From the NCBI GenBank assembly GCA_000388065.2, contig KB932202.1: 64,000 bases of DNA; one strand, 5' to 3'. The notes beneath the pieces were generated by a model. The model was not told the DNA's origin. It worked only from the letters and a program-made list of their open reading frames with translations, and did no database searches. Shown piece by piece: positions 1 through 64,000 of this stretch. Position numbers and translations under genes: made by a program. Source of the DNA: Fonticula alba ATCC 38817 (taxonomy: Eukaryota; Protista; Nucleariida). Numbering within the stretch: the first letter of the stretch is position 1; every line of letters starts with the position of its first letter.

Positions 1-315
1 CCCATGCCCGCCCCTTCGCCCGGCCCCTGGCTCAGATCGCAGCTCACCCAGCCTCTTCGGTGGAACTCTCTCGACCCGGGCCCCCCTTCCCGGACGGCGG
101 CCCGGGCCCCGAGATACGCGACGGCCGGGCAGGGGGGCGGGGGAGGATGTTTATGCGCCCGGCGGACAGGGCGGCGAGCGACCCGGGGCGCGCCCGGCCA
201 TCGCCCAGTGGCCCGAGAAACCCCACGGGCCGCGGAATGCGGTGGCGCGCATTTTTTCCGATCTCTCCCCGGCCCTCCCCGGTCGGTGGGCCTTCTCCCG
301 GGGTGCAATTTTTCA

Positions 316-316
<1 letters not shown>

Positions 317-385
<69 letters not shown>
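317..385. repeat. Poly-C homopolymer (~69 nt)
   Basis: Uninterrupted C run; one of many poly-C/G tracts in the window, several of which border N gaps. Confidence 0.9.
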
Positions 386-386
<1 letters not shown>

Positions 387-855
387 ACCGACTCCACCAC
401 CAGCACCAAGCTTGCCTCGGCTCGGGGTGACCGCTCGGATGACAGTGCTTCGGGATGAAGTTTCCCCCCCTGTCGCTCTTTCCGCGCAGGCTATGGCTGG
501 GTTGCCGTTGGGGCGCGCTCCTGTCGCCCGGGGTCGCTTTCCTGGCCCGGCGTGGCCTCTCGCAGGCCTGTGGCCATCCCCCTCCCCCCCCCCCCCGCCC
601 CCTCGCGGTGGTAGGCCCAAATGCCGCCGAGTCTGCGCCGGATGTCCCCGCGCCCAGCCAGTTGCCAACTGATTTTGTGTTTCCCGCCCGCCCGCCCGCC
701 CGCAGCCTCGGGGGGTCCTGCGAGGTGGTCTCCCCCGCTCCAGCTTCGACCGGGGCAAGATCGCCCGCCGGAAACGCGACATGCTTCCGGATGCGTGCAT
801 TGCATGTGGGTGTGGGTGGGTGTATTGGGGGGGGGGGGAAGGACAATACAAGCGG

Positions 856-2508
856 CTACTCGCGCTTGCCGGCAGCCAGGGGAGTCGAGGGGGCCGCGGC
901 ATTGAGCGCCGAGTAGGCCGAGCTTAGGACCTCGGTCGGGGCCTGGGCCGGTTGGCCGGACCCGGTCGGGAGTTGGCGGAAGAAGGAGGTGAAATCCCCG
1001 GCGGTGGCGCTGGCTGGCGAGGGGGCGGGGGCCGCCGCACTACGCGACGACAGTGCCGACGGGGTGGACGGCGTGACCGCATCCTCCACCGGCCGGGATG
1101 CCACCGTGCCAACACCGAGGTTGTTGCCGGCTGCGACCGGGGCGGCGCCGGTGGCCGCGGGCGTCGAGGCAAGGGACAGCGCAGCGCCGGCATGCCCCGG
1201 AGCGGCCGCCCCCCCGCCCAGGGACATCGGCGAGCCGTACATGGTCGACAGCAAGGACGACAGGGACAAGATCGATGGATGGTAGGCATTGGCTCCGAGG
1301 GCCGATTGGCCAGTGCCAGTGGCTCCAGCACCGGCGGCGACCGATCCCGCTCCGCCCACCAGCCCAAGGGCTGCCAGGGGCGAGAGCGGCGTCGAGAAGG
1401 ACCCGAAGCCCAGGGGATTGTCCATGGACATCGGCAGCTGGAAGAGGGACTGACCGCCCCCGGTGCCGACATTGGTCCCCAGCGCGTTGGAGTGCTGTGC
1501 CAGGTAGGCAGCCGGGATGGCACTCGCCGCGGAGGTGCTGTCCATGGCCCCAGTGCCGAAGGAGCCAGCCCCGGAGCCGGCCAGCGCCCCGAGCAAGTGC
1601 GACGGCAAGTAGGGCGCATGCGAGGATGCGGCCGCCGGCGAGGCCGAGGAGGCATTCCTGGCAGGCGACTGGCCCGCCAACAGGGCCGTCGATACGCCGG
1701 ACGCCCCGGCCGCCGGGGTCGACAGCAGGGAGCTCGGCGCCAGCTGGAAGGCCGGCGCCAGCAGAGGGGCAGCCGCTTGGCTGGCCGCCAGGCCGGTCGG
1801 ATCCACTGCCGCGGCGGTGGCACTCCCCTCGCTGGGCTGGCTACCGGCCATGGCCGGCGCTTCGGCCGGAGGAGCCATCAGCGCACTGGCACCGGCCAGC
1901 CCAAGCGAGGGGAGCATGTACTGCGGAAAGCAGACCCCCAGCAATGAGTCCGCCAGCACCGAAGTGACCGTGGGCATGCCAAGTTCCAGGCCCGCCTGTC
2001 GCAAGGAGTCCAAGGACTGCTGTGTGGCAATGCCGGCGGCCGGGTGTGCCGCCGGCGACCCATCGGTCTCCGTGGCCGGGGCCAGGGCATTCGACGACTC
2101 GTGCAAGGCCGAGGGCTTGAGCGAGCCGCCCACCGGCCGGCGCCCAGCCGCCATGGACGAGGAGGACCCGGTGGTGCCGGTCATGCCCACCAATGAGGGA
2201 AGTCGATCAAGCATGTCGCCCGCCCGCGCGGAGGCCCCACCCCGGAGGGGCGAGTGCCCGAGATCCGAGAACCCTCGCCCGCTGCGCGTGCCGGATGCCG
2301 CCGCCCCGGCCGCCGTGTCGCCCGGATCCAGGCCAAGCATGGCCATGGTTATCCCATCGGCATCGGTGGCGGGCCGGAGGAAGCCACCCTCCGTGAAGGA
2401 GTCCAATCGGGCGCTCAAAATGGATGGGTGCCGGGGCAGATCGCCGAGGTCGGTGTTTGCCGGTGCCATGCGTCCACCCAGGCCCGAAAACCCGGGGGTA
2501 TTGGCGGC

Positions 2509-2539
<31 letters not shown>

Positions 2540-3474
2540 GTGGCCGAGCCCGAGCCCGAGCCCGAGGCCGACCGGGCCGACGGCGAGGAGGGGGGATCCG
2601 AGGAGCCCGAGGAGGAGGGCGCCGAGGAGGTGGAGCCATTCTCTTCGGCACCGGTGGCGATGGCCGCGTCGGTGGTGGCTCCCCCGACGACCGGGGCCGC
2701 TGGCGGCGAGGAAGGTGTGAAGAGGCCTGGCCCTGGGGCCGTGGCCGAGGAAGCGGTCGACGCAGTAGCCAGGGCCATGAGCGAGGATTGCAGCGAGGCA
2801 GCCAGGGCCGTGGCATCGGCCGGCATGGTGGCCCCCGGGTCCGGGGCAGCCCCGGATGCCAATTGCGCCTCCAGCGAGCGGACCCGCTCCACAAGGGACA
2901 CACACACATACAGCAGGCGGCCCTCGCGCTGGCGGATGGCATCTACCAACTGCCGAACGATGGCGGTTTCCCGCTCAAACCGTTGGACCAGCTCCAGACG
3001 AGCCTTCTCCGAGGCGGCCAGCTGGCTGCGCGCCTGGGCCAGGGTCCCCTCGCTGGAGGCCTGGACGCGGACGGCCAGCTGGGCCCGATCGGCCTCCCCG
3101 CGACGGAGGGCCTCCTCGGCCGCTTGCAGGCGCGCTTCAGTCTCCGCAAGGGCCAGCTTGGCACGCTGGGCCTGGTCCTGGGCCTGGGACAGGGCCTCCT
3201 GGGTGGCGGCATTCCGTGCGCGAATCCGCGCTCGGTACTTTTTGTACTTGTCATTGAGCGGAGCCCCGGTCGGCGGGGAGCCTGGGCCACCGGGGCCCGG
3301 GCTGTCGGCAAAGCCGCCCGGTCCCGGGGAGTAGTCCCGGTCGACCAACGGGCTGTCTGCCCGGCTGGCCGCATCCGCGAAGGCTTGCGGACTGGCCGGG
3401 CCAGTGCGCGAGCGCTTTGCCGGCGGCGGCGACAAGGGGGAGGGAGTCGCCGGGCCGGGGGGGACCAGCGTCAT
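856..3474 (-). CDS. Hypothetical protein (~872 aa): N-terminal coiled coil, long Ala/Ser/Gly/Pro low-complexity remainder
   Basis: Single open frame from ATG at 3474 (MTLVPPG) to TAG at 856. It has an NLS-like PPAKRSR and a ~130-aa heptad-like segment (NDKYKKYRARIRARN...RVRSLEAQL). An upstream exon could lie in the 3555-3707 gap. Confidence 0.7.
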
Positions 3475-5358
3475 GGCAGGCGCTGGCTGACGAGCGGGTG
3501 GGGGAGGGGCAAAAAGGCGCGAGGAGCGAGGGGAGCAGGGGGGGGGGGGGGGGGNNNNNNNNNNNNNNNNNNNNNNNNNNNNNNNNNNNNNNNNNNNNNN
3601 NNNNNNNNNNNNNNNNNNNNNNNNNNNNNNNNNNNNNNNNNNNNNNNNNNNNNNNNNNNNNNNNNNNNNNNNNNNNNNNNNNNNNNNNNNNNNNNNNNNN
3701 NNNNNNNGGGGGGGGGGGGGGGGGGGCGTTTCTGACCGAAACACCCGGGTCGGAATGGTCCCGCGCTCGCGAAGGCCGAGACCCTCTGTTTATCGCCCAG
3801 ACAATCCCGTACCCGGCTGAGGATATTAGAAGCAAGGACCATGAGATGCTGCCCCTCGGCGTCTTTGGATGTACGCGAGCCCGCGCATGCCTCGAGTTAG
3901 GGCGGAGGAGGGCGGAGCCGGTGGGGGGCGGAAAAGACAAGACACTGCGCGCGCCGACGCGCGCCGGGCGTCAGCCGGCGAGGGAGGGGCGGGCGGGAGC
4001 ACGAGCATGAGTTCAGAGGACCGGGCGTTATTTAAAAGCCCCCCATGCTGGAAGGTTGTGTGCTCCGGTTACCGCGGCGCCAGCCGGGGAGATCGCTACC
4101 CGCGCGCGCTTTCATTCTGGCATTGCAGATCACACCCGGGATCGTGCCCCTGCCCCTTGAGAGGGTGGAAGGGTGGCGCGCATGCATGTACGCGCGTGCG
4201 CGCGCACACCCGCCCGGGCGCCCGGAATGACACCCGAGGCGCACTTGTCAACATGCCTCTCCGGGCACCTTGCGTCGAGGTGGTTGTGTCTGCGGGGAGT
4301 TGATTGCGGCGACGGCGGCGGCGGCGGCAACCACTGCGGCTGTTGTGTGCCGGCGGCCCCGCGGGCGAACCTCCCCCCCCCCCCCCNNNNNNNNNNNNNN
4401 NNNNNNNNNNNNNNNNNNNNNNNNNNNNNNNNNNNNNNNNNNNNNNNNNNNNNNNNNNNNNNNNNNNNNNNNNNNNNNNNNNNNNNNNNNNNNNNNNNNN
4501 NNNNNNNNNNNNNNNNNNNNNNNNNNNNNNNNNNNNNNNNNNNNNNNNNNNNNNNNNNNNNNNNNNNNNNNNNNNNNNNNNNNNNNNNNNNNNNNNNNNN
4601 NNNNNNNNNNNNNNNNNNNNNNNNNNNNNNNNNNNNNNNNNNNNNNNNNNNNNNNNNNNNNNNNNNNNNNNNNNNNNNNNNNNNNNNNNNNNNNNNNNNN
4701 NNNNNNNNNNNNNNNNNNNNNNNNNNNNNNNNNNNNNNNNNNNNNNNNNNNNNNNNNNNNNNNNNNNNNNNNNNNNNNNNNNNNNNNNNNNNNNNNNNNN
4801 NNNNNNNNNNNNNNNNNNNNNNNNNNNNNNNNNNNNNNNNNNNNNNNNNNNNNNNNNNNNNNNNNNNNNNNNNNNNNNNNNNNNNNNNNNNNNNNNNNNN
4901 NCCCCCCCCTAACACGCACATGTGCTGGCGTTGCGGCTTTTGTCCCCTTCGCGGGCCGCACCATGCCGGCCCCACGTTGGTATATGGGCCCCGAGCTGCA
5001 GCCCGTGCGACTGGTGGCGCACCCCAGCACCGGCCACCTGCAGTACTACCCACGGAGAGGGTGTTCCTGGCGGCAGCCCGCCCTCTGTCCCCCCCCCCCC
5101 CTCTTCCCCTTCCATCCCCGCAGGAAAGGGGACACGTACACACCGCAGCGGCGGTGGCATCGGTTGCGCTCGTGTTGTGGGGTGGATGCTGTATTTGGCC
5201 AGGAGGCAGGCCCACCGGGGCTCGGGCCCGCCGCGGCGTTCCTCGCTCCGGCGAGGAGGAGAAGGACCGGCGACCCGGCGCGCGCGCGCGCGCGCGCACA
5301 TCTCTCGACCGGAGGCCCTCTCGCCGTCCGGACGCCCGGGCCCGCGGCCGTCACCGCA

Positions 5359-7500
5359 TCAAGAGTGAGTGGCATACATGTGGTGCGCCTCGGGGTTGAC
5401 ACTGGTGGCTGGATCGGCCACCGGCGGGTACCAATACTGCTGGTCCTGGAGATGATACACTTCACGCACATGGACCCCGGTCTGGACGGTGGCCATGTGG
5501 TCATAGACGGCGGCGGCGATGGTGATGTCGTAACTCCGCTGGTCGTTCACTGTGAAGGTCGCCTGGCCGATGAGGCGCTGCGAGGCATTCACGGCGATGG
5601 GATTCTAGCGGGGCCCAAAGAAAGGCATGTCAGTGGCCGAAGGAAAGTCACATGGAGTGGGGATTGGCGGCCCCCCCCCCCCCCCCTGGCTGCTTGTCCT
5701 CCTTGGCGGACTGCTAGCGGGCATGGCGGCAGCAGGGCCGAGCATATGGTCCGCCCAGGGCACGCACCTTGAACAAGAAGCGGATCTGATACCAGTGTGT
5801 CCTCGGGCTGAAGGGCGAGGTGCTCAGGATGATGGTCTTGGTTTGGCCATTGAAGCTCACATCAAACCACCCAGCAAGGCCATGCATGATGCCGGTATAT
5901 GTGCAGAGGAAGTCGAAGGGGATGGTGAAGGACTGAAGCTGCTCCAGCAGGTGGGCCCCAAAGTTGATGAAGTGCTGCGCCGGGGCCGCGAGCATGGTTT
6001 GTGCCTCGAAGCAGCCGATAACCGGCTGGTTAAAGTGGTGCTCCAAGGCCTGGGGCAAGAGGGCATGTCAGTGGCAGACCCAGGGCCCGGTGAGCAGGGA
6101 GGGAGCTCAGCTCGTCAGGAGACCAGCCATAGGAGGAGCATGCCCAGGGGGAGGGGGGGGGCGGGGGGACGGACCGACTTGTGCAGCGCCGACAGATCGA
6201 CGCCATAGAAATCCTTCGTCTCCCAGAAGCGCACTCGGCTCATGATCTCCGTATACAGGGAGTTGTCGGTGAAGGGAGCCAGGAAGATGGTCGAGGTGGA
6301 GGGCATCATGAGGCCGCCCTATGTGCGAGAAGAGCCCGGAAGACAGGGCACAGAGAGGGGGCGAGGGGGAGAGGGAGAGAGAGTATACAGATGAGGAGGA
6401 GGAGGAGGAGGAGGAGGAGGAGAGGGCCGAGCACATGGGCGCGAGTCAGGGGTGGTGAAGCATGGGCGTGCGAGGGGGGAAGCTGAGCGCACCGGACGCA
6501 GCCAGAGATCGCGCGCCAGGAGGAAGGTCTCAATCATGCGCTCATGCACCAGCAGCACACCCATGGGCTCCGAGATGATGACGTCCACCTGCTCGGGCAG
6601 GGTCACCTGGCATCGGGGGCGGAGGCAGTCAAGGCAAATCCAGTGGTCGTGGTCGTAGCAGGCGGATGAGGACGAGCGGGGACGGGGGAGAGACAATCAG
6701 TGGCCGGGAAATCCCTCCACCCCTTCCCTGCAATCTGCACCTTTACATGCGCCCGTTCCATGGGCAGTGCGCACCTCCTCGAGCTTCCCCTTCAGGACGG
6801 TGATTTTGTTGGTCATGTTGTTGGAGGCCACCAGCTTCTTGGCGATGTCGGCCATGTTGCTGGCTTCAACGGCATAAACATGACGGGCACCGGCCTGGGC
6901 CGCGAAGAAAGACAAAATGCCCGAACCGGCACCGACATCCAGGACAACCTGTTGACAAAGCAGTTAGACCAGGAGCAACGCAGGAGGCGCAGCCGAAAGG
7001 GGGACCAAAGGAAAAGACCCCGGAAGATGGCAGCCACCCCGGCCAAGCACGGCCTCAGGGACTGTGTCCAGCGGGGCCCCTATGCCCCATGGCCAGGAAG
7101 GAGGGCTATGCGGGGGGCCACCCAGAGCACGCACCTTATCCTTGAAGTCTGTGCCATTCTCCAGGATGGCATGCTGGTAGTGCGTCGTGCGCACGGCATC
7201 CTGCAGCATGTTCTGCTGGTTGGTCAACTGCGCATAGTAGTTGAAGTAGTTCACATCGCAGGAGGCCGACTCGGCCGAGGCATCTTCGGCCGGCTTCGGC
7301 CGAGCCGTCACCACGGCAGCCCCAGCCGCAGAGGAGGTCCCGCGCGGACGCTGTGGCCGACCTCGGCGGTGCTTCTGGTCCCCGGCCTCATCGCCCGCAT
7401 GGGGGTGTTGCTGGTGGCCCGGCGAGTCGGACTTCTTGCCGGATGCCGGTTTCCGGCGCCGGTCGCGCCCGGCAAAGGAGGCGTCGGGCTCGGTGGACAT
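5359..7500 (-). CDS. CARM1: Type I protein arginine methyltransferase, CARM1/PRMT4-like (~441 aa, 6 exons)
   Basis: Inferred exons 7500-7135, 6948-6775, 6606-6493, 6318-6175, 6049-5768, 5604-5359 sum to 1326 nt in frame. Motifs: [54 protein letters not shown] (double-E loop), [16 protein letters not shown] (THW loop). Confidence 0.9.
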
Positions 7501-8201
7501 GGCCGTGACAATACGGCAGTAAGGGGGCGAGAAAGGGAAGGGGAAAGAGGGAGAGAGGAGGAGGAGGAGGAGGGGGGGGGGGGAAGAGCGCAGAGAGTGT
7601 GCCCAGATGGCCACCTGATCTGGGGCGCAGACGAGGCGGTGGGAACCACAGGAAAGGAGGAGCGCAACGAGGACGCGAGGCGCGGAAACAATTCCGACGG
7701 ACATGCGCACGCTGCCAGGTGCACACCTCCGGGGCACCGGAAAAGACCCCGGGGCCCCTCCGAGACACACGCCGTCCGAACCTGCGCTGGTCTGGACTCG
7801 GTGCGGGTCTCCCTGTCGGCGGAGCCTGGAAGAGTCCTCCCCTGCGTTCGGTCATCACTAGCCCCTCAACCCTTGGCAGGCGTCCATCACTAGATCCCTG
7901 GGAGAAACCCGAGCCCAACGGCCTGCCCTCGTCTGGCCCTCCTCCCCCGGGAAGCCTCCCCGTTCGCCGCTGGCGCCTGCGCGTGTGGTGGTCGCACGGC
8001 CGGGGGGTGGGGCGGGGGGGGNNNNNNNNNNCCGAGGGCGGGGGAGCATGGCACCGGATTGCAGCGCCGGCGGCGTACCAACACGCCCATTCTGGAATGG
8101 CAGATACCTGGGACATGATCACATGTGCAGACATTCGGCGCGATCGGCCCAAGCGTGGTGCTGCGCGATCTGGCGCGATGAACGCCCCCCCGCCCCGCCC
8201 G

Positions 8202-8253
<52 letters not shown>

Positions 8254-8583
8254 CCCGCCCCGCCCGTCCCGCACGCCCCGCCCGCCCCGCACGCCCATTG
8301 ACTCCTGCCCACCCCGAGCCGGTGGGGCAAGGCCTCGATAAGGCCCGGCCGGGCATGGGGGTGCCATTATCAAGCGCTTTTGATCGCGGTCCCTCCGCGA
8401 GGCTTAAGGCGCCTCGGACCAGCCCCCCTTCTAGACGCCTCTCGACAAACACTCCATTTGACGCCCACTCCCACTTCTTCCCCTTTCTTTCGCTCTCTCT
8501 CTCTCTCTCTCTCTCCCTCAGTCCATTTCTATTTCCGCCTCCCCTTCCGCTCCTCCCTCTCCGTCATACAGGACCTCTATCCC

Positions 8584-9290
8584 ATGGATGAGGAGGATTT
8601 CTCTCGCTTTGACCCCGAGGGGAGGGTTGTCCTGCCGGACGAGCTGTACGAGCGTGCCCTGGCCCGGGTGATTGAGCGCGACTTCTTCCCCGCCCTAGCT
8701 CGGGAGCGCGCCGCGCAGGAGCGCCTCGCGGTGCGTCCCCCACTGCCAGCCCACCTACGCCCCTCCCTCCTGCCGCGTCCATGCAGTATCTCACCTCCCG
8801 GCCGTGGGCTCGTCTTGCACTGTTTCCCCCTCTCAGCGTCTTCACCGGACCGATACCACCCGGAATGCGGCCCAAGTCCGAGCCACCCCCACGCCGACCA
8901 CCCTGCAGCATGTCTCGATTGCCCCGCTATCCGTGCGCTCCGGCATCCTTGCTCCGGGCATTGACGAGGAGGACGACTTGCCGACCGAGGTCAATGTGGC
9001 CGGCCTATCGCTCGATACATTTGCCGCGATGTATGTGTCCGAAGATAGCGCCTACGATGCGGGCGTGGCTCGACGGCTGACCGTCCGTCGAGCTGCCGAC
9101 CTGGCCCAGCGTTTCGGCCTCGATGCACCAACCCTCGAGCAGCACATGCTGGAAGCATCTTCCTTGACGGGCCGGCGTGAGCGTTTGCCCCTCCTCGAGG
9201 CGCCCAAGGACCCCGAGCGAGAAGGCTCGCTCGGTTCAGGTACATGCCCCATGCTGCTGCTCGCTCGTTCGCCCCCCCCCCCCTCCTCCC

Positions 9291-9347
<57 letters not shown>

Positions 9348-10471
9348 CCCTCCACGTGCCCGGTCTCGCTCATCATATGGGCTTCGGTCGCCCGCATACG
9401 TGTTCTAACGCCCAACACAGCGATCATGTTCCAGCCGCGTGCATTGCCGCCCCCCGAGCAGCTCAGTGCCACTGCCCCCGGTGTGCCGGTTATTCACCAT
9501 GACAATGTCCGGTTTGCTCGACCTCTTCCACCGGCTCAGCCGTCCGGCGCTGGTAAGTCCGGCGCTGGTAAGTCCGAGCCCTCCCCCTCCTCCTCCTCCT
9601 CTCCGTCGGTGGTCCTGCCTTTGCAGGGGGCAGATCCATTTTCCGAGCCACCAAGCGGGGCCGCACTCAGGGTACATGCAAAATGCGCCAAAGCTCCCTG
9701 CCTACCCCCCCCCCCCCCCCCTCCCCGCCCCCACTAACCTCTCCTCCTCTCCTTGGCCTGTCTCTTTCCCTCCTTGTCTTGACCTAGTTCGATCCATCCG
9801 GCAAGCAGCTTGGCGTGGCCACGGTTGGCCAGGTGAATGGCCACGCACTTATTGAGCGCACCCCCCGGTTGTCCCCTTCCCGGCACTTTGAGCCGATCAT
9901 GACCTGGGGTGTGGTCGCGTCCACACCTTTGGCCCTGTCGGAGGACACCACCGGCGCCGGGGGCCCCGGTGACATGTGGGACGCCGGGGCCGCGGCCACC
10001 CGCGACCAGTCCTACGTCCATCGGCTGCCGGAGGCCGATCCCATGGATCGCGTGGCCCGGGAGCTTTGGCGCAAGATGCGGGCCTCCTCCTCCTCCTCCT
10101 CGGGCGGAGGCGGCTCGACGGCCGGCTCCGGCGCTGGCAGCCGGACCCCGGTTCACTTGACTCCCACTTCCCTGCGCACGCCGTCCACCCCCTTGCACCT
10201 CATGTCCCCGGCGGCGCGGGCCCTTCAGCGGCAGGCCCAGCGCTCTGGCTTCACCCCCTTGTCTACTCCCTCCGGCCGGTCGGGCTATCGACCAGCCTCC
10301 TTCAGTCCATCCCCTGTGGCCGGGGGATCAGCCGCCCCGGCGGCCCATGTTAGTCGGCGCTCATTGTCGCAGGCCTTCCGGACGCCGATCGCGCGGCCTC
10401 CAGGCCCAAGCCGGGGGTCGCGTCCGGCCACCACTCGCGCACCCACGCATCCCCCGCCCCCCGAGCAGTGA
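8584..10471 (+). CDS. ESS2: Splicing factor ESS2/DGCR14 (Es2) homolog (4 exons)
   Basis: Exons 8584-8730, 8837-9239, 9421-9671, 9788-10471 join in frame. Motifs VLPDELYERALARVIERDFFP, LSLDTFAAMYVSED, IHHDNVRF and PIMTWGVVASTP match the Es2 family. Confidence 0.85.
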
Positions 10472-10866
10472 GACCCCGTGCCTTTGTTTGTCGTTGCTGC
10501 CCTCTGTCTGCCGCCCAGTATACACACATACACATGTCTGTCTGTCTGTCCCTCTTTCTTTCTCTCCCTCTCCCCTCCACTCTATGCATGCTTGCCCTAT
10601 GCCCGGGCCTCCGGGCCGACCTCTCCCTGTCCGAGTCTCTGTCTTTTCGCCCCCCCCCCCCCCCCCNNNNNNNNNNNNNNNNNNNNNNNNNNNNNNNNNN
10701 NNNNNNNNNNNNNNNNNNNNNNNNNNNNNNNGGCCGCACCCATCCCGGAAGGAGGATGACCATGCCCCAGCAAGCACGGAGAACAAGGACGATCAGACGC
10801 GCGATCGTGCCTCGGGATCCCCCTCCGCCCCTCCCTTTCGCGCCCCCCGGGAGTGAGGCGCTCGAT

Positions 10867-10906
<40 letters not shown>

Positions 10907-11164
10907 GGGGGGTTTTATCGGGACACGGTTTGCCTTGTGGCGGCCCTCCGCAGGGCCGCGCTTGCATCCACCTCCCCCTCCCCCTCAGTTTGACACTTTC
11001 TCCCTCGCTCCTTCCCTCCGTCTGTCTGGCACCCCCCTCTTTTGCTCCCCCTTTGGCCTGTCCCTCCTCCTGCCCATCCGCCGCCCCGCTCCTCTCTCTC
11101 TCTCTCTCTCGTGGGCCCGCAGCCCGACACTCCCGCCGGCGTTGCTGATCCCCCCACCGACGCC

Positions 11165-13459
11165 ATGAGCCTTCTCCTCACCTGCATGGGCCTATCGACG
11201 GTCATTGGCACTGCGTGGTCGATCCTGTCGGTGGCCTGCTGCTGCTCGTCGGTCATCTGCGCTACGTGCACGCGTGTCACCGGCTTCCGCTCCTCGCTTG
11301 CCACTCGGATTTCCTATGCCGTGCGGATTGCCCCCCCTTTCCCTGCGTACCTGCGCGCCAAGCCCAACCGCCATCCCCCTCACTGACCCTCTCTCGCCAC
11401 AGGTGCTTTTCTTCGCGGCATCCACCGTGGCTTGGTCGTCCGAATCGACCGGTTGGCTGGACAATCTGTTCAGCAGCCTGCCACTCTATGGGGAGCGCTG
11501 CGCCCGGTACCCCCCACTCGGTCCGAATGGAGCCTCCCCTTCGGCTGCCGAATGGGCCCTGCTTGACCCTCAATCCTCCGCATCCGAGCTGTGGGACTGT
11601 GTCCCGGGCGGCCGACTGGCCCTACTTCGGGTTCTAGCGGCCCTCTTTGCCTTCCACCTCCTTCAAAGCATCCTCCTGCTGGGGGTCAAGTCGTCCCGCG
11701 ACCCTCGTGCCGGCATCCAGAATGGGTATGATTCCTGCCGATCTTCTTCCGATGTTTCTCGGCCGCCTGCCATCCTGATCCCACACACACACACACACAC
11801 ACATATATATGTCTCTTGTCTCTCTCTTTGTTCCCCACCTCTCTCCTCCACTCACACATGCACAAACACACGCAAACAGCTTCTGGCTGATGAAGCTCCT
11901 CATCCTCGGGAGCATGATCATCGGAGCCTTCTTCATCCCGATCTCAGTGTTCTCCTTCTACGCCGTACGTCCTCCCACACTGCTGCATTTTCTCCACGTT
12001 GCAGCCCACTCNNNNNNNNNNNNNNNNNNNNNNNNNNNNNNNNNNNNNNNNNNNNNNNNNNNNNNNNNNNNNNNNNNNNNNNNNNNNNNNNNNNNNNNNN
12101 NNNNNNNNNNNNNNNNNNNNNNNNNNNNNNNNNNNNNNNNNNNNNNNNNNNNNNNNNNNNNNNNNNNNNNNNNNNNNNNNNNNNNNNNNNNNNNNNNNNN
12201 NNNNNNNNNNNNNNNNNNNNNNNNNNNNNNNNNNNNNNNNNNNNNNNNNNNNNNNNNNNNNNNNNNNNNNNNNNNNNNNNNNNNNNNNNNNNNNNNNNNN
12301 NNNNNNNNNNNNNNNNNNNNNNNNNNNNNNNNNNNNNNNNNNNNNNNNNNNNNNNNNNNNNNNNNNNNNNNNNNNNNNNNNNNNNNNNNNNNNNNNNNNN
12401 NNNNNNNNNNNNNNNNNNNNNNNNNNNNNNNNNNNNNNNNNNNNNNNNNNNNNNNNNNNNNNNNNNNNNNNNNNNNNNNNNNNNNNNNNNNNNNNNNNNN
12501 NNNNNNNNNNNNNNNNNNNNNNNNNNNNNNNNNNNNNNNNNNNNNNNNNNNNNNNNNNNNNNNNNNNNNNNNNNNNNNNNNNNNNNNNNNNNNNNNNNNN
12601 NNNNNNNNNNNNNNNNNNNNNNNNNNNNNNNNNNNNNNNNNNNNNNNNNNNNNNNNNNNNNNNNNNNNNNNNNNNNNNNNNNNNNNNNNNNNNNNNNNNN
12701 NNNNNNNNNNNNNNNNNNNNNNNNNNNNNNNNNNNNNNNNNNNNNNNNNNNNNNNNNNNNNNNNNNNNNNNNNNNNNNNNNCTCTCCCTCTCTTTCCCTC
12801 CCCCCCCCCCCCCCCCGCCTCTTTCTCTCTCCCCCTCTTCCACTCTCCCTCCTTGTCTGTGTGGGTCGATGCCTGTCTTTCTTTCCCTCCTTTTTGCCTC
12901 GTCTCTCTGCTCGCGGCTCCTGTCCCTCCGACGCTCGGGAAGACCATCCTAACAGCCATATCCACCTCCTCCCCTCTCTCCGGCGCTCGTCCAGAACTAT
13001 TCGCTGGCCGAGTCGTCCACCAACAACTACGTGCGCCTCTACCTCCCACATGCCATCTGTCACATAATGCCCCCCTCCCCCCCTCACTTTCTTTGACTCA
13101 CGCGCATGTGCATTTTTCACACGCATGACTGCCCAAACGTGCCTACACAGAGCCTTGCCCTCATGTCGGACAATGGGGACTCTTCCGACGATGCGGATGC
13201 CGAGCACACCGGCGACGAGGCCGAGTCCTGTCAGTACAGCTACTCAACCTTCCATTTCATCTTCGCCCTGGCGGCACTCTACATGTCGATGCTCCTGTCG
13301 GATTGGGGCGCCATCAATCTGTCTGGCGCGCCGATCTTCATCGGCCACGAGTGGCTTGGCATCTGGATCCGCATCGTCACCAGCTGGATCGGGTATGGCC
13401 TCTTCAGCTGGACTCTGGTTGCGCCAATCTTCCTGCCAGACCGCTTCAGCTTTACATGA
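11165..13459 (+). CDS. Serinc/TMS1 (serine incorporator) multi-pass membrane protein; central exons hidden in N gap
   Basis: Exons 11165-11320, 11403-11725, 11880-11964, then gap 12012-12781, a small exon near 12991-13029, and 13151-13459. Motifs: ACCCSS..C, SSLATRISYA, GVKSSRDPRAGIQNGFW..K, YSYSTFHFIFALAALYMSMLLSDW, WIRIVTSW...WTLVAP...PDR. Confidence 0.88.
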
Positions 13460-14079
13460 GTGCATGTGCATGTGCATGTGTGGTCCAAGGGCCCCTCTCG
13501 CGCACCCTCCTATCTTGGCACAGATGATGTCGAGAGGAGAAAGAAAGAAACCCCATCAATAAATTACGACGCCCCTGTTTTCCTTTCCCTCCGTTCGAGT
13601 GGCCCCTCCCTTCGTGTTTCTGGCCGCCGGCGCCGAAGCCCGGGCATTCAATTAAGACGATCACCAGGCCCGGTCGAGTTAACCCGTGTCATGCAGGCCC
13701 GAAAGTGCGTATGCATATCCGGTACTCCAGATTGTGAAGTTCGCGTGATGAGCATAATGATGTTCTGCCATTGCTTTTCGTGAAATTCCCCGTCTGCTCG
13801 TCAGGGACGGGTCATGCAGCGCCGGTCTTCTTTCACCCACGCACGCGCAAACGAAAAGGCAAATGCGCCGTATGTTTTTGACGGCGGGCTCGGCGGTGGA
13901 TGTCTGCGTGTGCATGTGCGCATAAATGTGCATCACAATCGATCCAAAGATGTGGTATCCAGACCGATCCCCGGAGTAATCCGGCGCGGATCCCGCGCGC
14001 GACCTCGGGGCCAACCAACTGTCCGCCCCGGGCGGGNNNNNNNNNNCCTCGGGGCCAACCAACTGTCCGCCCCGGGCGG

Positions 14080-14110
<31 letters not shown>

Positions 14111-14875
14111 CTATTTGATTCCAGAAGAACCTCCATGTTGAGAGCACGGGTCCCATGTGCTGGCAGTCCGGCAGTAGCATCCGCGTGCGGCACCCCCGCA
14201 TGCACGTACTACCTTGGGGCGGGACCCATGCGCACGCATGAATGCACACGCGGGCAGGAGCATGACGCTCAGGGCTCAACACAGGGTCCGCCCGGATTTT
14301 GTCCTCCTCCCTGAGCCGCTGACTTGTGTCCTCCACACACCTGTTGATACCCCCCCTCCCCCGGGGGCGCCCGGTGTGGGCCTCTTGGGGGATCTCGGCT
14401 CGGGCCAGATCGCCCCACCGCCGTCTGCCCGCCCCCACAGGTCCCCCTCCCTTGCGCGGGGGCATCCCCCCCCCCCCATGCGTGCTCCATTCCGTGAACG
14501 CGAGTGTTCCCCACTTTGTGGATGCTTCAAGGGGAGCACCCACGCCTGGCCCCTAGTCCCCCCCCACCATACGGAACGGCATCAGCCCCTCCCCCCCCCC
14601 CTCTCCCCCATTCTCCCCCGTTCTCTGTTCCTCACGCATCCNNNNNNNNNNNNNNNNNNNNNNNNNNNNNNNNNNNNNNNNNNNNNNNNNNNNNNNNNNN
14701 NNNNNNNNNNNNNNNNNNNNNNNNNNNNNNNNNNNNNNNNNNNNNNNNNNNNNNNNNNNNNNNNNNNNNNNNNNNNNNNNNNNNNNNNNNNNNNNNNNNN
14801 NNNNNNNNNNNNNNNNNCCCCTCCCCCAGACATCTGCCGCGTCCTGGTAGCTCCCCCTCCCCTCCCCGGAAGAGC

Positions 14876-17095
14876 ATGATCGAGCCCGCCTCGCACCTGC
14901 TCAACCTGTCGCCCGACAAGCCGCCCTTGAGCTCGGACGCCATGGCGACGGCGTACGAATCCGAGGTGGAATTCGACTCGGACCTGGAGGCCGAGATTCT
15001 CAGCCGGATTTACCACCGACATGTGGCACCCACGGAGGACCCCAGCTCTTTGGTACCCGGGGCCGACGCCCCGGCTCCAGGGATCGAGCTTTTCTCCCAG
15101 CCGCCGGCCGACCACAGCTGGGCCGGCCAGGCCGGCCCGGTGCCCGGGGCCGACAACATCCCGACGGCCGGCTCGGCCGACTCGAGCTTCCTGCCATCCA
15201 TGTGTCCGATTGTGCACGTTCGGTCGGCCCTGCTCGGTGGTCTGTCCTGCTCGGCGGACCTGTCCACGGCCATTGACGCCAATCCGGCCCCCAGCTCGGA
15301 AGCCGGCTCCCCGGAGGGCGTGGACTCCCCGGCCCTGAGCCCCGACCCGAGTGCCGATTCGGCGGCCACCTCCACCGATGAGGATTCCTCCTTTGAGCTG
15401 GACTCCCAGCTGGAGCTCGAAGACGACGAAGATCAAGAAGAGGAGGACGACTTCCTGGACTTGACCTTCTCGCCGGCCTCCGCACCGGCCTTCTCCCGGA
15501 AGCCTGTATGTCCCTGGCCCTGCCGGCGCCGCGCCCTTCCCTTTCCCTCGCCCCCGCTTGCCTCTTCCATGCGCTTCCTGCCTGGGGTCTCACCATCCGG
15601 AAACAACCCCCCTCCCCCCCCCCCCGCCCCCATAACTCGCCCCCTGCTGCAGCCCGCCAAGGCGCGCTACTTCATGCTCGAGCAGGATGAGCCCAATCCC
15701 AGGACCGGCGATCGCCGGCCCTCTTTCTCCATCGATGACCCTCTGTCCACGGCGACCATCGGTGAGACTGGCCTCTCCAAGAGCGAGTACCTGTCCAGTC
15801 TCAAGCGGCTGGCCGTGAAGGACGACGCGCCGGCCGCCGAGGCCGGGGCCGACACGACCCCCACCCCTGGGACTGGGACCCTGAATGGGCTCGGCGTGCC
15901 GGTGGCCTTTGCCAGCTTTGCCATGATCGTGTCTCTGGTTCGCGATATGGAGGCCGACCGTCTGGCCGAGGACGGTGCGCCGGAGGAGGAAAGCTTCCCG
16001 GACTACTATCCCCGGGCTCCGGAACGCCCGGATGGGCGGCTGTGCGTGCTCTGCGGCGTCCGTGGACACTGGATGCAACGCTGTCCGGAGGAGCGCTGCT
16101 TCGAGTGCTCGGGTGTCGGGCATCGGGCGCGCTTTTGTCCCCAGCGCACCGGTGGGCTGACAGCGCGCCGGGCCCATCGGTGCAGCCGGTGCAACGCGCT
16201 CGGCCACCAACACCACCAATGCCACACCATCTGGCGGGTGTACACCCCGTCGGAGCTGGCTGTCACCTCGGCGGCCAAGGCAACGGCCGCCCTGGCCGCC
16301 GGCCGGCCAGTTCCCCGGCGGGGCCTCATCATCCGGCGCTGGTGCTACCACTGCGGCGAGCGAGGGCACCTGGGCGATGACTGCACCCGGCGGTCCTTTG
16401 GTGGGATCTTCAGCTCGGGCTCCGGGCCCTCCGGAGCCGCATATCGGGACCTGTCTCCCGGTCCTCCGCCGCCCTCCTTCCGCCGGGTGGTCACGCCCTT
16501 TGGGTATGCGGCCCTGCAGGCGGCCGGCCTGTCTGGCATGCAGGGGGATTCCTTCACCCTGGGGGAGATCCCGGCTCCCAGGTCCTCCGAGGCATCGGGC
16601 ACGCGGTCTCGCAGCACCTTCGCAGATAATCCCCCCCTGAAGACCTCGGGCACGGGTGCTGCTGCTGCTGCTGCTGCTGCCCCGACTCTCGGGGAGCTGC
16701 TGAATGCCGCGGTGTCGTCCAACCGCAAGCGGCCACGCCCGGCCGATCTATTGCCAGACCAAAATTGGCAGAAGAGCCCGGCCTCCAAGCATCGCCGGAC
16801 CACTGCCCTCGCCAAGGGGGAGGACGACAAGAAGAAGAAGAAAAAGAAGAAGAAGGCCAAGGAGAGCAACGACGCCGATGTGGCAGCCCATCCGTCCTCC
16901 AAGCGCGGCAAGCATGCGTCCTCCAAGGATGAGGCCGCCTCTGCGGCCAGCAAGAAGAAGTCCTCTCGCCGCAGCTCCTCGCCCTCGTACTCTCGTGGCA
17001 GCAGCCGGAAGCGGGCGGCGTCCCACGTGGCCATCGACGCCAAAGCCTCCAAGTCGGCGGCGAAGGCCTCCAAACTGGCCAAGTCCAAGGCGTGA
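14876..17095 (+). CDS. Zinc-knuckle RNA-binding protein of the TRAMP complex, Air1/Air2/ZCCHC7-like
   Basis: Four CX2CX4HX4C knuckles, with the IWRVY linker motif after the third and CYHCGERGHLGDDC as the last. Acidic N-terminus, Lys/Ser-rich C-terminus. Probable in-frame intron 15506-15652 (GTATGT...CATAAC...CAG). Confidence 0.82.
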   Translation: MIEPASHLLNLSPDKPPLSSDAMATAYESEVEFDSDLEAEILSRIYHRHVAPTEDPSSLVPGADAPAPGIELFSQPPADHSWAGQAGPVPGADNIPTAGSADSSFLPSMCPIVHVRSALLGGLSCSADLSTAIDANPAPSSEAGSPEGVDSPALSPDPSADSAATSTDEDSSFELDSQLELEDDEDQEEEDDFLDLTFSPASAPAFSRKPVCPWPCRRRALPFPSPPLASSMRFLPGVSPSGNNPPPPPPAPITRPLLQPAKARYFMLEQDEPNPRTGDRRPSFSIDDPLSTATIGETGLSKSEYLSSLKRLAVKDDAPAAEAGADTTPTPGTGTLNGLGVPVAFASFAMIVSLVRDMEADRLAEDGAPEEESFPDYYPRAPERPDGRLCVLCGVRGHWMQRCPEERCFECSGVGHRARFCPQRTGGLTARRAHRCSRCNALGHQHHQCHTIWRVYTPSELAVTSAAKATAALAAGRPVPRRGLIIRRWCYHCGERGHLGDDCTRRSFGGIFSSGSGPSGAAYRDLSPGPPPPSFRRVVTPFGYAALQAAGLSGMQGDSFTLGEIPAPRSSEASGTRSRSTFADNPPLKTSGTGAAAAAAAAPTLGELLNAAVSSNRKRPRPADLLPDQNWQKSPASKHRRTTALAKGEDDKKKKKKKKKAKESNDADVAAHPSSKRGKHASSKDEAASAASKKKSSRRSSSPSYSRGSSRKRAASHVAIDAKASKSAAKASKLAKSKA

Positions 17096-17791
17096 GATGT
17101 CCCTGTCGCCGCCAATGCGCCCATCATCATGGCTGGGGGGGGGGGGGGGGAGCCCGGCTGCGAGGGCCCCATGTAGATGGTGGTGGAGCCAGTTCCAGCG
17201 GCCAAAGGGATCTCTGACCCGACCGGGTCCCGGCAGAAGAAGAAAAAAAGGGCGCAGGTGCCCGCCGCAGAGCAGCAACATCGGGGGGGGGAGGGGGGGG
17301 GGGGGGGGGGGCAGAAGCACCACACCCTCAGGCAGGACAAATCTAGAGTCGAGCCTGCTCCCGTCCCGCCATTGATGCGCGCGCCATGTATGCGGCACTG
17401 CCTCCGCGCCTTTCGCTCTCCTGCTTCTCCTTCCCCCTTTGGGTGTTTGCGTCCTTGAGTTATCCTGTATTTTATCAATGCACCCACTGGCCGGGACCAA
17501 TGTGTGTTCCCATTCTCGTATGCTGCCTCCCTTGCCTGCCCTTCCTCCCGGTGCCTTGGGGCCTTTGGTCTGTCGCACGAGCACGACTCGCCTGTCCCAC
17601 CCCCCTATGGATACTTCTCAGCCCCCTGGGCCGGATAGCTTGGATGCCGGTGGTGTGGCTGTCGTGTATGCGCCCGCGTGAGGCATGAGCCAAAAAGAGG
17701 CGGGGGGGGGGGGGGGGGGATTAAAAAAAAGAACACGGGAACATGAGCGCAGAGGGCAGGGCACAAGCGGAGCAGTGACACGGGCCATGCA

Positions 17792-19684
17792 TCACCCCTC
17801 CAACAATGGCAAGACGGTCGCCTGCCAGGACTCTTCCCAGGTGAGCAGCCGTGGCAGGCGGATGCTTTCGCCGGCCACCGCCCGGCCATAGCGCAGCTCC
17901 AGAGCCGCATCGGATAAGCGCCTCAGTCGGTCATCGGTACCCATCAAAGACTCGACACAGGTGGCCAACTGGGTTGCCAGATGCTCGCGCGCATGCGCAA
18001 GCCGCTGGAGCGGGTTTTCCTGGAGGCCGCCATGCGCCGGCTCCGTGAACGATGGCGCCGGCATGTCGGCAAATGGCCCGAGTCCAAGAGGCCAGGCAAC
18101 CAGCCCAGCCATATGCCCGGGCCCCTGGCCGGACTCACCGGCAGCATCGGTCGCCGCCGGGTCGAACAGGCGCTCCGCCACGGCTGGGAAGCCGATCGAC
18201 ACGGCCGGCAACGCGGCGCCAGCCATGTCCACCAGCTTCATCGGATAATCCCGCCCGGAGGAGCTGACATGCATGCTCAGGCCGAAGTCCGCCGTGCCGA
18301 GCAGGGTCGCATACTGGTCAAAGGCCATCCAGGACGTGCAAACCACGGCCACATGCACCAGCGAAACCCGCGCCAGCGCCTCTACGAAGGGGCCCTGCAG
18401 CGGACCGCGGCCAGTCATGAAAAGAACCAAGCGACGGCGCTTGGCCGCCCCGCCGGGAGGAGTGGCCAGCTGTTGGTCCAGCAGCACAAGGCACCGCAGC
18501 AGCAGGCCCATATCCTCATCGGGTGTCCAGCTGGATGAGCTCACCGCAATCAATGGCCGGCCCTGGCGCTCTTGCACCACACCAGCCGGGGTGCGCACAG
18601 TCCAGAGGGTTGCCTCGGGGGGGCAATCGCGGGCCCACGCATGGCGGCCAAGGTGTTCGGCCTGCAGGCTGGCCAGGAGCCCATGTGCCCGGAGCATGCG
18701 CTGCCGGTGCATGGGACACGCGCCTTGGGGGCCTCCGGCCGCACGGTCGCAGGCCCCTTCGCAGCATGTGTGCAGGCTGTGCCACCAAACCCGACCGAAT
18801 GTGACCCCGGGCCAATCATACAGGACGTGGATCGGGCCGGCCGGCCGGCCAAGAGCCGCACCCAGGTCCCGGGCCATGCTTTCCGTCACGGCCAAGTGGC
18901 GGTCCCCGGCCCAGCGGCCAAACTGCCGCTCAACATACCTCGCCAATACTATGAGGCGACTTTCGCCCGTCCGACGAGTGGTGGCCACCGCCGTCGTCAA
19001 CGACCCATCGGCCGTCGGTCGACCCATCAAGGTGAAGGCATAGTTGTGCCAGTCGACCAGCATGCGCGTGGGCGCCCGGTCTGGAAGCCCGGCAAGGCTC
19101 CTGGCCACTCGGCGAAGACGCAGCACCATGCGCGCAGCGGCCAGCGCCATGAGCGTCGGAATGGCCGGAGGGGTTTGAACCACCACGGCCTCTAGGTGCT
19201 GGAGGCTGAAGCACAGCAGCCACACGATCATTAGCCACTGGCCGGCCAGGCGCCGAAGAGCACGCCAAGCAAGAGCCACGGGATGGGCCGGGCCTTGGCC
19301 AAGCAGCCGGGACCCCGGACGCTGAAGGGGCACCAATCGCACACACTGGTGCCTGGCCAGACCCGCCGGAAGGAGTGCCTCTCGGCCGGCCTGCTGGGCG
19401 GATGCCTGTCGCGCGCAAGCCAGGTCCCAGGGAGCGTGCTTGCAGCCGACAGCCGGACACTGAGCGCCAGGGATAGGAGCGGGCGAGAGGAGCTTTCCCC
19501 GCAACGCATCGGACGTGTAACCAATCAGGAAGACCGGTGCCCGGGCCGAAGTGTGGGCGGCCAGGTGCTCGGCCCGCCGGGCCAGGGATTCCGCATGCAA
19601 GCACATGCGCGGACTGCGGTCGATGTCCCCGAGGACCAGGACCGCCGTGCCGGCAGCCCGGAGGCCAGGTGGAGAGGAGGCCAT
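17792..19684 (-). CDS. ALG1: Chitobiosyldiphosphodolichol beta-1,4-mannosyltransferase (GT33)
   Basis: Continuous ORF with VLVLGDIDRSPRM, QTPPAIPT, VDWHNYAFT, SSSSWTPDED, TGRGPL and SMHVSSSGRDYPMKLVDM. First ATG is at 19684 (the ORF-track start at 19696 is TTG). Confidence 0.88.
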   Translation of the reverse strand: MASSPPGLRAAGTAVLVLGDIDRSPRMCLHAESLARRAEHLAAHTSARAPVFLIGYTSDALRGKLLSPAPIPGAQCPAVGCKHAPWDLACARQASAQQAGREALLPAGLARHQCVRLVPLQRPGSRLLGQGPAHPVALAWRALRRLAGQWLMIVWLLCFSLQHLEAVVVQTPPAIPTLMALAAARMVLRLRRVARSLAGLPDRAPTRMLVDWHNYAFTLMGRPTADGSLTTAVATTRRTGESRLIVLARYVERQFGRWAGDRHLAVTESMARDLGAALGRPAGPIHVLYDWPGVTFGRVWWHSLHTCCEGACDRAAGGPQGACPMHRQRMLRAHGLLASLQAEHLGRHAWARDCPPEATLWTVRTPAGVVQERQGRPLIAVSSSSWTPDEDMGLLLRCLVLLDQQLATPPGGAAKRRRLVLFMTGRGPLQGPFVEALARVSLVHVAVVCTSWMAFDQYATLLGTADFGLSMHVSSSGRDYPMKLVDMAGAALPAVSIGFPAVAERLFDPAATDAAGESGQGPGHMAGLVAWPLGLGPFADMPAPSFTEPAHGGLQENPLQRLAHAREHLATQLATCVESLMGTDDRLRRLSDAALELRYGRAVAGESIRLPRLLTWEESWQATVLPLLEG

Positions 19685-20867
19685 CTGGCGGTTCAACCCA
19701 CGTGGAGGCGGTGAGGCGAGGATGAGGAGAAGGCAATGACAGTGTCGGCAAGCAAGGAAGAGTCACAAGTAAGGGGCCTCCCGTTCGGCAAGGGGGCCGA
19801 AATCCACCAGTATGGTCTACGGATCAGGCCCCGGGCCTGCCCNNNNNNNNNNNNNNNNNNNNNNNNNNNNNNNNNNNNNNNNNNNNNNNNNNNNNNNNNN
19901 NNNNNNNNNNNNNNNNNNNNNNNNNNNNNNNNNNNNNNNNNNNNNNNNNNNNNNNNNNNNNNNNNNNNNNNNNNNNNNNNNNNNNNNNNNNNNNNNNNNN
20001 NNNNNNNNNNNNNNNNNNNNNNNNNNNNNNNNNNNNNNNNNNNNNNNNNNNNNNNNNNNNNNNNNNNNNNNNNNNNNNNNNNNNNNNNNNNNNNNNNNNN
20101 NNNNNNNNNNNNNNNNNNNNNNNNNNNNNNNNNNNNNNNNNNNNNNNNNNNNNNNNNNNNNNNNNNNNNNNNNNNNNNNNNNNNNNNNNNNNNNNNNNNN
20201 NNNNNNNNNNNNNNNNNNNNNNNNNNNNNNNNNNNNNNNNNNNNNNNNNNNNNNNNNNNNNNNNNNNNNNNNNNNNNNNNNNNNNNNNNNNNNNNNNNNN
20301 NNNNNNNNNNNNNNNNNNNNNNNNNNNNNGAGCATGCATGGATAGCCAGCGAAATTAACATTCAAATCTGTCACGAAAAAGTCATTTCTACCAGCCGGGA
20401 ACCGGCCGGGGCGATGCACCGCCAGCTGTGAAATTCAGGCACGTACGGATGTCGTACGAGCGAGGCTTTTGAACCGGCACTTCGGTCGCGACAGGGCGGC
20501 TGCACCGGCTGGTAAGCCGGCCGGCCGGCCGGGCCAGCCAGCCCGTCGGGCTCATGCCGCCCAACTCCAGGCGGGCTGGGCTCGGGAACCAGTGCGAGGC
20601 TCGGCCGCCCCCCCCCCCCCTCCCCTGGACCTGCCACCACTTGGAAGAATGAAGTTCAGGGCTTGTCAGACTTTGCTGTCTGTGTTCCCTTTGGTATGTG
20701 AAGGGGTGAATAAAGCGGCCTTGACGATGATGATGATGATGTCAACTCCCCCCTGCTGAGCTCGGTCTCGGTGCGCCCCGCGATGAGGCCCAAGCATCGG
20801 ACTCGCGGCGGCGGCCCTGCTAAAAAGGCCCCGAGCTTTAGCCTCCCGGGGCTTCCAACTGCACAGT

Positions 20868-20898
<31 letters not shown>

Positions 20899-21071
20899 AC
20901 CAAAAACACCACACAAAAACAAACACCACCCAAAACCCAACCAAACACAAAACCCTCGCCGCTACTTTACGTGTCTTTCGCACCGCAGCCTCACGCCTGT
21001 CGGCTTACCGTTGCCTCGGTCACTTCCAGCCTCACCACCCCCCCCCATCCTGTCCATCTCCCAACACAACC

Positions 21072-23621
21072 ATGACTGTGGAGAGTCTGAAGCAGCCTGA
21101 CCCGCAGGTGGACTCGCGCCATCCAGCTGTGGCGGGAACTGTGGCCGACTCCTTCGCCCTGTCCAACTCCCCGCAGCCGGCCCGCGCCAACTTCTCCCCT
21201 TACAGCCCGCACACCACTGCAGGCCTGCCCCCCGGCAGTGCCTCATCTCAGCAACACATCGACGCACTCAAGGGCCAGCTTGCTCAGCAGCAGATCGCCC
21301 CGCAGGGGGCCCTGCCCTCCTACCAAATCGCCACCCACCAGCAGACTGTATGTGTCACGCAGCAACATCCGATCCTGCGGCGCCCTGGCCCGAAGTGGCC
21401 TCTCGAATTCACTCGCTGACAAGCCTCGTGCCCTTTCTCTTTCCTCCTACCGCTCCCCCTCCCCCCCCCCCCCCCCTCCTGCCTGCTCTCTCCTCCCGGG
21501 CCACCCTCCAAAGACCATCCCCATGGAGAACATTCAGATGCAACATATCACTGGCGGCCCGAGCGATGGGGGGCCCGGCGGCAAGAGTGGCCTGCAGAAG
21601 GACACCAGCTCCCTGTCGCAGACCTTCCTCGATGATGAGTTTGTCCGCCTGAAGCACACCAAGGCTCGGGGTGGCCCGGGCGCCGCGGTCGGCCATGGGA
21701 CCCCCACCTCGAGCCCCTCCGTGGGGCGTATCTTCTCCGTGATCCTCTTTTATTGGATCATCTCCCTGTCTACGGTCTTCCTTAACAAGTACATTTTCAG
21801 GTACGTCACTCGGTCGATGGATCGAGGGGGACGACCCCTTGAGCGCGCCAATACGCACACCGACAAGGGCCAGGCAGCAAGGGGCCCGGAATGGGAAGAA
21901 CGCAAGAAGGTGCCGGACTGTGCCCCCCCCCCCCCCCTTTGGCTGACACGTTCTCCATTCCCAATACCAGCTCGGGTGAGATGCAGTTCTCCTATCCGCT
22001 GCTGGTCACTTGGTATCAGATTCTTTTTGCCCTGGCGGCTCTGACCGTGTGCGGTGAGCTTGGCAAGCGGTACGTGACCCCTCTCTCGGACCCGGGACCG
22101 CGCAAGTACACACATGCACATGGGACAAAGGAGGCCCGGAAGCCATGTGCAGGCATGGCTAGGGGCAGCAAAAAAAAAAAAGAAAAAGAAAAAAAAAGAA
22201 GCGTGACAGCGCTGTCAGTCTGCATGGGCTAACCACCTCGCCAATCAGGGTCCGCCTATTTTCGGCCGTCCCGCCGGTTCGCCTGAACCGCGTCAAGCTC
22301 CAGGCAATCATGCCCCTGACAGTGCTCTATGTCTTGATGCTGGCCCTGAACAACCTTTGCCTCAAGTATGTGGAGGTGACCTTCTACCAGGTGGCTCGGT
22401 CCTTGACCATTCCCTTCAGCATTGTCTTTGGCTTCCTGCTCCATGGCCAACGCACCAGCAAGGCGGCCCTGCTTACCAGCATGGTTGTGGTGGCTGGCTT
22501 CGTCCTTGGCGCCTATGGCGAGGTGCACTTCTCCTGGAGTGGGATTCTCTTCGGCGTCGGGGCCAGCGCTTGCGTGTCGCTGTATGGGCTCTTTGTCAAG
22601 CAGAAGCTCGCGGTTGTCGATGATAACGAATGGTATGTGTCCATTGCGGGCCAGAGCACGCCGGTAGCACTCACCGATCAGCAGCCTTCGGCCACCGGCC
22701 CACTGACACCGACGAAACCAACGTGCCCCGTGGCGCCGCCCGTGTGCCCGCCCGCCCGCCCGCCCGCCCGCCCTGCGCATGTGGCCCCCCTCGCCTCGCC
22801 CATTTTTTACCGGTGTCCATCGGTCCTGCCTCGCTGGGGCCCCTCCTGCTCCGGCCTCCCGAACCCGTGCATCCCGGGAAAAACAGGCTCCTGCAGGAGT
22901 ACAACACTGCCCTGGCCTCGGTCCTGATGATCCCCCTGATCATCCTCTCCGGCGAGTGGAACTCCTTGATGAACTCCCCGTCCGACCTGGCCATGCTCTA
23001 CATGCCCCGCTTCTGGGCCATCATGTCCATCACGGCCCTGGCTGGGTGGATGATCAACCTGGCCATGTTCCTGCAGATCAAGACAACCACCCCGCTGACC
23101 AACTCCATCAGTGGCACGGCCAAGGTGCGCGCTGGCGTCCGAGCGAGCCGAAACGGCCCCGCCCACTCGCATTGAGCCCGGGTGGGGCATGTGCGCCCAG
23201 ACAAACCGACACACAAACTGACATTGTACCGATATTCCCCGCCCCCCCCCCCCCCCCCCCCCCCCCCCTTGCCTCGTCGCCTTCCCGACTTGCGACGGGC
23301 ATCTGACAGTCCTGCGTGCAATCCCTCCTCGCTTGGATGATCTACAAGAACCCCGTTTCCGGAATGGTGCGCATCCTGACTCCTTTGGTGGCAGGTCTTC
23401 GCGGGGGGCCTTTGACGGCGTGGACTTCCAAGAATGGCACGCCCAACCACTCACATCCGGAGACACACCTTGCCGCTGGGGGCTGCTCGCTTGGTGGCCA
23501 AAAAAAAAAGAACTTCGCTGGGATTGTTCTTTCGCTGGTCGGCTCGTCGGCCTACTCCATGGTTCGGTACCGGGAGATGAAGCGCGCCGCAGCCCTAGCC
23601 AGCCGCCGTCGGCCAGAGTGA
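21072..23621 (+). CDS. SLC35C1: Nucleotide-sugar transporter, GDP-fucose transporter SLC35C1-like (7 exons)
   Basis: Exons 21072-21347, 21514-21800, 21971-22069, 22249-22632, 22887-23124, 23310-23366, 23511-23621. Motifs: FYWIISLSTVFLNKY, PLLVTWYQ, NNLCLKYVEVTFYQVARSLT, IKTTTPLTNSISGTAKSCVQ. An alternative start is ATG 21523. Confidence 0.82.
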
Positions 23622-24670
23622 GGCCCCTATCATGGGAATGCCGTGGCTCCCGGCAGATGGCCCGAAAGAAGGCGCATGCCGCGGGAGACAAGGACACCCG
23701 GAGGGATACAGTAGAGGAACACCGAGCGTGGGTGGTATCTTGCGACCAAGGAAGCCGCTTTTTTTTTCTTCAGGCCAAGATGGGGAAAAGCAACAGAAAG
23801 GAAGGGGAAAAACAATACCGCCATCCGAGTTGCGGAAATCCGCCTCCCCGCGGACACTCTNNNNNNNNNNNNNNNNNNNNNNNNNNNNNNNNNNNNNNNN
23901 NNNNNNNNNNNNNNNNNNNNNNNNNNNNNNNNNNNNNNNNNNNNNNNNNNNNNNNNNNNNNNNNNNNNNNNNNNNNNNNNNNNNNNNNNNNNNNNNNNNN
24001 NNNNNNNNNNNNNNNNNNNNNNNNNNNNNNNNNNNNNNNNNNNNNNNNNNNNNNNNNNNNNNNNNNNNNNNNNNNNNNNNNNNNNNNNNNNNNNNNNNNN
24101 NNNNNNNNNNNNNNNNNNNNNNNNNNNNNNNNNNNNNNNNNNNNNNNNNNNNNNNNNNNNNNNNNNNNNNNNNNNNNNNNNNNNNNNNNNNNNNNNNNNN
24201 NNNNNNNNNNNNNNNNNNNNNNNNNNNNNNNNNNNNNNNNNNNNNNNNNNNNNNNNNNNNNNNNNNNNNNNNNNNNNNNNNNNNNNNNNNNNNNNNNNNN
24301 NNNNNNNNNNNNNNNNNNNNNNNNNNNNNNNNNNNNNNNNNNNNNNNNNNNNNNNNNNNNNNNNNNNNNNNNNNNNNNNNNNNNNNNNNNNNNNNNNNNN
24401 NNNNNNNNNNNNNNNNNNNNNNNNNNNNNNNNNNNNNNNNNNNNGGCAGCAGCACGAAATGGGAGGAGTTGCAGCGGGGCGCACACAAACACACAGGCAA
24501 CATATGTGAGCATGTGAGGGGAATAACAGCACAGGGGAAGTCCCCCGCGGTCGCAGTTTCTCCAAGGCCAGATCAAGGGCAGGGGAGGGCATTTGCCCGC
24601 ACCCCCCCCCCCAAAGGGCAGGGGAGGGGCGCGGGGGAAGGGCAAGCAGCGGGACACCGGCCGGGACCAA

Positions 24671-25872
24671 TTAGTTGGTCGGGGCAGCGGCACCGCCGAA
24701 GGCAGCCTGGGACAGCTTGAAGAACTTGGCCGAGTCGAAGATGGACGAGGCGCGGCCCCAGACGGTGCCGGCCGGCTGGGCGGCATCCAGACCAACATGC
24801 AGGCCACGGCTGCGGTAGTAGTCGATGACCGGAACGGTCTGCTTGTGGTACTCGCCGAGGCGATGCTTGAGCGAATCAACATTGTCGTCCGAGCGGTGCA
24901 TCAGGGGCTCGCCAGTGATCTGTGAACGACAGAGGGGTAGGGAGGGAGGGTGAGGAGGAGTCGGCGTGTTGGCGGAAGAGACACAAGTGACATATCACCG
25001 AAGGGGAAAGGGGATACACATGTGCGCGTGCGTGTGCATGTGCGTGTGCGTACGTCATCAAGGCCCTCGACCTTGGGCGGGGCGAACTCGACATGGTAGC
25101 TACGACCACTGGCCTTGTGGATCAGACGACCGGTGATACGGCGAACCAGCAGGCTGTCGTCGATCTTGAACTCGACGACGCGATCGAGCTTCTGGTTACG
25201 GGTCTCCAGCAGGGCGTCGAGCTGGGGGCACCAACACGACAAGAGATGGGGTACGGTCGGGAGATGGGGAGTTGGAGAGAGAGAGAGAGAGGGAGAGAGA
25301 AGAAGAAGACAGTGAGTTACCCATGCACATCGGGAGCCATGGGCTGGGAGGAGGGAGGGGGAGGGAGGGCAGGGGCAGGCGCGAGAAGCGGACCTTCTGG
25401 GCCTGGACAACGGTGCGAGGGAAGCCATCAAGAACAAAGCCACCGCTGCACTCGGGGCTATCCAGGTTCTCAGCAATCAGCTGGACAACCAGGTCGTCGG
25501 AGACAAGGCCGCCGGCGTCCATGACCGCCTGAAGGCAAGGAAGAGGAAGGGGTGGAGACGGGGGAGAGAGAGAGAGAGAGCGCGCGCGGAGAACGGAAGG
25601 GTCAGTGTCAGGGCAAGAGTCGGATTTGGCAAGCCAGAAGCATGGGGGATCCCCGCCCCCCCGCCCCTGCTACATCGACAGAAGGGGCGCACCTTGGCCT
25701 GGAGGCCGACCTCGGTGCCGGCAGAGACGGCCGCACGGAGCATGTCACCGGTGGCCAGGTGGCAGACGCAGTAGCGGTCCACCAGGCGAGGAGACTGAGT
25801 GCCCTTGCCGGAGCCCGGCGGGCCGATGACAATGGCGCGGATGCCCTCCTGAGTGGAGGCGGGGGCGGACAT
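24671..25872 (-). CDS. AK2: Adenylate kinase 2 (AK2/Adk1 type, LID domain), 4 exons
   Basis: Exons 25872-25693, 25528-25394, 25221-25054, 24919-24671. Motifs: [11 protein letters not shown]-loop, [48 protein letters not shown]. Confidence 0.95.
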
Positions 25873-27348
25873 GCTGATCGTAGCGCGCAGGGCAAGAGAC
25901 GGGCGTTAGGAGGGGGAAATGGGGGTGAGAGGGCAAAAGGGGGCAGCATGGCGCCGGCGGAGGAAGAAGAGGGCGGAGACGGGGAAACACCGGCAAGGCA
26001 GAGAGAGAGAGAGAGAGAGAAACACAGAGCCAAAGCGAGGGAGAGAGAGAGAGAGAGAGAAAGACGGGGATGGTGCGAATGGCGGAGGGCAACAAAGGCG
26101 GGACCCGTACGTGGCGGAAGGAGTGGGAGGGGGGGAGGGGGAGGGGAAGAGTTAAGACATATTGTCTAGGAGGGCGCCTACCTGGCAGATCGAGGGCGGG
26201 TTCCCAACTATGTGTGCAGACAGGCGCGACACGCGAGGCGCCAGGCACCGTGGCAGAAGCCAACAAACAAGTAGGTGGACGTACGGCGAGGCAGCATGGG
26301 AGGGGGCAGGGAGGTGCAATTCACTGCCGCCGCCCCCCCCCCCCCCTGCGGACGCCTGCAATGCCCTCCTCACTTGCACATCCGTGTGATGTGCTCTCTA
26401 GTGAACGACCAAAACGAAACTCGGGGGGACGTGGTCCTTCCCCCCCCCCCCCTCCCCCCCGACCGCCCCTTCCCCCCAGCCCCGCCTGACCCTTGCAGGA
26501 ACTAGTGAATGGTGCGCATCGGCCCCCGGGTCCGGATGAAAAATCGAGCTTTGAGCGGCCCATCGGCGAGTGGTCACCCCAGCCAGCATGCCCGCCCGGA
26601 AGCAGGCTCCTTCTTGCGGGAAAAAGGGAGGGAAAGCCGGCCCCCGTTCTCCACACGACTCCGTGGAAAGAGCCGAAGGACCACACAGCAACTGCCGCTG
26701 GCTTCTTCCCCCCTCCTTGGGGGCATCCCCTCGATGTCGGGCAGAAGGGCGGCTCTCCCCTCCACCAACAGGGGGAGGAGGGAGGCCCGGCGCACGCCCA
26801 TGAACGCCAGAACGACGCACCAGGCCCACCGCGCCCGGAAATGAGCGATAGCCATTAGGTTTTCTAAACCCTTTCTCCGGCCTGGGGGTTGCATTGTCTC
26901 CGCTCTCGGGAGGCCACCGAGCGAGCGCCAGCCAAGAGTGGGCGGTTGCCGCGCCCATGGCCCGGGGGACGCGCCGTGGTACGCTGTTTACTCCCGCCCC
27001 TTTTTCGCAGCGTGTCCACTGTCAGTAGCTACCCTGAACGGGCAGAAGGAGGATCAAATGGATTATTTAAATTGATCACACCCCGACATAGGTGTGATTG
27101 TACAGCTCTCTGTCTTTTTTGGCGAGACGTCGTCGACAACGTTCCCCCGTAACTTGCCCCGCGCTCTGGCGGAGATCTGCTAGCCGGGACAGATCGCCTC
27201 GAACCCTCGCCGGCGGTCAACCCCAGGATCGGCCGCCGGCCCTCGCTCTTCGCGCCTGCTTGTCCCCCGCCCCCCCCCCTGGGCCCCGGCGTCCCGCCCC
27301 CCCCCCCCTCCCCCTACAGCCAAGAGTGTTCGCCAGCTGTCCGCCCAC

Positions 27349-30300
27349 ATGGGCTACCCCTCAGGCACCTACCACTGTTGGGCTCTCCTCGACTTGGGCC
27401 TGCCTCTGTCCGTGGAGGCCAAAACATCCTCGTCCTGTCCTTCGCCCTGCTTGCGCTGCACATTGGCCAGACTCGGGGCCGCTCAAACAGACACCGCGCA
27501 TGCCCAACTCATGGGGCAATCTGAACATGAAGATCCAATCAGCGAAGCTGCTCCCGACGCGGACGCAATCACAGACACNNNNNNNNNNNNNNNNNNNNNN
27601 NNNNNNNNNNNNNNNNNNNNNNNNNNNNNNNNNNNNNNNNNNNNNNNNNNNNNNNNNNNNNNNNNNNNNNNNNGACGATCACAATTGGTGCCTCCAGAGG
27701 GCTTGTGTCTCCGCCATTCTCCCCGGCTGGCTGGCCGATTGTCTTGGGTTGCGCTGGCGAAGAGAGCGGCCTGTCTGCGCACCTCAGGGGGGGACCTAGA
27801 TGCCAGTGCGCTGGCGGCCCAGGGTACCACCTCCAGCATCATCCCTCCTCTCCCCCCTCCTTCCCTTCCTCTCTCTCTCTCCCTCTCTCCCCCCCTCCCT
27901 CCCTTCCTCACCCCCGGCCCAGGGATCTCCCTACACTCGATCTTCGGCCCCCGCCCCGTCTCCCCCCCCCCTGCCCATGTACCTCCTCTCTCCCTCTCCT
28001 CCTTCCCCGCATACACCTTCTCGCCTCTCTGTCCCTGCTCACTCTCGGAACTGACACGCCCTGTGCCCTTCCGCAGTCAGGTGAATGTCTCATCGAACAT
28101 GGGCTCCCTACCCCCCCTCCCAGCCCTCTCTCACTCGCTGATGAGCAACAGTCCCTTTGCCAGCCGCATGCTCAGCACGGTTCCCTCGCCCTTGCAACGC
28201 TCCGAGTCGGCTCCGGTGTCCGCGTCGCCGGCCATGTCCCCTGGAGCCGGCTCGACCGAGGCCCCGACTGCCCCGGCCTCCGCCGCTCCCCTTCGGCCCC
28301 TGGACAGCCTGTTCAGCGCCCACATGCCTGCCCCGACAGATACCGCGTCCCTGGCCACCTCGGAGACCCAGAAGCCCCCTCCCGAGGCTGCCGATGTCGA
28401 GGGCGACCGCATTGTCACCGGTTCCAGCACTGTGACCCCCTCGCTGGGCCCTTTCGACCTGCTGGCCGGGGACACTGCCGCCCCTGTGGCCCTGACGACT
28501 CCCAGTGCTGCCAATGCCCCGGCCGAGCCGGCCCCCCTGCTGGCGACTCCGACCCCGCCTGGCTCTTCCTCCGGCAGTAACAGCGCCCTCGACCAAAGTG
28601 CCCTGTCTTCCTCCTCGAACCGCGTGTCGCGCCTGTTCGCGGCGCAGCCCACCTCCACGGGCAACTCGCGGTCTGGTTCCCCCGGTCCGGCGTCTGCTTC
28701 TCTCCTCTCGGAGCCCTCCTCCGGGGAAGGCCGCTCGCTGGCCGGCGATGACAATGCCCCTCGCCCGGATGCCTCAATTGAGCAGCAGCAGCAGCAGCAG
28801 CACCACCAGCAGCAGCCGATGTCCGGCCTGGACGCGCAGCCGCCGAGCCCCCAGCCCGATGACGCCAGCGGTCTGGCGTCCCCCTCACAGACGAGCCTGG
28901 CTGCGGCCTTGACCGGCCCGTCGGGCCTTGCCAGCATCGATCTGTCCACTATGTCGGCCACTTCGCCGATCATCACCACCACCACCATCACCGAGCCTGT
29001 TGGCGACCTGAACCAGCTGGCGGCCTTCCTGCTGCGGGAGATCCAGCAGGGACAGACGGCCTACACCCGGGACGCCCTGTTGCCCATCTGCTTCCAGCTG
29101 TCGGATCACGCATCCACCGGCCTTCGGGACCTCTTTAGCCGGCTGCTGACCATCATGGAGGATGCCATCGACAAGCGCTTTGCCATGGCCAACCAAACCA
29201 CCCTGGATACCAGCATCCCGCTGGCAGACATCCAGCGGTCCACCAAGCGCCTGCAGGAGGACAATGTTCGCCTGGCGACCTCGCTGTCGGCCATTCAACA
29301 GGCTTTGCAGGCCGGCAGTGTCACGGCCGGCAGCGACCAGCAGTTCGACATGACCGAAGCGGCCACGGGCTCGACCATGGCCGACATCATGGGCAAGTTG
29401 GAGGCCCTAAGCACGCATGTGACCGACCTGCGCAATTCGATGGCCGACCATAGCCGGCGGATTGACTTCGTCACGTCCAAGCTGTCGCCCATCATTTCCC
29501 CGGGCAGCCAGTCGCCACTGGGGGACCTGTTCCGTCGCGCGGCGACCGACGCCGTACCGGCTGATGCTCCGCTCGATCCGTGGACCGGGGCGTCCCTTCC
29601 GCGGCAGGGCGGCCCTGCGGTGGTGCCTGCCCCGCTGAGGGAGTCCCTGGCTCAGACGCAGCAGCCCCCCTCGACAATGCGTGCCGCCGCTCCGACTACC
29701 CCAACCGCTGATGCTGGCGTCGGCGGGCATTCTTTCTTCTCGAGCCCGGCCATCCGGTTGCTCGATGAGCTGGCCCGGCGTCGGCCGGCCGCTCTCTTCC
29801 TGGACACCTTTGTCCAGGTCTTTAATGACCCCCAGAATGGCCACATGCGGCCGGCGCTGCTGTTCCGGTACTTTGGCGAGGAGGATGCCGAGGATGATGG
29901 ATCCATCGCGGTCGGGGACGAGCCGATGCAGCTTCACCTGTCCCCTGGGCAGCTGCTCGGTTTGCCGGCTGACTGGGCCTCGCTCGAGGAGGTGCCCAAG
30001 CAGGCTCCCCCCTCGCGCTCCCTGCGTCCGGTGGTGGCCATCCTGTGTGGCGGCTTGCCGAGCCTTGGCCCGGATCGCGCGGTGCGTACACACCGCCACT
30101 TGCCGCCTGGCGGCCTTCCCCAACAACCTGCATGCGCGCCGCGTGTATTTTCTCGCCCCCCTCCTCTCTCTCTCTCGCCCTGTCCTTCGCCTTCTTTTCC
30201 CTCCCTTGCCCTTCACACAGCCGACAAAGATGCTAACCTGGCCACTCCGCGTGACGCCATGTGTCCGCACGCACTCCCTTGTCATGATCTCCAGGCCGCC

Positions 30301-30462
30301 TGGTTGGCGCCGATGGTCGCCATCATTGCCCGCCGGGGGGACCCGCGGCCGCACGCCCTGCACGCCTTCTGGGCCAGTATTCTGCCATTGATCGCGGCAG
30401 ACAGCGCCCTGTCGGACTCGCTGGCCTATGTGGAGCAGCTCATCCGAGTGGCCATGCAGTGA
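27349..30462 (+). CDS. Hypothetical protein: Ser/Pro/Ala-rich region, coiled coil and C-terminal helical domain; 5' exon structure uncertain
   Basis: Coding-like open frame 28081-30081, probable in-frame intron 30082-30294 (GTGCGT...GCTAAC...CAG), last exon 30295-30462. The upstream part crosses an N gap and a C/T-rich intron-like tract (~27824-28080). Confidence 0.6.
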   Translation: MGYPSGTYHCWALLDLGLPLSVEAKTSSSCPSPCLRCTLARLGAAQTDTAHAQLMGQSEHEDPISEAAPDADAITDXXXXXXXXXXXXXXXXXXXXXXXXXXXXXXXXXRSQLVPPEGLCLRHSPRLAGRLSWVALAKRAACLRTSGGDLDASALAAQGTTSSIIPPLPPPSLPLSLSLSPPLPPFLTPGPGISLHSIFGPRPVSPPPAHVPPLSLSSFPAYTFSPLCPCSLSELTRPVPFRSQVNVSSNMGSLPPLPALSHSLMSNSPFASRMLSTVPSPLQRSESAPVSASPAMSPGAGSTEAPTAPASAAPLRPLDSLFSAHMPAPTDTASLATSETQKPPPEAADVEGDRIVTGSSTVTPSLGPFDLLAGDTAAPVALTTPSAANAPAEPAPLLATPTPPGSSSGSNSALDQSALSSSSNRVSRLFAAQPTSTGNSRSGSPGPASASLLSEPSSGEGRSLAGDDNAPRPDASIEQQQQQQHHQQQPMSGLDAQPPSPQPDDASGLASPSQTSLAAALTGPSGLASIDLSTMSATSPIITTTTITEPVGDLNQLAAFLLREIQQGQTAYTRDALLPICFQLSDHASTGLRDLFSRLLTIMEDAIDKRFAMANQTTLDTSIPLADIQRSTKRLQEDNVRLATSLSAIQQALQAGSVTAGSDQQFDMTEAATGSTMADIMGKLEALSTHVTDLRNSMADHSRRIDFVTSKLSPIISPGSQSPLGDLFRRAATDAVPADAPLDPWTGASLPRQGGPAVVPAPLRESLAQTQQPPSTMRAAAPTTPTADAGVGGHSFFSSPAIRLLDELARRRPAALFLDTFVQVFNDPQNGHMRPALLFRYFGEEDAEDDGSIAVGDEPMQLHLSPGQLLGLPADWASLEEVPKQAPPSRSLRPVVAILCGGLPSLGPDRAVRTHRHLPPGGLPQQPACAPRVFSRPPPLSLSPCPSPSFPSLALHTADKDANLATPRDAMCPHALPCHDLQAAWLAPMVAIIARRGDPRPHALHAFWASILPLIAADSALSDSLAYVEQLIRVAMQ

Positions 30463-32283
30463 GGGGGGCGGGCAGGCAAGGGGGTGGGTCTGAGTAAATG
30501 TGGGCGCCGCCGCATGTGCATACAATACATCCCCGTCGCTGGTGTGTCTATGTGTGTCGTGCGTGCAAGTCCTCAAGCAAGCCGCAGGGGTGGGGGCGGG
30601 GGAGCCACGGCCACTTTGAGGCCTGGCTGCCGCAGTGGCTACCTCCCTCGCGAGCTTGCTTGGCGTGCGCCTCCCCCCCCCCCCCCCCCCCCCCCCCCGG
30701 TCCCCAGTCGCCCGCCTTGGGCCGTTCCCCACATATGTTCCCTCGAAGATCTATCTGGTCCTAAAGTGCCTCATGGGCTCCGTAGCAAGGAAAGTACCCT
30801 GCTCCTGGATTCTCTTTCTCTCTCTCTCTGGGGGCCCCCCCCCCCCCCCCCCCCCCTGACTTCCCTCCTTGTGACTGGGAGGGAGAAATATAGATGTCCC
30901 CATCCTCCCCCGCGTGCCCATGTTGGTGTGCCGTGCGTATGTTCCCTTGTTGACGCGGTTGCTGTTGCGACCCCGTCTCCTCCGGTGCCCTTCTTCTGTG
31001 TCGACCTCCCCCCCCCCCCCTTGAACTGTGTGAGCCCCCAGATTGACCCTGCCCAGGAGATCGGGCCCGGCCCCGCGGGCGCACCAAAAGTCCCACCGAG
31101 GGCTCGGCTTGCTCGCGGGTCATAGGGCATGCTCACATGCTCTATCGATAGAAAGTACTTTCGCCTAAACCTAAAGACGACGTATTCGCAATCGAATTGC
31201 CGAAAATCCCCTTGTCAGCGGGGGGGCAGAGAGCAGAAGTTGAACCCTAATATTCGGGCCAGGCGGGCTGCCTGCTCTCGGGTGTGCCTGGGCATATGTG
31301 GGCCTTTTTTTTTTTTTTTTCGATGGGTGTGTGCGTGTGCATGTGCATGTGTAACTTCACGCCCGCCAGACGGTGTTGCCCGGTGTCAGGGCCTGTGACC
31401 GGGCTACCCCCGGTTCCTGGGCCAGCTCGTCCTGGACCCTCTCCGTCCAGAGGAGGATCTCCCGTCGGGATTGATCCTCCGAACCACTTACGCGGGGCGG
31501 GGTGGAGGGCGAGAAAGGGGATCACCACATGCTCGGCTGGCGCGGGGCGATATGGATTCACGTTCCCCCCCTGGAAACACAGAGGCATTTTCCCCCGCCC
31601 TTGTCCCCGGCCTGTTCCTCTCCTTCAAAGCCTTTCTGGGGAGGGGGGGGTGGTGGCAGCCATGTGTCCCGCGACTCCAGGATACGGGAGGGAACGATGG
31701 GCCTCAAATAATAGGGTCGCCCCCAGGGCCGAAGAGATGTCCATGCGAGCTCGCCCCCCCCCCGCCCTCCCGCTCCTTCCACCCATGCTCAGGTGCTGGG
31801 GGGGGGTAGGCGGGGGAGGGGGGACGGGCACTCCCTCGCATCATGGTTTTAGCACGCCCCCAGGCCCTGGGAAAAGGCGGGATTTACGTTTCCCCAGACC
31901 TAGGGAACATCCCCCCCCCCGCAAGGGGCGTGTCTTGGCAGGGCCGAGACTCCAGTTTCGTTTCCCGCAGGCAACCGACCGACCGACCTCACGCCCGGGG
32001 TTCCGGCCGACCGATACGAAAGGCTTTTCTCAGCCCCAAGAACCGCTGCCCAGGCCACCCTCGGGCCAAGCAACACCAGTCCTCCTCTCCCCCTCCTCCT
32101 TTTGCGACGACTGCCTCTGTTGTATGCCCCACACGCTCCTCCCTCCCCCATCCGTCCCTCCCCTCCCACTCCTGCTCCTGTCGTCTGTCTTCTCTCCCTC
32201 CCTTCCCTCCTTCTCTTCACCCTCCCCCCCCCCTCATCCCCCTCCTCCTCTTGCCCGCTGACACGCCCTTCAGCCCCCCAACC

Positions 32284-33683
32284 ATGTCCAGCGCCAACAA
32301 CCCGTCCGGCAAGGCGGGCATGTCCTCTTCGGTCGCCGCCTCGGCCGGCTATGCCTACCGCTTCGCCAAGGGTAACAACCTTGCTTTCGGTCTCCTCGGT
32401 ATCCTGGGTGCCGGTATCTTCGGCGGCTACAAGCTCCTGAACGCCTCCATGTTCAACAGTGCGCCCGTGTCACTCTCCCTTCCCGTCCCTCCCCCCCCCC
32501 TTCACCGCCTTTCCTCCTTTCACTTTCTCCGGGCCGGTCCGACCCTCTGTCCACTTACCGTGTCCCTCTCGCGTCCGTCTCTTTCCACGCGAATGCGCCC
32601 ATCCTCCCCTCCCACCTCCCCCCGCCCCCTCGCCCGCAGTTGATGGTGGTCACCGCGGTGTCAAGTTCAGCCGTGTCCATGGTGTCGTGGATCATGTCTA
32701 CACCGAGGGTACCCACTTCCTGATCCCCTGGCTCGAGAAGATCACCATCTACGACGTTCGTGCCCGCCCCCGTCTCATTTCCTCGGTCACCGGCTCCAAG
32801 GGTACGCGCCGCCCGTGGCCACGTGTCGCGCTCTGCACATGCGCTGATTGCGTCGCCTACACCACCACCACCACCCCACGCATGCGTCTTTATCTCGCCC
32901 CCTTGTGGTCGCTTGCTTACATCCCGATAGATCTCCAGATGGTCAACATTTCCGTCCGTCTGCTGTCCAAGCCCAATGTTGAGGCGCTCAACCGTCTGCA
33001 CAGCACTCTCGGCCCGGACTACGATGAGCGTGTCCTCCCCTCGATTGCCAACGAGGTCCTCAAGAGTGTTGTCGCTCAGTTCAACGCTAACCAGCTGATC
33101 GTCAACCGTGAGACCGTCTCTTCTCTGGTCCGCAGCGCCCTCATCAACCGCGCTCGCCAGTTCAACATCATTCTGGATGATGTCGCCATCGTACGTGCTG
33201 TGCCCGGCCGGCACCATTGTCGCCACCTCCTCCTCTCCTGCTTTGGCCTTCCTCCCTTTCCGGCTCGCCCCGCCACACACACACGCACAGCCTGCTGACG
33301 AATCCGCATACACGCGCGCGCGCGCACACACACACACACAGACCCACATCACTTTCTCCCCCGAGTTCACTCGCGCCGTCGAGATGAAGCAGGTCGCCCA
33401 GCAGGATGCCGCTCGTGCCAGCTACATTGTCCAGCAGGCTCAGCAGGAGCGCCAGCAGATTGTCATCAAGGCTCAGGGAGAAGCCGGCGCCGCCAAGATG
33501 GTTGGTGAGGCTGTCAAGAACAACCCCAGTTTCCTGGAGCTCCGTCGCATCGAGGTCGCCCGTCAGATTGCCGAGGCCCTGCGCAACTCCTCCAACAAGG
33601 TCTACCTTGACTCCAGCACTCTGCTGCTCAACGTCAACCAGGGTAGCGATCTGTCCGCCTTCGAGAACCGCAACTCCAAGTAA
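32284..33683 (+). CDS. PHB2: Prohibitin-2 (SPFH/band 7), 4 exons
   Basis: Exons 32284-32458, 32640-32801, 32931-33190, 33342-33683. Motifs: [78 protein letters not shown]. Confidence 0.93.
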
Positions 33684-34481
33684 GGAAGCTGCTCCTGCTT
33701 CCCTCCTCCGATCTCTCCTCCTGCCCGCCCTCTCCTATTGGGTCAGAGGAGGCGAGGGGGGGAGGGGGGAGGGGGGAGGCCGACTGGCACCATGCACCGT
33801 TGCTCTCCCTCTCCTGCACCCATGCCCTAGATTCTCGCTCGTTTGCACGTGCGCGCTCGCGCGCCTATGCCCCCCTCCTCCCTTGCCCGCTGCCTGCAAC
33901 CGCGACAATCCCCGCGCCCACTCGCGTTCGCACACGCGCGCCGCATGTCCCTCTCCTCCTGCCTTGCCCACCCTTCTCTGCGAGAGAGACACCATATGTG
34001 CGTGGTCCCTCTTGCCACCTCCCCCCCCCCCCCCCCCCACGGTCCCCCTGCGAGGGGGGCGGGCCGTCCTCCTGACACCAGATCATATACTGATGTGCTT
34101 GCCCTCCCTCCTTTCATCGCTTGTCCGACCGCGGCGCGGGGGACAGGCTGCGCGGCGAGTGTGCTTTCCACCGCGGGATTGTCCCGGTCCTTCCCCCTCG
34201 CGTGCACGTTTCTACGTGTGCGGGCCGCTGTTCTTTCCTTCAATAAATACTCATCACTTCACATGGCGGCACACGGCCCACGGTATCGGCGCGCGGGGCA
34301 TCGCCCAATTGGGGAAAAGCAAAGCACAAAGGGACGGGGGAAAATATATTACAAGGACGAGGGGAAGGAGGAGAGAAAGGGAATACAGTGTAAAGGAGGA
34401 GGAGGGGGGGGGGGGGGACGAAAGAGGGGCGGAACCACCCCCAAGAGGGGGGAGAAGCAAAACGCCTTTCGGCCATGCCCG

Positions 34482-36521
34482 CTAATCCTTCTTGGTGGTG
34501 CTGGTGGCCGGCTGCGAGCCGGACGCAATCGCCGCCGCGGTCGACAGAACCGTCGGGTTGTTGAACCAGAAGGTGCCAGAGTCCTCGGCATCGCTGTCGC
34601 TGTCGCTATCGCTGCTGCTCGCCGAGGCCACTCGCTGGCGCTTGGCTTCGCCGGTCGGAGACCCCTGCCCGCCGGCAGTGGCCGAGCGCTTGGCCCCGGC
34701 GGCGCCGGTCGTCGCCCCGGCCACCGCGCTCCCACCGCCAGTCAGGAAAGCCTGCGCCGCCGAAACATTTGCCCGACCGCCAGCGCCGGTGGCCGCGGCG
34801 CGCACCTTCTCCGGCAGGGGGAGCGAAATGCGATCGCTCACCGCCGATGGCAGGGGGAGAGTGACTGCCGGAACCGGAGCAGGGAGGGCACCCTGGACCG
34901 ACCCGGTGCCGAAGGCCGCATTGGCCCAGAAGTCGATGTGCTCTTGCGAATGGCCGAGCGCCTGCCAGTAGGCACGCCACTGGGGCTCAGTCTCTGGGGC
35001 CTGGCTCTCCGGCGGGGTGGGCCCAGCAGGGGCGGAGGCCTTCTCTTGGCCATTGGCCGCCTGACGACTACGAACCGACTGGAACAGCTGCCGGAAGGCG
35101 CTATACTCATCGGTGGAAGCCTTGGATCCATGGCGCTCGAGCACTGCAGCCAGCAGCTGGCGCTCAGACATCTCAGCCAGCGCCTGGCGCACGCGGGGGT
35201 TCGGATCCTCATTGGCCCAGCGAATGTTGAGAACCTACAGGGGGCCAGGTGTCAGTCGAGGGGGGAGAGAAGGAAAGAAAGCAAGGAAGAGGGAAGGGGG
35301 AGAGAGGCTTCGATGAAAACCCAAGGAGAACCGAAAGATCCTGACGGACCTCATTGTCATCAAGCGACTGGTGGTGCATGGCCTCCTTGGCAAATTCGGC
35401 CGAGGCGCCCTTTTCATACCGGACGAAGGCAACGTCCTTGTCGCGAAGCACATTGACTGGTAGCAGAGGGGAAACAAGCGGACCGGCGGCGGGCCATCGA
35501 GGAAGTTGAAGAGACGGCAGCATGGGTCAGCCAAGGGACGGGGCAAATGAACACGCGGAAAGCGGGCACGGGGAGGAAAAGGGGGCCACGAACTGCTACT
35601 CAGTTTCCCATAGGCACTGAAGTGACGAAGAAGGACGTCCTCCGCGTTGCGGATGCCGCGCCCAGTGTGGACGCCGCCCACATAGAGGGTCCGGTTGTCG
35701 CCTTCGAAGGAGCCGACACCACCGCGGTCCTGCCGCTGGAGGAAGTGCTTCTCACGGCCGAAGCAATCGTACATGTTGTCCTCCTTGAAGTTCTCGCCAG
35801 GGACATTGTGCAGGTACCCGCAGTCGCCGCCCTTGTCGCAGCAGCCGCTATCAGACGATGAGGAGAGAGAGAGAGAGGGGGGGGGGGGAGTCAAGAGGGA
35901 AGACGTGTTAGCAGGCGCGGGTCAAAGAAGAAGGAGAGGGAGGGGGAGGGGGAGATGAGAGTGGCGCGCAATCTCGACGACGTACTGGGCATAGTCGAGG
36001 CAGATGAAGGCGTGGGAATTGTATGAGCCCTTGGTGAGACCCGAATCCAGGGCAACGTCGATGCGCGTGGAGGCTAGCTCTCGACGGCCACCGTGCGTCC
36101 CGGCGAAGCCACCACCATGGCGATTGTAGAAGATGTTGTAGCCGGTGGTGCCGTCCGGCGCGCGATCCATCGCCGCGCGACGTTCATTCTCCCACGAGGC
36201 CGCCTTGAGGGGGGGGGGGGGGGAGGGGGGACAAAGGTAAGGAAAGAGGCTCGGGAGCATGGTGCAGAAACGGCGAGCGTGGAGGAGGGCGGTAGGGGCC
36301 GGAGGGAGGCGACCGGATATGCGAACCTGCTTGCGAGCCGGGCGGCTGGTCACCAGAGTCGGGTGAAGATTCAGCGCGGTGGAACGGCCGCCAGATGGAG
36401 CAGCAGTAGCGGCGGCCGACTGGCCGCTGTTGGGCGACACAGCAGCAGCAGCGGGGGTGGGGGGTTGGGCATTGGCAGAGACACTGGCGGCCGCCTGGTC
36501 ATTGTTGGAAGAGGAAGACAT
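34482..36521 (-). CDS. CWC2: Pre-mRNA splicing factor Cwc2/Cwf2 (Torus + CCCH zinc finger + RRM), 5 exons
   Basis: Exons 36521-36327, 36203-35986, 35847-35594, 35456-35350, 35234-34482. Motifs: RPARKQ, YNIFYNR, CLDYAHGCCDKGGDCGYLH, DCFGREK, GGVGSF..NRTLYVGG, AEFAKEAM, IRWANEDPNP. Confidence 0.9.
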
Positions 36522-36534
36522 TTTTGGCGCAGGG

Positions 36535-36577
<43 letters not shown>

Positions 36578-38044
36578 CGAGGGAAGGATGAAGGAGCTTG
36601 CTCCCGAAAGAGTGCCGATGTGCAGGGCGGGGCGAAATGCACGCGGGCAACCACACTGAGGCGTAGAGAGGTGCAGGGGGGGGGGAGGCAAGAGGTCGAC
36701 AGAGGGGGAGGCAGGGGCGCCAGTGTGGGGGGAGGGAGAGAGAGAGGGGAAGGTTTGGAGGAGTGTCCTCACAAGTGAGATCAGCCCAGGCAAAGGGGTC
36801 CGAAAAGGACCCGGGCATCCGCGACGGCCCGAGAGGAAGAGACACTTGGAGCGTGCACCGGGGGGGGGGGGGGCGGGAGAGAAGCGGGCGCGCCCGTCCG
36901 GCGGCGGTTGTCCGCTGTCGAGGCCCGCTCAGCGTTGGGAGTGCCGTTGGTATGTGTGGGCGTGATCATCAGCTGCGTGACTGGCTGATTGGAATTTCGC
37001 CTCCTTGCCCGTGAACCCGGTGAGCCGTGAGCCGGCCTCCGGTGTGTCTCCGGGTCCCGGGGGTCGGCGGCGCGTCTGCCGCGGGCTGGGGCACCTCGTG
37101 AAGAAAACGGCCCAACAGCCCCTGTCTGCGAGGGAGGCCGCGGGGAGTGTACCCCCCCCCCTCCCCCCAAGCAGCGCTCAGGCCCAGGGGCGTGGTTGCT
37201 GGGCTCTTTTTTAGGTTCAGCCGCCAACGCAACGGGACGGACTGCATTCATGCAGCCAGGCCCAGACAAATAACTCGGTGCCCCCCTCTCCCCCCCCCCC
37301 CCCCCCCCCGGGCAAGTCCGCGCGGTGGGGACTCGGCGCCGGAGAGGCGCATGGCGCCCGGCTCATTGGCATAATTGTGGACGTTGTAGGATTGAAAACA
37401 CGGCCATGACCTGGGCGGGCAAGGAGGGGGGGCGGGGGACTTGAAGGTGGCTTTCCTCCCGAGGAAGAGACACACATCTCCCTGAGGCGCGGGGGCGGCG
37501 GGGGGGGGGGGGGGGGTAAGGACCAGCCATCCTCGGCCGACAGGGGGAAGGTCGCGCGGCGGCCATAAAATCGACGGCCTGGGATTTCCTCCCCATTGAT
37601 GGCCCGAACACTCACGCACGACTAGCACACCGAAGGAGCGGGGGCCCATCCAGAGATCCGCATCTATTCTGGCGGTTTCATCCCTCTCTCAGTCGGCGGA
37701 TAACGATCTGGTCCCTGGATTAGCCCCCTCGCCGCGCTCCCCGGGCGGACCATGGCCTCGCCTGCGACAACATGCCAGTCGCTCGCCCGGACAGATCCCA
37801 GGGGACCGGTCCCCGAAAAGAGTCCTGCCCGGGCTCCCTTTGGGGCCGGTCTCCTGTCCACCACCTTGCCACTATTGGGTGACTTTTCCACACACGCGCC
37901 CCCCCCCCCCTCACACCACCCCGGCCCCCAGGCCCGACATACCTCCCCCTCTTTGCCTCTTCCCCCCTCCTCCTCCTCCCCCCTCATCTGCCCATCTTCT
38001 CCCTCCCAGCACACGCACACACACGCACGCAGCCTGCCATTGCC

Positions 38045-41000
38045 ATGTCTGCCGCCACGGTCCCGGAGGCTGGGGTTGCCGCGGTTCCCCCATCGCCAGC
38101 TGGTGGTGTCTTCGGCCTTGGTGCGCCCTCGTCAGCCACGGAGGCCAGCCTCTTTCCCCCTCTTCCCGAGGCGCCGGCGCCGGGATTTGTGATCCAGGTT
38201 CAGCCCCACTCGTTTTTGGTCCAGCGCGTCCCAGAGGCCTCGTCAGCCACGGCACGCAGCAGCCTTGTCACCCCGACCTTGTTCATCCCGCGACTGTCGA
38301 AGACAGCTCGCAATGGGCAGGCCACCGGCCCCGATCCGCCGTCCATCTTCCCCATGCCCTACCTTGATGTGGCCCACTCGTCTGAGGCCGCGGCCGACCC
38401 TACCTTCCTGGTTTACGGCCTTCTCGGGACGTATCAGCTCCTGCGCACGCGGTACTTGGTGTGTGCCTAACTGCGGCCTGGCTCCCAAGTGTGCTCTCTC
38501 TCTCTCTCCCTCTCGCTCAGGTGAAATGCTGCTGACATCTTGCCCCTGTCTATTGCTTCCCCCCCCCCCCCGGACTCCCCTTTCTCCGTTTGTCACATTG
38601 CAAAGGGTGTCGTCACTTCCGCCAATGTGGTGGCTGTCCTCCCATCGGCCACTGGTGGCGTGAGCCTCGTGCTGACTGCTCGGTCGGTGTCGCTGCTGTC
38701 CTTCGATCCGGATCTGCCTGCATTCCATTCGGCTGCGGCCGGCCGCGACGCGGCGGCCATGTTCGACTCCAGTGACTCCTTCAGTGTCACCCAAATGGGA
38801 GACGCCCGCAATCGGGCGCCCCGCAGCTTCCCCCTCAATTTGGAAGCCTCCTTCTCGCACTTCCTGGAGCAATCCGGCTTTGTGGCCCCGGGCGCCAATG
38901 TAGAGGGCACAGGAGCGGAGCTCCCACCGGCCGGCCCCGGTGGATCTCAGCCTCTGTCACGGTCCAACACCACCGGCTCGCGCATCGCCTCCTTCATCAC
39001 CACCTCGGCCGATTTGTCCTCGCGCACCATTGCTGCCACGGCCAAAACCGTCGGTAGTGCGGGGGCCTCTTCGGCCAGTTTCCTTACTGGGGTGTTTGGG
39101 CGCAGTAGCTCAAACACCCCTTCCGCCAGTCGGCCTGCATCCTCCGCGCCACGCGCCGCCCCCCCGCCGGCCGTGCCGCTGGCCACTCTCGATGCCCATC
39201 TTCCGGATTTACTGCGCCCGGCAGTTCCCCCGACGGTGACGTTGGCGTCGAACCCGGCGGCTGACATCGACCGGCTCCCTGCCCTCGAGGCACCGGACAT
39301 CCGGTTCCTGACCCTGGCATCTCTCAGTGACCATGATGCCCGAGCCATGGAGCGCATCGCCCGGCTGCTGACCTCCGGGTCGGCCATCTTCACCCTGCAC
39401 CCGGTTGCGGTGCGCGACTTGGCTGACCTCGATCGCGCCGTGCAGGCGGAATATGACGACCTCACTCGGTCCATGCAGAGCCGACTCACCCGGCCCTCTC
39501 GGGGCCGTGTGGCTGGCGATGATGCCTTCTGTATGAATGCCGCGTCGCTGATGCTGCTGGTGGACCCTTGCTCGGGGGATTCCGAGCGCCGGCGCATTTC
39601 GATGAGCCCCTTCTGCATTCGCCTGGTCCATGGGTTTGCCCAGTCGTCGGTGCGCATGGTTTTTCCCTGCCGGCCGGGGGAGGAGGGGGGGGGGGGGGGT
39701 CGCTCCCTTTTCCCGCGTATCTTCCAACTAACCATGATCCATGTGCCCTCGGGAAGACTGTGACCCTTTCCGGCGTTGTGCTGGTGGTGTCACTCCATGC
39801 GCGCAAGCATTCCGGCCGGCCAGGGCTCCGGTACCAGCGTCGGGGCAGTGACCTGGCCGGTAATGTGGCCAACTTCGTGGAGTCCGAGATGCGCATCGCA
39901 CGGCTAGCCAGCACCGGGGCCCCGACCACCGCCTCGGGCGCTAATGTGGTGGATTCCCCTCCCTCCGAATGGCTGATCGCCTCGCACGTGCAAATTCGCG
40001 GCTCCATTCCCCTCCTTTGGACCCAGCCGCCTCAGCACAAGCTGGAACTCCGGCCGGCCATCAATGTCTCCTCCAGCTGGGACTCCTGCTCGGCCGTGTG
40101 TCGAAAGCACTTCGAGTGGCTGGTACGCGCCTCCTGCCCTGCGTCCTCCCATACAGTCCCTCGACTCTCTTGCCCCACAACCTGCCGCTGGTCTGACCCA
40201 TCTATGCGCTGTAGAAAACCCGCCACAACAACATTGTTTGCGTGAATCTCGTGGACAAGGAGGGCCGTGAGAAGCAGCTCGGTGAGCACTTTGGTCGCCA
40301 TCTCAGTCAAATTGCCACCCCCGGCGTGAGGTATGCGGCGGACCCCTCTCGCCCCCTTTGCTCCTGCCCGGGTGGATAGACTCACCAGCATGTGGTACAT
40401 GGAAATTGACGACCCGCCTGCCCGATCACACAGCTACGAGGCCTTCGACTTCCATGCGGAGTGCCGAGGTGGGCGCTTCGGCAACATCGACCGACTCATC
40501 GACCGGATCGAGAAACGCGCCCTGGCTGACCATGGGTTCTTCTGTCTGCGCGTGCGGGTCCCGGCCCGCGCGACCACCGTGGCCGACATCGAGGCCGCCA
40601 TTCTCAGCCATCAGCAAGGGGTTGTCCGGACGAATTGCATCGACTGCTTGGATCGCACCAATGTCCTCCAGGCGTCGGTGGCCTCGCGCTTGTTCACGCG
40701 GGCCTTTGTTCACGGGCACATCTTGCCCACCCTGTCGTCTGTCTCGCGTGATGCCCTGCTCAGTGCGGACAATGCGGCCATCATCGAGCGCCAGATTCAC
40801 CAGATGGCCCTCGCCACCGGCGGAGCGCAGGACTTCGCTGATACTCGCTATGCGAATGGCTCCCCGGCCTCGGAGCCTGGCGATGATACCGTCACCCCGA
40901 GCGAGAGTGAGGCAGACACGGACTCGGAGGATGAACTCAGTACACCGGTGCTTCGGCAGCGGCGCCTCCGGCAGCAGCATCGCCAGCAGCTGTTGGACTC

Positions 41001-41369
41001 TGAGCCAGGGTCGCCTGGTGGCGATGAGCTGACATCCCTGGTCGCGGTGGACTCCCGGTCAGTGAATGCCCCGGTACCGACTGCCGGGCGTCCGGCCTCT
41101 GCTCTTCGGTCGCTGCCTCTGGGGTCGCACTTTGATGCCCTTCTGGCGGCCATTTGGGCTGACCATGGAGATGCTCTGAGTCGGGCGTATGCCGGTACAG
41201 CCGCCCTCAAGGGCGACTTCACACGCACTGGGCGTCGGACTACCTCCGGCCGGATGACCGACGGCGTCAACAGCATGACGCGCATGTATCGCAATGCCTT
41301 CATCGACTCCGACCTGCAGAATCTATATGGTACGTGCCCTGTCTGCGCGCGCATGTCCCCCGCCACACA

Positions 41370-41441
<72 letters not shown>

Positions 41442-42632
41442 CACGTATATGCCACACTCGCCATCTGAACACGCGGTCCCTCGCCCTGGCTCTCGATGCC
41501 AACAGGGCTGTCACTTGCCTATCTCCTGCTTACCCTCCTCCCTCCCTCCGGTCCCCCGGTATTCCCCCCTCCTCGCAGACTATATCTATGGTCGGCAGTC
41601 ATGTGAGGTGTTCTTGCCACAGGCGGCGCCCTCGCCCTCTCTCTCGTCGCTGGGCCTGCGCGAGCGCACTGCCTCTAGTAGCAGCACGGCCCCGATTGCG
41701 GCCTCGGAGACAAGCGCCGAGCACACCGCACTTCTTTCGGCAACCGGTAACAAAGTGAACGCCAAGATGGCCTTCTCGCCGGAAACCCAGCAAATCGAGG
41801 ACCCCTTCGTCAATGTCTACAAGTGCGTATCGCCCTCCGGCGCCGGCTCTTCCTGTTGCCACTTCCTCGGGACATTTGTGCCTGCTTCTCCCAGCCATTG
41901 ACGCGCCACCCTCCTTGCTAAAAATTGAAAAAAAAAAAAAAAAAACATAGGCCCTGGCTTGAGGAGGGCGAGGTGGCCCTTTTCTCGTTCCTGGTCTACC
42001 AATTGGCCACACGCTTTGATGACCCAGCCAACTTCGCGACCGCCGAGCCGACTCTCACTTCGCGCATTCTCGTAGCCACGGACTGTGCACTGTTGCTGTT
42101 TGGCACGCCTCCCGGGCACCTGCCGGGTGGTCGCCCCCCTCCGCCCGAGCGTATTGACCTCCGCACGATCATCGCGTGTCTGCCCTCCCGGCCGCTTCTG
42201 GCGCGCCATGCGCCCGGGTCCGGGCCCCACAATGCCGATGACTCGCTCGCTGACTCGCCGAGCATCTCCCACTCGCTACAGTGTCTGCTCATGGACCAGA
42301 ATGGGTCCGGTGGCGACAGCCAAGCGGAATGCTCCAGCGCCAGCACCCCGGGCACCGACCGGGTGGACGTCAACATCCTGCTCATCACTGGGGATGACCA
42401 TCCGGGAGGTATCGAGCAGGCGGCCTTGCTTCTGGCCCTGGAGGCGGAAGTCGAGCATCACCGCGCCATGCTGAATGCACCTCGGCAGGATGGTGGAGCA
42501 GGACAGGCGGACTCGGAGCCGGCTCCGGTCGCGCCGTCCAGCTGCCTGGACATGCCCGGCATCCGCCGGCTATCTCTCTCACGGCTGTCCTTCTCGGAGG
42601 CCGAGCGTCTACTCAAGCACATCCAGATCTAG
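38045..42632 (+). CDS. SAC-domain phosphoinositide phosphatase, probably Sac2/INPP5F-like (7 exons)
   Basis: Exons 38045-38458, 38606-39649, 39757-40122, 40215-40330, 40434-41329, 41579-41822, 41951-42632 all join in frame. Motifs: RYQRRG...GNVANFVESE, QIRGSIPLLWTQ, AFDFHAEC, catalytic RTNCIDCLDRTNV, WADHGDALSRAYAGT.ALKGDFTRTG. No C-terminal transmembrane pair. Confidence 0.88.
41371..41442 (+). repeat. (GCAC)n tetranucleotide microsatellite, ~18 copies, intronic
   Basis: Perfect tandem GCAC run inside intron 41330-41578 of the SAC gene. Confidence 0.9.
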
Positions 42633-43201
42633 AGGGGAGTTGCGCACGCGCACAATCGTGCATGTGTGTGTGTGTGTATGTGTGTGCCGCATGTGCTTCC
42701 CTACACACATCCATGGCCCAGGAAGTGCCAATAGACACATAGATTGTCCCGGACCTTGCTTTGTTACCTTTGGTCCCTTGCTTTGTGCGCTCATGTCCCC
42801 CTGCTCCCGCCGCCTATCTTTCTCCCTCTCGGAGTTTGCCTGTCGTGGGAAGGCGCGTCGGCGCGTGCCGAGGGGGAGGCGGAGAATGCTGATGCGTTGG
42901 CACATGGGAACAGGTGAAGCATGGCCCGCGATCTGGGGTCCATGCGCGCGCGTGCGCGCGCGCGCGCGCGCCGAAAAAAGGGCCAGGGCTATGGGCCCCG
43001 CCCGGGGGACCGGCGAGCAACACTGCTCTTGGGGCGGCGACATGGCAGGTGGGAAAGCGTCCATTCAACATTTCCCTTCCCTTCCTCGCTGCACACATAC
43101 GTGCACCGCACACACGCCCACACACCCTTTCCTGTGTCCCCCCCCCCCCTCCCTCTCTCTCCTTTTTATCTCCTCCCTCCACGCCTGGTCCAAACCTGCA
43201 A

Positions 43202-43996
43202 ATGAAGCCCACCAAGGTGGCGAAGCCCAGCGACAAGTCCGCTGCAAAGGCCAAGAAGGCTGCCCCGCCTGCTGGTAAGGACGCCAAGATTGACGGGTTC
43301 TTGGATGACATCTTCAAGAGCGTCTCCTCCAAGGCCAAGCCTCAGGCAACAGCGCAGCCCACCCCCGGCACGAATGATCTCGATGCCTTCCTCGATGCTG
43401 AGGACCCCGAGGAGGGCGTCGAGCTGACCGATGCCGAGAAGAAGGCCAAGAAGATGCTGATCGCTCGGAGTCTTTCTAGGATCTCCTCCGGGACAAAGGA
43501 AAGCGCGGAGACCTTGCTGAAGAAGGCCACCGGGAGTAAGACCGACAAGACCGGTCCTGATGACGATGGGTTTGCCGACAGTCGCGGTAGCCGTCAGCAA
43601 GGTGCGTTTGTGTGGGTGTGGGTGGGTGTGTCCGTGTGTGTGTGTCACTCTTTTGGAGGGCTGACAACCATGGCCAGGCCATTCTGCAATGGTGGTAGGC
43701 TAACATCTCGCTGTGGCTCACTTCTCACCCTTTCTCCTCGATCCCCTCGGCGATGTACACACACGCACACATGCATACATATAGGACGTTCCTTCACCGA
43801 GGATGGCTATCCGATTTACACTCCCGACGAGCTTGGCCTCGGCAAGGGCGGTGGTACGCTCGCATGACATACTTCGCGTCATTTATTGCGCAATGCAGAG
43901 CACCCATACGCCGACACACACATACACACACCGCCCACTGACCGGTTGAACCCAGACACCGAGGACTGTCCGATCGACTGCGATTGCTGCTTCTAG
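43202..43996 (+). CDS. DUF1764-family eukaryotic protein (3 exons)
   Basis: Exons 43202-43601, 43785-43853, 43956-43996 give a Lys-rich protein with LDDIF, DDDGFADSRG, FTEDGYPIYTPDELGLGKGGDTEDCPIDCDCCF*, the characteristic DUF1764 C-terminus. Confidence 0.85.
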
Positions 43997-44271
43997 GCCA
44001 CTTCCGGGTGGCCAACTGTCTCGCGCTTCCAGGGACCCACAAACTTGCCAGCCAGCACAAACACACCACAACAGAACAAACAATACCCTCTACAGGTGAC
44101 ATGGCATGTTGGATTGGGCATGTGGTAAAGCCACCGCTGACGCTCCTGGCCCGGTTATCGTGGCACAGGATCGCCCGAAGCACACCATGCCCAATGGTGC
44201 ATGAGAGGAGCGGGGGGGGGGGGGGGGAACAAGGAAACGGACAAGTAGGCGGGTGGGGGATGGAGGGTGCT

Positions 44272-46188
44272 CTAGACATCAGCTGGATTGCCCAAGACAC
44301 TGGTCCGCCAGCGCCAGCCCCCGATGTGCAAAGACCGCATGAGGATTTGCCGTCGCCGATGAACATGTCCACGGGACATGCTGGCCTCGATGTATGCGCT
44401 GTCCAGCAGGCGGAAGCCACGAGCACGGAGGAGCTCCAAGTCCACGGTTGGCATTGGTGGCTTCTCGGGGGAATATCGAACAAAGTGCCCGTCAATCATG
44501 GTGTCGAGCAGCATGTCCAGGGCCCGGTACAGGCGAACCAGATTGGCACGACTGACTGGCAGTCGTGTGGGCCGGCGGTATCGCGGGTCGGCTGTGGCAT
44601 TGTCCGGCTTCTGATTCGGCATGCCCGGAGGTCCGACCGGTGGTGGCGCATAGGAGCCGGCGTGTGCGCCGGGCAGTGGCGGCGGTGGGGCCGGGTACCA
44701 CCGGTCGCCGCTGCCAGTCGCCAAGTCCGGATAGAGGGGACGTGTGTGCCCGGCAAACCGGGGGTCCGGCGAATGGACGGCCGGAGATTCGTGTCCTCTG
44801 GGGTGGTATGGCTGGTGTTGAGGATGTGGCATTCCACCAGGGGGCCCTTCGTGGCGTGGATGGGGCGGAAGGCGGCTCCCAGCCAGGTCGTCATGGCCTC
44901 CGGGGCTGGTCCACTGGTGGGAGGTATCCCAGGGGACGCTATCCTCCGGCCGCGAGGGCGGCTGCTGGGAGTGGCCATACTCCTGCGGCGGTGCCCCGTA
45001 TCCTGGAGGTGGTGGGCGAATAGAGAGACTGGAGGTGCTTGGGCCAACAAGTCCCGATGGACTGGGATCAATGTGGCCACCATAGCCGGATGCCAGGGGC
45101 GCTGGCGGCGCAGGATACCCCGGCATCGGGGTGGGATAGCTGTAGTGGCCCGGTGCCGCGACGTGGCCCGGCTGTCCCGGAACCGGCTGGTGGCCAACAA
45201 CATAGCCTGACCCTGAGGAGGGCAGCCCGCCGGGGTAGCTCGATCCTGAAGGGGGCTGTTGCTCGGGGTATGGGCCACTGGCTCGGAAGCCCGGGGAGCC
45301 GCGCAAGCGCGGCGGGATGCTGGCCCCCATCAGGGGGAATGCCCCGGACCATGCCAGAGTCCGGGCCACGGCGATGGGCATGCCCGTTTGGTTCATGAGA
45401 AACTCGGACATGGCGGCCTCGGCGCTGTCCTCGATGTCGATGACATTCTCCAGGAGGACGACCGCCTCGTGGAAGACGGCGATCATGGCCAGGGCACTGC
45501 GGGACTTGTGGTAGGAAAAGAGGCCAAAGGAGAAGAGGCTGGACTTGACATAGGGGGCCAGAGCAGCGGCATCGTAGGCCACGGCCTGGGTTAGTTCGTT
45601 GAGCCCGACGCGGTCCCAGCGACCCCCGTCCCAATAAAGATCCAGAATGTCCAGTGGCCACTTGCCGACGACCGCGATGCGCGTGGCCAGATTGGCGCAA
45701 CTGTGGAAGGCGTCCAGCGCGCTACGGGTGTAGGAGACGGCCAGGGAGGAGAAGAGGATCCCATTGAAGGCCACGATGACCGTCAGCACCCGGAATCCGT
45801 CGGTATCCACCTGGACATCACCGAGGCCGACTGTGGTGAAGACGTAGCCCACATAGTAGGCGGTGGTGATGATGCTGACCGGGTCGCCGGTGCTGCTGTT
45901 TCGAACCACATTGTCGAGGGAGAAGAAAACGAAGGTCCAGCTGAGCCAGAGCAGGGCCGACCAGACAATCAGAATCAACATCAATAGGAAGGGCGCAATG
46001 ACGGACAGCCCGCGTCGGCCAAAGAGGTCGGGCAGCCTGGAGGCCATCCACACGCGCGACAATGAGGACCAAAGTAGCAACAGTAGATAGCCCACCACTG
46101 CGGGCCGGGTGTTGGATAGAACCGTCAGGACGATGTCGACATTGACCACGACCACCATGATGGCCCCGAGGATGCCCAGCCAGAGCAT
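44272..46188 (-). CDS. Prokaryotic-type potassium-channel-family protein (Ion_trans_2 pore) with a large low-complexity insertion; intronless, ~638 aa
   Basis: ATG at 46188 (MLWLGILG) to stop at 44272. Hydrophobic helices flank a pore helix and filter (AYYVGYVFTTVGLGD), followed by an inner helix (FRVLTVIVAFNGILFSSLAVSY). The upstream ORF-track extension is only a (GAA)n repeat. Confidence 0.8.
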   Translation of the reverse strand: MLWLGILGAIMVVVVNVDIVLTVLSNTRPAVVGYLLLLLWSSLSRVWMASRLPDLFGRRGLSVIAPFLLMLILIVWSALLWLSWTFVFFSLDNVVRNSSTGDPVSIITTAYYVGYVFTTVGLGDVQVDTDGFRVLTVIVAFNGILFSSLAVSYTRSALDAFHSCANLATRIAVVGKWPLDILDLYWDGGRWDRVGLNELTQAVAYDAAALAPYVKSSLFSFGLFSYHKSRSALAMIAVFHEAVVLLENVIDIEDSAEAAMSEFLMNQTGMPIAVARTLAWSGAFPLMGASIPPRLRGSPGFRASGPYPEQQPPSGSSYPGGLPSSGSGYVVGHQPVPGQPGHVAAPGHYSYPTPMPGYPAPPAPLASGYGGHIDPSPSGLVGPSTSSLSIRPPPPGYGAPPQEYGHSQQPPSRPEDSVPWDTSHQWTSPGGHDDLAGSRLPPHPRHEGPPGGMPHPQHQPYHPRGHESPAVHSPDPRFAGHTRPLYPDLATGSGDRWYPAPPPPLPGAHAGSYAPPPVGPPGMPNQKPDNATADPRYRRPTRLPVSRANLVRLYRALDMLLDTMIDGHFVRYSPEKPPMPTVDLELLRARGFRLLDSAYIEASMSRGHVHRRRQILMRSLHIGGWRWRTSVLGNPADV

Positions 46189-46281
46189 GGTTGTGGTCTG
46201 CTTCGGTTGCTGCGATGAGTTGTCCGTCCTTTGGGCCTTCTTCTCCTCCTCCCCCCTCGCCTCCCTGTGGTTTGTGTTTCT

Positions 46282-46340
46282 CTTCTTCTTCTTCTTCTTC
46301 TTCTTCTTCTTCTTCTTCTTCTTCTTCTTCTTCTTCTTCT
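46282..46340. repeat. (CTT)n/(GAA)n trinucleotide microsatellite, ~19 copies
   Basis: Perfect tandem repeat ~95 nt upstream of the channel ATG. Confidence 0.9.
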
Positions 46341-48060
46341 TTCCTGATGCCTTCGTGCAACGAAGGGGATGGGCCTGGCGGACACCAAGGGGAGACAAAC
46401 GCCTACGAGCACCGGGCCAAAGCCATCACGCGATGAACAATCTCGCGGGAGGGCTGGTGCCGACCGAGTGCACGGCAGGAGGAGGCGACAGGCGAGCGGG
46501 GAGGCGAATGAGCACAAGGGGGCAACGTGAGGGCGACGCAAGGCCTTTATAGGGGGGGGGGGAGTGAGAAGGGGAGGTGGCGAGTTGCTTCGATTGCTCT
46601 CTAGGGGCATGCATGGTTTTCATTTTGAGAGGCATTTTCATGCGGGCATCAGGAGCAGGGGGCACATTGGTAGGAGAGGCATGTGCCCGCGTGCGGAGAG
46701 GCACGAAAGGGAAGGGCAATCAAACCCGTGGTGCAATTGTGGGTCAACTTGGCCTGCGCGGCCCGACCCCCGGGATGATTAAGGGTGAAGGGTGTGTCCT
46801 CCCGATCACCACCAGGCACACCGAGTCCAAGGGCGGGGAATTTGGCCCAGGAAACAGGCGCGGCATGGGAAAAGGACCTGCGCCGGTTTCCCTGGGGACC
46901 GCCCTCGCCCCCCCCCGCACAAGGCACGATAGTCTCTGGCTTATCTCGCGGAAAGAGTGCTCTCGTCGGTTAAGGGCCTGCGGTTCTGGATGTGTCACCC
47001 GGTGGCCTGATCAGAGTTCGAATAGTATTACAGATCGGGTGATCCGGCCCGGAACCATAAGTTGGCAATTCGCTCGGGGCCGAAAAACCATTGGGCTGGG
47101 GAGCTTCATCGGCCCAGGGTGGGGGAGGAACCCGTATTGGGTGCTTGGGCAGCATGCCGCTGCTCTCTCTCTCATTTCATGGCAGCACATGAACCCAGCA
47201 ACAAAGGGGCCTTTAAATATTTGACTCAACATATGCGTATTGGCTGTGACCCGTGGCCGGAGAGGCTGGCCTCCTGGGGTGGACTTTGGCTGTTTGTGTG
47301 TGTTTCTTCCGCGATCTTTTCAATCGCGCAGACGGCGGGGGAGGGGCGGGATGCGGAAGAACGCATGTATGTGGAGTACATGGCTGTCTTGGGCACGCTG
47401 TCGGATGGCAAGGGATGTGCCTGCCCTGTGTGCGTTGTGGTCGCCAGTTCTCCCAGCTCTGGCCTAGTTTCTTTTTTTTTTTTCAAGAGATCCCTCCACC
47501 GCCTGGAGCGACTGTGGAGGCTAGGCGCCGGAGAGGCCCCGGTCCCCTTCCTGGCGGCATGCGGGGGGCCAGTTCTCCCGCCCAGAGAGGGTCGAGATCC
47601 GATGGGCGCCAGGCGTCATGCTCGGTCGGTGCTGGGGGGCGGGGGGGATGCGCAGCCCCCCGCAGTAGGGCACTAGAACGGGGGGAGTGCGGGCGACAGG
47701 GGCGCTGCTCCGGCCTCATGGGAGGCGGGGGGGGGGGANNNNNNNNNNNNNNNNNNNNNNNNNNNNNNNNNNNNNNNNNNNNNNNNNNNNNNNNNNNNNN
47801 NNNNNNNNNNCGGAAGAGAGCTCTGGTGGGCTTGGGCACTGGGGGGGGGTGTGTGTGTGGGGGGGGGGGGGAGGAGGGGGCAGACGGGCCGCTGGGGGAT
47901 GTGACGCCACCGGCTGGCCTCCCGGGGGTCATACTGTTGGGTGTGCCGTGGTGCGGTCTATAAGAAAAACCGGCCCCCTCGCCCTTCCATCGGAGCTCTC
48001 TCTCTCTAATCGCAGTTTGATATTTTTTTGTCGCTGTGAATAGTTTCCGTGTTCTTCAAA

Positions 48061-49345
48061 ATGTCCACCGAGCTTGCTTGCGTCTACGCTTCCCTCATCC
48101 TCCACGACAGCGGTCTTGAGGTCACCGTACGTTTACCCCTCCACCCTCCTCCCCCTCTCTCTGTCTCTCGTTCTGCTTCGGTCGCCCCTCTGCCTGTTGT
48201 TCCTTTCTCCTCCACGCCGCCGTCCCTCTGCCGCCCTCCCAGTTGAGGTGAATCCCCCCCCCGCTCCTGCTCCTTCTCCAGCCTGTCTCTTTCTCTGGTC
48301 GATGTCCGCGCGTGCGCTTGGACGTCTTTTCCCGTGCTCTCCCCTTCCCGCCCCTCGCTTGAGCGGTGGCGACTGCGGGTCGCAGCCCGGGGGAGACATC
48401 TTCGATGTTCGCGGGGCATGCGTACGCCCAACGCGCGCATGCCTGTGCCCTGGTGCTCCGGCAAAAGGGGCAGGCAGCTCCTGATCCTCACTGCACCGGT
48501 CTCCCCTCCTCCTCCTCTGTGCGGCGCCACTGTGCGCGTTCCACGTGCGCCACCCCCCCGGTAGGGGAGGAGGAGGAGGAGGAGGAGGCCGTACTTTGAG
48601 TCGGATCACCCTGCCACACCTCATCATCACCGGCTACAAGCAGGAGGGGAATTCACCGCTTCTCTGAGCGTGGCTTCCTCCAGGGCGGGCACCGTGGAGG
48701 GGGCGGCAGGGGGTATCCCCCTCCCCCTGGCCGGGGGGGGGCCACACAACACTTCGTCAATCTTTCCGCATCTCCTCTGCATGGGCTACCCCACCCTGTC
48801 CTTGGAGTCGGATGCAGAAAGGAAATCCCGCATCCGATGCCCCCTCCCCACTCTCTCTCCTTTCCTCGCGTGCCATTTCTCACCCCTTTTGCTGTGTTCC
48901 TGCCCTCCTCCCTCCGCACATGCACCCACACACAGGCCGACAAGATCGTCGACCTGACCACCGCTGCTGGTGTCACCATTGAGCCTATCTGGGCCACCCT
49001 TTTCGCCTCCGCCCTCCAGGGCCACAACGTCACTGATCTCCTGTCCGCTGCCGGTTCCGTCGGTGGTGGTGCTGCCGCTGCCCCCGTCGCTGCCGCCGGT
49101 GGTGCCGCTGCCGCCGCTGAGGAGAAGAAGGAGGAGAAGGTCGAGTCCGACGAGTCCGATGAGGATATGGGCTTCGGTACGTCGCCCCACTCTCTCCGCG
49201 CACACGCGCTCATGCTTCCTCCCTCCTTGTCTTTCTCTCCCCTCCTCCTCCCCCTCATGTCCTTATCTGTCTTGCTGACCGCCCCCGCCTCTCCCATCCG
49301 AATCGTCTCTCTCCTCCCCCCCCACGCGCAGGTCTCTTCGACTAA
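48061..49345 (+). CDS. RPLP1: 60S acidic ribosomal protein P1 (3 exons)
   Basis: Exons 48061-48126, 48936-49176, 49332-49345 give [22 protein letters not shown]...[13 protein letters not shown]...[23 protein letters not shown]. Confidence 0.95.
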
Positions 49346-51084
49346 ATCTCTCTGCCGAGTTATTCCAGTGTCTGCGTCCTTCGCTTCCCGCCACCAGCGG
49401 CCTAGCAACACCTTGCTGTTGTTGTCAACGGTGCCGGTGCCGACTGCCGTCTAGTGCCCTTGATACCTCTACATTGGCGTGTGCACGCACTGGAGTGCGC
49501 CGCTCTCTGCCACTCAAGTCAATACAGATGATTTCTTACGAATCCTCTCACAACACGCCCGTGTGTGCTCCGTGTTTTTCGTGGCCCTGCCGCGCGCGCA
49601 CCTGGGGCTCTCTCTTCTCCCCCTCTCTTCCTTCCTCCTTCCCCTTTCCCTCAGCATTCCCTCCCCCTCTCCCCAACTGCGCCGCCGCCTCGTGTCCCTC
49701 CTCCCCTTTTTGTCGCATCCTTTGCCCCTCTGCTGTGCACGCCCATTCCTCCACGCCTCTCCTCCTCTCTGTGGACATGTGTGCCCTCTTCCTTGCGCCT
49801 TTTCCCCCCCCCCCTCCTTCTCCCCTCCTGCGGCTGCGTGTGCAGCCGGTCGATGCGCTCAACGCTCTGCCAATCCCCCTCCTTCTTCCCGGCAGGGAGG
49901 CGGCTTGTGGGCACACAGGGTTCGGGGATCTCAGGCGTGCTCGCTCGGCGCGCGCGCGCGCGGCGAGAGAAGGTCACAGGGCAGGCTCCTTTTTTGCGCA
50001 ACATCCCAGGCGGGGAGAGGGAGGGAGGGGATCACCATCATGGATCGGCTCACGGGGGGGAGGGGGCGGGAGGGGCCCCTTTCACGGGAGGCAAACGGGT
50101 GACAGGACAACGGCCCTCCTGTGTCTGCATGGTTGCCTCCCTCAAGAGGGTCAGTGGCCTTTGGGCGGGGGGGGGGGGGGGGCTGCGGCACGCCATTGTT
50201 GGCCCAGGAGAGAGCCATCCTTCGGCCCTTTCCTGGGGCCCAGTGGCAAGCCCTCCAGGTGGACAAATCCAGCCCAGCCCTCCACCAGGGGCCGGGACGG
50301 GGACTCATCGCCTCTGGGCTGCGCGTTGTGCGCTGCCTGCGGCCCTGATCTTGGCCGAGATGGCCGCGGGGGAGCAGGCCGCAGATCATCCCCCCTGGAT
50401 TGTCTCTCTGTCTCCTCGGGGACCCTCCTGGAGGAAGTGTGCTGGCTGTCCGCCCCGTTCCTCTCTCGCGTTCATTCTCGCTTGGATCCCGCACGGGGGG
50501 CCCTTGGCTGGGTGGATGCCCCAGGCGCCATCTCGCGGGGGCGGCGCCCGTTGCAAGCCAGACCGAGGCTTGCGGGGTATTCCCGCCAAAGGACCGGCTT
50601 TCAACTGCCAACGACACCACCACAACACATGATAAACCGTCCAATCAGACCGTAACTATCACGGTGGCTTAACTGGGAAACGTTTGTGTGGACTTAGCTG
50701 GATCCCAAGCGCCTTCCTCCCCTCCGCGCGCAGGCCGGGGCGCTCCGCCACGGAGCCCCGGGGAACCCCCCGTGAGTGGCTCTGTGTGCATGTGTACGTG
50801 TGTATGTGTGTGTGGGTGGCAAGAAAAGACGACTCCATCTGCGCATGCAGAGTAACAAGGACATGGGTGTATTATTATTTAGCTCCAGTTGTAGCAGGGA
50901 GATCCAGTCTCAAAACCGGCCACCATGGCGGAGGTGCTTTTGCCAGTGTGTGTGGGGAGGGGGGGGGGGGGGGGCACAACCGACACCACGCAGGTGTGCG
51001 CACACGTCGCTCGCGGCCAGCACGCCAAGAGGAGAGAAACGAAGAGCAAGGCAGCTGAGATGGGACTAGCTAGTTGGGACCGGT

Positions 51085-54000
51085 TTAGGGGCTGGACACG
51101 CCGCCGCTGGAGGGCTTGGGATCGGCCGGGGGGGCCGAGGCATTGCGCTTCCGCTCAATCCAGGCCAACTGCCGGGCCGAGCCGCCCGCCTTGCCGAGGG
51201 CAATGAAGAGCATGGCAGTCCGCTTCTCGGTGAGCAGCTCGCCGAAGGTGATGAGGTCCTCCTCGGTCACCCGGTCCGGGTGGAGGTCCATCAGCTCCAG
51301 CAGAGCGTGCATAGCCTGGTTGGTGACCTCCTGCACATCGACCGGAGGGTCCGGTGCACTTGGGGCCGCCGCCACCGCCGGGGGCGAGGCCACGCTCGGG
51401 GTCTGCATCGAGGCCGGGCTGGCCGGCGTGGGGATCGCCACCGCCGGGGGGGCCGCCGCTGCCCCACCAGAGGCAGGCGGAGGGATGGGCACGGTGCTGG
51501 CCGGGGCCGGGGCCGGGGCCGGGGCCGGGGCCGCCGGTGCAGTCCCGGTCAAACCACCACCAAGTGATGGAGACGAGGCCGGCAGGTCGCCTGGTGAGGT
51601 GGGCGCCGGCGCCGTGCTCGGGGTCAGCAGGTGATGCGGGGCTGCCGGGGTGTCGGCCGACGAGGTGGTCACCGAGCCAGCCGGCGGCGGGGCTGGGGAC
51701 GAGCCGGCCGGCGGTGGCAGAGGCGGGTGATGGTGGCCAGGCGGAGGGAGATGCCCGGCATGCGCAAGCCCCGAGAGCGAGGGCATAGCCAGACCGGGAT
51801 GTGGCGGAGCACCGTGCATGGGTGACCCACCTGCGCCGGTCAGCCCGGGACGTGGCGGCCCGGGAGGAGGGGGGGCCCCATGGAGATGATGTGGCGAGGG
51901 GGAGGGAGCCGTGCCGGGCGATGGCTGGTGGTGATGCACCCCCGGGAGATGGTGGCCGGCTGCGGCCGCCGCAGCCGCCGCAGCCGCCGCAGCTGCGGCC
52001 GAGGAATGGTGGAAAGCATGTCCCGGTGGGGGGCCCTGGTGGTGCGAGTGCGAGGGATGGTGCCCGGGTGGGTGGTGGTGGTGGTGCTGCAAACCCGGGT
52101 GCAGGCCATGCGGGGGAGGCTGGTGCATGTGGTGCGCAGCGGCCGCGGCAGCCGCGGCAGCAGCCGCAGCCGCATGCTGATCATACATGTAGCTGTGGTG
52201 AAGCCCATGCGGCGGCGGCTGGTGGTGTGGCCCAGGCGGCAGGTGGTGCGGATGGGGCGGGTGCTGGCCCTGGGCCTGGTGGTGAAGGAGGTGCCCGGCT
52301 CCGGGGCCCGGCGGCGGGGGAGGCTGCCCGTCGCGGCCGACTGCCGGGTACCGATGGGCACCAAGCAAGGCTGCGGCCGAGGAGGCAGCCGCAGCCGCAT
52401 GGTCCACACCGGCCATGTGCAGGGGACCGCCCAAATCCTGAGCATTGAGAGCGGCCGCGGCACTGGCATCCATGTAGGCGGCAGCGGCAGCAGCCGCATG
52501 GTGGGGGAAGTGCGTGCCATAGGCCCCGAGTAGGCTGCCCTCGGCCCCGGCAAACAGTGGCGGCTGCTGGAGCTGCCCCGGCGGCGGCGGCTGGCCGGCC
52601 TGTGCGGCGGCCGCTGCCGCCGCGGCCAGTGCCAGCTGCGAAGCCGGGCCCGAGTCAAGCATGCGCGCGTCGGCGATCGATGCGGCATGCGCCGTGCGTG
52701 ACAGAACCGATCGAGAGGGCGACAGGGAGGGCTCGCGCGGACGAATGTGCGCCTGCTGGTGTGGCGGCGGGGGATATTGCGGCGGCGGGGGCGGCGGCGG
52801 CGGCGGGGGCGGCGGGAGGCTTGCCACCTGCCCCGGTGGAGGGGGACCCTGCTGGCCGACGCCCTGACCCGACTCCGTCTGGCGGGTGCTGCCATAGGTC
52901 TCGCCGGTCCCGGGGGCCGGTTCGTTGCCCATGTGCGCCGCGCGGGTAATGGTCTTGACCGGGGCGAAGTCGTGCGGCACGAAGCCGATGGCATTGGAGG
53001 CGATCTGCACCGCCTCGGCGAAGCCACGAGGATTGGACATGGCATCCGGCAGGCCGGTGGCCTCGAAGATGGCCAGGGCCGCATGGCCGGCCTCGCTCAT
53101 GGACTTCACCAAGGCAGTGTGATTCTCAAAGATGTACTTTTCCACGGCATTGATCACCGTCGGGGGGAAGAGGATGACCAGGGATGCGCCGGATCCAGAC
53201 CGGGGGGAATCCCCATGCTCGCCAAAGAGCAGCGAGATCAGCCGAGCAGTGGTGGCCTCCAGGGGGTCGGCATTGGCGCCGACCTTGCGCCGGAAGCCCG
53301 GGGTCGTGGTGATCCGACTGGCGCTGGGGTTCTGCTCGGTGCCAGGAGTGGCGATGCGACGCGAGCCGAGGCTGACACCGTCGCTACCACTGCCATTGTA
53401 TTGAATCTTGAACTGGGCCTTGAGCTGTGGGAGGGGAGCAAGAGGGAGGGAAGAGAGGAGCAGAGACAGACAGTGAGTGATTTGCAGAGGAGGTGATGGT
53501 GGAGGGGGCAGAGCGAGCACGCATGTGTGTGTGTGTGCGTGTGCGTGTATATATGTATGTGTGAGCCGACGCCCGTAGACGCACCGAAACCACACGGGTC
53601 TTGATCTGTGACCGGGAGAAAGACAGGCCGGAGCGGCGGTTGAAGAGATCGGTAGCCTCGCGCCAGGCCTCCTTTCGGGGATTGCCGCCGCCGGAGCCAG
53701 CCGAGCCACCGAACTTCCCCTCGCGCTTGGATCCGAAGAGAATGCCGAGCAGAAGGTGATCGCGGGCCGGAGACCAGTGGGCCCGCTCGATCTCGAGCGG
53801 CGGCGGAGGACTGAACCGAGTGGGCACCATCGCCGTGGGGGTCTGCGTGGGAGGAGCAGACGGGGTCGGGGGAGCCGGAGCCGCCTGCTGGGGAGTCCCG
53901 ACGGCAGCGGCGGCGGCGGCGGCAGCCGCAGCGGCCGCCGCCGCCGCCGCTGCGGCTGCCGACCGGTTGGGATCCACGTCAAAATGACCATGCCCCGGGG

Positions 54001-55021
54001 GCAGGGACCCGGGGTGCGTGGGTGGCGGGACAAGCGACTGTCCGGCGAGACCGGCTCCGAGCAGAGCAGAGTGCACACCACTGAGGCCCGGGGGGAAGCC
54101 GGCCTGACCCAGCAGAGGCAGATGACCGTGGGGCCCGATGCCTGGCGGCAGGCCGGTAGGGTGGGGAAGCGGTGTGTGGCCCCCGGGGACCGACATGACA
54201 GACGGCGGATGCTGCTTCTGAGCGGCGGCGGCGGCGGCGGCTGCGGCCGCCACCGCGGCGGCGGCCGCCGCGCTGCCCGGATCCACGCCGACCGACAGCT
54301 GTGCTGAAGGCGGGGCACCGCCAGCCGGCTGTCCGGAGATGGGGGACCCGGGGGTCGGGGAGGCGGCGGTCGACCGACCAGCAGTATCGGCGACCCCGGC
54401 CGGCGGGTCGATGTGCAGCTGGCTTGGAGTGGGCTCCGGAGCCGGAGATGGCACGCCGGATCCAGATGCAAGATGCGGGCTGGAGATGGCCGCGGTCGTG
54501 GCATCTAGCGCGGGACCGGCCCCCGGGGGCGAGTGCGGGTGCGATACCAGGCCAGGGGAGGAGGCGGCATGGACATCGTCGGTCGGCGGTGCCGGCGAAA
54601 GGACCGGCGAAAGGACCGGCGGCGAGAGAATCGGCGACCGGATGGTCTGTGCCAGGGCAGAGTCATTCTTCGCAGGAGCAAGCGGCCCGGCATTCGGCGA
54701 GGCGACTGGACTGCCGACAACCGATGATGCAGGGTGGCCGTGCTCAGACAAAGGGCCGGGCTCCGTGGTCATCGAGGCACCAGGAAGGCCGGCGGGCGAC
54801 AGGGCCGACGGCGAGGCTGGCGAGGAGGCGGCGGCCGACATGGCCGAGGCCGCGGCGGCAACCGCATCGATAACGGGGTTGACGTGGGTGGAAATGGTTG
54901 CTACGGTGCGGGAAGGGAGACCGGCACCCCGAACTGTTCCTTGGGAAATGCGCGCAGCCGCCAGAGGGGAAGGAGGGAGAAGGAGGGGCGAAAGACTGGG
55001 TTGTAAAGCGTCAGCAACCAT
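51085..55021 (-). CDS. Myb/SANT-like DNA-binding protein (Myb_DNA-bind_3-like) with extensive Ala/Pro/His low-complexity regions; 2 exons
   Basis: Exons 55021-53585 and 53424-51085; intron 53584-53425 (GTGCGT...CAG, phase 0). The spliced domain reads HWSPARDHLLLGIL...KEAWREATDLFNRRSGLSFSRSQIKTRVVSLKAQFK. The exact start codon is uncertain. Confidence 0.72.
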
Positions 55022-57849
55022 GGTCGGGGGCGGGGACGTGCGGAGGCGCTCGAGAGACTGGGGGAGCGGCCTGATAGGTGCAGAGGGCCAAAGCAGAGAG
55101 GAGGGGGAGGGAGGAGGAGGAGGGAGAGGCGAGGGAGAGGGGAGGGAGAGGGGAGGGAGAAAGGCGCGAAGGATGTACATCGGGGAAAGGGGCGAGAGAG
55201 GGAACATAGTTAGGGCTGAGGGTGCCCCAGGCAGGGAGGTGCTACCTGAATCGAGTGGGCTTGGCATCGAATGTGGGTGCCGGAGGAGGGCGCAGAGGGG
55301 ACAGACTCGCCACCTGCCCTCTCCTCCGGCTGTTGACCGCCCCCCGTCCCGGCCGGTGTCTGGGGCCCGCTGGCCGGCGCGTGCCTGGGGTTCGGGGCGC
55401 CATATTCAGCCATCGGGGAGATCTGCGCGCGCTTTTCGTCCCCAGTGCCGGTGAAAGCGCGCCAAAAAAAGGTGGGTGTCGAAAAATGCGCGCTCGTTGC
55501 CCCGCCCCAGGGTCGGCCCGCGAGGGGGGGGGGGGGGGGGGGGGGGGGCACAAGCGGGGGCCGATCGCCAGTTGGCCGGAACAGGACGTGGTAGGGGCCA
55601 TGGAGTCGCAGGCCAATGGCAGCAGCCGTGAGACGCGCGACCCTCGAGCCAGGCAGGAAGAGGAAGATAGCGCCAGGTGTGCATGCGCTTCGGCATTCAC
55701 TCTTTGGACTTGGGTGAGAAAGGGCGAGGGAGCCCATCCGGGGCTCGGGGCGATATGGCGGCAGCCNNNNNNNNNNNNNNNNNNNNNNNNAGAGGTGACG
55801 GGGGGGGGGGGGGGGGGGACCCCCTGCACGCGGTTTGCGCGCAGGGGGAAGGGAGCATCGTTTGTGAGCCCCCCACCTCGGCCGCACATCGGACACAAGC
55901 AGCGTCTAGTCTGTGCAGGCGGCCCCGCGAAGCACATACTCGTCTGCTGGTGGGGGCGGGCATGAAGCTGCTGAGCCCTGATCCGCCTCTACTGGGGGGA
56001 AAGCCCTCAGTCGGTCCGAGGATGGAACTGGCGCGTCGCAAGGTCCAGCGGGCGGACGGGAAAATCTAGGGCACATGAACGCCCCTCCGGCACGATCAGT
56101 TGGGAGTCGGGAGGCTATCGGCCTGTTTGCCCTCCCATGCCGCGACCCACAAAGAGGCGCGAGTATATGGACATCGAATAGAAAGTAGGGATTTACAAGA
56201 TCACCCGCCGTGACTTCTCTCTGCGGTACATGCGCGGACGGCAGGGGAACTTCCACTCGCCAGATCCACGACTAACAGCTGCTCCCGGGCAAGGGGCTGT
56301 CCCTGCGAAATGTGCCGGGGGGGAGGGGGCGCCTCACGCCCCGGAACCAGGCCGGACGCCTGAACGCCGGAGGGCATCTAGACTCCTGGCGAATGCATCG
56401 CCCCCCCCCCCCCCCCGGCCACTGTGGGGTCCGAAGGAGCGCCCCAGCGGTCGGCCCCCAGGCGCACCCCTCTCCCTCCTGCCGGCGGCCTCAAGTGTTG
56501 CCCGTTGCCCGTCGCCCGACCAGGGGCCGGGGAGAAACCCTGGGGACAAGTGGGAAACGGCGCGTTACTCGGCTTCGCCCCTTGTCCCTTGTCCTTCCTC
56601 CGGCGGGTCGCCCGTGTGCATAGGGCCCTTGAGGAATCTGTGTCGCCTGGGCTCTCCCCCACCCCTCCTGTGGCGGAGCCGCCGGCGCACCCGAGCTCGG
56701 AGCCGCCTTGCCAGCTGTGTGAGCACCTGGCTCTGCGGCCGCGGGCGGCCCCCGCTCGTGCCAACCTTGTTTTGATCAGTAGGCCATCGGGAAGGGAGTC
56801 CCACGATGGACCGTGCGTGTGTGCGCGCGCGCGCGCGCGCGCGCACGAACCGGGCCCCTGTCTGAAGCACCGGGGGCGTTCCTGGCAAACGCCCCCGGCG
56901 TCTGCCCACCCTAGGGAAGCAATGAAATAGGGCCATTCTGCTGGCCCAGAGTAACAACATAATCCATAATAGCATCGGTCACAAACTGCACTCTAGGGAG
57001 TGCAATTCCCCTCCTGTAAATATCTTTCACCGGGCAATTGCATTTTCTGAAACCAGGTTGCTGTCGGGCGTGCTTCCCCGCCCTCCCCCCCCCCCGGAGT
57101 CGCCGCCCCTGANNNNNNNNNNNNNNNNNNNNNNNNNNNNNNNNNNNNNNNNNNNNNNNNNNNNNNNNNNNNNNNNNNNNNNNNNNNNNNNNNNNNNNNN
57201 NNNNNNNNNNNNNNNNNNNNNNNNNNNNNNNNNNNNNNNNNNNNNNNNNNNNNNNNNNNNNNNNNNNNNNNNNNNNNNNNNNNNNNNNNNNNNNNNNNNN
57301 NNNNNNNNNNNNNNNNNNNNNNNCCCCCCCCCCGGCAGATGCGAAGGCGAATCAATGTGGCATACCGCCGCCCTCCTCCGCCAGCCTCCAAGCAGCGGTC
57401 CAGACCTGGCCCCCTGCTTGGCCAAGGGTGCCGCCCGCCCGCGCGCCTTTTCAGAAATAGCACACGCGCGGCAAAAACTCCGCCCTTGCAGGCAGGTTCC
57501 CGCCCATTCTCGCCCTGGCGTGCCCCCCCCCCCCCCCCGCGTGTCCCTGGTCGGACACGTTTCCCCGGTGCCCTGTGGCGCTCTCGCTCTCGCGCTGGAG
57601 GGTTTCCGTGTGGACGCACCTGTGGCGCATGCGCGCGGGGGCCAGGTTATCGTGAACCCCGGGCTACACCTGGACTTCCAGATGCCCCGGTTCACGCGGG
57701 TTTCCGCAGGCATTCTCCTTTTGTGTGCTCCACCGGGCACGCAGGTTATGTCAACTGGCTACGGGTGCGTGTGCGGCGGGGGGGGGGTCAACGTCGGTGG
57801 CCCGGACGACAACCACCTGTGGCCGACAGCAATTAAGCGCGGTTGACGA

Positions 57850-59025
57850 AACCACGCAACGTCATTATCCAACGGCGTGATCAGACCCTAAACAGACCCA
57901 CGTTGGCCTCCGAGGCCCGCTGCCCCGGGCGCCGGGGTGTATCACATGGTCTGAATATTGCGAGCATGCAGCCGGATCTATCTCATGGCGCCCGAAGCGA
58001 TGCCACGGAATTGGGACAAGCGGGGCCTGGGAGCTCCCTTTCTGGTCCACCCCCAGCAGAGGGCGCCGCCGTCGCCGGGTCCAGGCGTGAACTGGCCGAA
58101 AGCCAACACACATCCAAGGTCCGCGACAGTGGCCTTGGTCCCCTGTGTCGAGGGCCGCTGCTGAGTGTGGTGCCCTGGTGCCGACAGTTCGAAGCAGGCG
58201 CCTTCGATTTTCGGGGCCACCTGTTGTAGAAGATCTCGCCCTTACTCGCGGACACCTGACATCGCCAATGGGCGGTTTGCACAAGACAGGGGGCACCACG
58301 CCACAGTCTAGCTTGATTCTTCCACATATCGCATAGTCCCCGCCGGCTACGATACTCCCCTCCTTCTTCGATATGGCCCTTCGGCTGGAGGGTGCCGCCG
58401 GGTTGCCGGTCTTCATCGCAGCTGCGTTTTTTTCTCGCCATAAGCCGTTTCGACATCCACCGATGTGCCTCGGTGGCTGGTCATCGAGGCAACTGGTCTG
58501 CCTGGGAATTGGTTTGGGTGTGATTGCCGGCAGGTCAATCCATCGCATTTACTTTCTTCCTTGGCCGGGGCGTGGACCTCGGGCGTGGGTTGTCCCTTGT
58601 CCTGCCCTGCTCTGGTGGCTGGTGCTGCGCAGGGGGAGCCAGCGACATTTATGCACCTCATCTTCGGTTCCTCAGCGTGGGGACACCCTTCAAGGCACCA
58701 TGCCCGAGGTGCAGCTCTCCCTGCCACATCGGCGCCTGCCTGCGCGCCGGATCGTCCTTGTGCCGATGCCTGTCCAATGGAGGTGGGGTAGCATGGTGCA
58801 GAGGGCTACAGCGAGAGGAAGGTAGCTTTGACATCCAAATATCTTACGACACGGAGGGATGCTGGTGCTTCTTCGTCACAGATGCCCCAAGGTCCATTTG
58901 GTGGATACCGCAAAAGGAAAGACCGCACAAAATAGCAACGCCAGCTCCGATGGTCCCTTGTTGGCCGTGGTCGAGCTGAAGAGTGGCGCCTTCGGGAATT
59001 GGTCCGGAGATCCTTTGCATCTTTG

Positions 59026-59071
<46 letters not shown>

Positions 59072-60130
59072 CCCCCTCGCTTTCTCCAACCCTCGAAGCG
59101 AGCCTCTCTGGGCGGAGCTCGCATACCGGATCGATCTGGGGAAATTTCCGAGAGGACACGCCCGCGTCCCATCCGCCATGACACCTATCTTCTTGAAGCT
59201 TTTGGCGAGGCTGACTTCCCCTGCCCATAGACGCGAGGGAGGTCCATTAGCGGGAGTCAGTTCATGCGTTGCTTTGCGCGTGGAGGCTTTCACCTGTTCG
59301 CCAACTGCATGCTCGCAGGTCGGGATATCATCGGCGTTGTTTCTTTTTGAGGCCCCATTGCACAGGCAATAGTTCTAGAGGCCGATCGAAATCCTCGAAG
59401 GGAGAAGGTTTCCGGGGCTGGCCACTGCAGGCAGCAATTCATGCCAGAGCCCCACAAAAGTGCAGCCAGTGGCATCTCGAAGCCTATCAGAGGTTGCCTG
59501 GCCTCTCCAATGTTGTGGAGTTTTTAGATGGGGAAAAAGCAAAACAGCACAACCAGCCAACTCCCCTCAGATCGCCTGCCAGAAGAGAATTCACGGAGGT
59601 CACATCACGGCAAGGCTTCTCGGCCACACAGTCGGGGAGGTCCCGCCGAATACCTCTGGCGAGGCGGTCTCCAGCAGCGACGGTAGGATCAAGGCCCGAG
59701 AACCTTCTGGGACTGGGCAGGGAATGACACACGTGGCGGCCACCCAGCAAGAGGGCCTCTGTCCGAAGGTATCCTTTGCCGATTCGTCCAAAGCCCACAG
59801 GGAGCATGGTCTTGGGCCCATTCCTCCGGGGGATCACAGACGACGCCCACCCTGTCCGCCTGCCGAGTCTTCTGGCACAGTGGCCGCCGTGGTCTCCCTG
59901 TCGATGGATTCGAAGCGAGATCCCCTGTGATGATGGGTCCTGTCAACAATCTTGCCTTCCGGGATTCCATCGGCGACTCTTCTCCCCTCCGCAAACCAGG
60001 AGGGACAGTGGTAGGCACATGGCGAGGACAAGGTACTCTCTTGAAGTGTACCCTTCTGCGAAAAGCCCCCGCATGAATAGGCGGAGGAGGTGGTGGCGAA
60101 GGAGAATGGCATCACTCTCCTTTTGATGCT
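57850..60130 (+). pseudogene. Possible decayed coding locus with Cys-rich repeat fragments
   Basis: About 2.3 kb of non-repetitive, lower-GC, exon-like sequence with only short broken ORFs. Fragments include CPRCSSPCHIGAC, CSPTAC and PCDDGSCQQSCLPGFH. One + strand intron-like GT-(CT)n-AG tract lies at ~59026-59098. Confidence 0.3.
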
Positions 60131-60613
60131 CGAGCTTTGAGCGACTCGATTCCCGGCTACAAGGGCTTCGGTGATGCCTTTCAACCCAAGCCCCATCCAC
60201 TTCTCCCCTGAAGGTGGTGGCATATCTCTAAGGCCGCCCGAGAGCGTGATCCCGAGCACCAAAATGCGGTCTTGGGCTCGAAATAGCCGCGGACTGGCAC
60301 CGAGAAGTGCTCATTGACCAGAATCTACCTATCGAAAACACCTAGACAGCGGTGTTTTCCCAATTGTCTCCCCCCCTCTCTCTCTCTGTCTCCCTCGCTC
60401 TCGCGCGAATGCGCCCGCACTCGGCCAACCGTCAGGCTCGACGCATGGGAGCAGCAACATCGTGTGACCCGGGGAGGGTCTATCTATGGGTTTATTATTG
60501 TTGGGGAATGGAGGAGTGCCAGGCATGATGTCGCTCCCGAGCCCGGTTTTTTGTTTCGACAAACAGTCGGCCCGGAGACGACACCAGCCAGGCAAACATC
60601 CCCATCCACCCCC

Positions 60614-63600
60614 CTACTGACAGTACTTCTTGTACATAGCCTCGTAGCGCTTCTGATCCGCTGGAGTAACCGACCGGCGGACCTTGGCCAATGAGGCGAC
60701 AAAGTGCCGCATCTGCAACACCGGCGTATGGGGAACGGCCGGCGGCGCGGGAGCCACATCCTCAGTGGCGACCCCCTCCTCCGCGGCGGTAGCCCCAGCA
60801 GATGCACCCTCGGCAGATGCAACATCGCCCTCCAGACGACGAAGAAGACCCGCCAGATGTGGATCATCGGCGGCGATGGACTCCTGCACGGCCAGCATGG
60901 CGGCCTCCTGCACCAAAGACGCGAGATCGGCGCCAGTAAAGCCATCGCACAGATCCGCCAGAGCAGACACGCTGACAACCTCGCTCGGGGGCTCGGTTGC
61001 CAGGGGAACATTGCGGAGGTGCGTTTGCAGAATGCGCTGGCGTTCCACCGCCGACGGCAGGCCCACATAGATGAGCTTGCCCAGGCGGCCCGGGCGCATG
61101 ACCGCCGGGTCAATGATGTCCGGGCGATTGGTGGCACCAATGACAAATACCCCGTTTCGCCGATCGACACCGTCCATCTCCGTAAGCAGTTGATTAACGA
61201 CGCGCTCGGTGGCCGCATTGCCAGAGCCGCCCTCATTGCCAGATCGCGAGGGCGCCAGGGCGTCCAGCTCATCGAAGAAGATGACGCACGGGGCACTGGC
61301 GCCGGCCCGCGCAAAGAGGGCACGGACCGCGCGCTCCGACTCGCCGACATACTTGTTCAGCAGCTCCGGCCCCTTGACCGAGATGAAGTTCGCGCGCGAC
61401 TCGTTGGCCACGGCCTTGGCCACCAGGGTCTTACCACAGCCGGGTGGGCCATAGAGCAGCACGCCACTCGGCGTGGAGCACCGCAGGGCGCGGAACTTCT
61501 CCGGGTGCCGAATCGGCGCGATAATGGACATGTGCAGATCGCGACGAACTGCCAGGGAGGGAGGGTAATCGGGGGGTCAGGCCAGGGGTGATAGCCATGC
61601 AGGCATGTAAATATATGCCCAAGCCATTCTGTCGGTCTATGCATGCATGCATGCATATATATACATATGTGTGTGCGTGTGTGCAGCAGATGGTGGCGAG
61701 GATGGGGAACGTACCGCCCTCCAGCGCACCCACGTCCGACCAGGTGACGTTGGGGATGGTGGCAAAGCCCTCGCGCGTGCTCGATGGCTGGACCAGCTTG
61801 CGGGCCACCATGAAGTCGGCCGATGTGATCTGCTCCTGGGACCAGTCGCGCTCACCGGGGACCAGCGGGGCACCGGTCAAAGCTGCGGTGATGGCCTCCT
61901 CGATGACGCCATCAATCGGAGCATCCCGGGTATCCGGAGTTTCCGCGATGGTCGAATCGACCACAGGTTCGGCCATCTTGCCCGTGGACGGATCCTCAGC
62001 AGCGGCAGCGGCAGCGGCAGCAGCAGCAGCCTCGGTCACAGTGTCGACAGGGGCCGGGGCAGGCGCCGCCTCCTTGCTCACACGGTCGACAATGCGACTG
62101 ACGGCCGCCTGTACGGCCTCCTTCAGGAGGGCCTGCAAATCGGCCCCCACAAACCCAGGCGTATCCCGGGCCACACAGTCCAGGGCACCGGGCTCAATCG
62201 TCATGTTCCGGGCCATGGCGCGGAGGATGCTGTTGCAAGCAGCGAGAGGTTAGCGCGAAGGGCCGAGAAGGCACGATGGAGCTCGGGCATCCCTCTGCCA
62301 AATGGGGACGCACCTCTCACGGGCCTCGTCATTCGGGATGCCGACACTAATCTCCCGATCGAAGCGACCCGATCGCCGCAGCGCCGCATCAATCGAGTCC
62401 GGCCGGTTGGTAGCACCAATGATACAGACATACTTGCCATTGGACTCCTTCCAATAGCGCTCGACCTCTGCACCAGGTGAAAGCGGTGGGTCAGTACATG
62501 TCGGGGTCTCAGCATGTGGGGACGGGGGAGGAGGAGGGGGGGGGAAGCAGGGAGCGGGCGGGTGTGGGGCCATATGCCCGAGGACACCCACACCGGGGGA
62601 CGGGGCGTACCATCCATGCAAGTGAGCAGCTGGGCGACGATGCGGCGCTCCATCTCACGTGCGGCCTGGTTACGCTTCGGGGCGATGGCATCGATCTCAT
62701 CGATGAAAACGATGCAGGGTGCCATCCGGCGGGCCTCAGCGAAAAGCGAACGCAGGCGCTGCTCGGACTCACCGGACACGCCGGAAATCATTTCCGGCGC
62801 AGAGACCCGGAAAAAGGGCACATCAAACTCCTGAACACGGAGGGGAGCATATTGGGTCAGGGTGGCACTGTGCAGAAAAAAGAGAGAGAGGTCAGAGGGA
62901 GGGGCATTCCGAGTGTACGTACGCCGCCAATCGCATGAGCAAGCATGGTCTTACCACAGCCAGGCGGGCCGTGGAGCAGCAGACCACTGGAAAAGGGAGG
63001 GGGGGAGGAGCAGGAGCGGGGGCCAGGGGAAGATTCAGTCAGCAGGCGGTCATAGATAGCGCCATGTGCCGGGCACCAGACACGTACGAAGCGGGCGAGC
63101 CGCCAAGATGCGCGTAAAGGGAGCCAAAGCGCAGGGGGAACTCGATGAACTCGCGCACGCGCTGAATGTCAATCCACCCCCATCATGATGAGGGGATGGG
63201 CCACGGCATAGGTTCGGGGCAAAGGCCCGTTAGATGGGCAGATGGTATTCCGGGCGGGAAGAGGGCAGTGGAAGAGGGAAGTAGGAGCGGGGCGAGGGGA
63301 TTTCGCGCGGGTAAAGGATGGACGAACCTGGAGGTTTTGATCGATGCCACCGATGTCACTGAACCGGAGGGTGGGGCGCTCTGATAGGAAGCTCATCGGC
63401 ACCGAGGCCGGGGCTCCGTCGGGCCCGGGGAGGCCGCCCATATCGCGAGCAGAGCCCGTTTGCCCGGGTGCCGGCCGGCGCTTGAGGCGCTTCTTCGGGG
63501 TTGGCTGCGCATCATCGCGCGAGGGAGTCCCGTCGGCGGGGGTCGTGCCGGTAGGCTGCTCGGCATCGGGAGCCGCCGTCTCACGGGGACGCTTGGCAGG

Positions 63601-63884
63601 CTCGCTCGAGCTGGCGGAGTCGGCCAGTGGGGTGTCATCGGCCTCCAAGCTGCTCATGTCCTCCTCTGGGGAGGATGTGTCGGCCGTCAGCTTCCAAGTG
63701 AAGAGCGCCGTCACAGGGGTATCCTCCAGGGGGTTCTGGGATCCGTAGACTTCCAGCCTCTCCATGTAGTCAATGGCTATGAGGAGGAGGCGAGGCAGGG
63801 AGTTGTCAGCGAGGGAGCATGGTCCGGGGGGCATCTCGTGGTGCGGATGTGGAGGCCATATACAAGTATGTGCATGTATGTGTA

Positions 63885-63917
<33 letters not shown>

Positions 63918-64000
63918 ATGTATGTGTGTGTGTGTGTGTGTGTGTGTGCGTGCGTGTGTGGAGTCGTCCATGGGGTCGCACCTTTCCCAAGCTCTTGCAT
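60614..64000 (-). CDS. NVL: Nuclear VCP-like double AAA+ ATPase (NVL/Rix7), 5' end beyond the window
   Basis: Exons >64000-63982, 63776-63328, 63161-63088, 62986-62923, 62830-62611, 62467-62314, 62229-61715, 61548-60614. D1 has [17 protein letters not shown] and GATNRPD; D2 has [17 protein letters not shown] and [29 protein letters not shown] and [10 protein letters not shown] are also present. Confidence 0.9.
63855..63960. repeat. Compound (TG)n/(TATG)n microsatellite in an NVL intron
   Basis: Tandem TG and TATG runs between exon boundaries 63776 and 63982. Confidence 0.8.

What the first reader, a model, noticed from the sequence alone, without database searches (positions are those of the whole stretch)
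44560..45420. ~285-aa Pro/Gly/Tyr/His-rich insertion in the channel tail carrying LYPDL and PPxY trafficking motifs
Seen in sequence: between the folded segment ending ...ENVIDIEDS and the resumption at RRPTRLP...LDMLLDTM lies an in-frame, stop-free, disordered stretch without the C/T tracts that mark introns here. It contains RPLYPDLA (44722-44736) and RPPPPGYG (~44998-45015), plus many GY/SY/PY repeats. Established: LYPxL is the ALIX/Bro1-binding late-domain motif (EIAV p9 uses LYPDL), PPxY binds WW domains of Nedd4/Rsp5 ligases, and P/G/Y-rich tails bind ALG-2 or phase-separate. Inference: a eukaryotic ubiquitin/ESCRT control module was grafted into a prokaryotic channel, which could route it to endosomes, phagosomes or extracellular vesicles. 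I know of no described example of this combination.
Basis: partly seen in the sequence, partly recalled or inferred. Interest (0 to 1): 0.7.

Follow-up and report, generated by a model that had tools for sequence, protein, structure and literature searches.

The report
Disordered proline-rich loop in Fonticula channel
A bacterial-type potassium-channel-like protein of the amoeba Fonticula alba carries a unique 282-residue floppy, proline-rich loop in its cytosolic domain. The two "trafficking motifs" seen in the loop cannot be told apart from chance, so this is a real but fairly ordinary lineage-specific insertion.

Summary
The minus-strand ORF 44272-46188 encodes a 638-aa Ion_trans_2 channel protein of Fonticula alba. 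Residues 256-537 (window 44578-45423) are an in-frame, stop-free P/G/S/A/H/Y-rich insertion. PPGY sits at 44998-45009 and LYPDL at 44722-44736.

A profile built from 129 relatives matches the protein in two pieces, on either side of exactly this stretch. None of about 156 relatives or 51 bacterial loci has more than 11 extra residues anywhere. In the closest relative the site is an 8-residue loop between two helices. AlphaFold gives pLDDT below 50 for residues 285-516.

The functional reading is not established:
- PPxY occurs in 52-60% of composition-preserving shuffles.
- Strict LYPxL is rare (0.66%), but only about 0.12 after correction for an 18-motif panel.
- ALG-2 motifs are absent.
- No donor of the insert was found, and no orthologue carries it, so motif conservation cannot be tested.

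The family is not purely prokaryotic. The Fonticula gene groups with chytrid and blastoclad fungal homologues.

Control of ion channels through PY motifs and Nedd4 is textbook biology.

The scan had noted this same gene twice before as a horizontal-transfer candidate, on this same stretch and not on other DNA.

The parts
44272..46188 (-). Complete single-exon coding sequence (638 aa plus stop at 44272-44274) of the Fonticula alba channel-like protein
   Evidence: ORF list and translation. The NCBI gene model on GCA_000388065.2 KB932202.1 is the same 638-aa single exon. Relatives start at the same Met.
45709..46188 (-). Membrane part, residues 1-160: N-terminal helix, slide-like helix, M1, pore helix, filter and M2
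   Evidence: Pfam Ion_trans_2 at residues 79-158, 40.1 bits against a cut-off of 22.5. AlphaFold helices 2-24, 31-49, 54-88, 106-119 and 130-174 with pLDDT above 90. KirBac3.1 Z 9.2, rmsd 2.9, 103 residues aligned over residues 26-160.
45817..45837 (-). Selectivity-filter signature TTVGLGD, residues 118-124
   Evidence: Read directly from the translation. T119, L120, G121, G123 and D124 are nearly invariant columns in the family.
45424..45708 (-). First half of the helical cytosolic domain, residues 161-255, ending in ENVIDIEDS
   Evidence: Family profile positions up to about 254. AlphaFold helices 178-185, 193-216 and 232-248.
44578..45423 (-). The insertion, residues 256-537 (282 aa)
   Evidence: It lies in the gap between the two profile matches and between the two BLASTP blocks against the closest relative. 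It is absent from all relatives.
45337..45423 (-). Head of the insertion, residues 256-284. It is not proline-rich, is Ala/Met/Leu-rich, and is predicted as two short helices.
   Evidence: AlphaFold helices 255-268 and 272-280 with pLDDT about 70-79. This may be inflated because MAFFT mis-placed a helix of the relatives here.
44578..45336 (-). Disordered P/G/S/H/Y-rich core of the insertion, residues 285-537
   Evidence: pLDDT is below 50 for 285-516. Composition. There is no structural or feature relative in the ESM Atlas.
44998..45009 (-). PPGY, residues 394-397 (PY-type motif)
   Evidence: Regex on the translation. It lies in a pLDDT<50 region. It is expected by chance in 52-60% of shuffles.
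44722..44736 (-). LYPDL, residues 485-489. It fits both the LYPxL type and the YxxPhi type.
   Evidence: Regex. It lies in a pLDDT<50 region. Strict LYPxL occurs in 0.65-0.66% of shuffles.
45223..45237 (-). YPGGL, residues 318-322 (a second, loose YPXnL match)
   Evidence: Regex. Two or more loose matches occur in 10% of shuffles.
44749..44928 (-). His/Pro-rich sub-stretch of the insertion, residues 421-480 (9 His, 13 Pro)
   Evidence: Sub-region composition.
44275..44577 (-). Second half of the helical cytosolic domain, residues 538-638
   Evidence: Profile positions 251-331 match residues 545-630 (26-32 bits). BLASTP to P0002 residues 256-347. AlphaFold helices 547-566, 584-589, 597-604, 607-622 and 627-632 with pLDDT 72-94.

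Best explanation
This is a real, translated, lineage-specific, intrinsically disordered insertion. The host protein is a tetrameric pore-loop cation channel, probably K+-conducting. It has a TTVGLGD filter and a KirBac/NaK-like pore. It belongs to an uncharacterised family of about 335 aa, with a helical cytosolic domain, that is found in many bacteria and in early-diverging Holomycota. In Fonticula alba, a short surface loop between two helices of that cytosolic domain has grown to 282 residues. The growth is low-complexity P/G/S/A/H/Y sequence of the kind a 65% G+C genome readily produces. The two halves of the domain still match the family profile, so the loop is tolerated and the domain presumably still folds around it. 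Four such loops would hang from each tetramer on the cytosolic side. Shown: the insertion, its boundaries, its uniqueness, its predicted disorder and the intact flanking domain. Inferred: that it is translated, that it faces the cytosol, and that it arose in place. Most likely it is a largely neutral flexible spacer. At most it offers generic docking sites for proline-recognition domains. The single PPGY and the LYPDL are candidate sorting signals, not demonstrated ones, and they appear at a frequency compatible with chance.
For: Two-piece profile match flanking residues 256/260-537/544. BLASTP blocks 2-248 and 545-631 against the closest relative, P0002, whose own gap is 7 residues. Relatives have a median length of 337 and a maximum of 411 aa, and their largest internal insertion anywhere is 11 residues. 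The site spans a median of 23 and a maximum of 25 residues. 51 bacterial loci give contiguous matches of about 310 aa. In the AlphaFold model of P0002 (pLDDT 88.8) the site is loop 250-257 between helices 232-249 and 258-277. The model of the Fonticula protein has pLDDT below 50 for residues 285-516 and confident flanks. There are zero stops in frame against 2-9 in the other frames, with P=0.016. There is no consensus splice donor and no in-frame intron candidate in residues 240-550. The deposited gene model is a single exon. No repeats, no donor in the window, and no Pfam or Atlas relative of the insert were found. PPxY is at chance, LYPxL is not significant after correction, and ALG-2 motifs are absent.
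Against: An exact LYPDL is nominally rare for this composition (0.66% of shuffles), and both motifs lie in the predicted disordered, presumably cytosolic part, as functional short motifs do. GC3 of the insert (0.70) is lower than that of the N-terminal part (0.82). This fits relaxed constraint but would also fit sequence that is not always translated. The claim that such inserts are a general habit of this genome rests only on unchecked notes of this scan and was not tested here.
Confidence: 0.6

Rival explanations
1. One reading: the insert is a working sorting module. PPGY would recruit a Nedd4/Rsp5-type HECT ligase through its WW domains. LYPDL would recruit ALIX/Bro1 (or, read as YxxPhi, an AP complex). 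The channel would then be ubiquitinated, endocytosed and sorted into multivesicular bodies or vesicles.
For: Both motifs exist at the stated places. They lie in the pLDDT<50 region, on the side of the membrane expected to be cytosolic (pore fold). Strict LYPxL occurs in only 0.66% of shuffles. Four copies per tetramer would give avidity (inference). PY/Nedd4-2 control of channels and YPXnL/ALIX sorting of receptors are established mechanisms (abstracts of PMC12796476, PMC2824488, PMC7463639 and PMC3341166). Cytosolic Lys residues are available at 176, 215, 228, 527 and 576.
Against: PPxY is expected by chance (0.52-0.60). Any late-domain motif occurs in 74% of shuffles. LYPxL is about 0.12 after correction for 18 motif classes. 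Most regex matches to short motifs in disordered regions are non-functional (general knowledge). There is only one PY motif and no cluster. No orthologue exists to test conservation. The fungal and P0002 relatives carry no such motifs in a comparable tail. The presence of ALIX and Nedd4 in Fonticula was not checked here.
Confidence: 0.2
2. The low-complexity loop has some other role. The His/Pro-rich part (residues 421-480) could be a metal or pH sensor. The loop could be a tether or condensate-forming region. It could be a generic docking platform for SH3, GYF or profilin-type proline readers that modulate gating through the cytosolic domain.
For: There are 16 His, 9 of them within 60 residues. 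There are two PPPP runs, two PPG[hydrophobic] matches (0.056 of shuffles) and one class I SH3-type match. The loop enters a domain that presumably couples to the gate through the long M2 extension, helix 130-174.
Against: No motif is enriched beyond chance after correction. No relative has anything comparable. There is no fold or family hit. This explanation is purely compositional.
Confidence: 0.13
3. The stretch, or an in-frame part of it, is not in the mature protein. It would be an unrecognised intron or 'exitron', or a gene-model artefact.
For: No reads could be laid. The gene sits in an intron-rich locus (neighbouring gene models with introns). GC3 is lower in the insert than in the N-terminal part. 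Removing it would restore the family's usual length.
Against: The stretch is in frame and stop-free (0 against 2-9 stops; P=0.016). Only one loose GTRNG donor and no strict donor occur in residues 240-550, and no in-frame donor/branch/acceptor combination was found. There are no C/T or CA tracts like those in the two neighbouring introns seen at 43601-43784 and after 43854. The deposited annotation keeps it.
Confidence: 0.07

Closest known systems
Uncharacterised 'potassium channel family protein' family of about 335 aa (e.g. Georgenia halotolerans MDD9207696.1; Spizellomyces punctatus SPPG_03395 / XP_016609636.1; Paraphysoderma sedebokerense KAI9142727.1)
   Same: The architecture is the same from end to end: N-terminal helix, M1-P-M2 pore with a T-x-G-x-G-D filter, and a helical cytosolic domain ending in the PPxP ... 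RR ... GWxW signature. The profile match is 192 bits in two pieces. The Atlas shape match of the closest relative to the bacterial clusters gives TM 0.81/0.92.
   Different: Only the Fonticula protein has the 282-residue loop. Identity to any relative is at most about 30%. The HLAYPVLHYFH motif of the bacterial members is degenerate in the Fonticula protein and P0002.
KirBac3.1 / NaK / Kir6.2 pores (PDB 1xl4, 2q67, 6c3o)
   Same: The pore fold includes a slide-like helix before M1. Z is 9.2-9.3, rmsd 2.9-3.1 and 103 residues align for KirBac3.1. Z is about 8 for NaK, Kir6.2 and Slo2.2.
   Different: The cytosolic domain is all-helical, not the beta-rich Kir domain, and has no clear solved counterpart (best generic helical matches have Z of 7.8 or less). 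There is an extra N-terminal hydrophobic helix.
PY-motif ion channels controlled by Nedd4-2 (ENaC and others)
   Same: A [LP]PxY motif lies in a cytosolic, disordered part of a channel subunit. The principle is established in the literature (abstracts of PMC12796476, PMC2824488 and PMC7463639).
   Different: Here there is a single motif at chance frequency, inside a loop rather than a terminal tail. Its conservation cannot be assessed and no binding data exist.
YPXnL / LYPxL ligands of ALIX (EIAV p9 LYPDL from general knowledge; PAR1 and P2Y1 YPX3L, PMC3341166 and PMC4907476)
   Same: The pentapeptide is identical to the EIAV late domain, and it sits in a membrane protein's cytosolic disordered region.
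   Different: No evidence of binding or sorting exists. The significance is only nominal. The same peptide also fits the YxxPhi consensus.

Membership tests
Pore-loop tetrameric cation channels (Pfam Ion_trans_2, PF07885) | Profile match above the curated threshold | tested here: met
   40.1 bits against a cut-off of 22.5, E 3.3e-10, residues 79-158.
Pore-loop tetrameric cation channels (Pfam Ion_trans_2, PF07885) | Selectivity-filter signature T-x-G-[YFL]-G-D after a pore helix | tested here: met
   TTVGLGD at residues 118-124, preceded by predicted helix 106-119. It has Leu in place of Tyr/Phe, so ion selectivity is not established.
Pore-loop tetrameric cation channels (Pfam Ion_trans_2, PF07885) | M1-P-M2 fold | tested here: met
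   KirBac3.1 Z 9.2, rmsd 2.9, 103 residues aligned. NaK Z 8.2. The same result was obtained for the closest relative.
The ~335-aa bacterial/Holomycota 'potassium channel family protein' family | Both the membrane part and the C-terminal helical domain match a family profile | tested here: met
   Profile 3-254 matches residues 2-259 (165 bits) and profile 251-331 matches residues 545-630 (26 bits).
The ~335-aa bacterial/Holomycota 'potassium channel family protein' family | Compact length, with a short loop at profile positions about 250-256 | tested here: not met
   There are 282 extra residues at that point. Relatives have 23-25 residues across match states 240-262. This is the feature that makes the Fonticula protein a variant.
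PY-motif substrates of Nedd4/Rsp5 ligases | [LP]PxY in an accessible cytosolic region | tested here: met
   PPGY at residues 394-397, pLDDT below 50. However, one or more such motifs occur in 60% of shuffles.
PY-motif substrates of Nedd4/Rsp5 ligases | Motif conserved among orthologues | tested here: inconclusive
   No orthologue with the insert exists in 1.84 billion representatives, in the word-index searches or in two metagenome scans.
PY-motif substrates of Nedd4/Rsp5 ligases | Binding to WW domains and ligase-dependent ubiquitination or turnover | not testable with these tools
   This needs pull-downs and mutant analysis.
ALIX/Bro1 ligands (LYPxnL late-domain type) | LYPxnL in an accessible cytosolic region, more often than composition predicts | tested here: inconclusive
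   LYPDL at residues 485-489, pLDDT below 50. Strict motif p is 0.0066, about 0.12 after correction for 18 motif classes. For the loose YPXn[LI] pattern, 2 matches were observed, p 0.10.
ALIX/Bro1 ligands (LYPxnL late-domain type) | Binding to the V domain of the organism's ALIX/Bro1 protein | not testable with these tools
   The presence of ALIX in Fonticula was also not checked here.
ALG-2-binding Pro/Gly/Tyr-rich regions | ABM-1 (PPYPxnYP) or ABM-2 (PxPGF-type) motif | tested here: not met
   Neither pattern is present in the insert. The patterns were written from my own knowledge of the consensus.
Spliceosomal intron (as the rival reading of the stretch) | GT donor with local consensus, a branch site and a YAG acceptor, with a length that keeps the frame | tested here: not met
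   One loose GTRNG, no GTRCGY or GTRAGT, and no in-frame candidate in residues 240-550. The local consensus was taken from only two neighbouring introns.

The most novel reading that the evidence does not exclude
In the Fonticula lineage, a bacterial-type channel shared with zoosporic fungi acquired short sorting signals (PPGY, LYPDL) that evolved from scratch inside a newly grown disordered loop. This would place an otherwise 'prokaryote-style' channel under Nedd4/ESCRT-ALIX control. It would be a clean natural example of how imported or ancient membrane proteins get wired into eukaryotic trafficking.
Probability: 0.15. Interest if true: 0.5.

Novelty: new variant of a known kind. Interest (0 to 1): 0.3.

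Why it matters
If the motifs worked, this would show that eukaryotic quality-control and trafficking signals can arise de novo in a disordered loop of a bacterial-type channel. It would also give a handle on an uncharacterised channel family shared by bacteria, chytrids, blastoclads and Fonticula. As things stand, the main value is corrective. The insertion is real and precisely bounded. The motif argument is statistically weak. The gene is not an isolated bacterial import, because it has fungal relatives. Long disordered insertions in conserved domains are common in eukaryotic proteins, and PY-motif control of channels is well known. A specialist would therefore be only mildly surprised.

Tried and rejected
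Retention in mRNA is therefore untested.

2. Word-index protein searches, with the whole protein and with residues 1-275, returned only the protein itself. The exhaustive search was needed.

3. MAFFT alignments A1 and A3 placed the relatives' post-loop helix on residues 258-280 of the insert. I rejected this as an artefact after the profile tests. It may have inflated the AlphaFold helices at 255-280.

4. A plain hmmalign run did not split the Fonticula protein correctly, so I used it only for the relatives.

5. I looked for a donor or repeat origin of the insert with TRF, a direct-repeat search, and blastn/tblastn against the window. Nothing was found. The ESM Atlas search on residues 281-540 gave no usable hit, with all TM scores below 0.3.

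6. NCBIfam gave no hit.

It was redone with 8 rows.

8. Two metagenome scans for close relatives found none.

9. The careful tree did not finish in two 300-second runs, so only the quick IQ-TREE with SH-aLRT support is reported.

10. A crude attempt to measure how common Pro-rich stretches are in coding ORFs of this window was uninformative, because exons are short. I make no claim from it.

11. Paper searches for Fonticula low-complexity or proline-rich inserts, and for this channel family in chytrids, found nothing relevant.

I therefore do not claim that its fold is new.
Full report
WHAT IS THERE. The stretch lies inside one long ORF on the minus strand, 44272-46188, which encodes 638 aa. 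Pfam recognises an Ion_trans_2 pore at residues 79-158 (40.1 bits against a cut-off of 22.5). NCBIfam gives no hit. The exact protein is on record once, on scaffold KB932202.1 of assembly GCA_000388065.2, as a single-exon 638-aa gene. Its neighbours are an acidic ribosomal protein gene and an intron-bearing DUF1764 gene. Notes of this scan on the same genome name the organism as Fonticula alba, an amoeboid opisthokont of the Rotosphaerida.

- ENVIDIEDS is residues 247-255.
- RRPTRLP is residues 538-544.
- The stretch between them is 282 residues (44578-45423): P 64, G 38, S 29, A 25, H 16, Y 14.
- PPGY is residues 394-397 (44998-45009).
- LYPDL is residues 485-489 (44722-44736).

BOUNDARIES AND UNIQUENESS. 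Word-index searches found only the protein itself. An exhaustive phmmer search with residues 1-275 against 1.84 billion representatives gave 918 relatives. The best is only 29% identical (P0002, 382 aa), and nearly all are 325-360 aa long. Their median length is 337 and the maximum is 411.

A profile built from 129 of these relatives, without the Fonticula protein, matches it in two pieces. Profile 3-254 matches residues 2-259 (165 bits), and profile 251-331 matches residues 545-630 (26 bits). Taken alone, fragment 535-585 fits profile 251-288 (9.8 bits), while fragment 250-300 does not fit that part at all. BLASTP against P0002 gives blocks 2-248/3-248 and 545-631/256-347. A 7-residue gap in P0002 therefore corresponds to about 296 residues in the Fonticula protein. 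MAFFT alignments put the relatives' next helix on residues 258-280, and the profile tests show that this placement is an artefact.

Among about 156 relatives, the largest internal insertion anywhere is 11 residues. The insertion site spans a median of 23 and a maximum of 25 residues. 51 loci in bacterial genomes all give contiguous matches of about 310 aa. These genomes include Nocardioides, Georgenia, Blastococcus, Modestobacter, Kineococcus, cyanobacteria, Thermoanaerobaculia, Jiella, Caulobacteraceae and Bradymonadales. The refuting condition 'bacterial homologues already contain an equivalent insert' is therefore not met.

IS IT TRANSLATED? The indirect evidence favours translation:
- The deposited model keeps the stretch.
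- The stretch is in frame with conserved sequence on both sides.
- It has 0 stops over 282 codons, where the other five frames have 2-9. Sequences simulated with the same dinucleotide make-up are stop-free only 1.6% of the time.
- Residues 240-550 contain one loose GTRNG, no strict donor of the kind seen in the two neighbouring introns, and no in-frame donor/branch/acceptor combination.
- There is no tandem repeat, dispersed repeat or similar DNA elsewhere in the window.

GC3 is 0.70 in the insert against 0.82 in the N-terminal part. This fits younger or less constrained coding sequence.

STRUCTURE. AlphaFold with 128 aligned sequences gives confident helices for the membrane part and for both halves of the cytosolic domain. 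It gives pLDDT below 50 for residues 285-516. Residues 255-280 come out as two short helices at pLDDT about 70-79, possibly helped by the mis-alignment. The closest relative, P0002, folds with mean pLDDT 88.8. There the site is an 8-residue loop (250-257) between helices 232-249 and 258-277. The insertion therefore sits in a short inter-helix loop of the cytosolic domain.

The pore resembles KirBac3.1 (Z 9.2-9.3, rmsd about 3, 103 residues, including a slide-like helix), as well as NaK, Kir6.2 and Slo2.2. Foldseek gave only weak pore matches. The helical cytosolic domain has only generic helical matches. I did not fold it alone, so I make no claim that its fold is new. By shape, P0002 matches bacterial 'potassium channel family protein' clusters over its whole length (TM 0.81/0.92). 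The insert itself has no relative by features or by shape in the ESM Atlas.

By analogy with all pore-loop channels, the end of M2 and everything after it face the cytosol. This is an inference.

WHO HAS THE FAMILY. The family is mainly bacterial. In a quick IQ-TREE of 134 N-terminal parts, the Fonticula protein pairs with P0002 (SH-aLRT 99). The pair sits in a 12-row group (SH-aLRT 96). That group contains proteins of Spizellomyces punctatus and S. 'palustris' (chytrids) and of Paraphysoderma sedebokerense (a blastoclad). P0002 lies on a metagenomic contig whose V-ATPase gene is split into exon-like pieces. Another member of the group lies beside F-box, Brr6-like and DUF6699 genes. Only five of the 12 lineages are shown to be eukaryotic, both Fonticula-side branches are long, and the careful tree did not finish, so this placement is provisional. 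It does argue against a recent private import from bacteria, which two first-stage notes on this same gene had proposed. None of the eukaryotic relatives has the insert or comparable motifs.

MOTIFS AGAINST CHANCE. I shuffled the 282 residues and counted motif matches:
- PPxY or [LP]PxY appears in 52-60% of shuffles.
- A loose YPXnL appears in 35% of shuffles.
- Two or more YPXn[LI] matches appear in 10% of shuffles.
- At least one late-domain motif appears in 74% of shuffles.
- Strict LYPxL appears in only 0.65-0.66% of shuffles.

Against a modest panel of 18 trafficking and adaptor motifs, the LYPxL figure corrects to about 0.12. The real look-elsewhere factor is larger still, because a reader was scanning whole genomes for anything notable. 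YPDL also fits the YxxPhi endocytic consensus. Both motifs lie in the predicted disordered part, which is necessary for function but not sufficient. The protein has only five Lys. Conservation, the usual discriminator, cannot be applied, because no closer relative exists in any collection searched.

MECHANISM AND RIVALS. My best reading (0.6) is a locally grown, largely neutral disordered loop, tolerated at a surface loop of the cytosolic domain of a working channel. In this reading PPGY and LYPDL are incidental or, at most, unproven docking sites.

It uses established mechanisms. Nedd4 WW domains bind L/PPxY, and NEDD4-2 regulates many ion channels (abstracts of PMC2824488, PMC12796476 and PMC7463639). 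ALIX binds YPXnL in PAR1 and P2Y1 (PMC3341166 and PMC4907476). For the same reason, the combination of a channel with a PY motif is not new in principle.

Other roles for the His/Pro-rich low-complexity sequence (0.13) and removal of the stretch from the mRNA (0.07) are the remaining rivals.

VERDICT. The functional half is neither supported nor refuted, and it is statistically weak. The protein is a new variant (a unique 282-residue loop) of a known kind of protein. Interest is about 0.3.

No spliced model had to be joined.

Noticed in passing
window 44272-46188 (minus strand); proteins P0116, P0156, P0102, P0157: The channel gene groups (SH-aLRT 96, quick tree) with homologues from the chytrids Spizellomyces punctatus and S. 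'palustris', the blastoclad Paraphysoderma sedebokerense, and a soil contig with fungal-type neighbours. The family therefore looks old in Holomycota rather than a recent bacterial import into Fonticula.
   Followed up: partly
L001:5598-6746 (bioreactor metagenome scaffold, ENA ERZ28594394): The closest relative (P0002, 29% identity, 382 aa, no insert) lies on a 52.7% G+C contig. A V-ATPase gene on that contig is split into four exon-like pieces, so the contig comes from an unidentified eukaryote.
   Followed up: partly
window 46281-46341: A perfect (TCT)20 microsatellite, (AGA)n on the gene's strand, lies 93-153 nt upstream of the start codon. In the upstream in-frame ORF it would read as a poly-Lys run. 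Homologues show that the true start is the Met at 46188.
   Followed up: partly
window 44212-44227: A G16 homopolymer run on the plus strand lies about 45 nt beyond the stop codon, in the presumed 3' UTR. The channel gene and the convergent DUF1764 gene (43203-43996, plus strand) end about 275 nt apart.
   Followed up: no
window 45337-45423 (residues 256-284): The first 29 residues of the insertion are not proline-rich. They are Ala/Met/Leu-rich and are predicted as two short helices. It is unclear whether this is a real structured element or an effect of a mis-aligned MSA.
   Followed up: partly
window 44275-46188 (whole protein): The 638-aa protein has only five Lys (residues 176, 215, 228, 527, 576) and one Cys (residue 164). 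This is an extreme composition for a protein with a large cytosolic part.
   Followed up: no
window about 47700-47830 and elsewhere: The window holds 3172 N in all, which are assembly gaps. One run is visible as X runs in ORFs around 47.7-47.8 kb, about 1.3 kb upstream of the channel gene.
   Followed up: no
P0002 residues 161-347 and window residues 161-255 plus 538-638: The all-helical cytosolic domain of this channel family has no clear solved structural counterpart. The best matches are generic helical proteins with Z of 7.8 or less. The family is uncharacterised although it is widespread in Actinomycetota, cyanobacteria and Acidobacteriota.
   Followed up: partly

What the first reader, a model, noticed from the sequence alone, without database searches (positions are those of the whole stretch)
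44272..46188. Intronless bacterial-type ion channel gene in an intron-rich eukaryotic locus: candidate horizontal transfer
Seen in sequence: a 638-aa ORF with no introns, whereas most neighbouring genes have several. It has N-terminal hydrophobic helices, a pore segment and a cytoplasmic tail. Recalled knowledge, not searched: the whole layout matches a widespread family of ~330-aa prokaryotic 'potassium channel family' proteins rather than Kv, K2P or TOK channels. Matching segments include VDIVLTVL, APFLLMLILIVWSALLWLSWTFVF, YYVGYVFTTVGLGD, GKWPLDILDLYWDG, AVFHEAVVLL and the C-terminal PPMPTVDLELLRARG...RRRQILM...GGWRW. Inference: a bacterium-to-eukaryote transfer, plausibly from prey in a phagotrophic host, now embedded among native genes.
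Basis: partly seen in the sequence, partly recalled or inferred. Interest (0 to 1): 0.75.

Follow-up and report, generated by a model that had tools for sequence, protein, structure and literature searches.

The report
Bacterial-type potassium channel, inherited not recent
This amoeba gene encodes a single-pore potassium-channel-like protein from a mostly bacterial family, but its closest relatives are genes of early-branching fungi and other eukaryotes, so it is an old resident gene and not a recent capture from eaten bacteria.

Summary
A 638-aa intronless ORF lies on the minus strand at 44272-46188. It has an Ion_trans_2 pore with filter TTVGLGD. Its N part (res 2-269) and C tail (res ~547-634) align collinearly with an unnamed family of ~330-350-aa "potassium channel family proteins". 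A ~295-aa Pro/Gly-rich disordered insert splits the cytoplasmic domain. The family is overwhelmingly bacterial, found in at least 12 phyla.

The recent-transfer reading does not hold. No bacterial protein exceeds about 30-37% identity. The best hit, P0004, lies on a eukaryotic contig beside an intron-split V-ATPase B gene. A mixture-model ML tree places the gene (99/98 support) in a 14-row clade. That clade holds Spizellomyces (Chytridiomycota) and Paraphysoderma (Blastocladiomycota) genes, which carry introns, and other contigs with eukaryotic neighbours. Placement survives removal of P0004. GC and GC3 equal those of neighbouring native genes. The gene shares a 20-kb gap-free stretch with Torus, SacI-homology and DUF1764 genes.

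One ancient bacterial origin for the eukaryotic clade is plausible, but the tree does not resolve it (AU p 0.19). The all-helical cytoplasmic domain has no solved counterpart.

The scan had already noted this same stretch twice.

The parts
44272..46188 (-). Complete intronless CDS, 638 aa plus stop
   Evidence: ORF list and sequence. The N terminus and C terminus both align with the ends of the family, so no exon is missing.
46117..46185 (-). N-terminal hydrophobic helix (res 2-24) carrying the family's conserved G8, D18 and T22
   Evidence: KD profile. AlphaFold helix H2-24 with pLDDT above 95. Conserved columns.
46042..46098 (-). Second helix (res 31-49), weakly hydrophobic. It could be membrane-spanning or interfacial; this is undecided.
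   Evidence: AlphaFold H31-49. KD maximum 1.5.
45925..46029 (-). Outer pore helix M1 (res 54-88) with the family's conserved W76, W81 and W84
   Evidence: Pfam Ion_trans_2 starts at res 79.
45817..45873 (-). Pore helix (res 106-118) and selectivity filter T119-V-G-L-G-D124
   Evidence: Pfam Ion_trans_2. Alignment with the TOK filter TIGLGD and the CNG-type filter TVGYGD. Y111, G114, T119, G121, G123 and D124 are conserved.
45667..45801 (-). Inner helix M2 and its cytoplasmic extension (res 130-174), with conserved G143
   Evidence: AlphaFold H130-174. The pore superposes on KirBac3.1 at Z 8.7, rmsd 2.1 A over 88 residues.
45439..45666 (-). First half of the all-helical cytoplasmic domain (res 175-250), with motifs VGKWPLDILDLYWDG and AVFHEAVVLL
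   Evidence: hhalign against the family. pLDDT 81-97 by 10-residue block over res 171-250.
44551..45438 (-). Lineage-specific insert (res ~251-546). Composition is Pro 25%, Gly 13%, Ser 10%. The core 285-516 is predicted disordered. It holds PPGY (394) and LYPDL (485).
   Evidence: Absent from all 94 aligned relatives. pLDDT below 50. Composition and motifs. No tandem repeat. Codon periodicity is weak. No consensus splice donor at its 5' edge.
44275..44550 (-). Second half of the cytoplasmic domain (res 547-638), with motifs PPMPTVDLELLRARG, RRRQILM and GGWRW
   Evidence: hhalign prob 93.8 against family columns 257-339. pLDDT 76-96 by 10-residue block over res 541-630; the last block, 631-638, is 64. 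P577, L587, G591, R613, G624, W625 and W627 are conserved.
46281..46341 (-). (GAA)20 microsatellite in the probable 5' leader, 93 nt upstream of the ATG
   Evidence: Tandem Repeats Finder. Sequence.

Best explanation
The gene is a resident, long-inherited eukaryotic member of an unnamed family of single-pore, KcsA/Kir-like channel subunits. The family is otherwise almost entirely bacterial. Each subunit has one or two N-terminal helices, an M1-pore helix-filter-M2 module and an all-helical cytoplasmic domain of about 180 residues. By analogy with every solved channel of this pore type, four subunits should form a cation pore. The TVGLGD filter suggests potassium selectivity. The cytoplasmic domain hangs directly on M2, so it is the likely gate controller, responding to an unknown signal. 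In this lineage a disordered Pro/Gly-rich loop of about 295 residues has been inserted between two helices of that domain without disturbing its predicted fold. The loop may serve trafficking or protein docking. In evolution, the gene belongs to a eukaryote-only subclade shared with chytrid and blastoclad fungi and several uncultured eukaryotes. The most economical history is one old acquisition from bacteria by an early ancestor of these lineages, followed by vertical descent and many losses. Shown here: the ORF, the family membership, the collinear fold, the eukaryotic clade and the host-like composition. Inferred: tetramer formation, K+ selectivity, gating by the cytoplasmic domain, the role of the insert, and the direction and date of the ancient transfer.
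For: Pfam Ion_trans_2 hit. Exhaustive phmmer against 1.84 billion representatives gave 915 relatives, nearly all 320-390 aa, matching res 1-250 at 24-37% identity. Only the protein itself scored at or below 1e-30. Both halves align collinearly with the family profile. The AlphaFold model of the natural 638-aa protein superposes over res 1-638 on a 346-aa bacterial family representative, with TM 0.89, 337 residues aligned and rmsd 2.3 A. 27 of 36 family-conserved columns are kept, including the filter, G143 and the C-terminal GW.W. The pore resembles KirBac3.1, NaK and GIRK2. The family is bacterial in breadth: 148 GTDB genomes were confirmed with a single motif, and the 80 kept span 12 phyla. 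Named members are Georgenia, Salinimicrobium and Thermodesulfobacteriota. The eukaryotic clade: FastTree gives 99, IQ-TREE LG+C20+F+G4 gives 99/98, and the tree without P0004 gives 97. Its members include Spizellomyces punctatus XP_016609636.1, Spizellomyces sp. 'palustris' and Paraphysoderma sedebokerense KAI9142727.1. The fungal genes are multi-exon and flanked by UQ_con, LETM1, p450 and HisRS genes. P0004 sits beside a V-ATPase B gene split into at least 4 pieces. P0082 sits beside a eukaryotic-type ABCG half transporter. P0183 and P0099 share the gene order channel-Metallophos-Brr6_like. The query and P0004 share a 2-residue insertion after W-D-G. Gene GC is 0.64 and GC3 0.75, against 0.60-0.65 and 0.67-0.77 for neighbouring coding stretches. 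It lies on the gap-free stretch 27674-47738 with Torus, Syja_N and DUF1764 genes.
Against: The window's organism is not disclosed to me. Vertical descent from an ancestor shared with fungi is therefore an inference from the gene tree, not a comparison with a species tree. The branches of the query and P0004 are long (about 1.5 changes per site). The backbone among bacterial groups is unresolved. Several clade members (P0101, P0065, P0113, P0076, P0012) have no decisive context. No member of the family has been characterised in anything I could find, so selectivity and gating are inferred. The family motif HLAYPVLHYFH is not kept in the query.
Confidence: 0.75

Rival explanations
1. Recent horizontal transfer from a bacterium (for example prey) directly into this host lineage.
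For: The family is overwhelmingly bacterial. The gene has no intron while its neighbours do. The host is said to be an amoeba.
Against: No bacterial relative exceeds about 30-37% identity, and nothing but the protein itself scores at or below 1e-30 among 1.84 billion representatives. The gene groups with eukaryotic genes at 99/98 support, and still does when its nearest neighbour is removed. GC and GC3 are those of the host. A 295-aa eukaryote-style disordered insert has had time to arise.
Confidence: 0.04
2. The eukaryotic clade arose by several transfers: either independent captures from one unsampled bacterial group, or eukaryote-to-eukaryote or virus-mediated spread. On this reading there was no single ancient capture followed by vertical descent.
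For: The eukaryotic distribution is very patchy. Only a handful of eukaryotic sequences appear among 915 relatives, and the large Atlas clusters are all bacterial. Inside the clade the order of branches is only moderately supported. The P0183 contig is compact, intron-poor and carries F-box and DNA-methylase genes, as some giant viruses do.
Against: A scan of 2.9 million viral contigs found no relative. The fungal members have many introns, and native neighbours differ in each genome. Chytrid and blastoclad sequences fall in one clade together.
Confidence: 0.12
3. The family predates the split between bacteria and eukaryotes, or was present in the last eukaryotic common ancestor, and has been lost from most eukaryotes. 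No transfer is needed.
For: The AU test does not reject a tree in which all bacterial sequences form one clan apart from the eukaryotes (p 0.19).
Against: This requires very many independent losses. Only zoosporic fungi and a few uncultured eukaryotes are seen against at least 12 bacterial phyla. With the distant P0171 as outgroup, the ML tree nests the eukaryotes inside bacterial diversity, though weakly.
Confidence: 0.06
4. Bacterial contamination or a chimeric scaffold join.
For: There is an N gap 1.5 kb upstream of the gene, at 47739-47810. Read support could not be tested.
Against: The gene lies within 20 kb of gap-free sequence with intron-bearing eukaryotic genes. The DUF1764 gene ends about 400 bp from its stop codon. 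Composition is identical to the neighbours. Its relatives are eukaryotic. Its own scaffold is 3.9 Mb.
Confidence: 0.02
5. All or part of the 'insert' is an unspliced in-frame intron. The real protein would then be about 340-380 aa, like its relatives.
For: Removing res ~251-546 restores the family's normal length and architecture. Three-base periodicity in the insert is weak (chi-square p 0.065), like the non-coding flanks (p about 0.15), against 6e-26 for the N part. Other frames of this stretch are also open.
Against: None of the GT sites at the 5' edge resembles the donor seen in the neighbouring intron, GTGCGT followed by a CTAAC branch site and TAG. At about 800-860 nt it would be far longer than that 183-nt intron. 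A Pro-rich coding stretch with C-rich third positions also gives flat periodicity.
Confidence: 0.1

Closest known systems
Unnamed bacterial family annotated 'potassium channel family protein' (~320-390 aa; for example Georgenia halotolerans MDD9207696.1)
   Same: Collinear over the whole length: N-terminal helix with D..T(T)L, M1, pore helix, T-x-G-x-G-D filter, M2, helical cytoplasmic domain, and C-terminal PPxP...RRxxL...GWxW. The predicted fold superposes at TM 0.89.
   Different: Only 24-37% identical. The HLAYPVLHYFH motif is lost. The filter has V where the family has L. A ~295-aa disordered insert lies in the cytoplasmic domain. The host is a eukaryote.
Eukaryotic subclade of the same family: Spizellomyces punctatus SPPG_03395 (XP_016609636.1), Paraphysoderma sedebokerense KAI9142727.1, and metagenomic P0004
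   Same: Same clade at 99/98 support. The W-[ND]-G motif is shared across the clade. The 2-residue WDGxxWD indel is shared with P0004 only.
   Different: The fungal genes have several introns and no long insert, at 334-387 aa. This gene and P0004 are intronless. Identity is only 22-27%.
KirBac / Kir inward rectifiers
   Same: The best structural match of the pore module is KirBac3.1 at Z 8.7, rmsd 2.1 A over 88 residues. Both have a two-helix pore with a cytoplasmic domain of similar size attached to M2.
   Different: No match to the Kir family by sequence. The cytoplasmic domain is all-helical, not the beta-rich Kir domain.
KcsA / NaK / MthK-type prokaryotic two-helix channels
   Same: M1-P-M2 pore. 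The NaK pore aligns at Z 7.7.
   Different: Extra N-terminal helices are present. There is no RCK domain. The cytoplasmic domain has no convincing solved counterpart: best VIA Z 7.5 to generic helical repeats, Foldseek E 0.7 or worse.
Fungal TOK and animal K2P channels
   Same: The G-L-G-D filter variant is as in TOK/K2P pore loops. The weak best PDB sequence hit is TOK, E 0.002.
   Different: One pore domain per subunit, not two, and no 8-TM or 4-TM/2P layout.

Membership tests
Tetrameric cation-channel pore superfamily (Pfam Ion_trans_2, PF07885) | Profile match above the curated cut-off | tested here: met
   40.1 bits against a cut-off of 22.5, res 79-158.
Tetrameric cation-channel pore superfamily (Pfam Ion_trans_2, PF07885) | Pore helix followed by a T-x-G-x-G-D type selectivity filter between two membrane helices | tested here: met
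   T119-V-G-L-G-D124 lies between H54-88 and H130-174. The pore superposes on KirBac3.1 and NaK.
Tetrameric cation-channel pore superfamily (Pfam Ion_trans_2, PF07885) | Tetramer that conducts K+ or other cations | not testable with these tools
   Needs expression and electrophysiology or flux assays.
Unnamed ~330-aa 'potassium channel family protein' family (mostly bacterial) | Collinear match over the full length of the family, both N and C parts | tested here: met
   hhalign prob 99.9 for the N part and 93.8 for the C part. Shape match TM 0.89 over res 1-638.
Unnamed ~330-aa 'potassium channel family protein' family (mostly bacterial) | Conserved residues of the family | tested here: met
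   27 of 36 columns with at least 80% conservation are kept, including the C-terminal R613, G624, W625 and W627.
Unnamed ~330-aa 'potassium channel family protein' family (mostly bacterial) | HLAYPVLHYFH motif in the cytoplasmic domain | tested here: not met
   The query has S217/L218 where the family has Y/P. The motif is also absent from many other members, so it marks a subgroup and not the whole family.
Eukaryotic subclade (Spizellomyces, Paraphysoderma, uncultured eukaryotes) | Strongly supported grouping in an ML tree that is robust to removal of the nearest long branch | tested here: met
   99/98, 97 without P0004, and 99 in FastTree on 132 rows.
Eukaryotic subclade (Spizellomyces, Paraphysoderma, uncultured eukaryotes) | All members are encoded in eukaryotic genomes | tested here: inconclusive
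   Shown for the query, P0004, P0117/P0182, P0115 and P0082, and probable for P0183 and P0099. P0101, P0065, P0113, P0076 and P0012 lack decisive context.
Recent bacterium-to-host horizontal transfer | Nested within a bacterial clade, with a close bacterial relative | tested here: not met
   The closest relatives are eukaryotic. Bacterial identity is at most about 30-37%.
Recent bacterium-to-host horizontal transfer | Absent from other eukaryotes | tested here: not met
   Present in two fungal phyla and in uncultured eukaryotes.
Recent bacterium-to-host horizontal transfer | Composition unlike the host genome | tested here: not met
   GC 0.64 and GC3 0.75, within the range of neighbouring genes.
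Kir/KirBac | Kir-type sequence and a beta-rich cytoplasmic domain | tested here: not met
   No Kir family hit. The cytoplasmic domain is all-helical.
K2P / TOK | Two pore domains in one subunit | tested here: not met
   A single Ion_trans_2 stretch and a single filter.

The most novel reading that the evidence does not exclude
A whole family of channels with a previously undescribed all-helical cytoplasmic gating domain was captured once from bacteria by an early ancestor of fungi and their amoeboid relatives. It survives only in zoosporic fungi, this amoeba and a few uncultured protists. Here a long disordered loop with PPxY and YPxL-type motifs has been added, linking a bacterial-style channel to eukaryotic membrane trafficking.
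Probability: 0.35. Interest if true: 0.5.

Novelty: new member of a known kind. Interest (0 to 1): 0.33.

Why it matters
The finding removes one candidate from the list of recent prey-to-predator gene transfers in this genome. It shows how such candidates mislead when the eukaryotic relatives are few and unannotated. It also points to an uncharacterised channel family that is widespread in bacteria and rare in eukaryotes. Its cytoplasmic domain has no solved counterpart. Members from early-branching fungi and this amoeba would be a tractable entry point for asking what signal gates these channels. They could also help ask how old bacterial genes were kept in the lineage leading to fungi.

Tried and rejected
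1. The word-index protein search with the N part, with a 42-row alignment and with the 15-row clade alignment gave few useful hits. The exhaustive search was needed.

2. NCBIfam has no model for the query or for family members.

A 9-row alignment of closer bacterial members worked, but it samples only the HLAYP[VI]LH subgroup.

4. The viral contig scan found no relatives.

5. The 132-row mixture-model tree did not finish in two attempts. I replaced it with FastTree plus a 48-row careful tree.

6. Foldseek against the PDB gave only weak pore hits, because of the disordered insert.

7. The cytoplasmic domain folded alone (pLDDT 96.6) gave only generic helical-repeat matches.

8. Literature searches for the fungal locus tag, for chytrid or Fonticula channels and for HGT returned nothing relevant.

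Expression, splicing and contiguity by reads are therefore untested.

Each part was searched by reference, and the natural full-length protein was used for alignment and folding.

Full report
OBSERVATION

The minus strand carries an ORF from the ATG at 46188 to the stop at 44272-44274, 638 aa. The frame stays open upstream to 46398, but only through a (GAA)20 microsatellite at 46281-46341. I take that stretch as leader sequence.

Pfam places an Ion_trans_2 pore domain at res 79-158 (E 3e-10, 40 bits, cut-off 22.5). The filter reads T-T-V-G-L-G-D. NCBIfam has no model for the protein. PDB sequences give only weak pore matches to TOK, a CNG-type channel and K2P. Hydropathy and the AlphaFold model give helices at 2-24, 31-49, 54-88 (M1), 106-118 (pore helix) and 130-174 (M2 and its extension).

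THE FAMILY

An exhaustive phmmer search of 1.84 billion cluster representatives used res 1-300 as query. It found 915 relatives at E 1e-3 or better and 318 at 1e-10 or better. Only the protein itself scored at or below 1e-30. The relatives are nearly all 320-390 aa and match res 1-250 at 24-37% identity.

So that recollection was accurate. Profile comparison aligns res 2-269 with family columns 7-276 (prob 99.9, E 4e-37). It aligns the C tail, res ~547-634, with columns 257-339 (prob 93.8, E 1.7e-7). The stretch between them, res ~251-546, is therefore an insertion relative to every one of 94 aligned relatives.

The natural 638-aa protein, folded with that alignment, is confident over most of res 1-250 and 547-630. 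Block-mean pLDDT there is 81-98 and 76-96 respectively. It is disordered at 285-516, with pLDDT below 50. The model superposes across the insert onto a 346-aa bacterial family representative of the ESM Atlas, with TM 0.89, 337 residues aligned and rmsd 2.3 A. The query keeps 27 of the family's 36 best-conserved columns. These include the filter, G143 in M2 and the C-terminal R613/G624/W625/W627. The HLAYPVLHYFH motif of one large bacterial subgroup is not kept.

WHO HAS THE FAMILY

The family is overwhelmingly bacterial.
- Named members include Georgenia, Salinimicrobium and a Thermodesulfobacteriota MAG.
- Contigs of P0001 and P0007 are plainly bacterial.
- The large Atlas clusters are 83-100% Bacteria.
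- A GTDB scan with the single motif [RQH]HLAYP[VI]LH confirmed 148 genomes. The 80 kept span 12 phyla: Pseudomonadota 22, Bacteroidota 21, Actinomycetota 19, and nine others.

No Pfam or NCBIfam model covers the cytoplasmic part in any member I tested.

WHERE THIS GENE SITS

The best hit, P0004 (382 aa, E 1.7e-29), lies on a metagenomic contig. Its neighbour is a eukaryotic V-ATPase subunit B gene split into at least four pieces (E 5e-82 to eukaryotic subunit B). A CDI domain gene and a split subtilase gene are also present.

FastTree on 132 full-length rows joined the query to P0004 (support 100) inside a 12-row clade (support 99). A cluster look-up showed that this clade contains Spizellomyces sp. 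'palustris' TPX72683.1, S. punctatus XP_016609636.1 (Chytridiomycota) and Paraphysoderma sedebokerense KAI9142727.1 (Blastocladiomycota).

A careful IQ-TREE run (LG+C20+F+G4 by PMSF, 48 rows, 339 columns) gave query+P0004 support of 100/99. The 14-row clade received 99/98. With P0004 and the longest rows removed, the query still joined the fungal-containing clade (SH-aLRT 97). So the placement is not an attraction between two long branches. The query and P0004 also share a two-residue insertion after W-D-G.

The two fungal genes are broken into several exons and lie among ordinary eukaryotic genes: UQ_con, LETM1, p450, Urb2, HORMA and HisRS. Other clade members also have eukaryotic neighbours:
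- P0082 lies beside a full-length ABCG-type half transporter (E 1e-80 to ABCG2).
- P0183 and P0099 share the gene order channel-Metallophos-Brr6_like.
- Five short-contig members remain undecided.

IS IT FOREIGN TO THIS GENOME?

No sign of it.
- The gene lies in a gap-free stretch, 27674-47738, together with a Torus-domain gene, a SacI-homology gene and DUF1764.
- DUF1764 has a canonical intron (GTGCGT...CTAAC...TAG, 43602-43784). Its last coding exon ends about 400 bp from the channel's stop codon.
- GC (0.64) and GC3 (0.75) fall within the range of the neighbours.
- The scaffold is 3.9 Mb.
- RPLP1 (48049-49180) lies beyond a 72-N gap.

ORIGIN OF THE EUKARYOTIC CLADE

The backbone among bacterial groups is unresolved. 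Holding all bacterial rows together as one clan, apart from the eukaryotes and the distant outgroup P0171, costs 9.9 log-likelihood units and is not rejected (AU p 0.19). The tree therefore does not show the direction of any transfer.

The distribution is a handful of eukaryotes against hundreds of bacterial clusters in at least 12 phyla. That makes one old bacterial-to-eukaryote capture the most economical history. Multiple captures, eukaryote-to-eukaryote spread, or an ancestral eukaryotic gene with massive loss are not excluded. A viral vector has no support: no relative was found in 2.9 million viral contigs.

I could not test this.

THE INSERT

Res ~251-546 are Pro 25%, Gly 13% and Ser 10% (composition measured on res 301-545), with His and Tyr enriched. 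There is no tandem repeat, one PPGY (394) and one LYPDL (485). An earlier first-reader note pointed to the same motifs.

The insert's three-base periodicity is weak (p 0.065), like the flanks. Other frames are also open there. An unspliced in-frame intron therefore cannot be excluded from sequence alone. Against that reading, none of the GT sites at its 5' edge resembles the local donor consensus, and it would be about four times the length of the neighbouring intron. A Pro-rich coding stretch with C-rich third positions would also flatten the periodicity. I put the intron reading at about 0.1.

HOW IT PROBABLY WORKS

The pore module superposes on KirBac3.1 (Z 8.7, rmsd 2.1 A, 88 residues), NaK, GIRK2 and other tetrameric channels. 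The filter TVGLGD is close to the K+ signature.

I folded the cytoplasmic domain alone from the Paraphysoderma member (pLDDT 96.6, pTM 0.92). It is an all-helical bundle with no convincing solved counterpart. The best VIA Z is 7.5, to generic helical repeats, which is below the level the tool regards as meaningful for helical proteins. Foldseek E-values are 0.7 or worse. It is not an RCK, cyclic-nucleotide-binding or Kir-type domain. A 229-aa bacterial Atlas cluster matches this domain alone.

My working model is a tetrameric K+-selective pore whose inner helix continues into this helical domain, which gates the pore in response to an unknown signal. The disordered loop would be a lineage-specific docking or trafficking appendage. 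All of this is inference from homology. I found no experimental work on any member.

VERDICT

"Bacterial-type" is right as a description of the family. The gene is a new member of an uncharacterised but recognisable channel family and sits in a small eukaryotic subclade. Interest is moderate to low. The HGT claim falls, but the family and its unknown gating domain are worth a note.

PROCEDURE NOTES

The parts were searched by reference, and the natural protein was used for alignment and folding.

Noticed in passing
window 46281-46341: A perfect (GAA)20 / (TTC)20 microsatellite lies 93 nt upstream of the channel's ATG, in frame with it. It makes a spurious poly-Lys extension of the ORF to 46398.
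   Followed up: partly
L011:6001-11291 and L095:1606-4473: Two soil-metagenome contigs (GC about 41%) share the gene order channel - Metallophos phosphatase - Brr6_like nuclear-envelope protein. Both are compact and apparently intron-poor. L011 also carries F-box and DNA-methylase genes. The source is an unidentified eukaryote, or less likely a giant virus.
   Followed up: partly
L005:2477-4164 (contig of P0004): The same 382-aa channel gene was assembled in four independent bioreactor or environmental metagenomes. It sits next to an intron-split V-ATPase B gene. This uncultured eukaryote is the closest known relative of the window's gene.
   Followed up: partly
ESM Atlas cluster, row 4: A cluster of 87 bacterial 229-aa proteins matches only the cytoplasmic helical domain (query res 130-638, TM 0.82). 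The domain may therefore also exist without a pore.
   Followed up: no
window 47739-47810: A 72-N assembly gap lies between the channel gene and RPLP1 (48049-49180, + strand, two exons seen). Thirteen N runs occur in the window in all.
   Followed up: no
window 43602-43784: The DUF1764 intron shows the local splice signals: donor GTGCGT, a CTAAC branch-like site and acceptor TAG, 183 nt. It is GT-repeat rich.
   Followed up: partly
window 44496-45278 (-) and 43984-45210 (+): Long open frames of 260 and 408 aa overlap the insert in other frames and on the other strand. This reflects its A/T-poor composition, so ORF length alone is weak evidence of coding in this stretch.
   Followed up: partly
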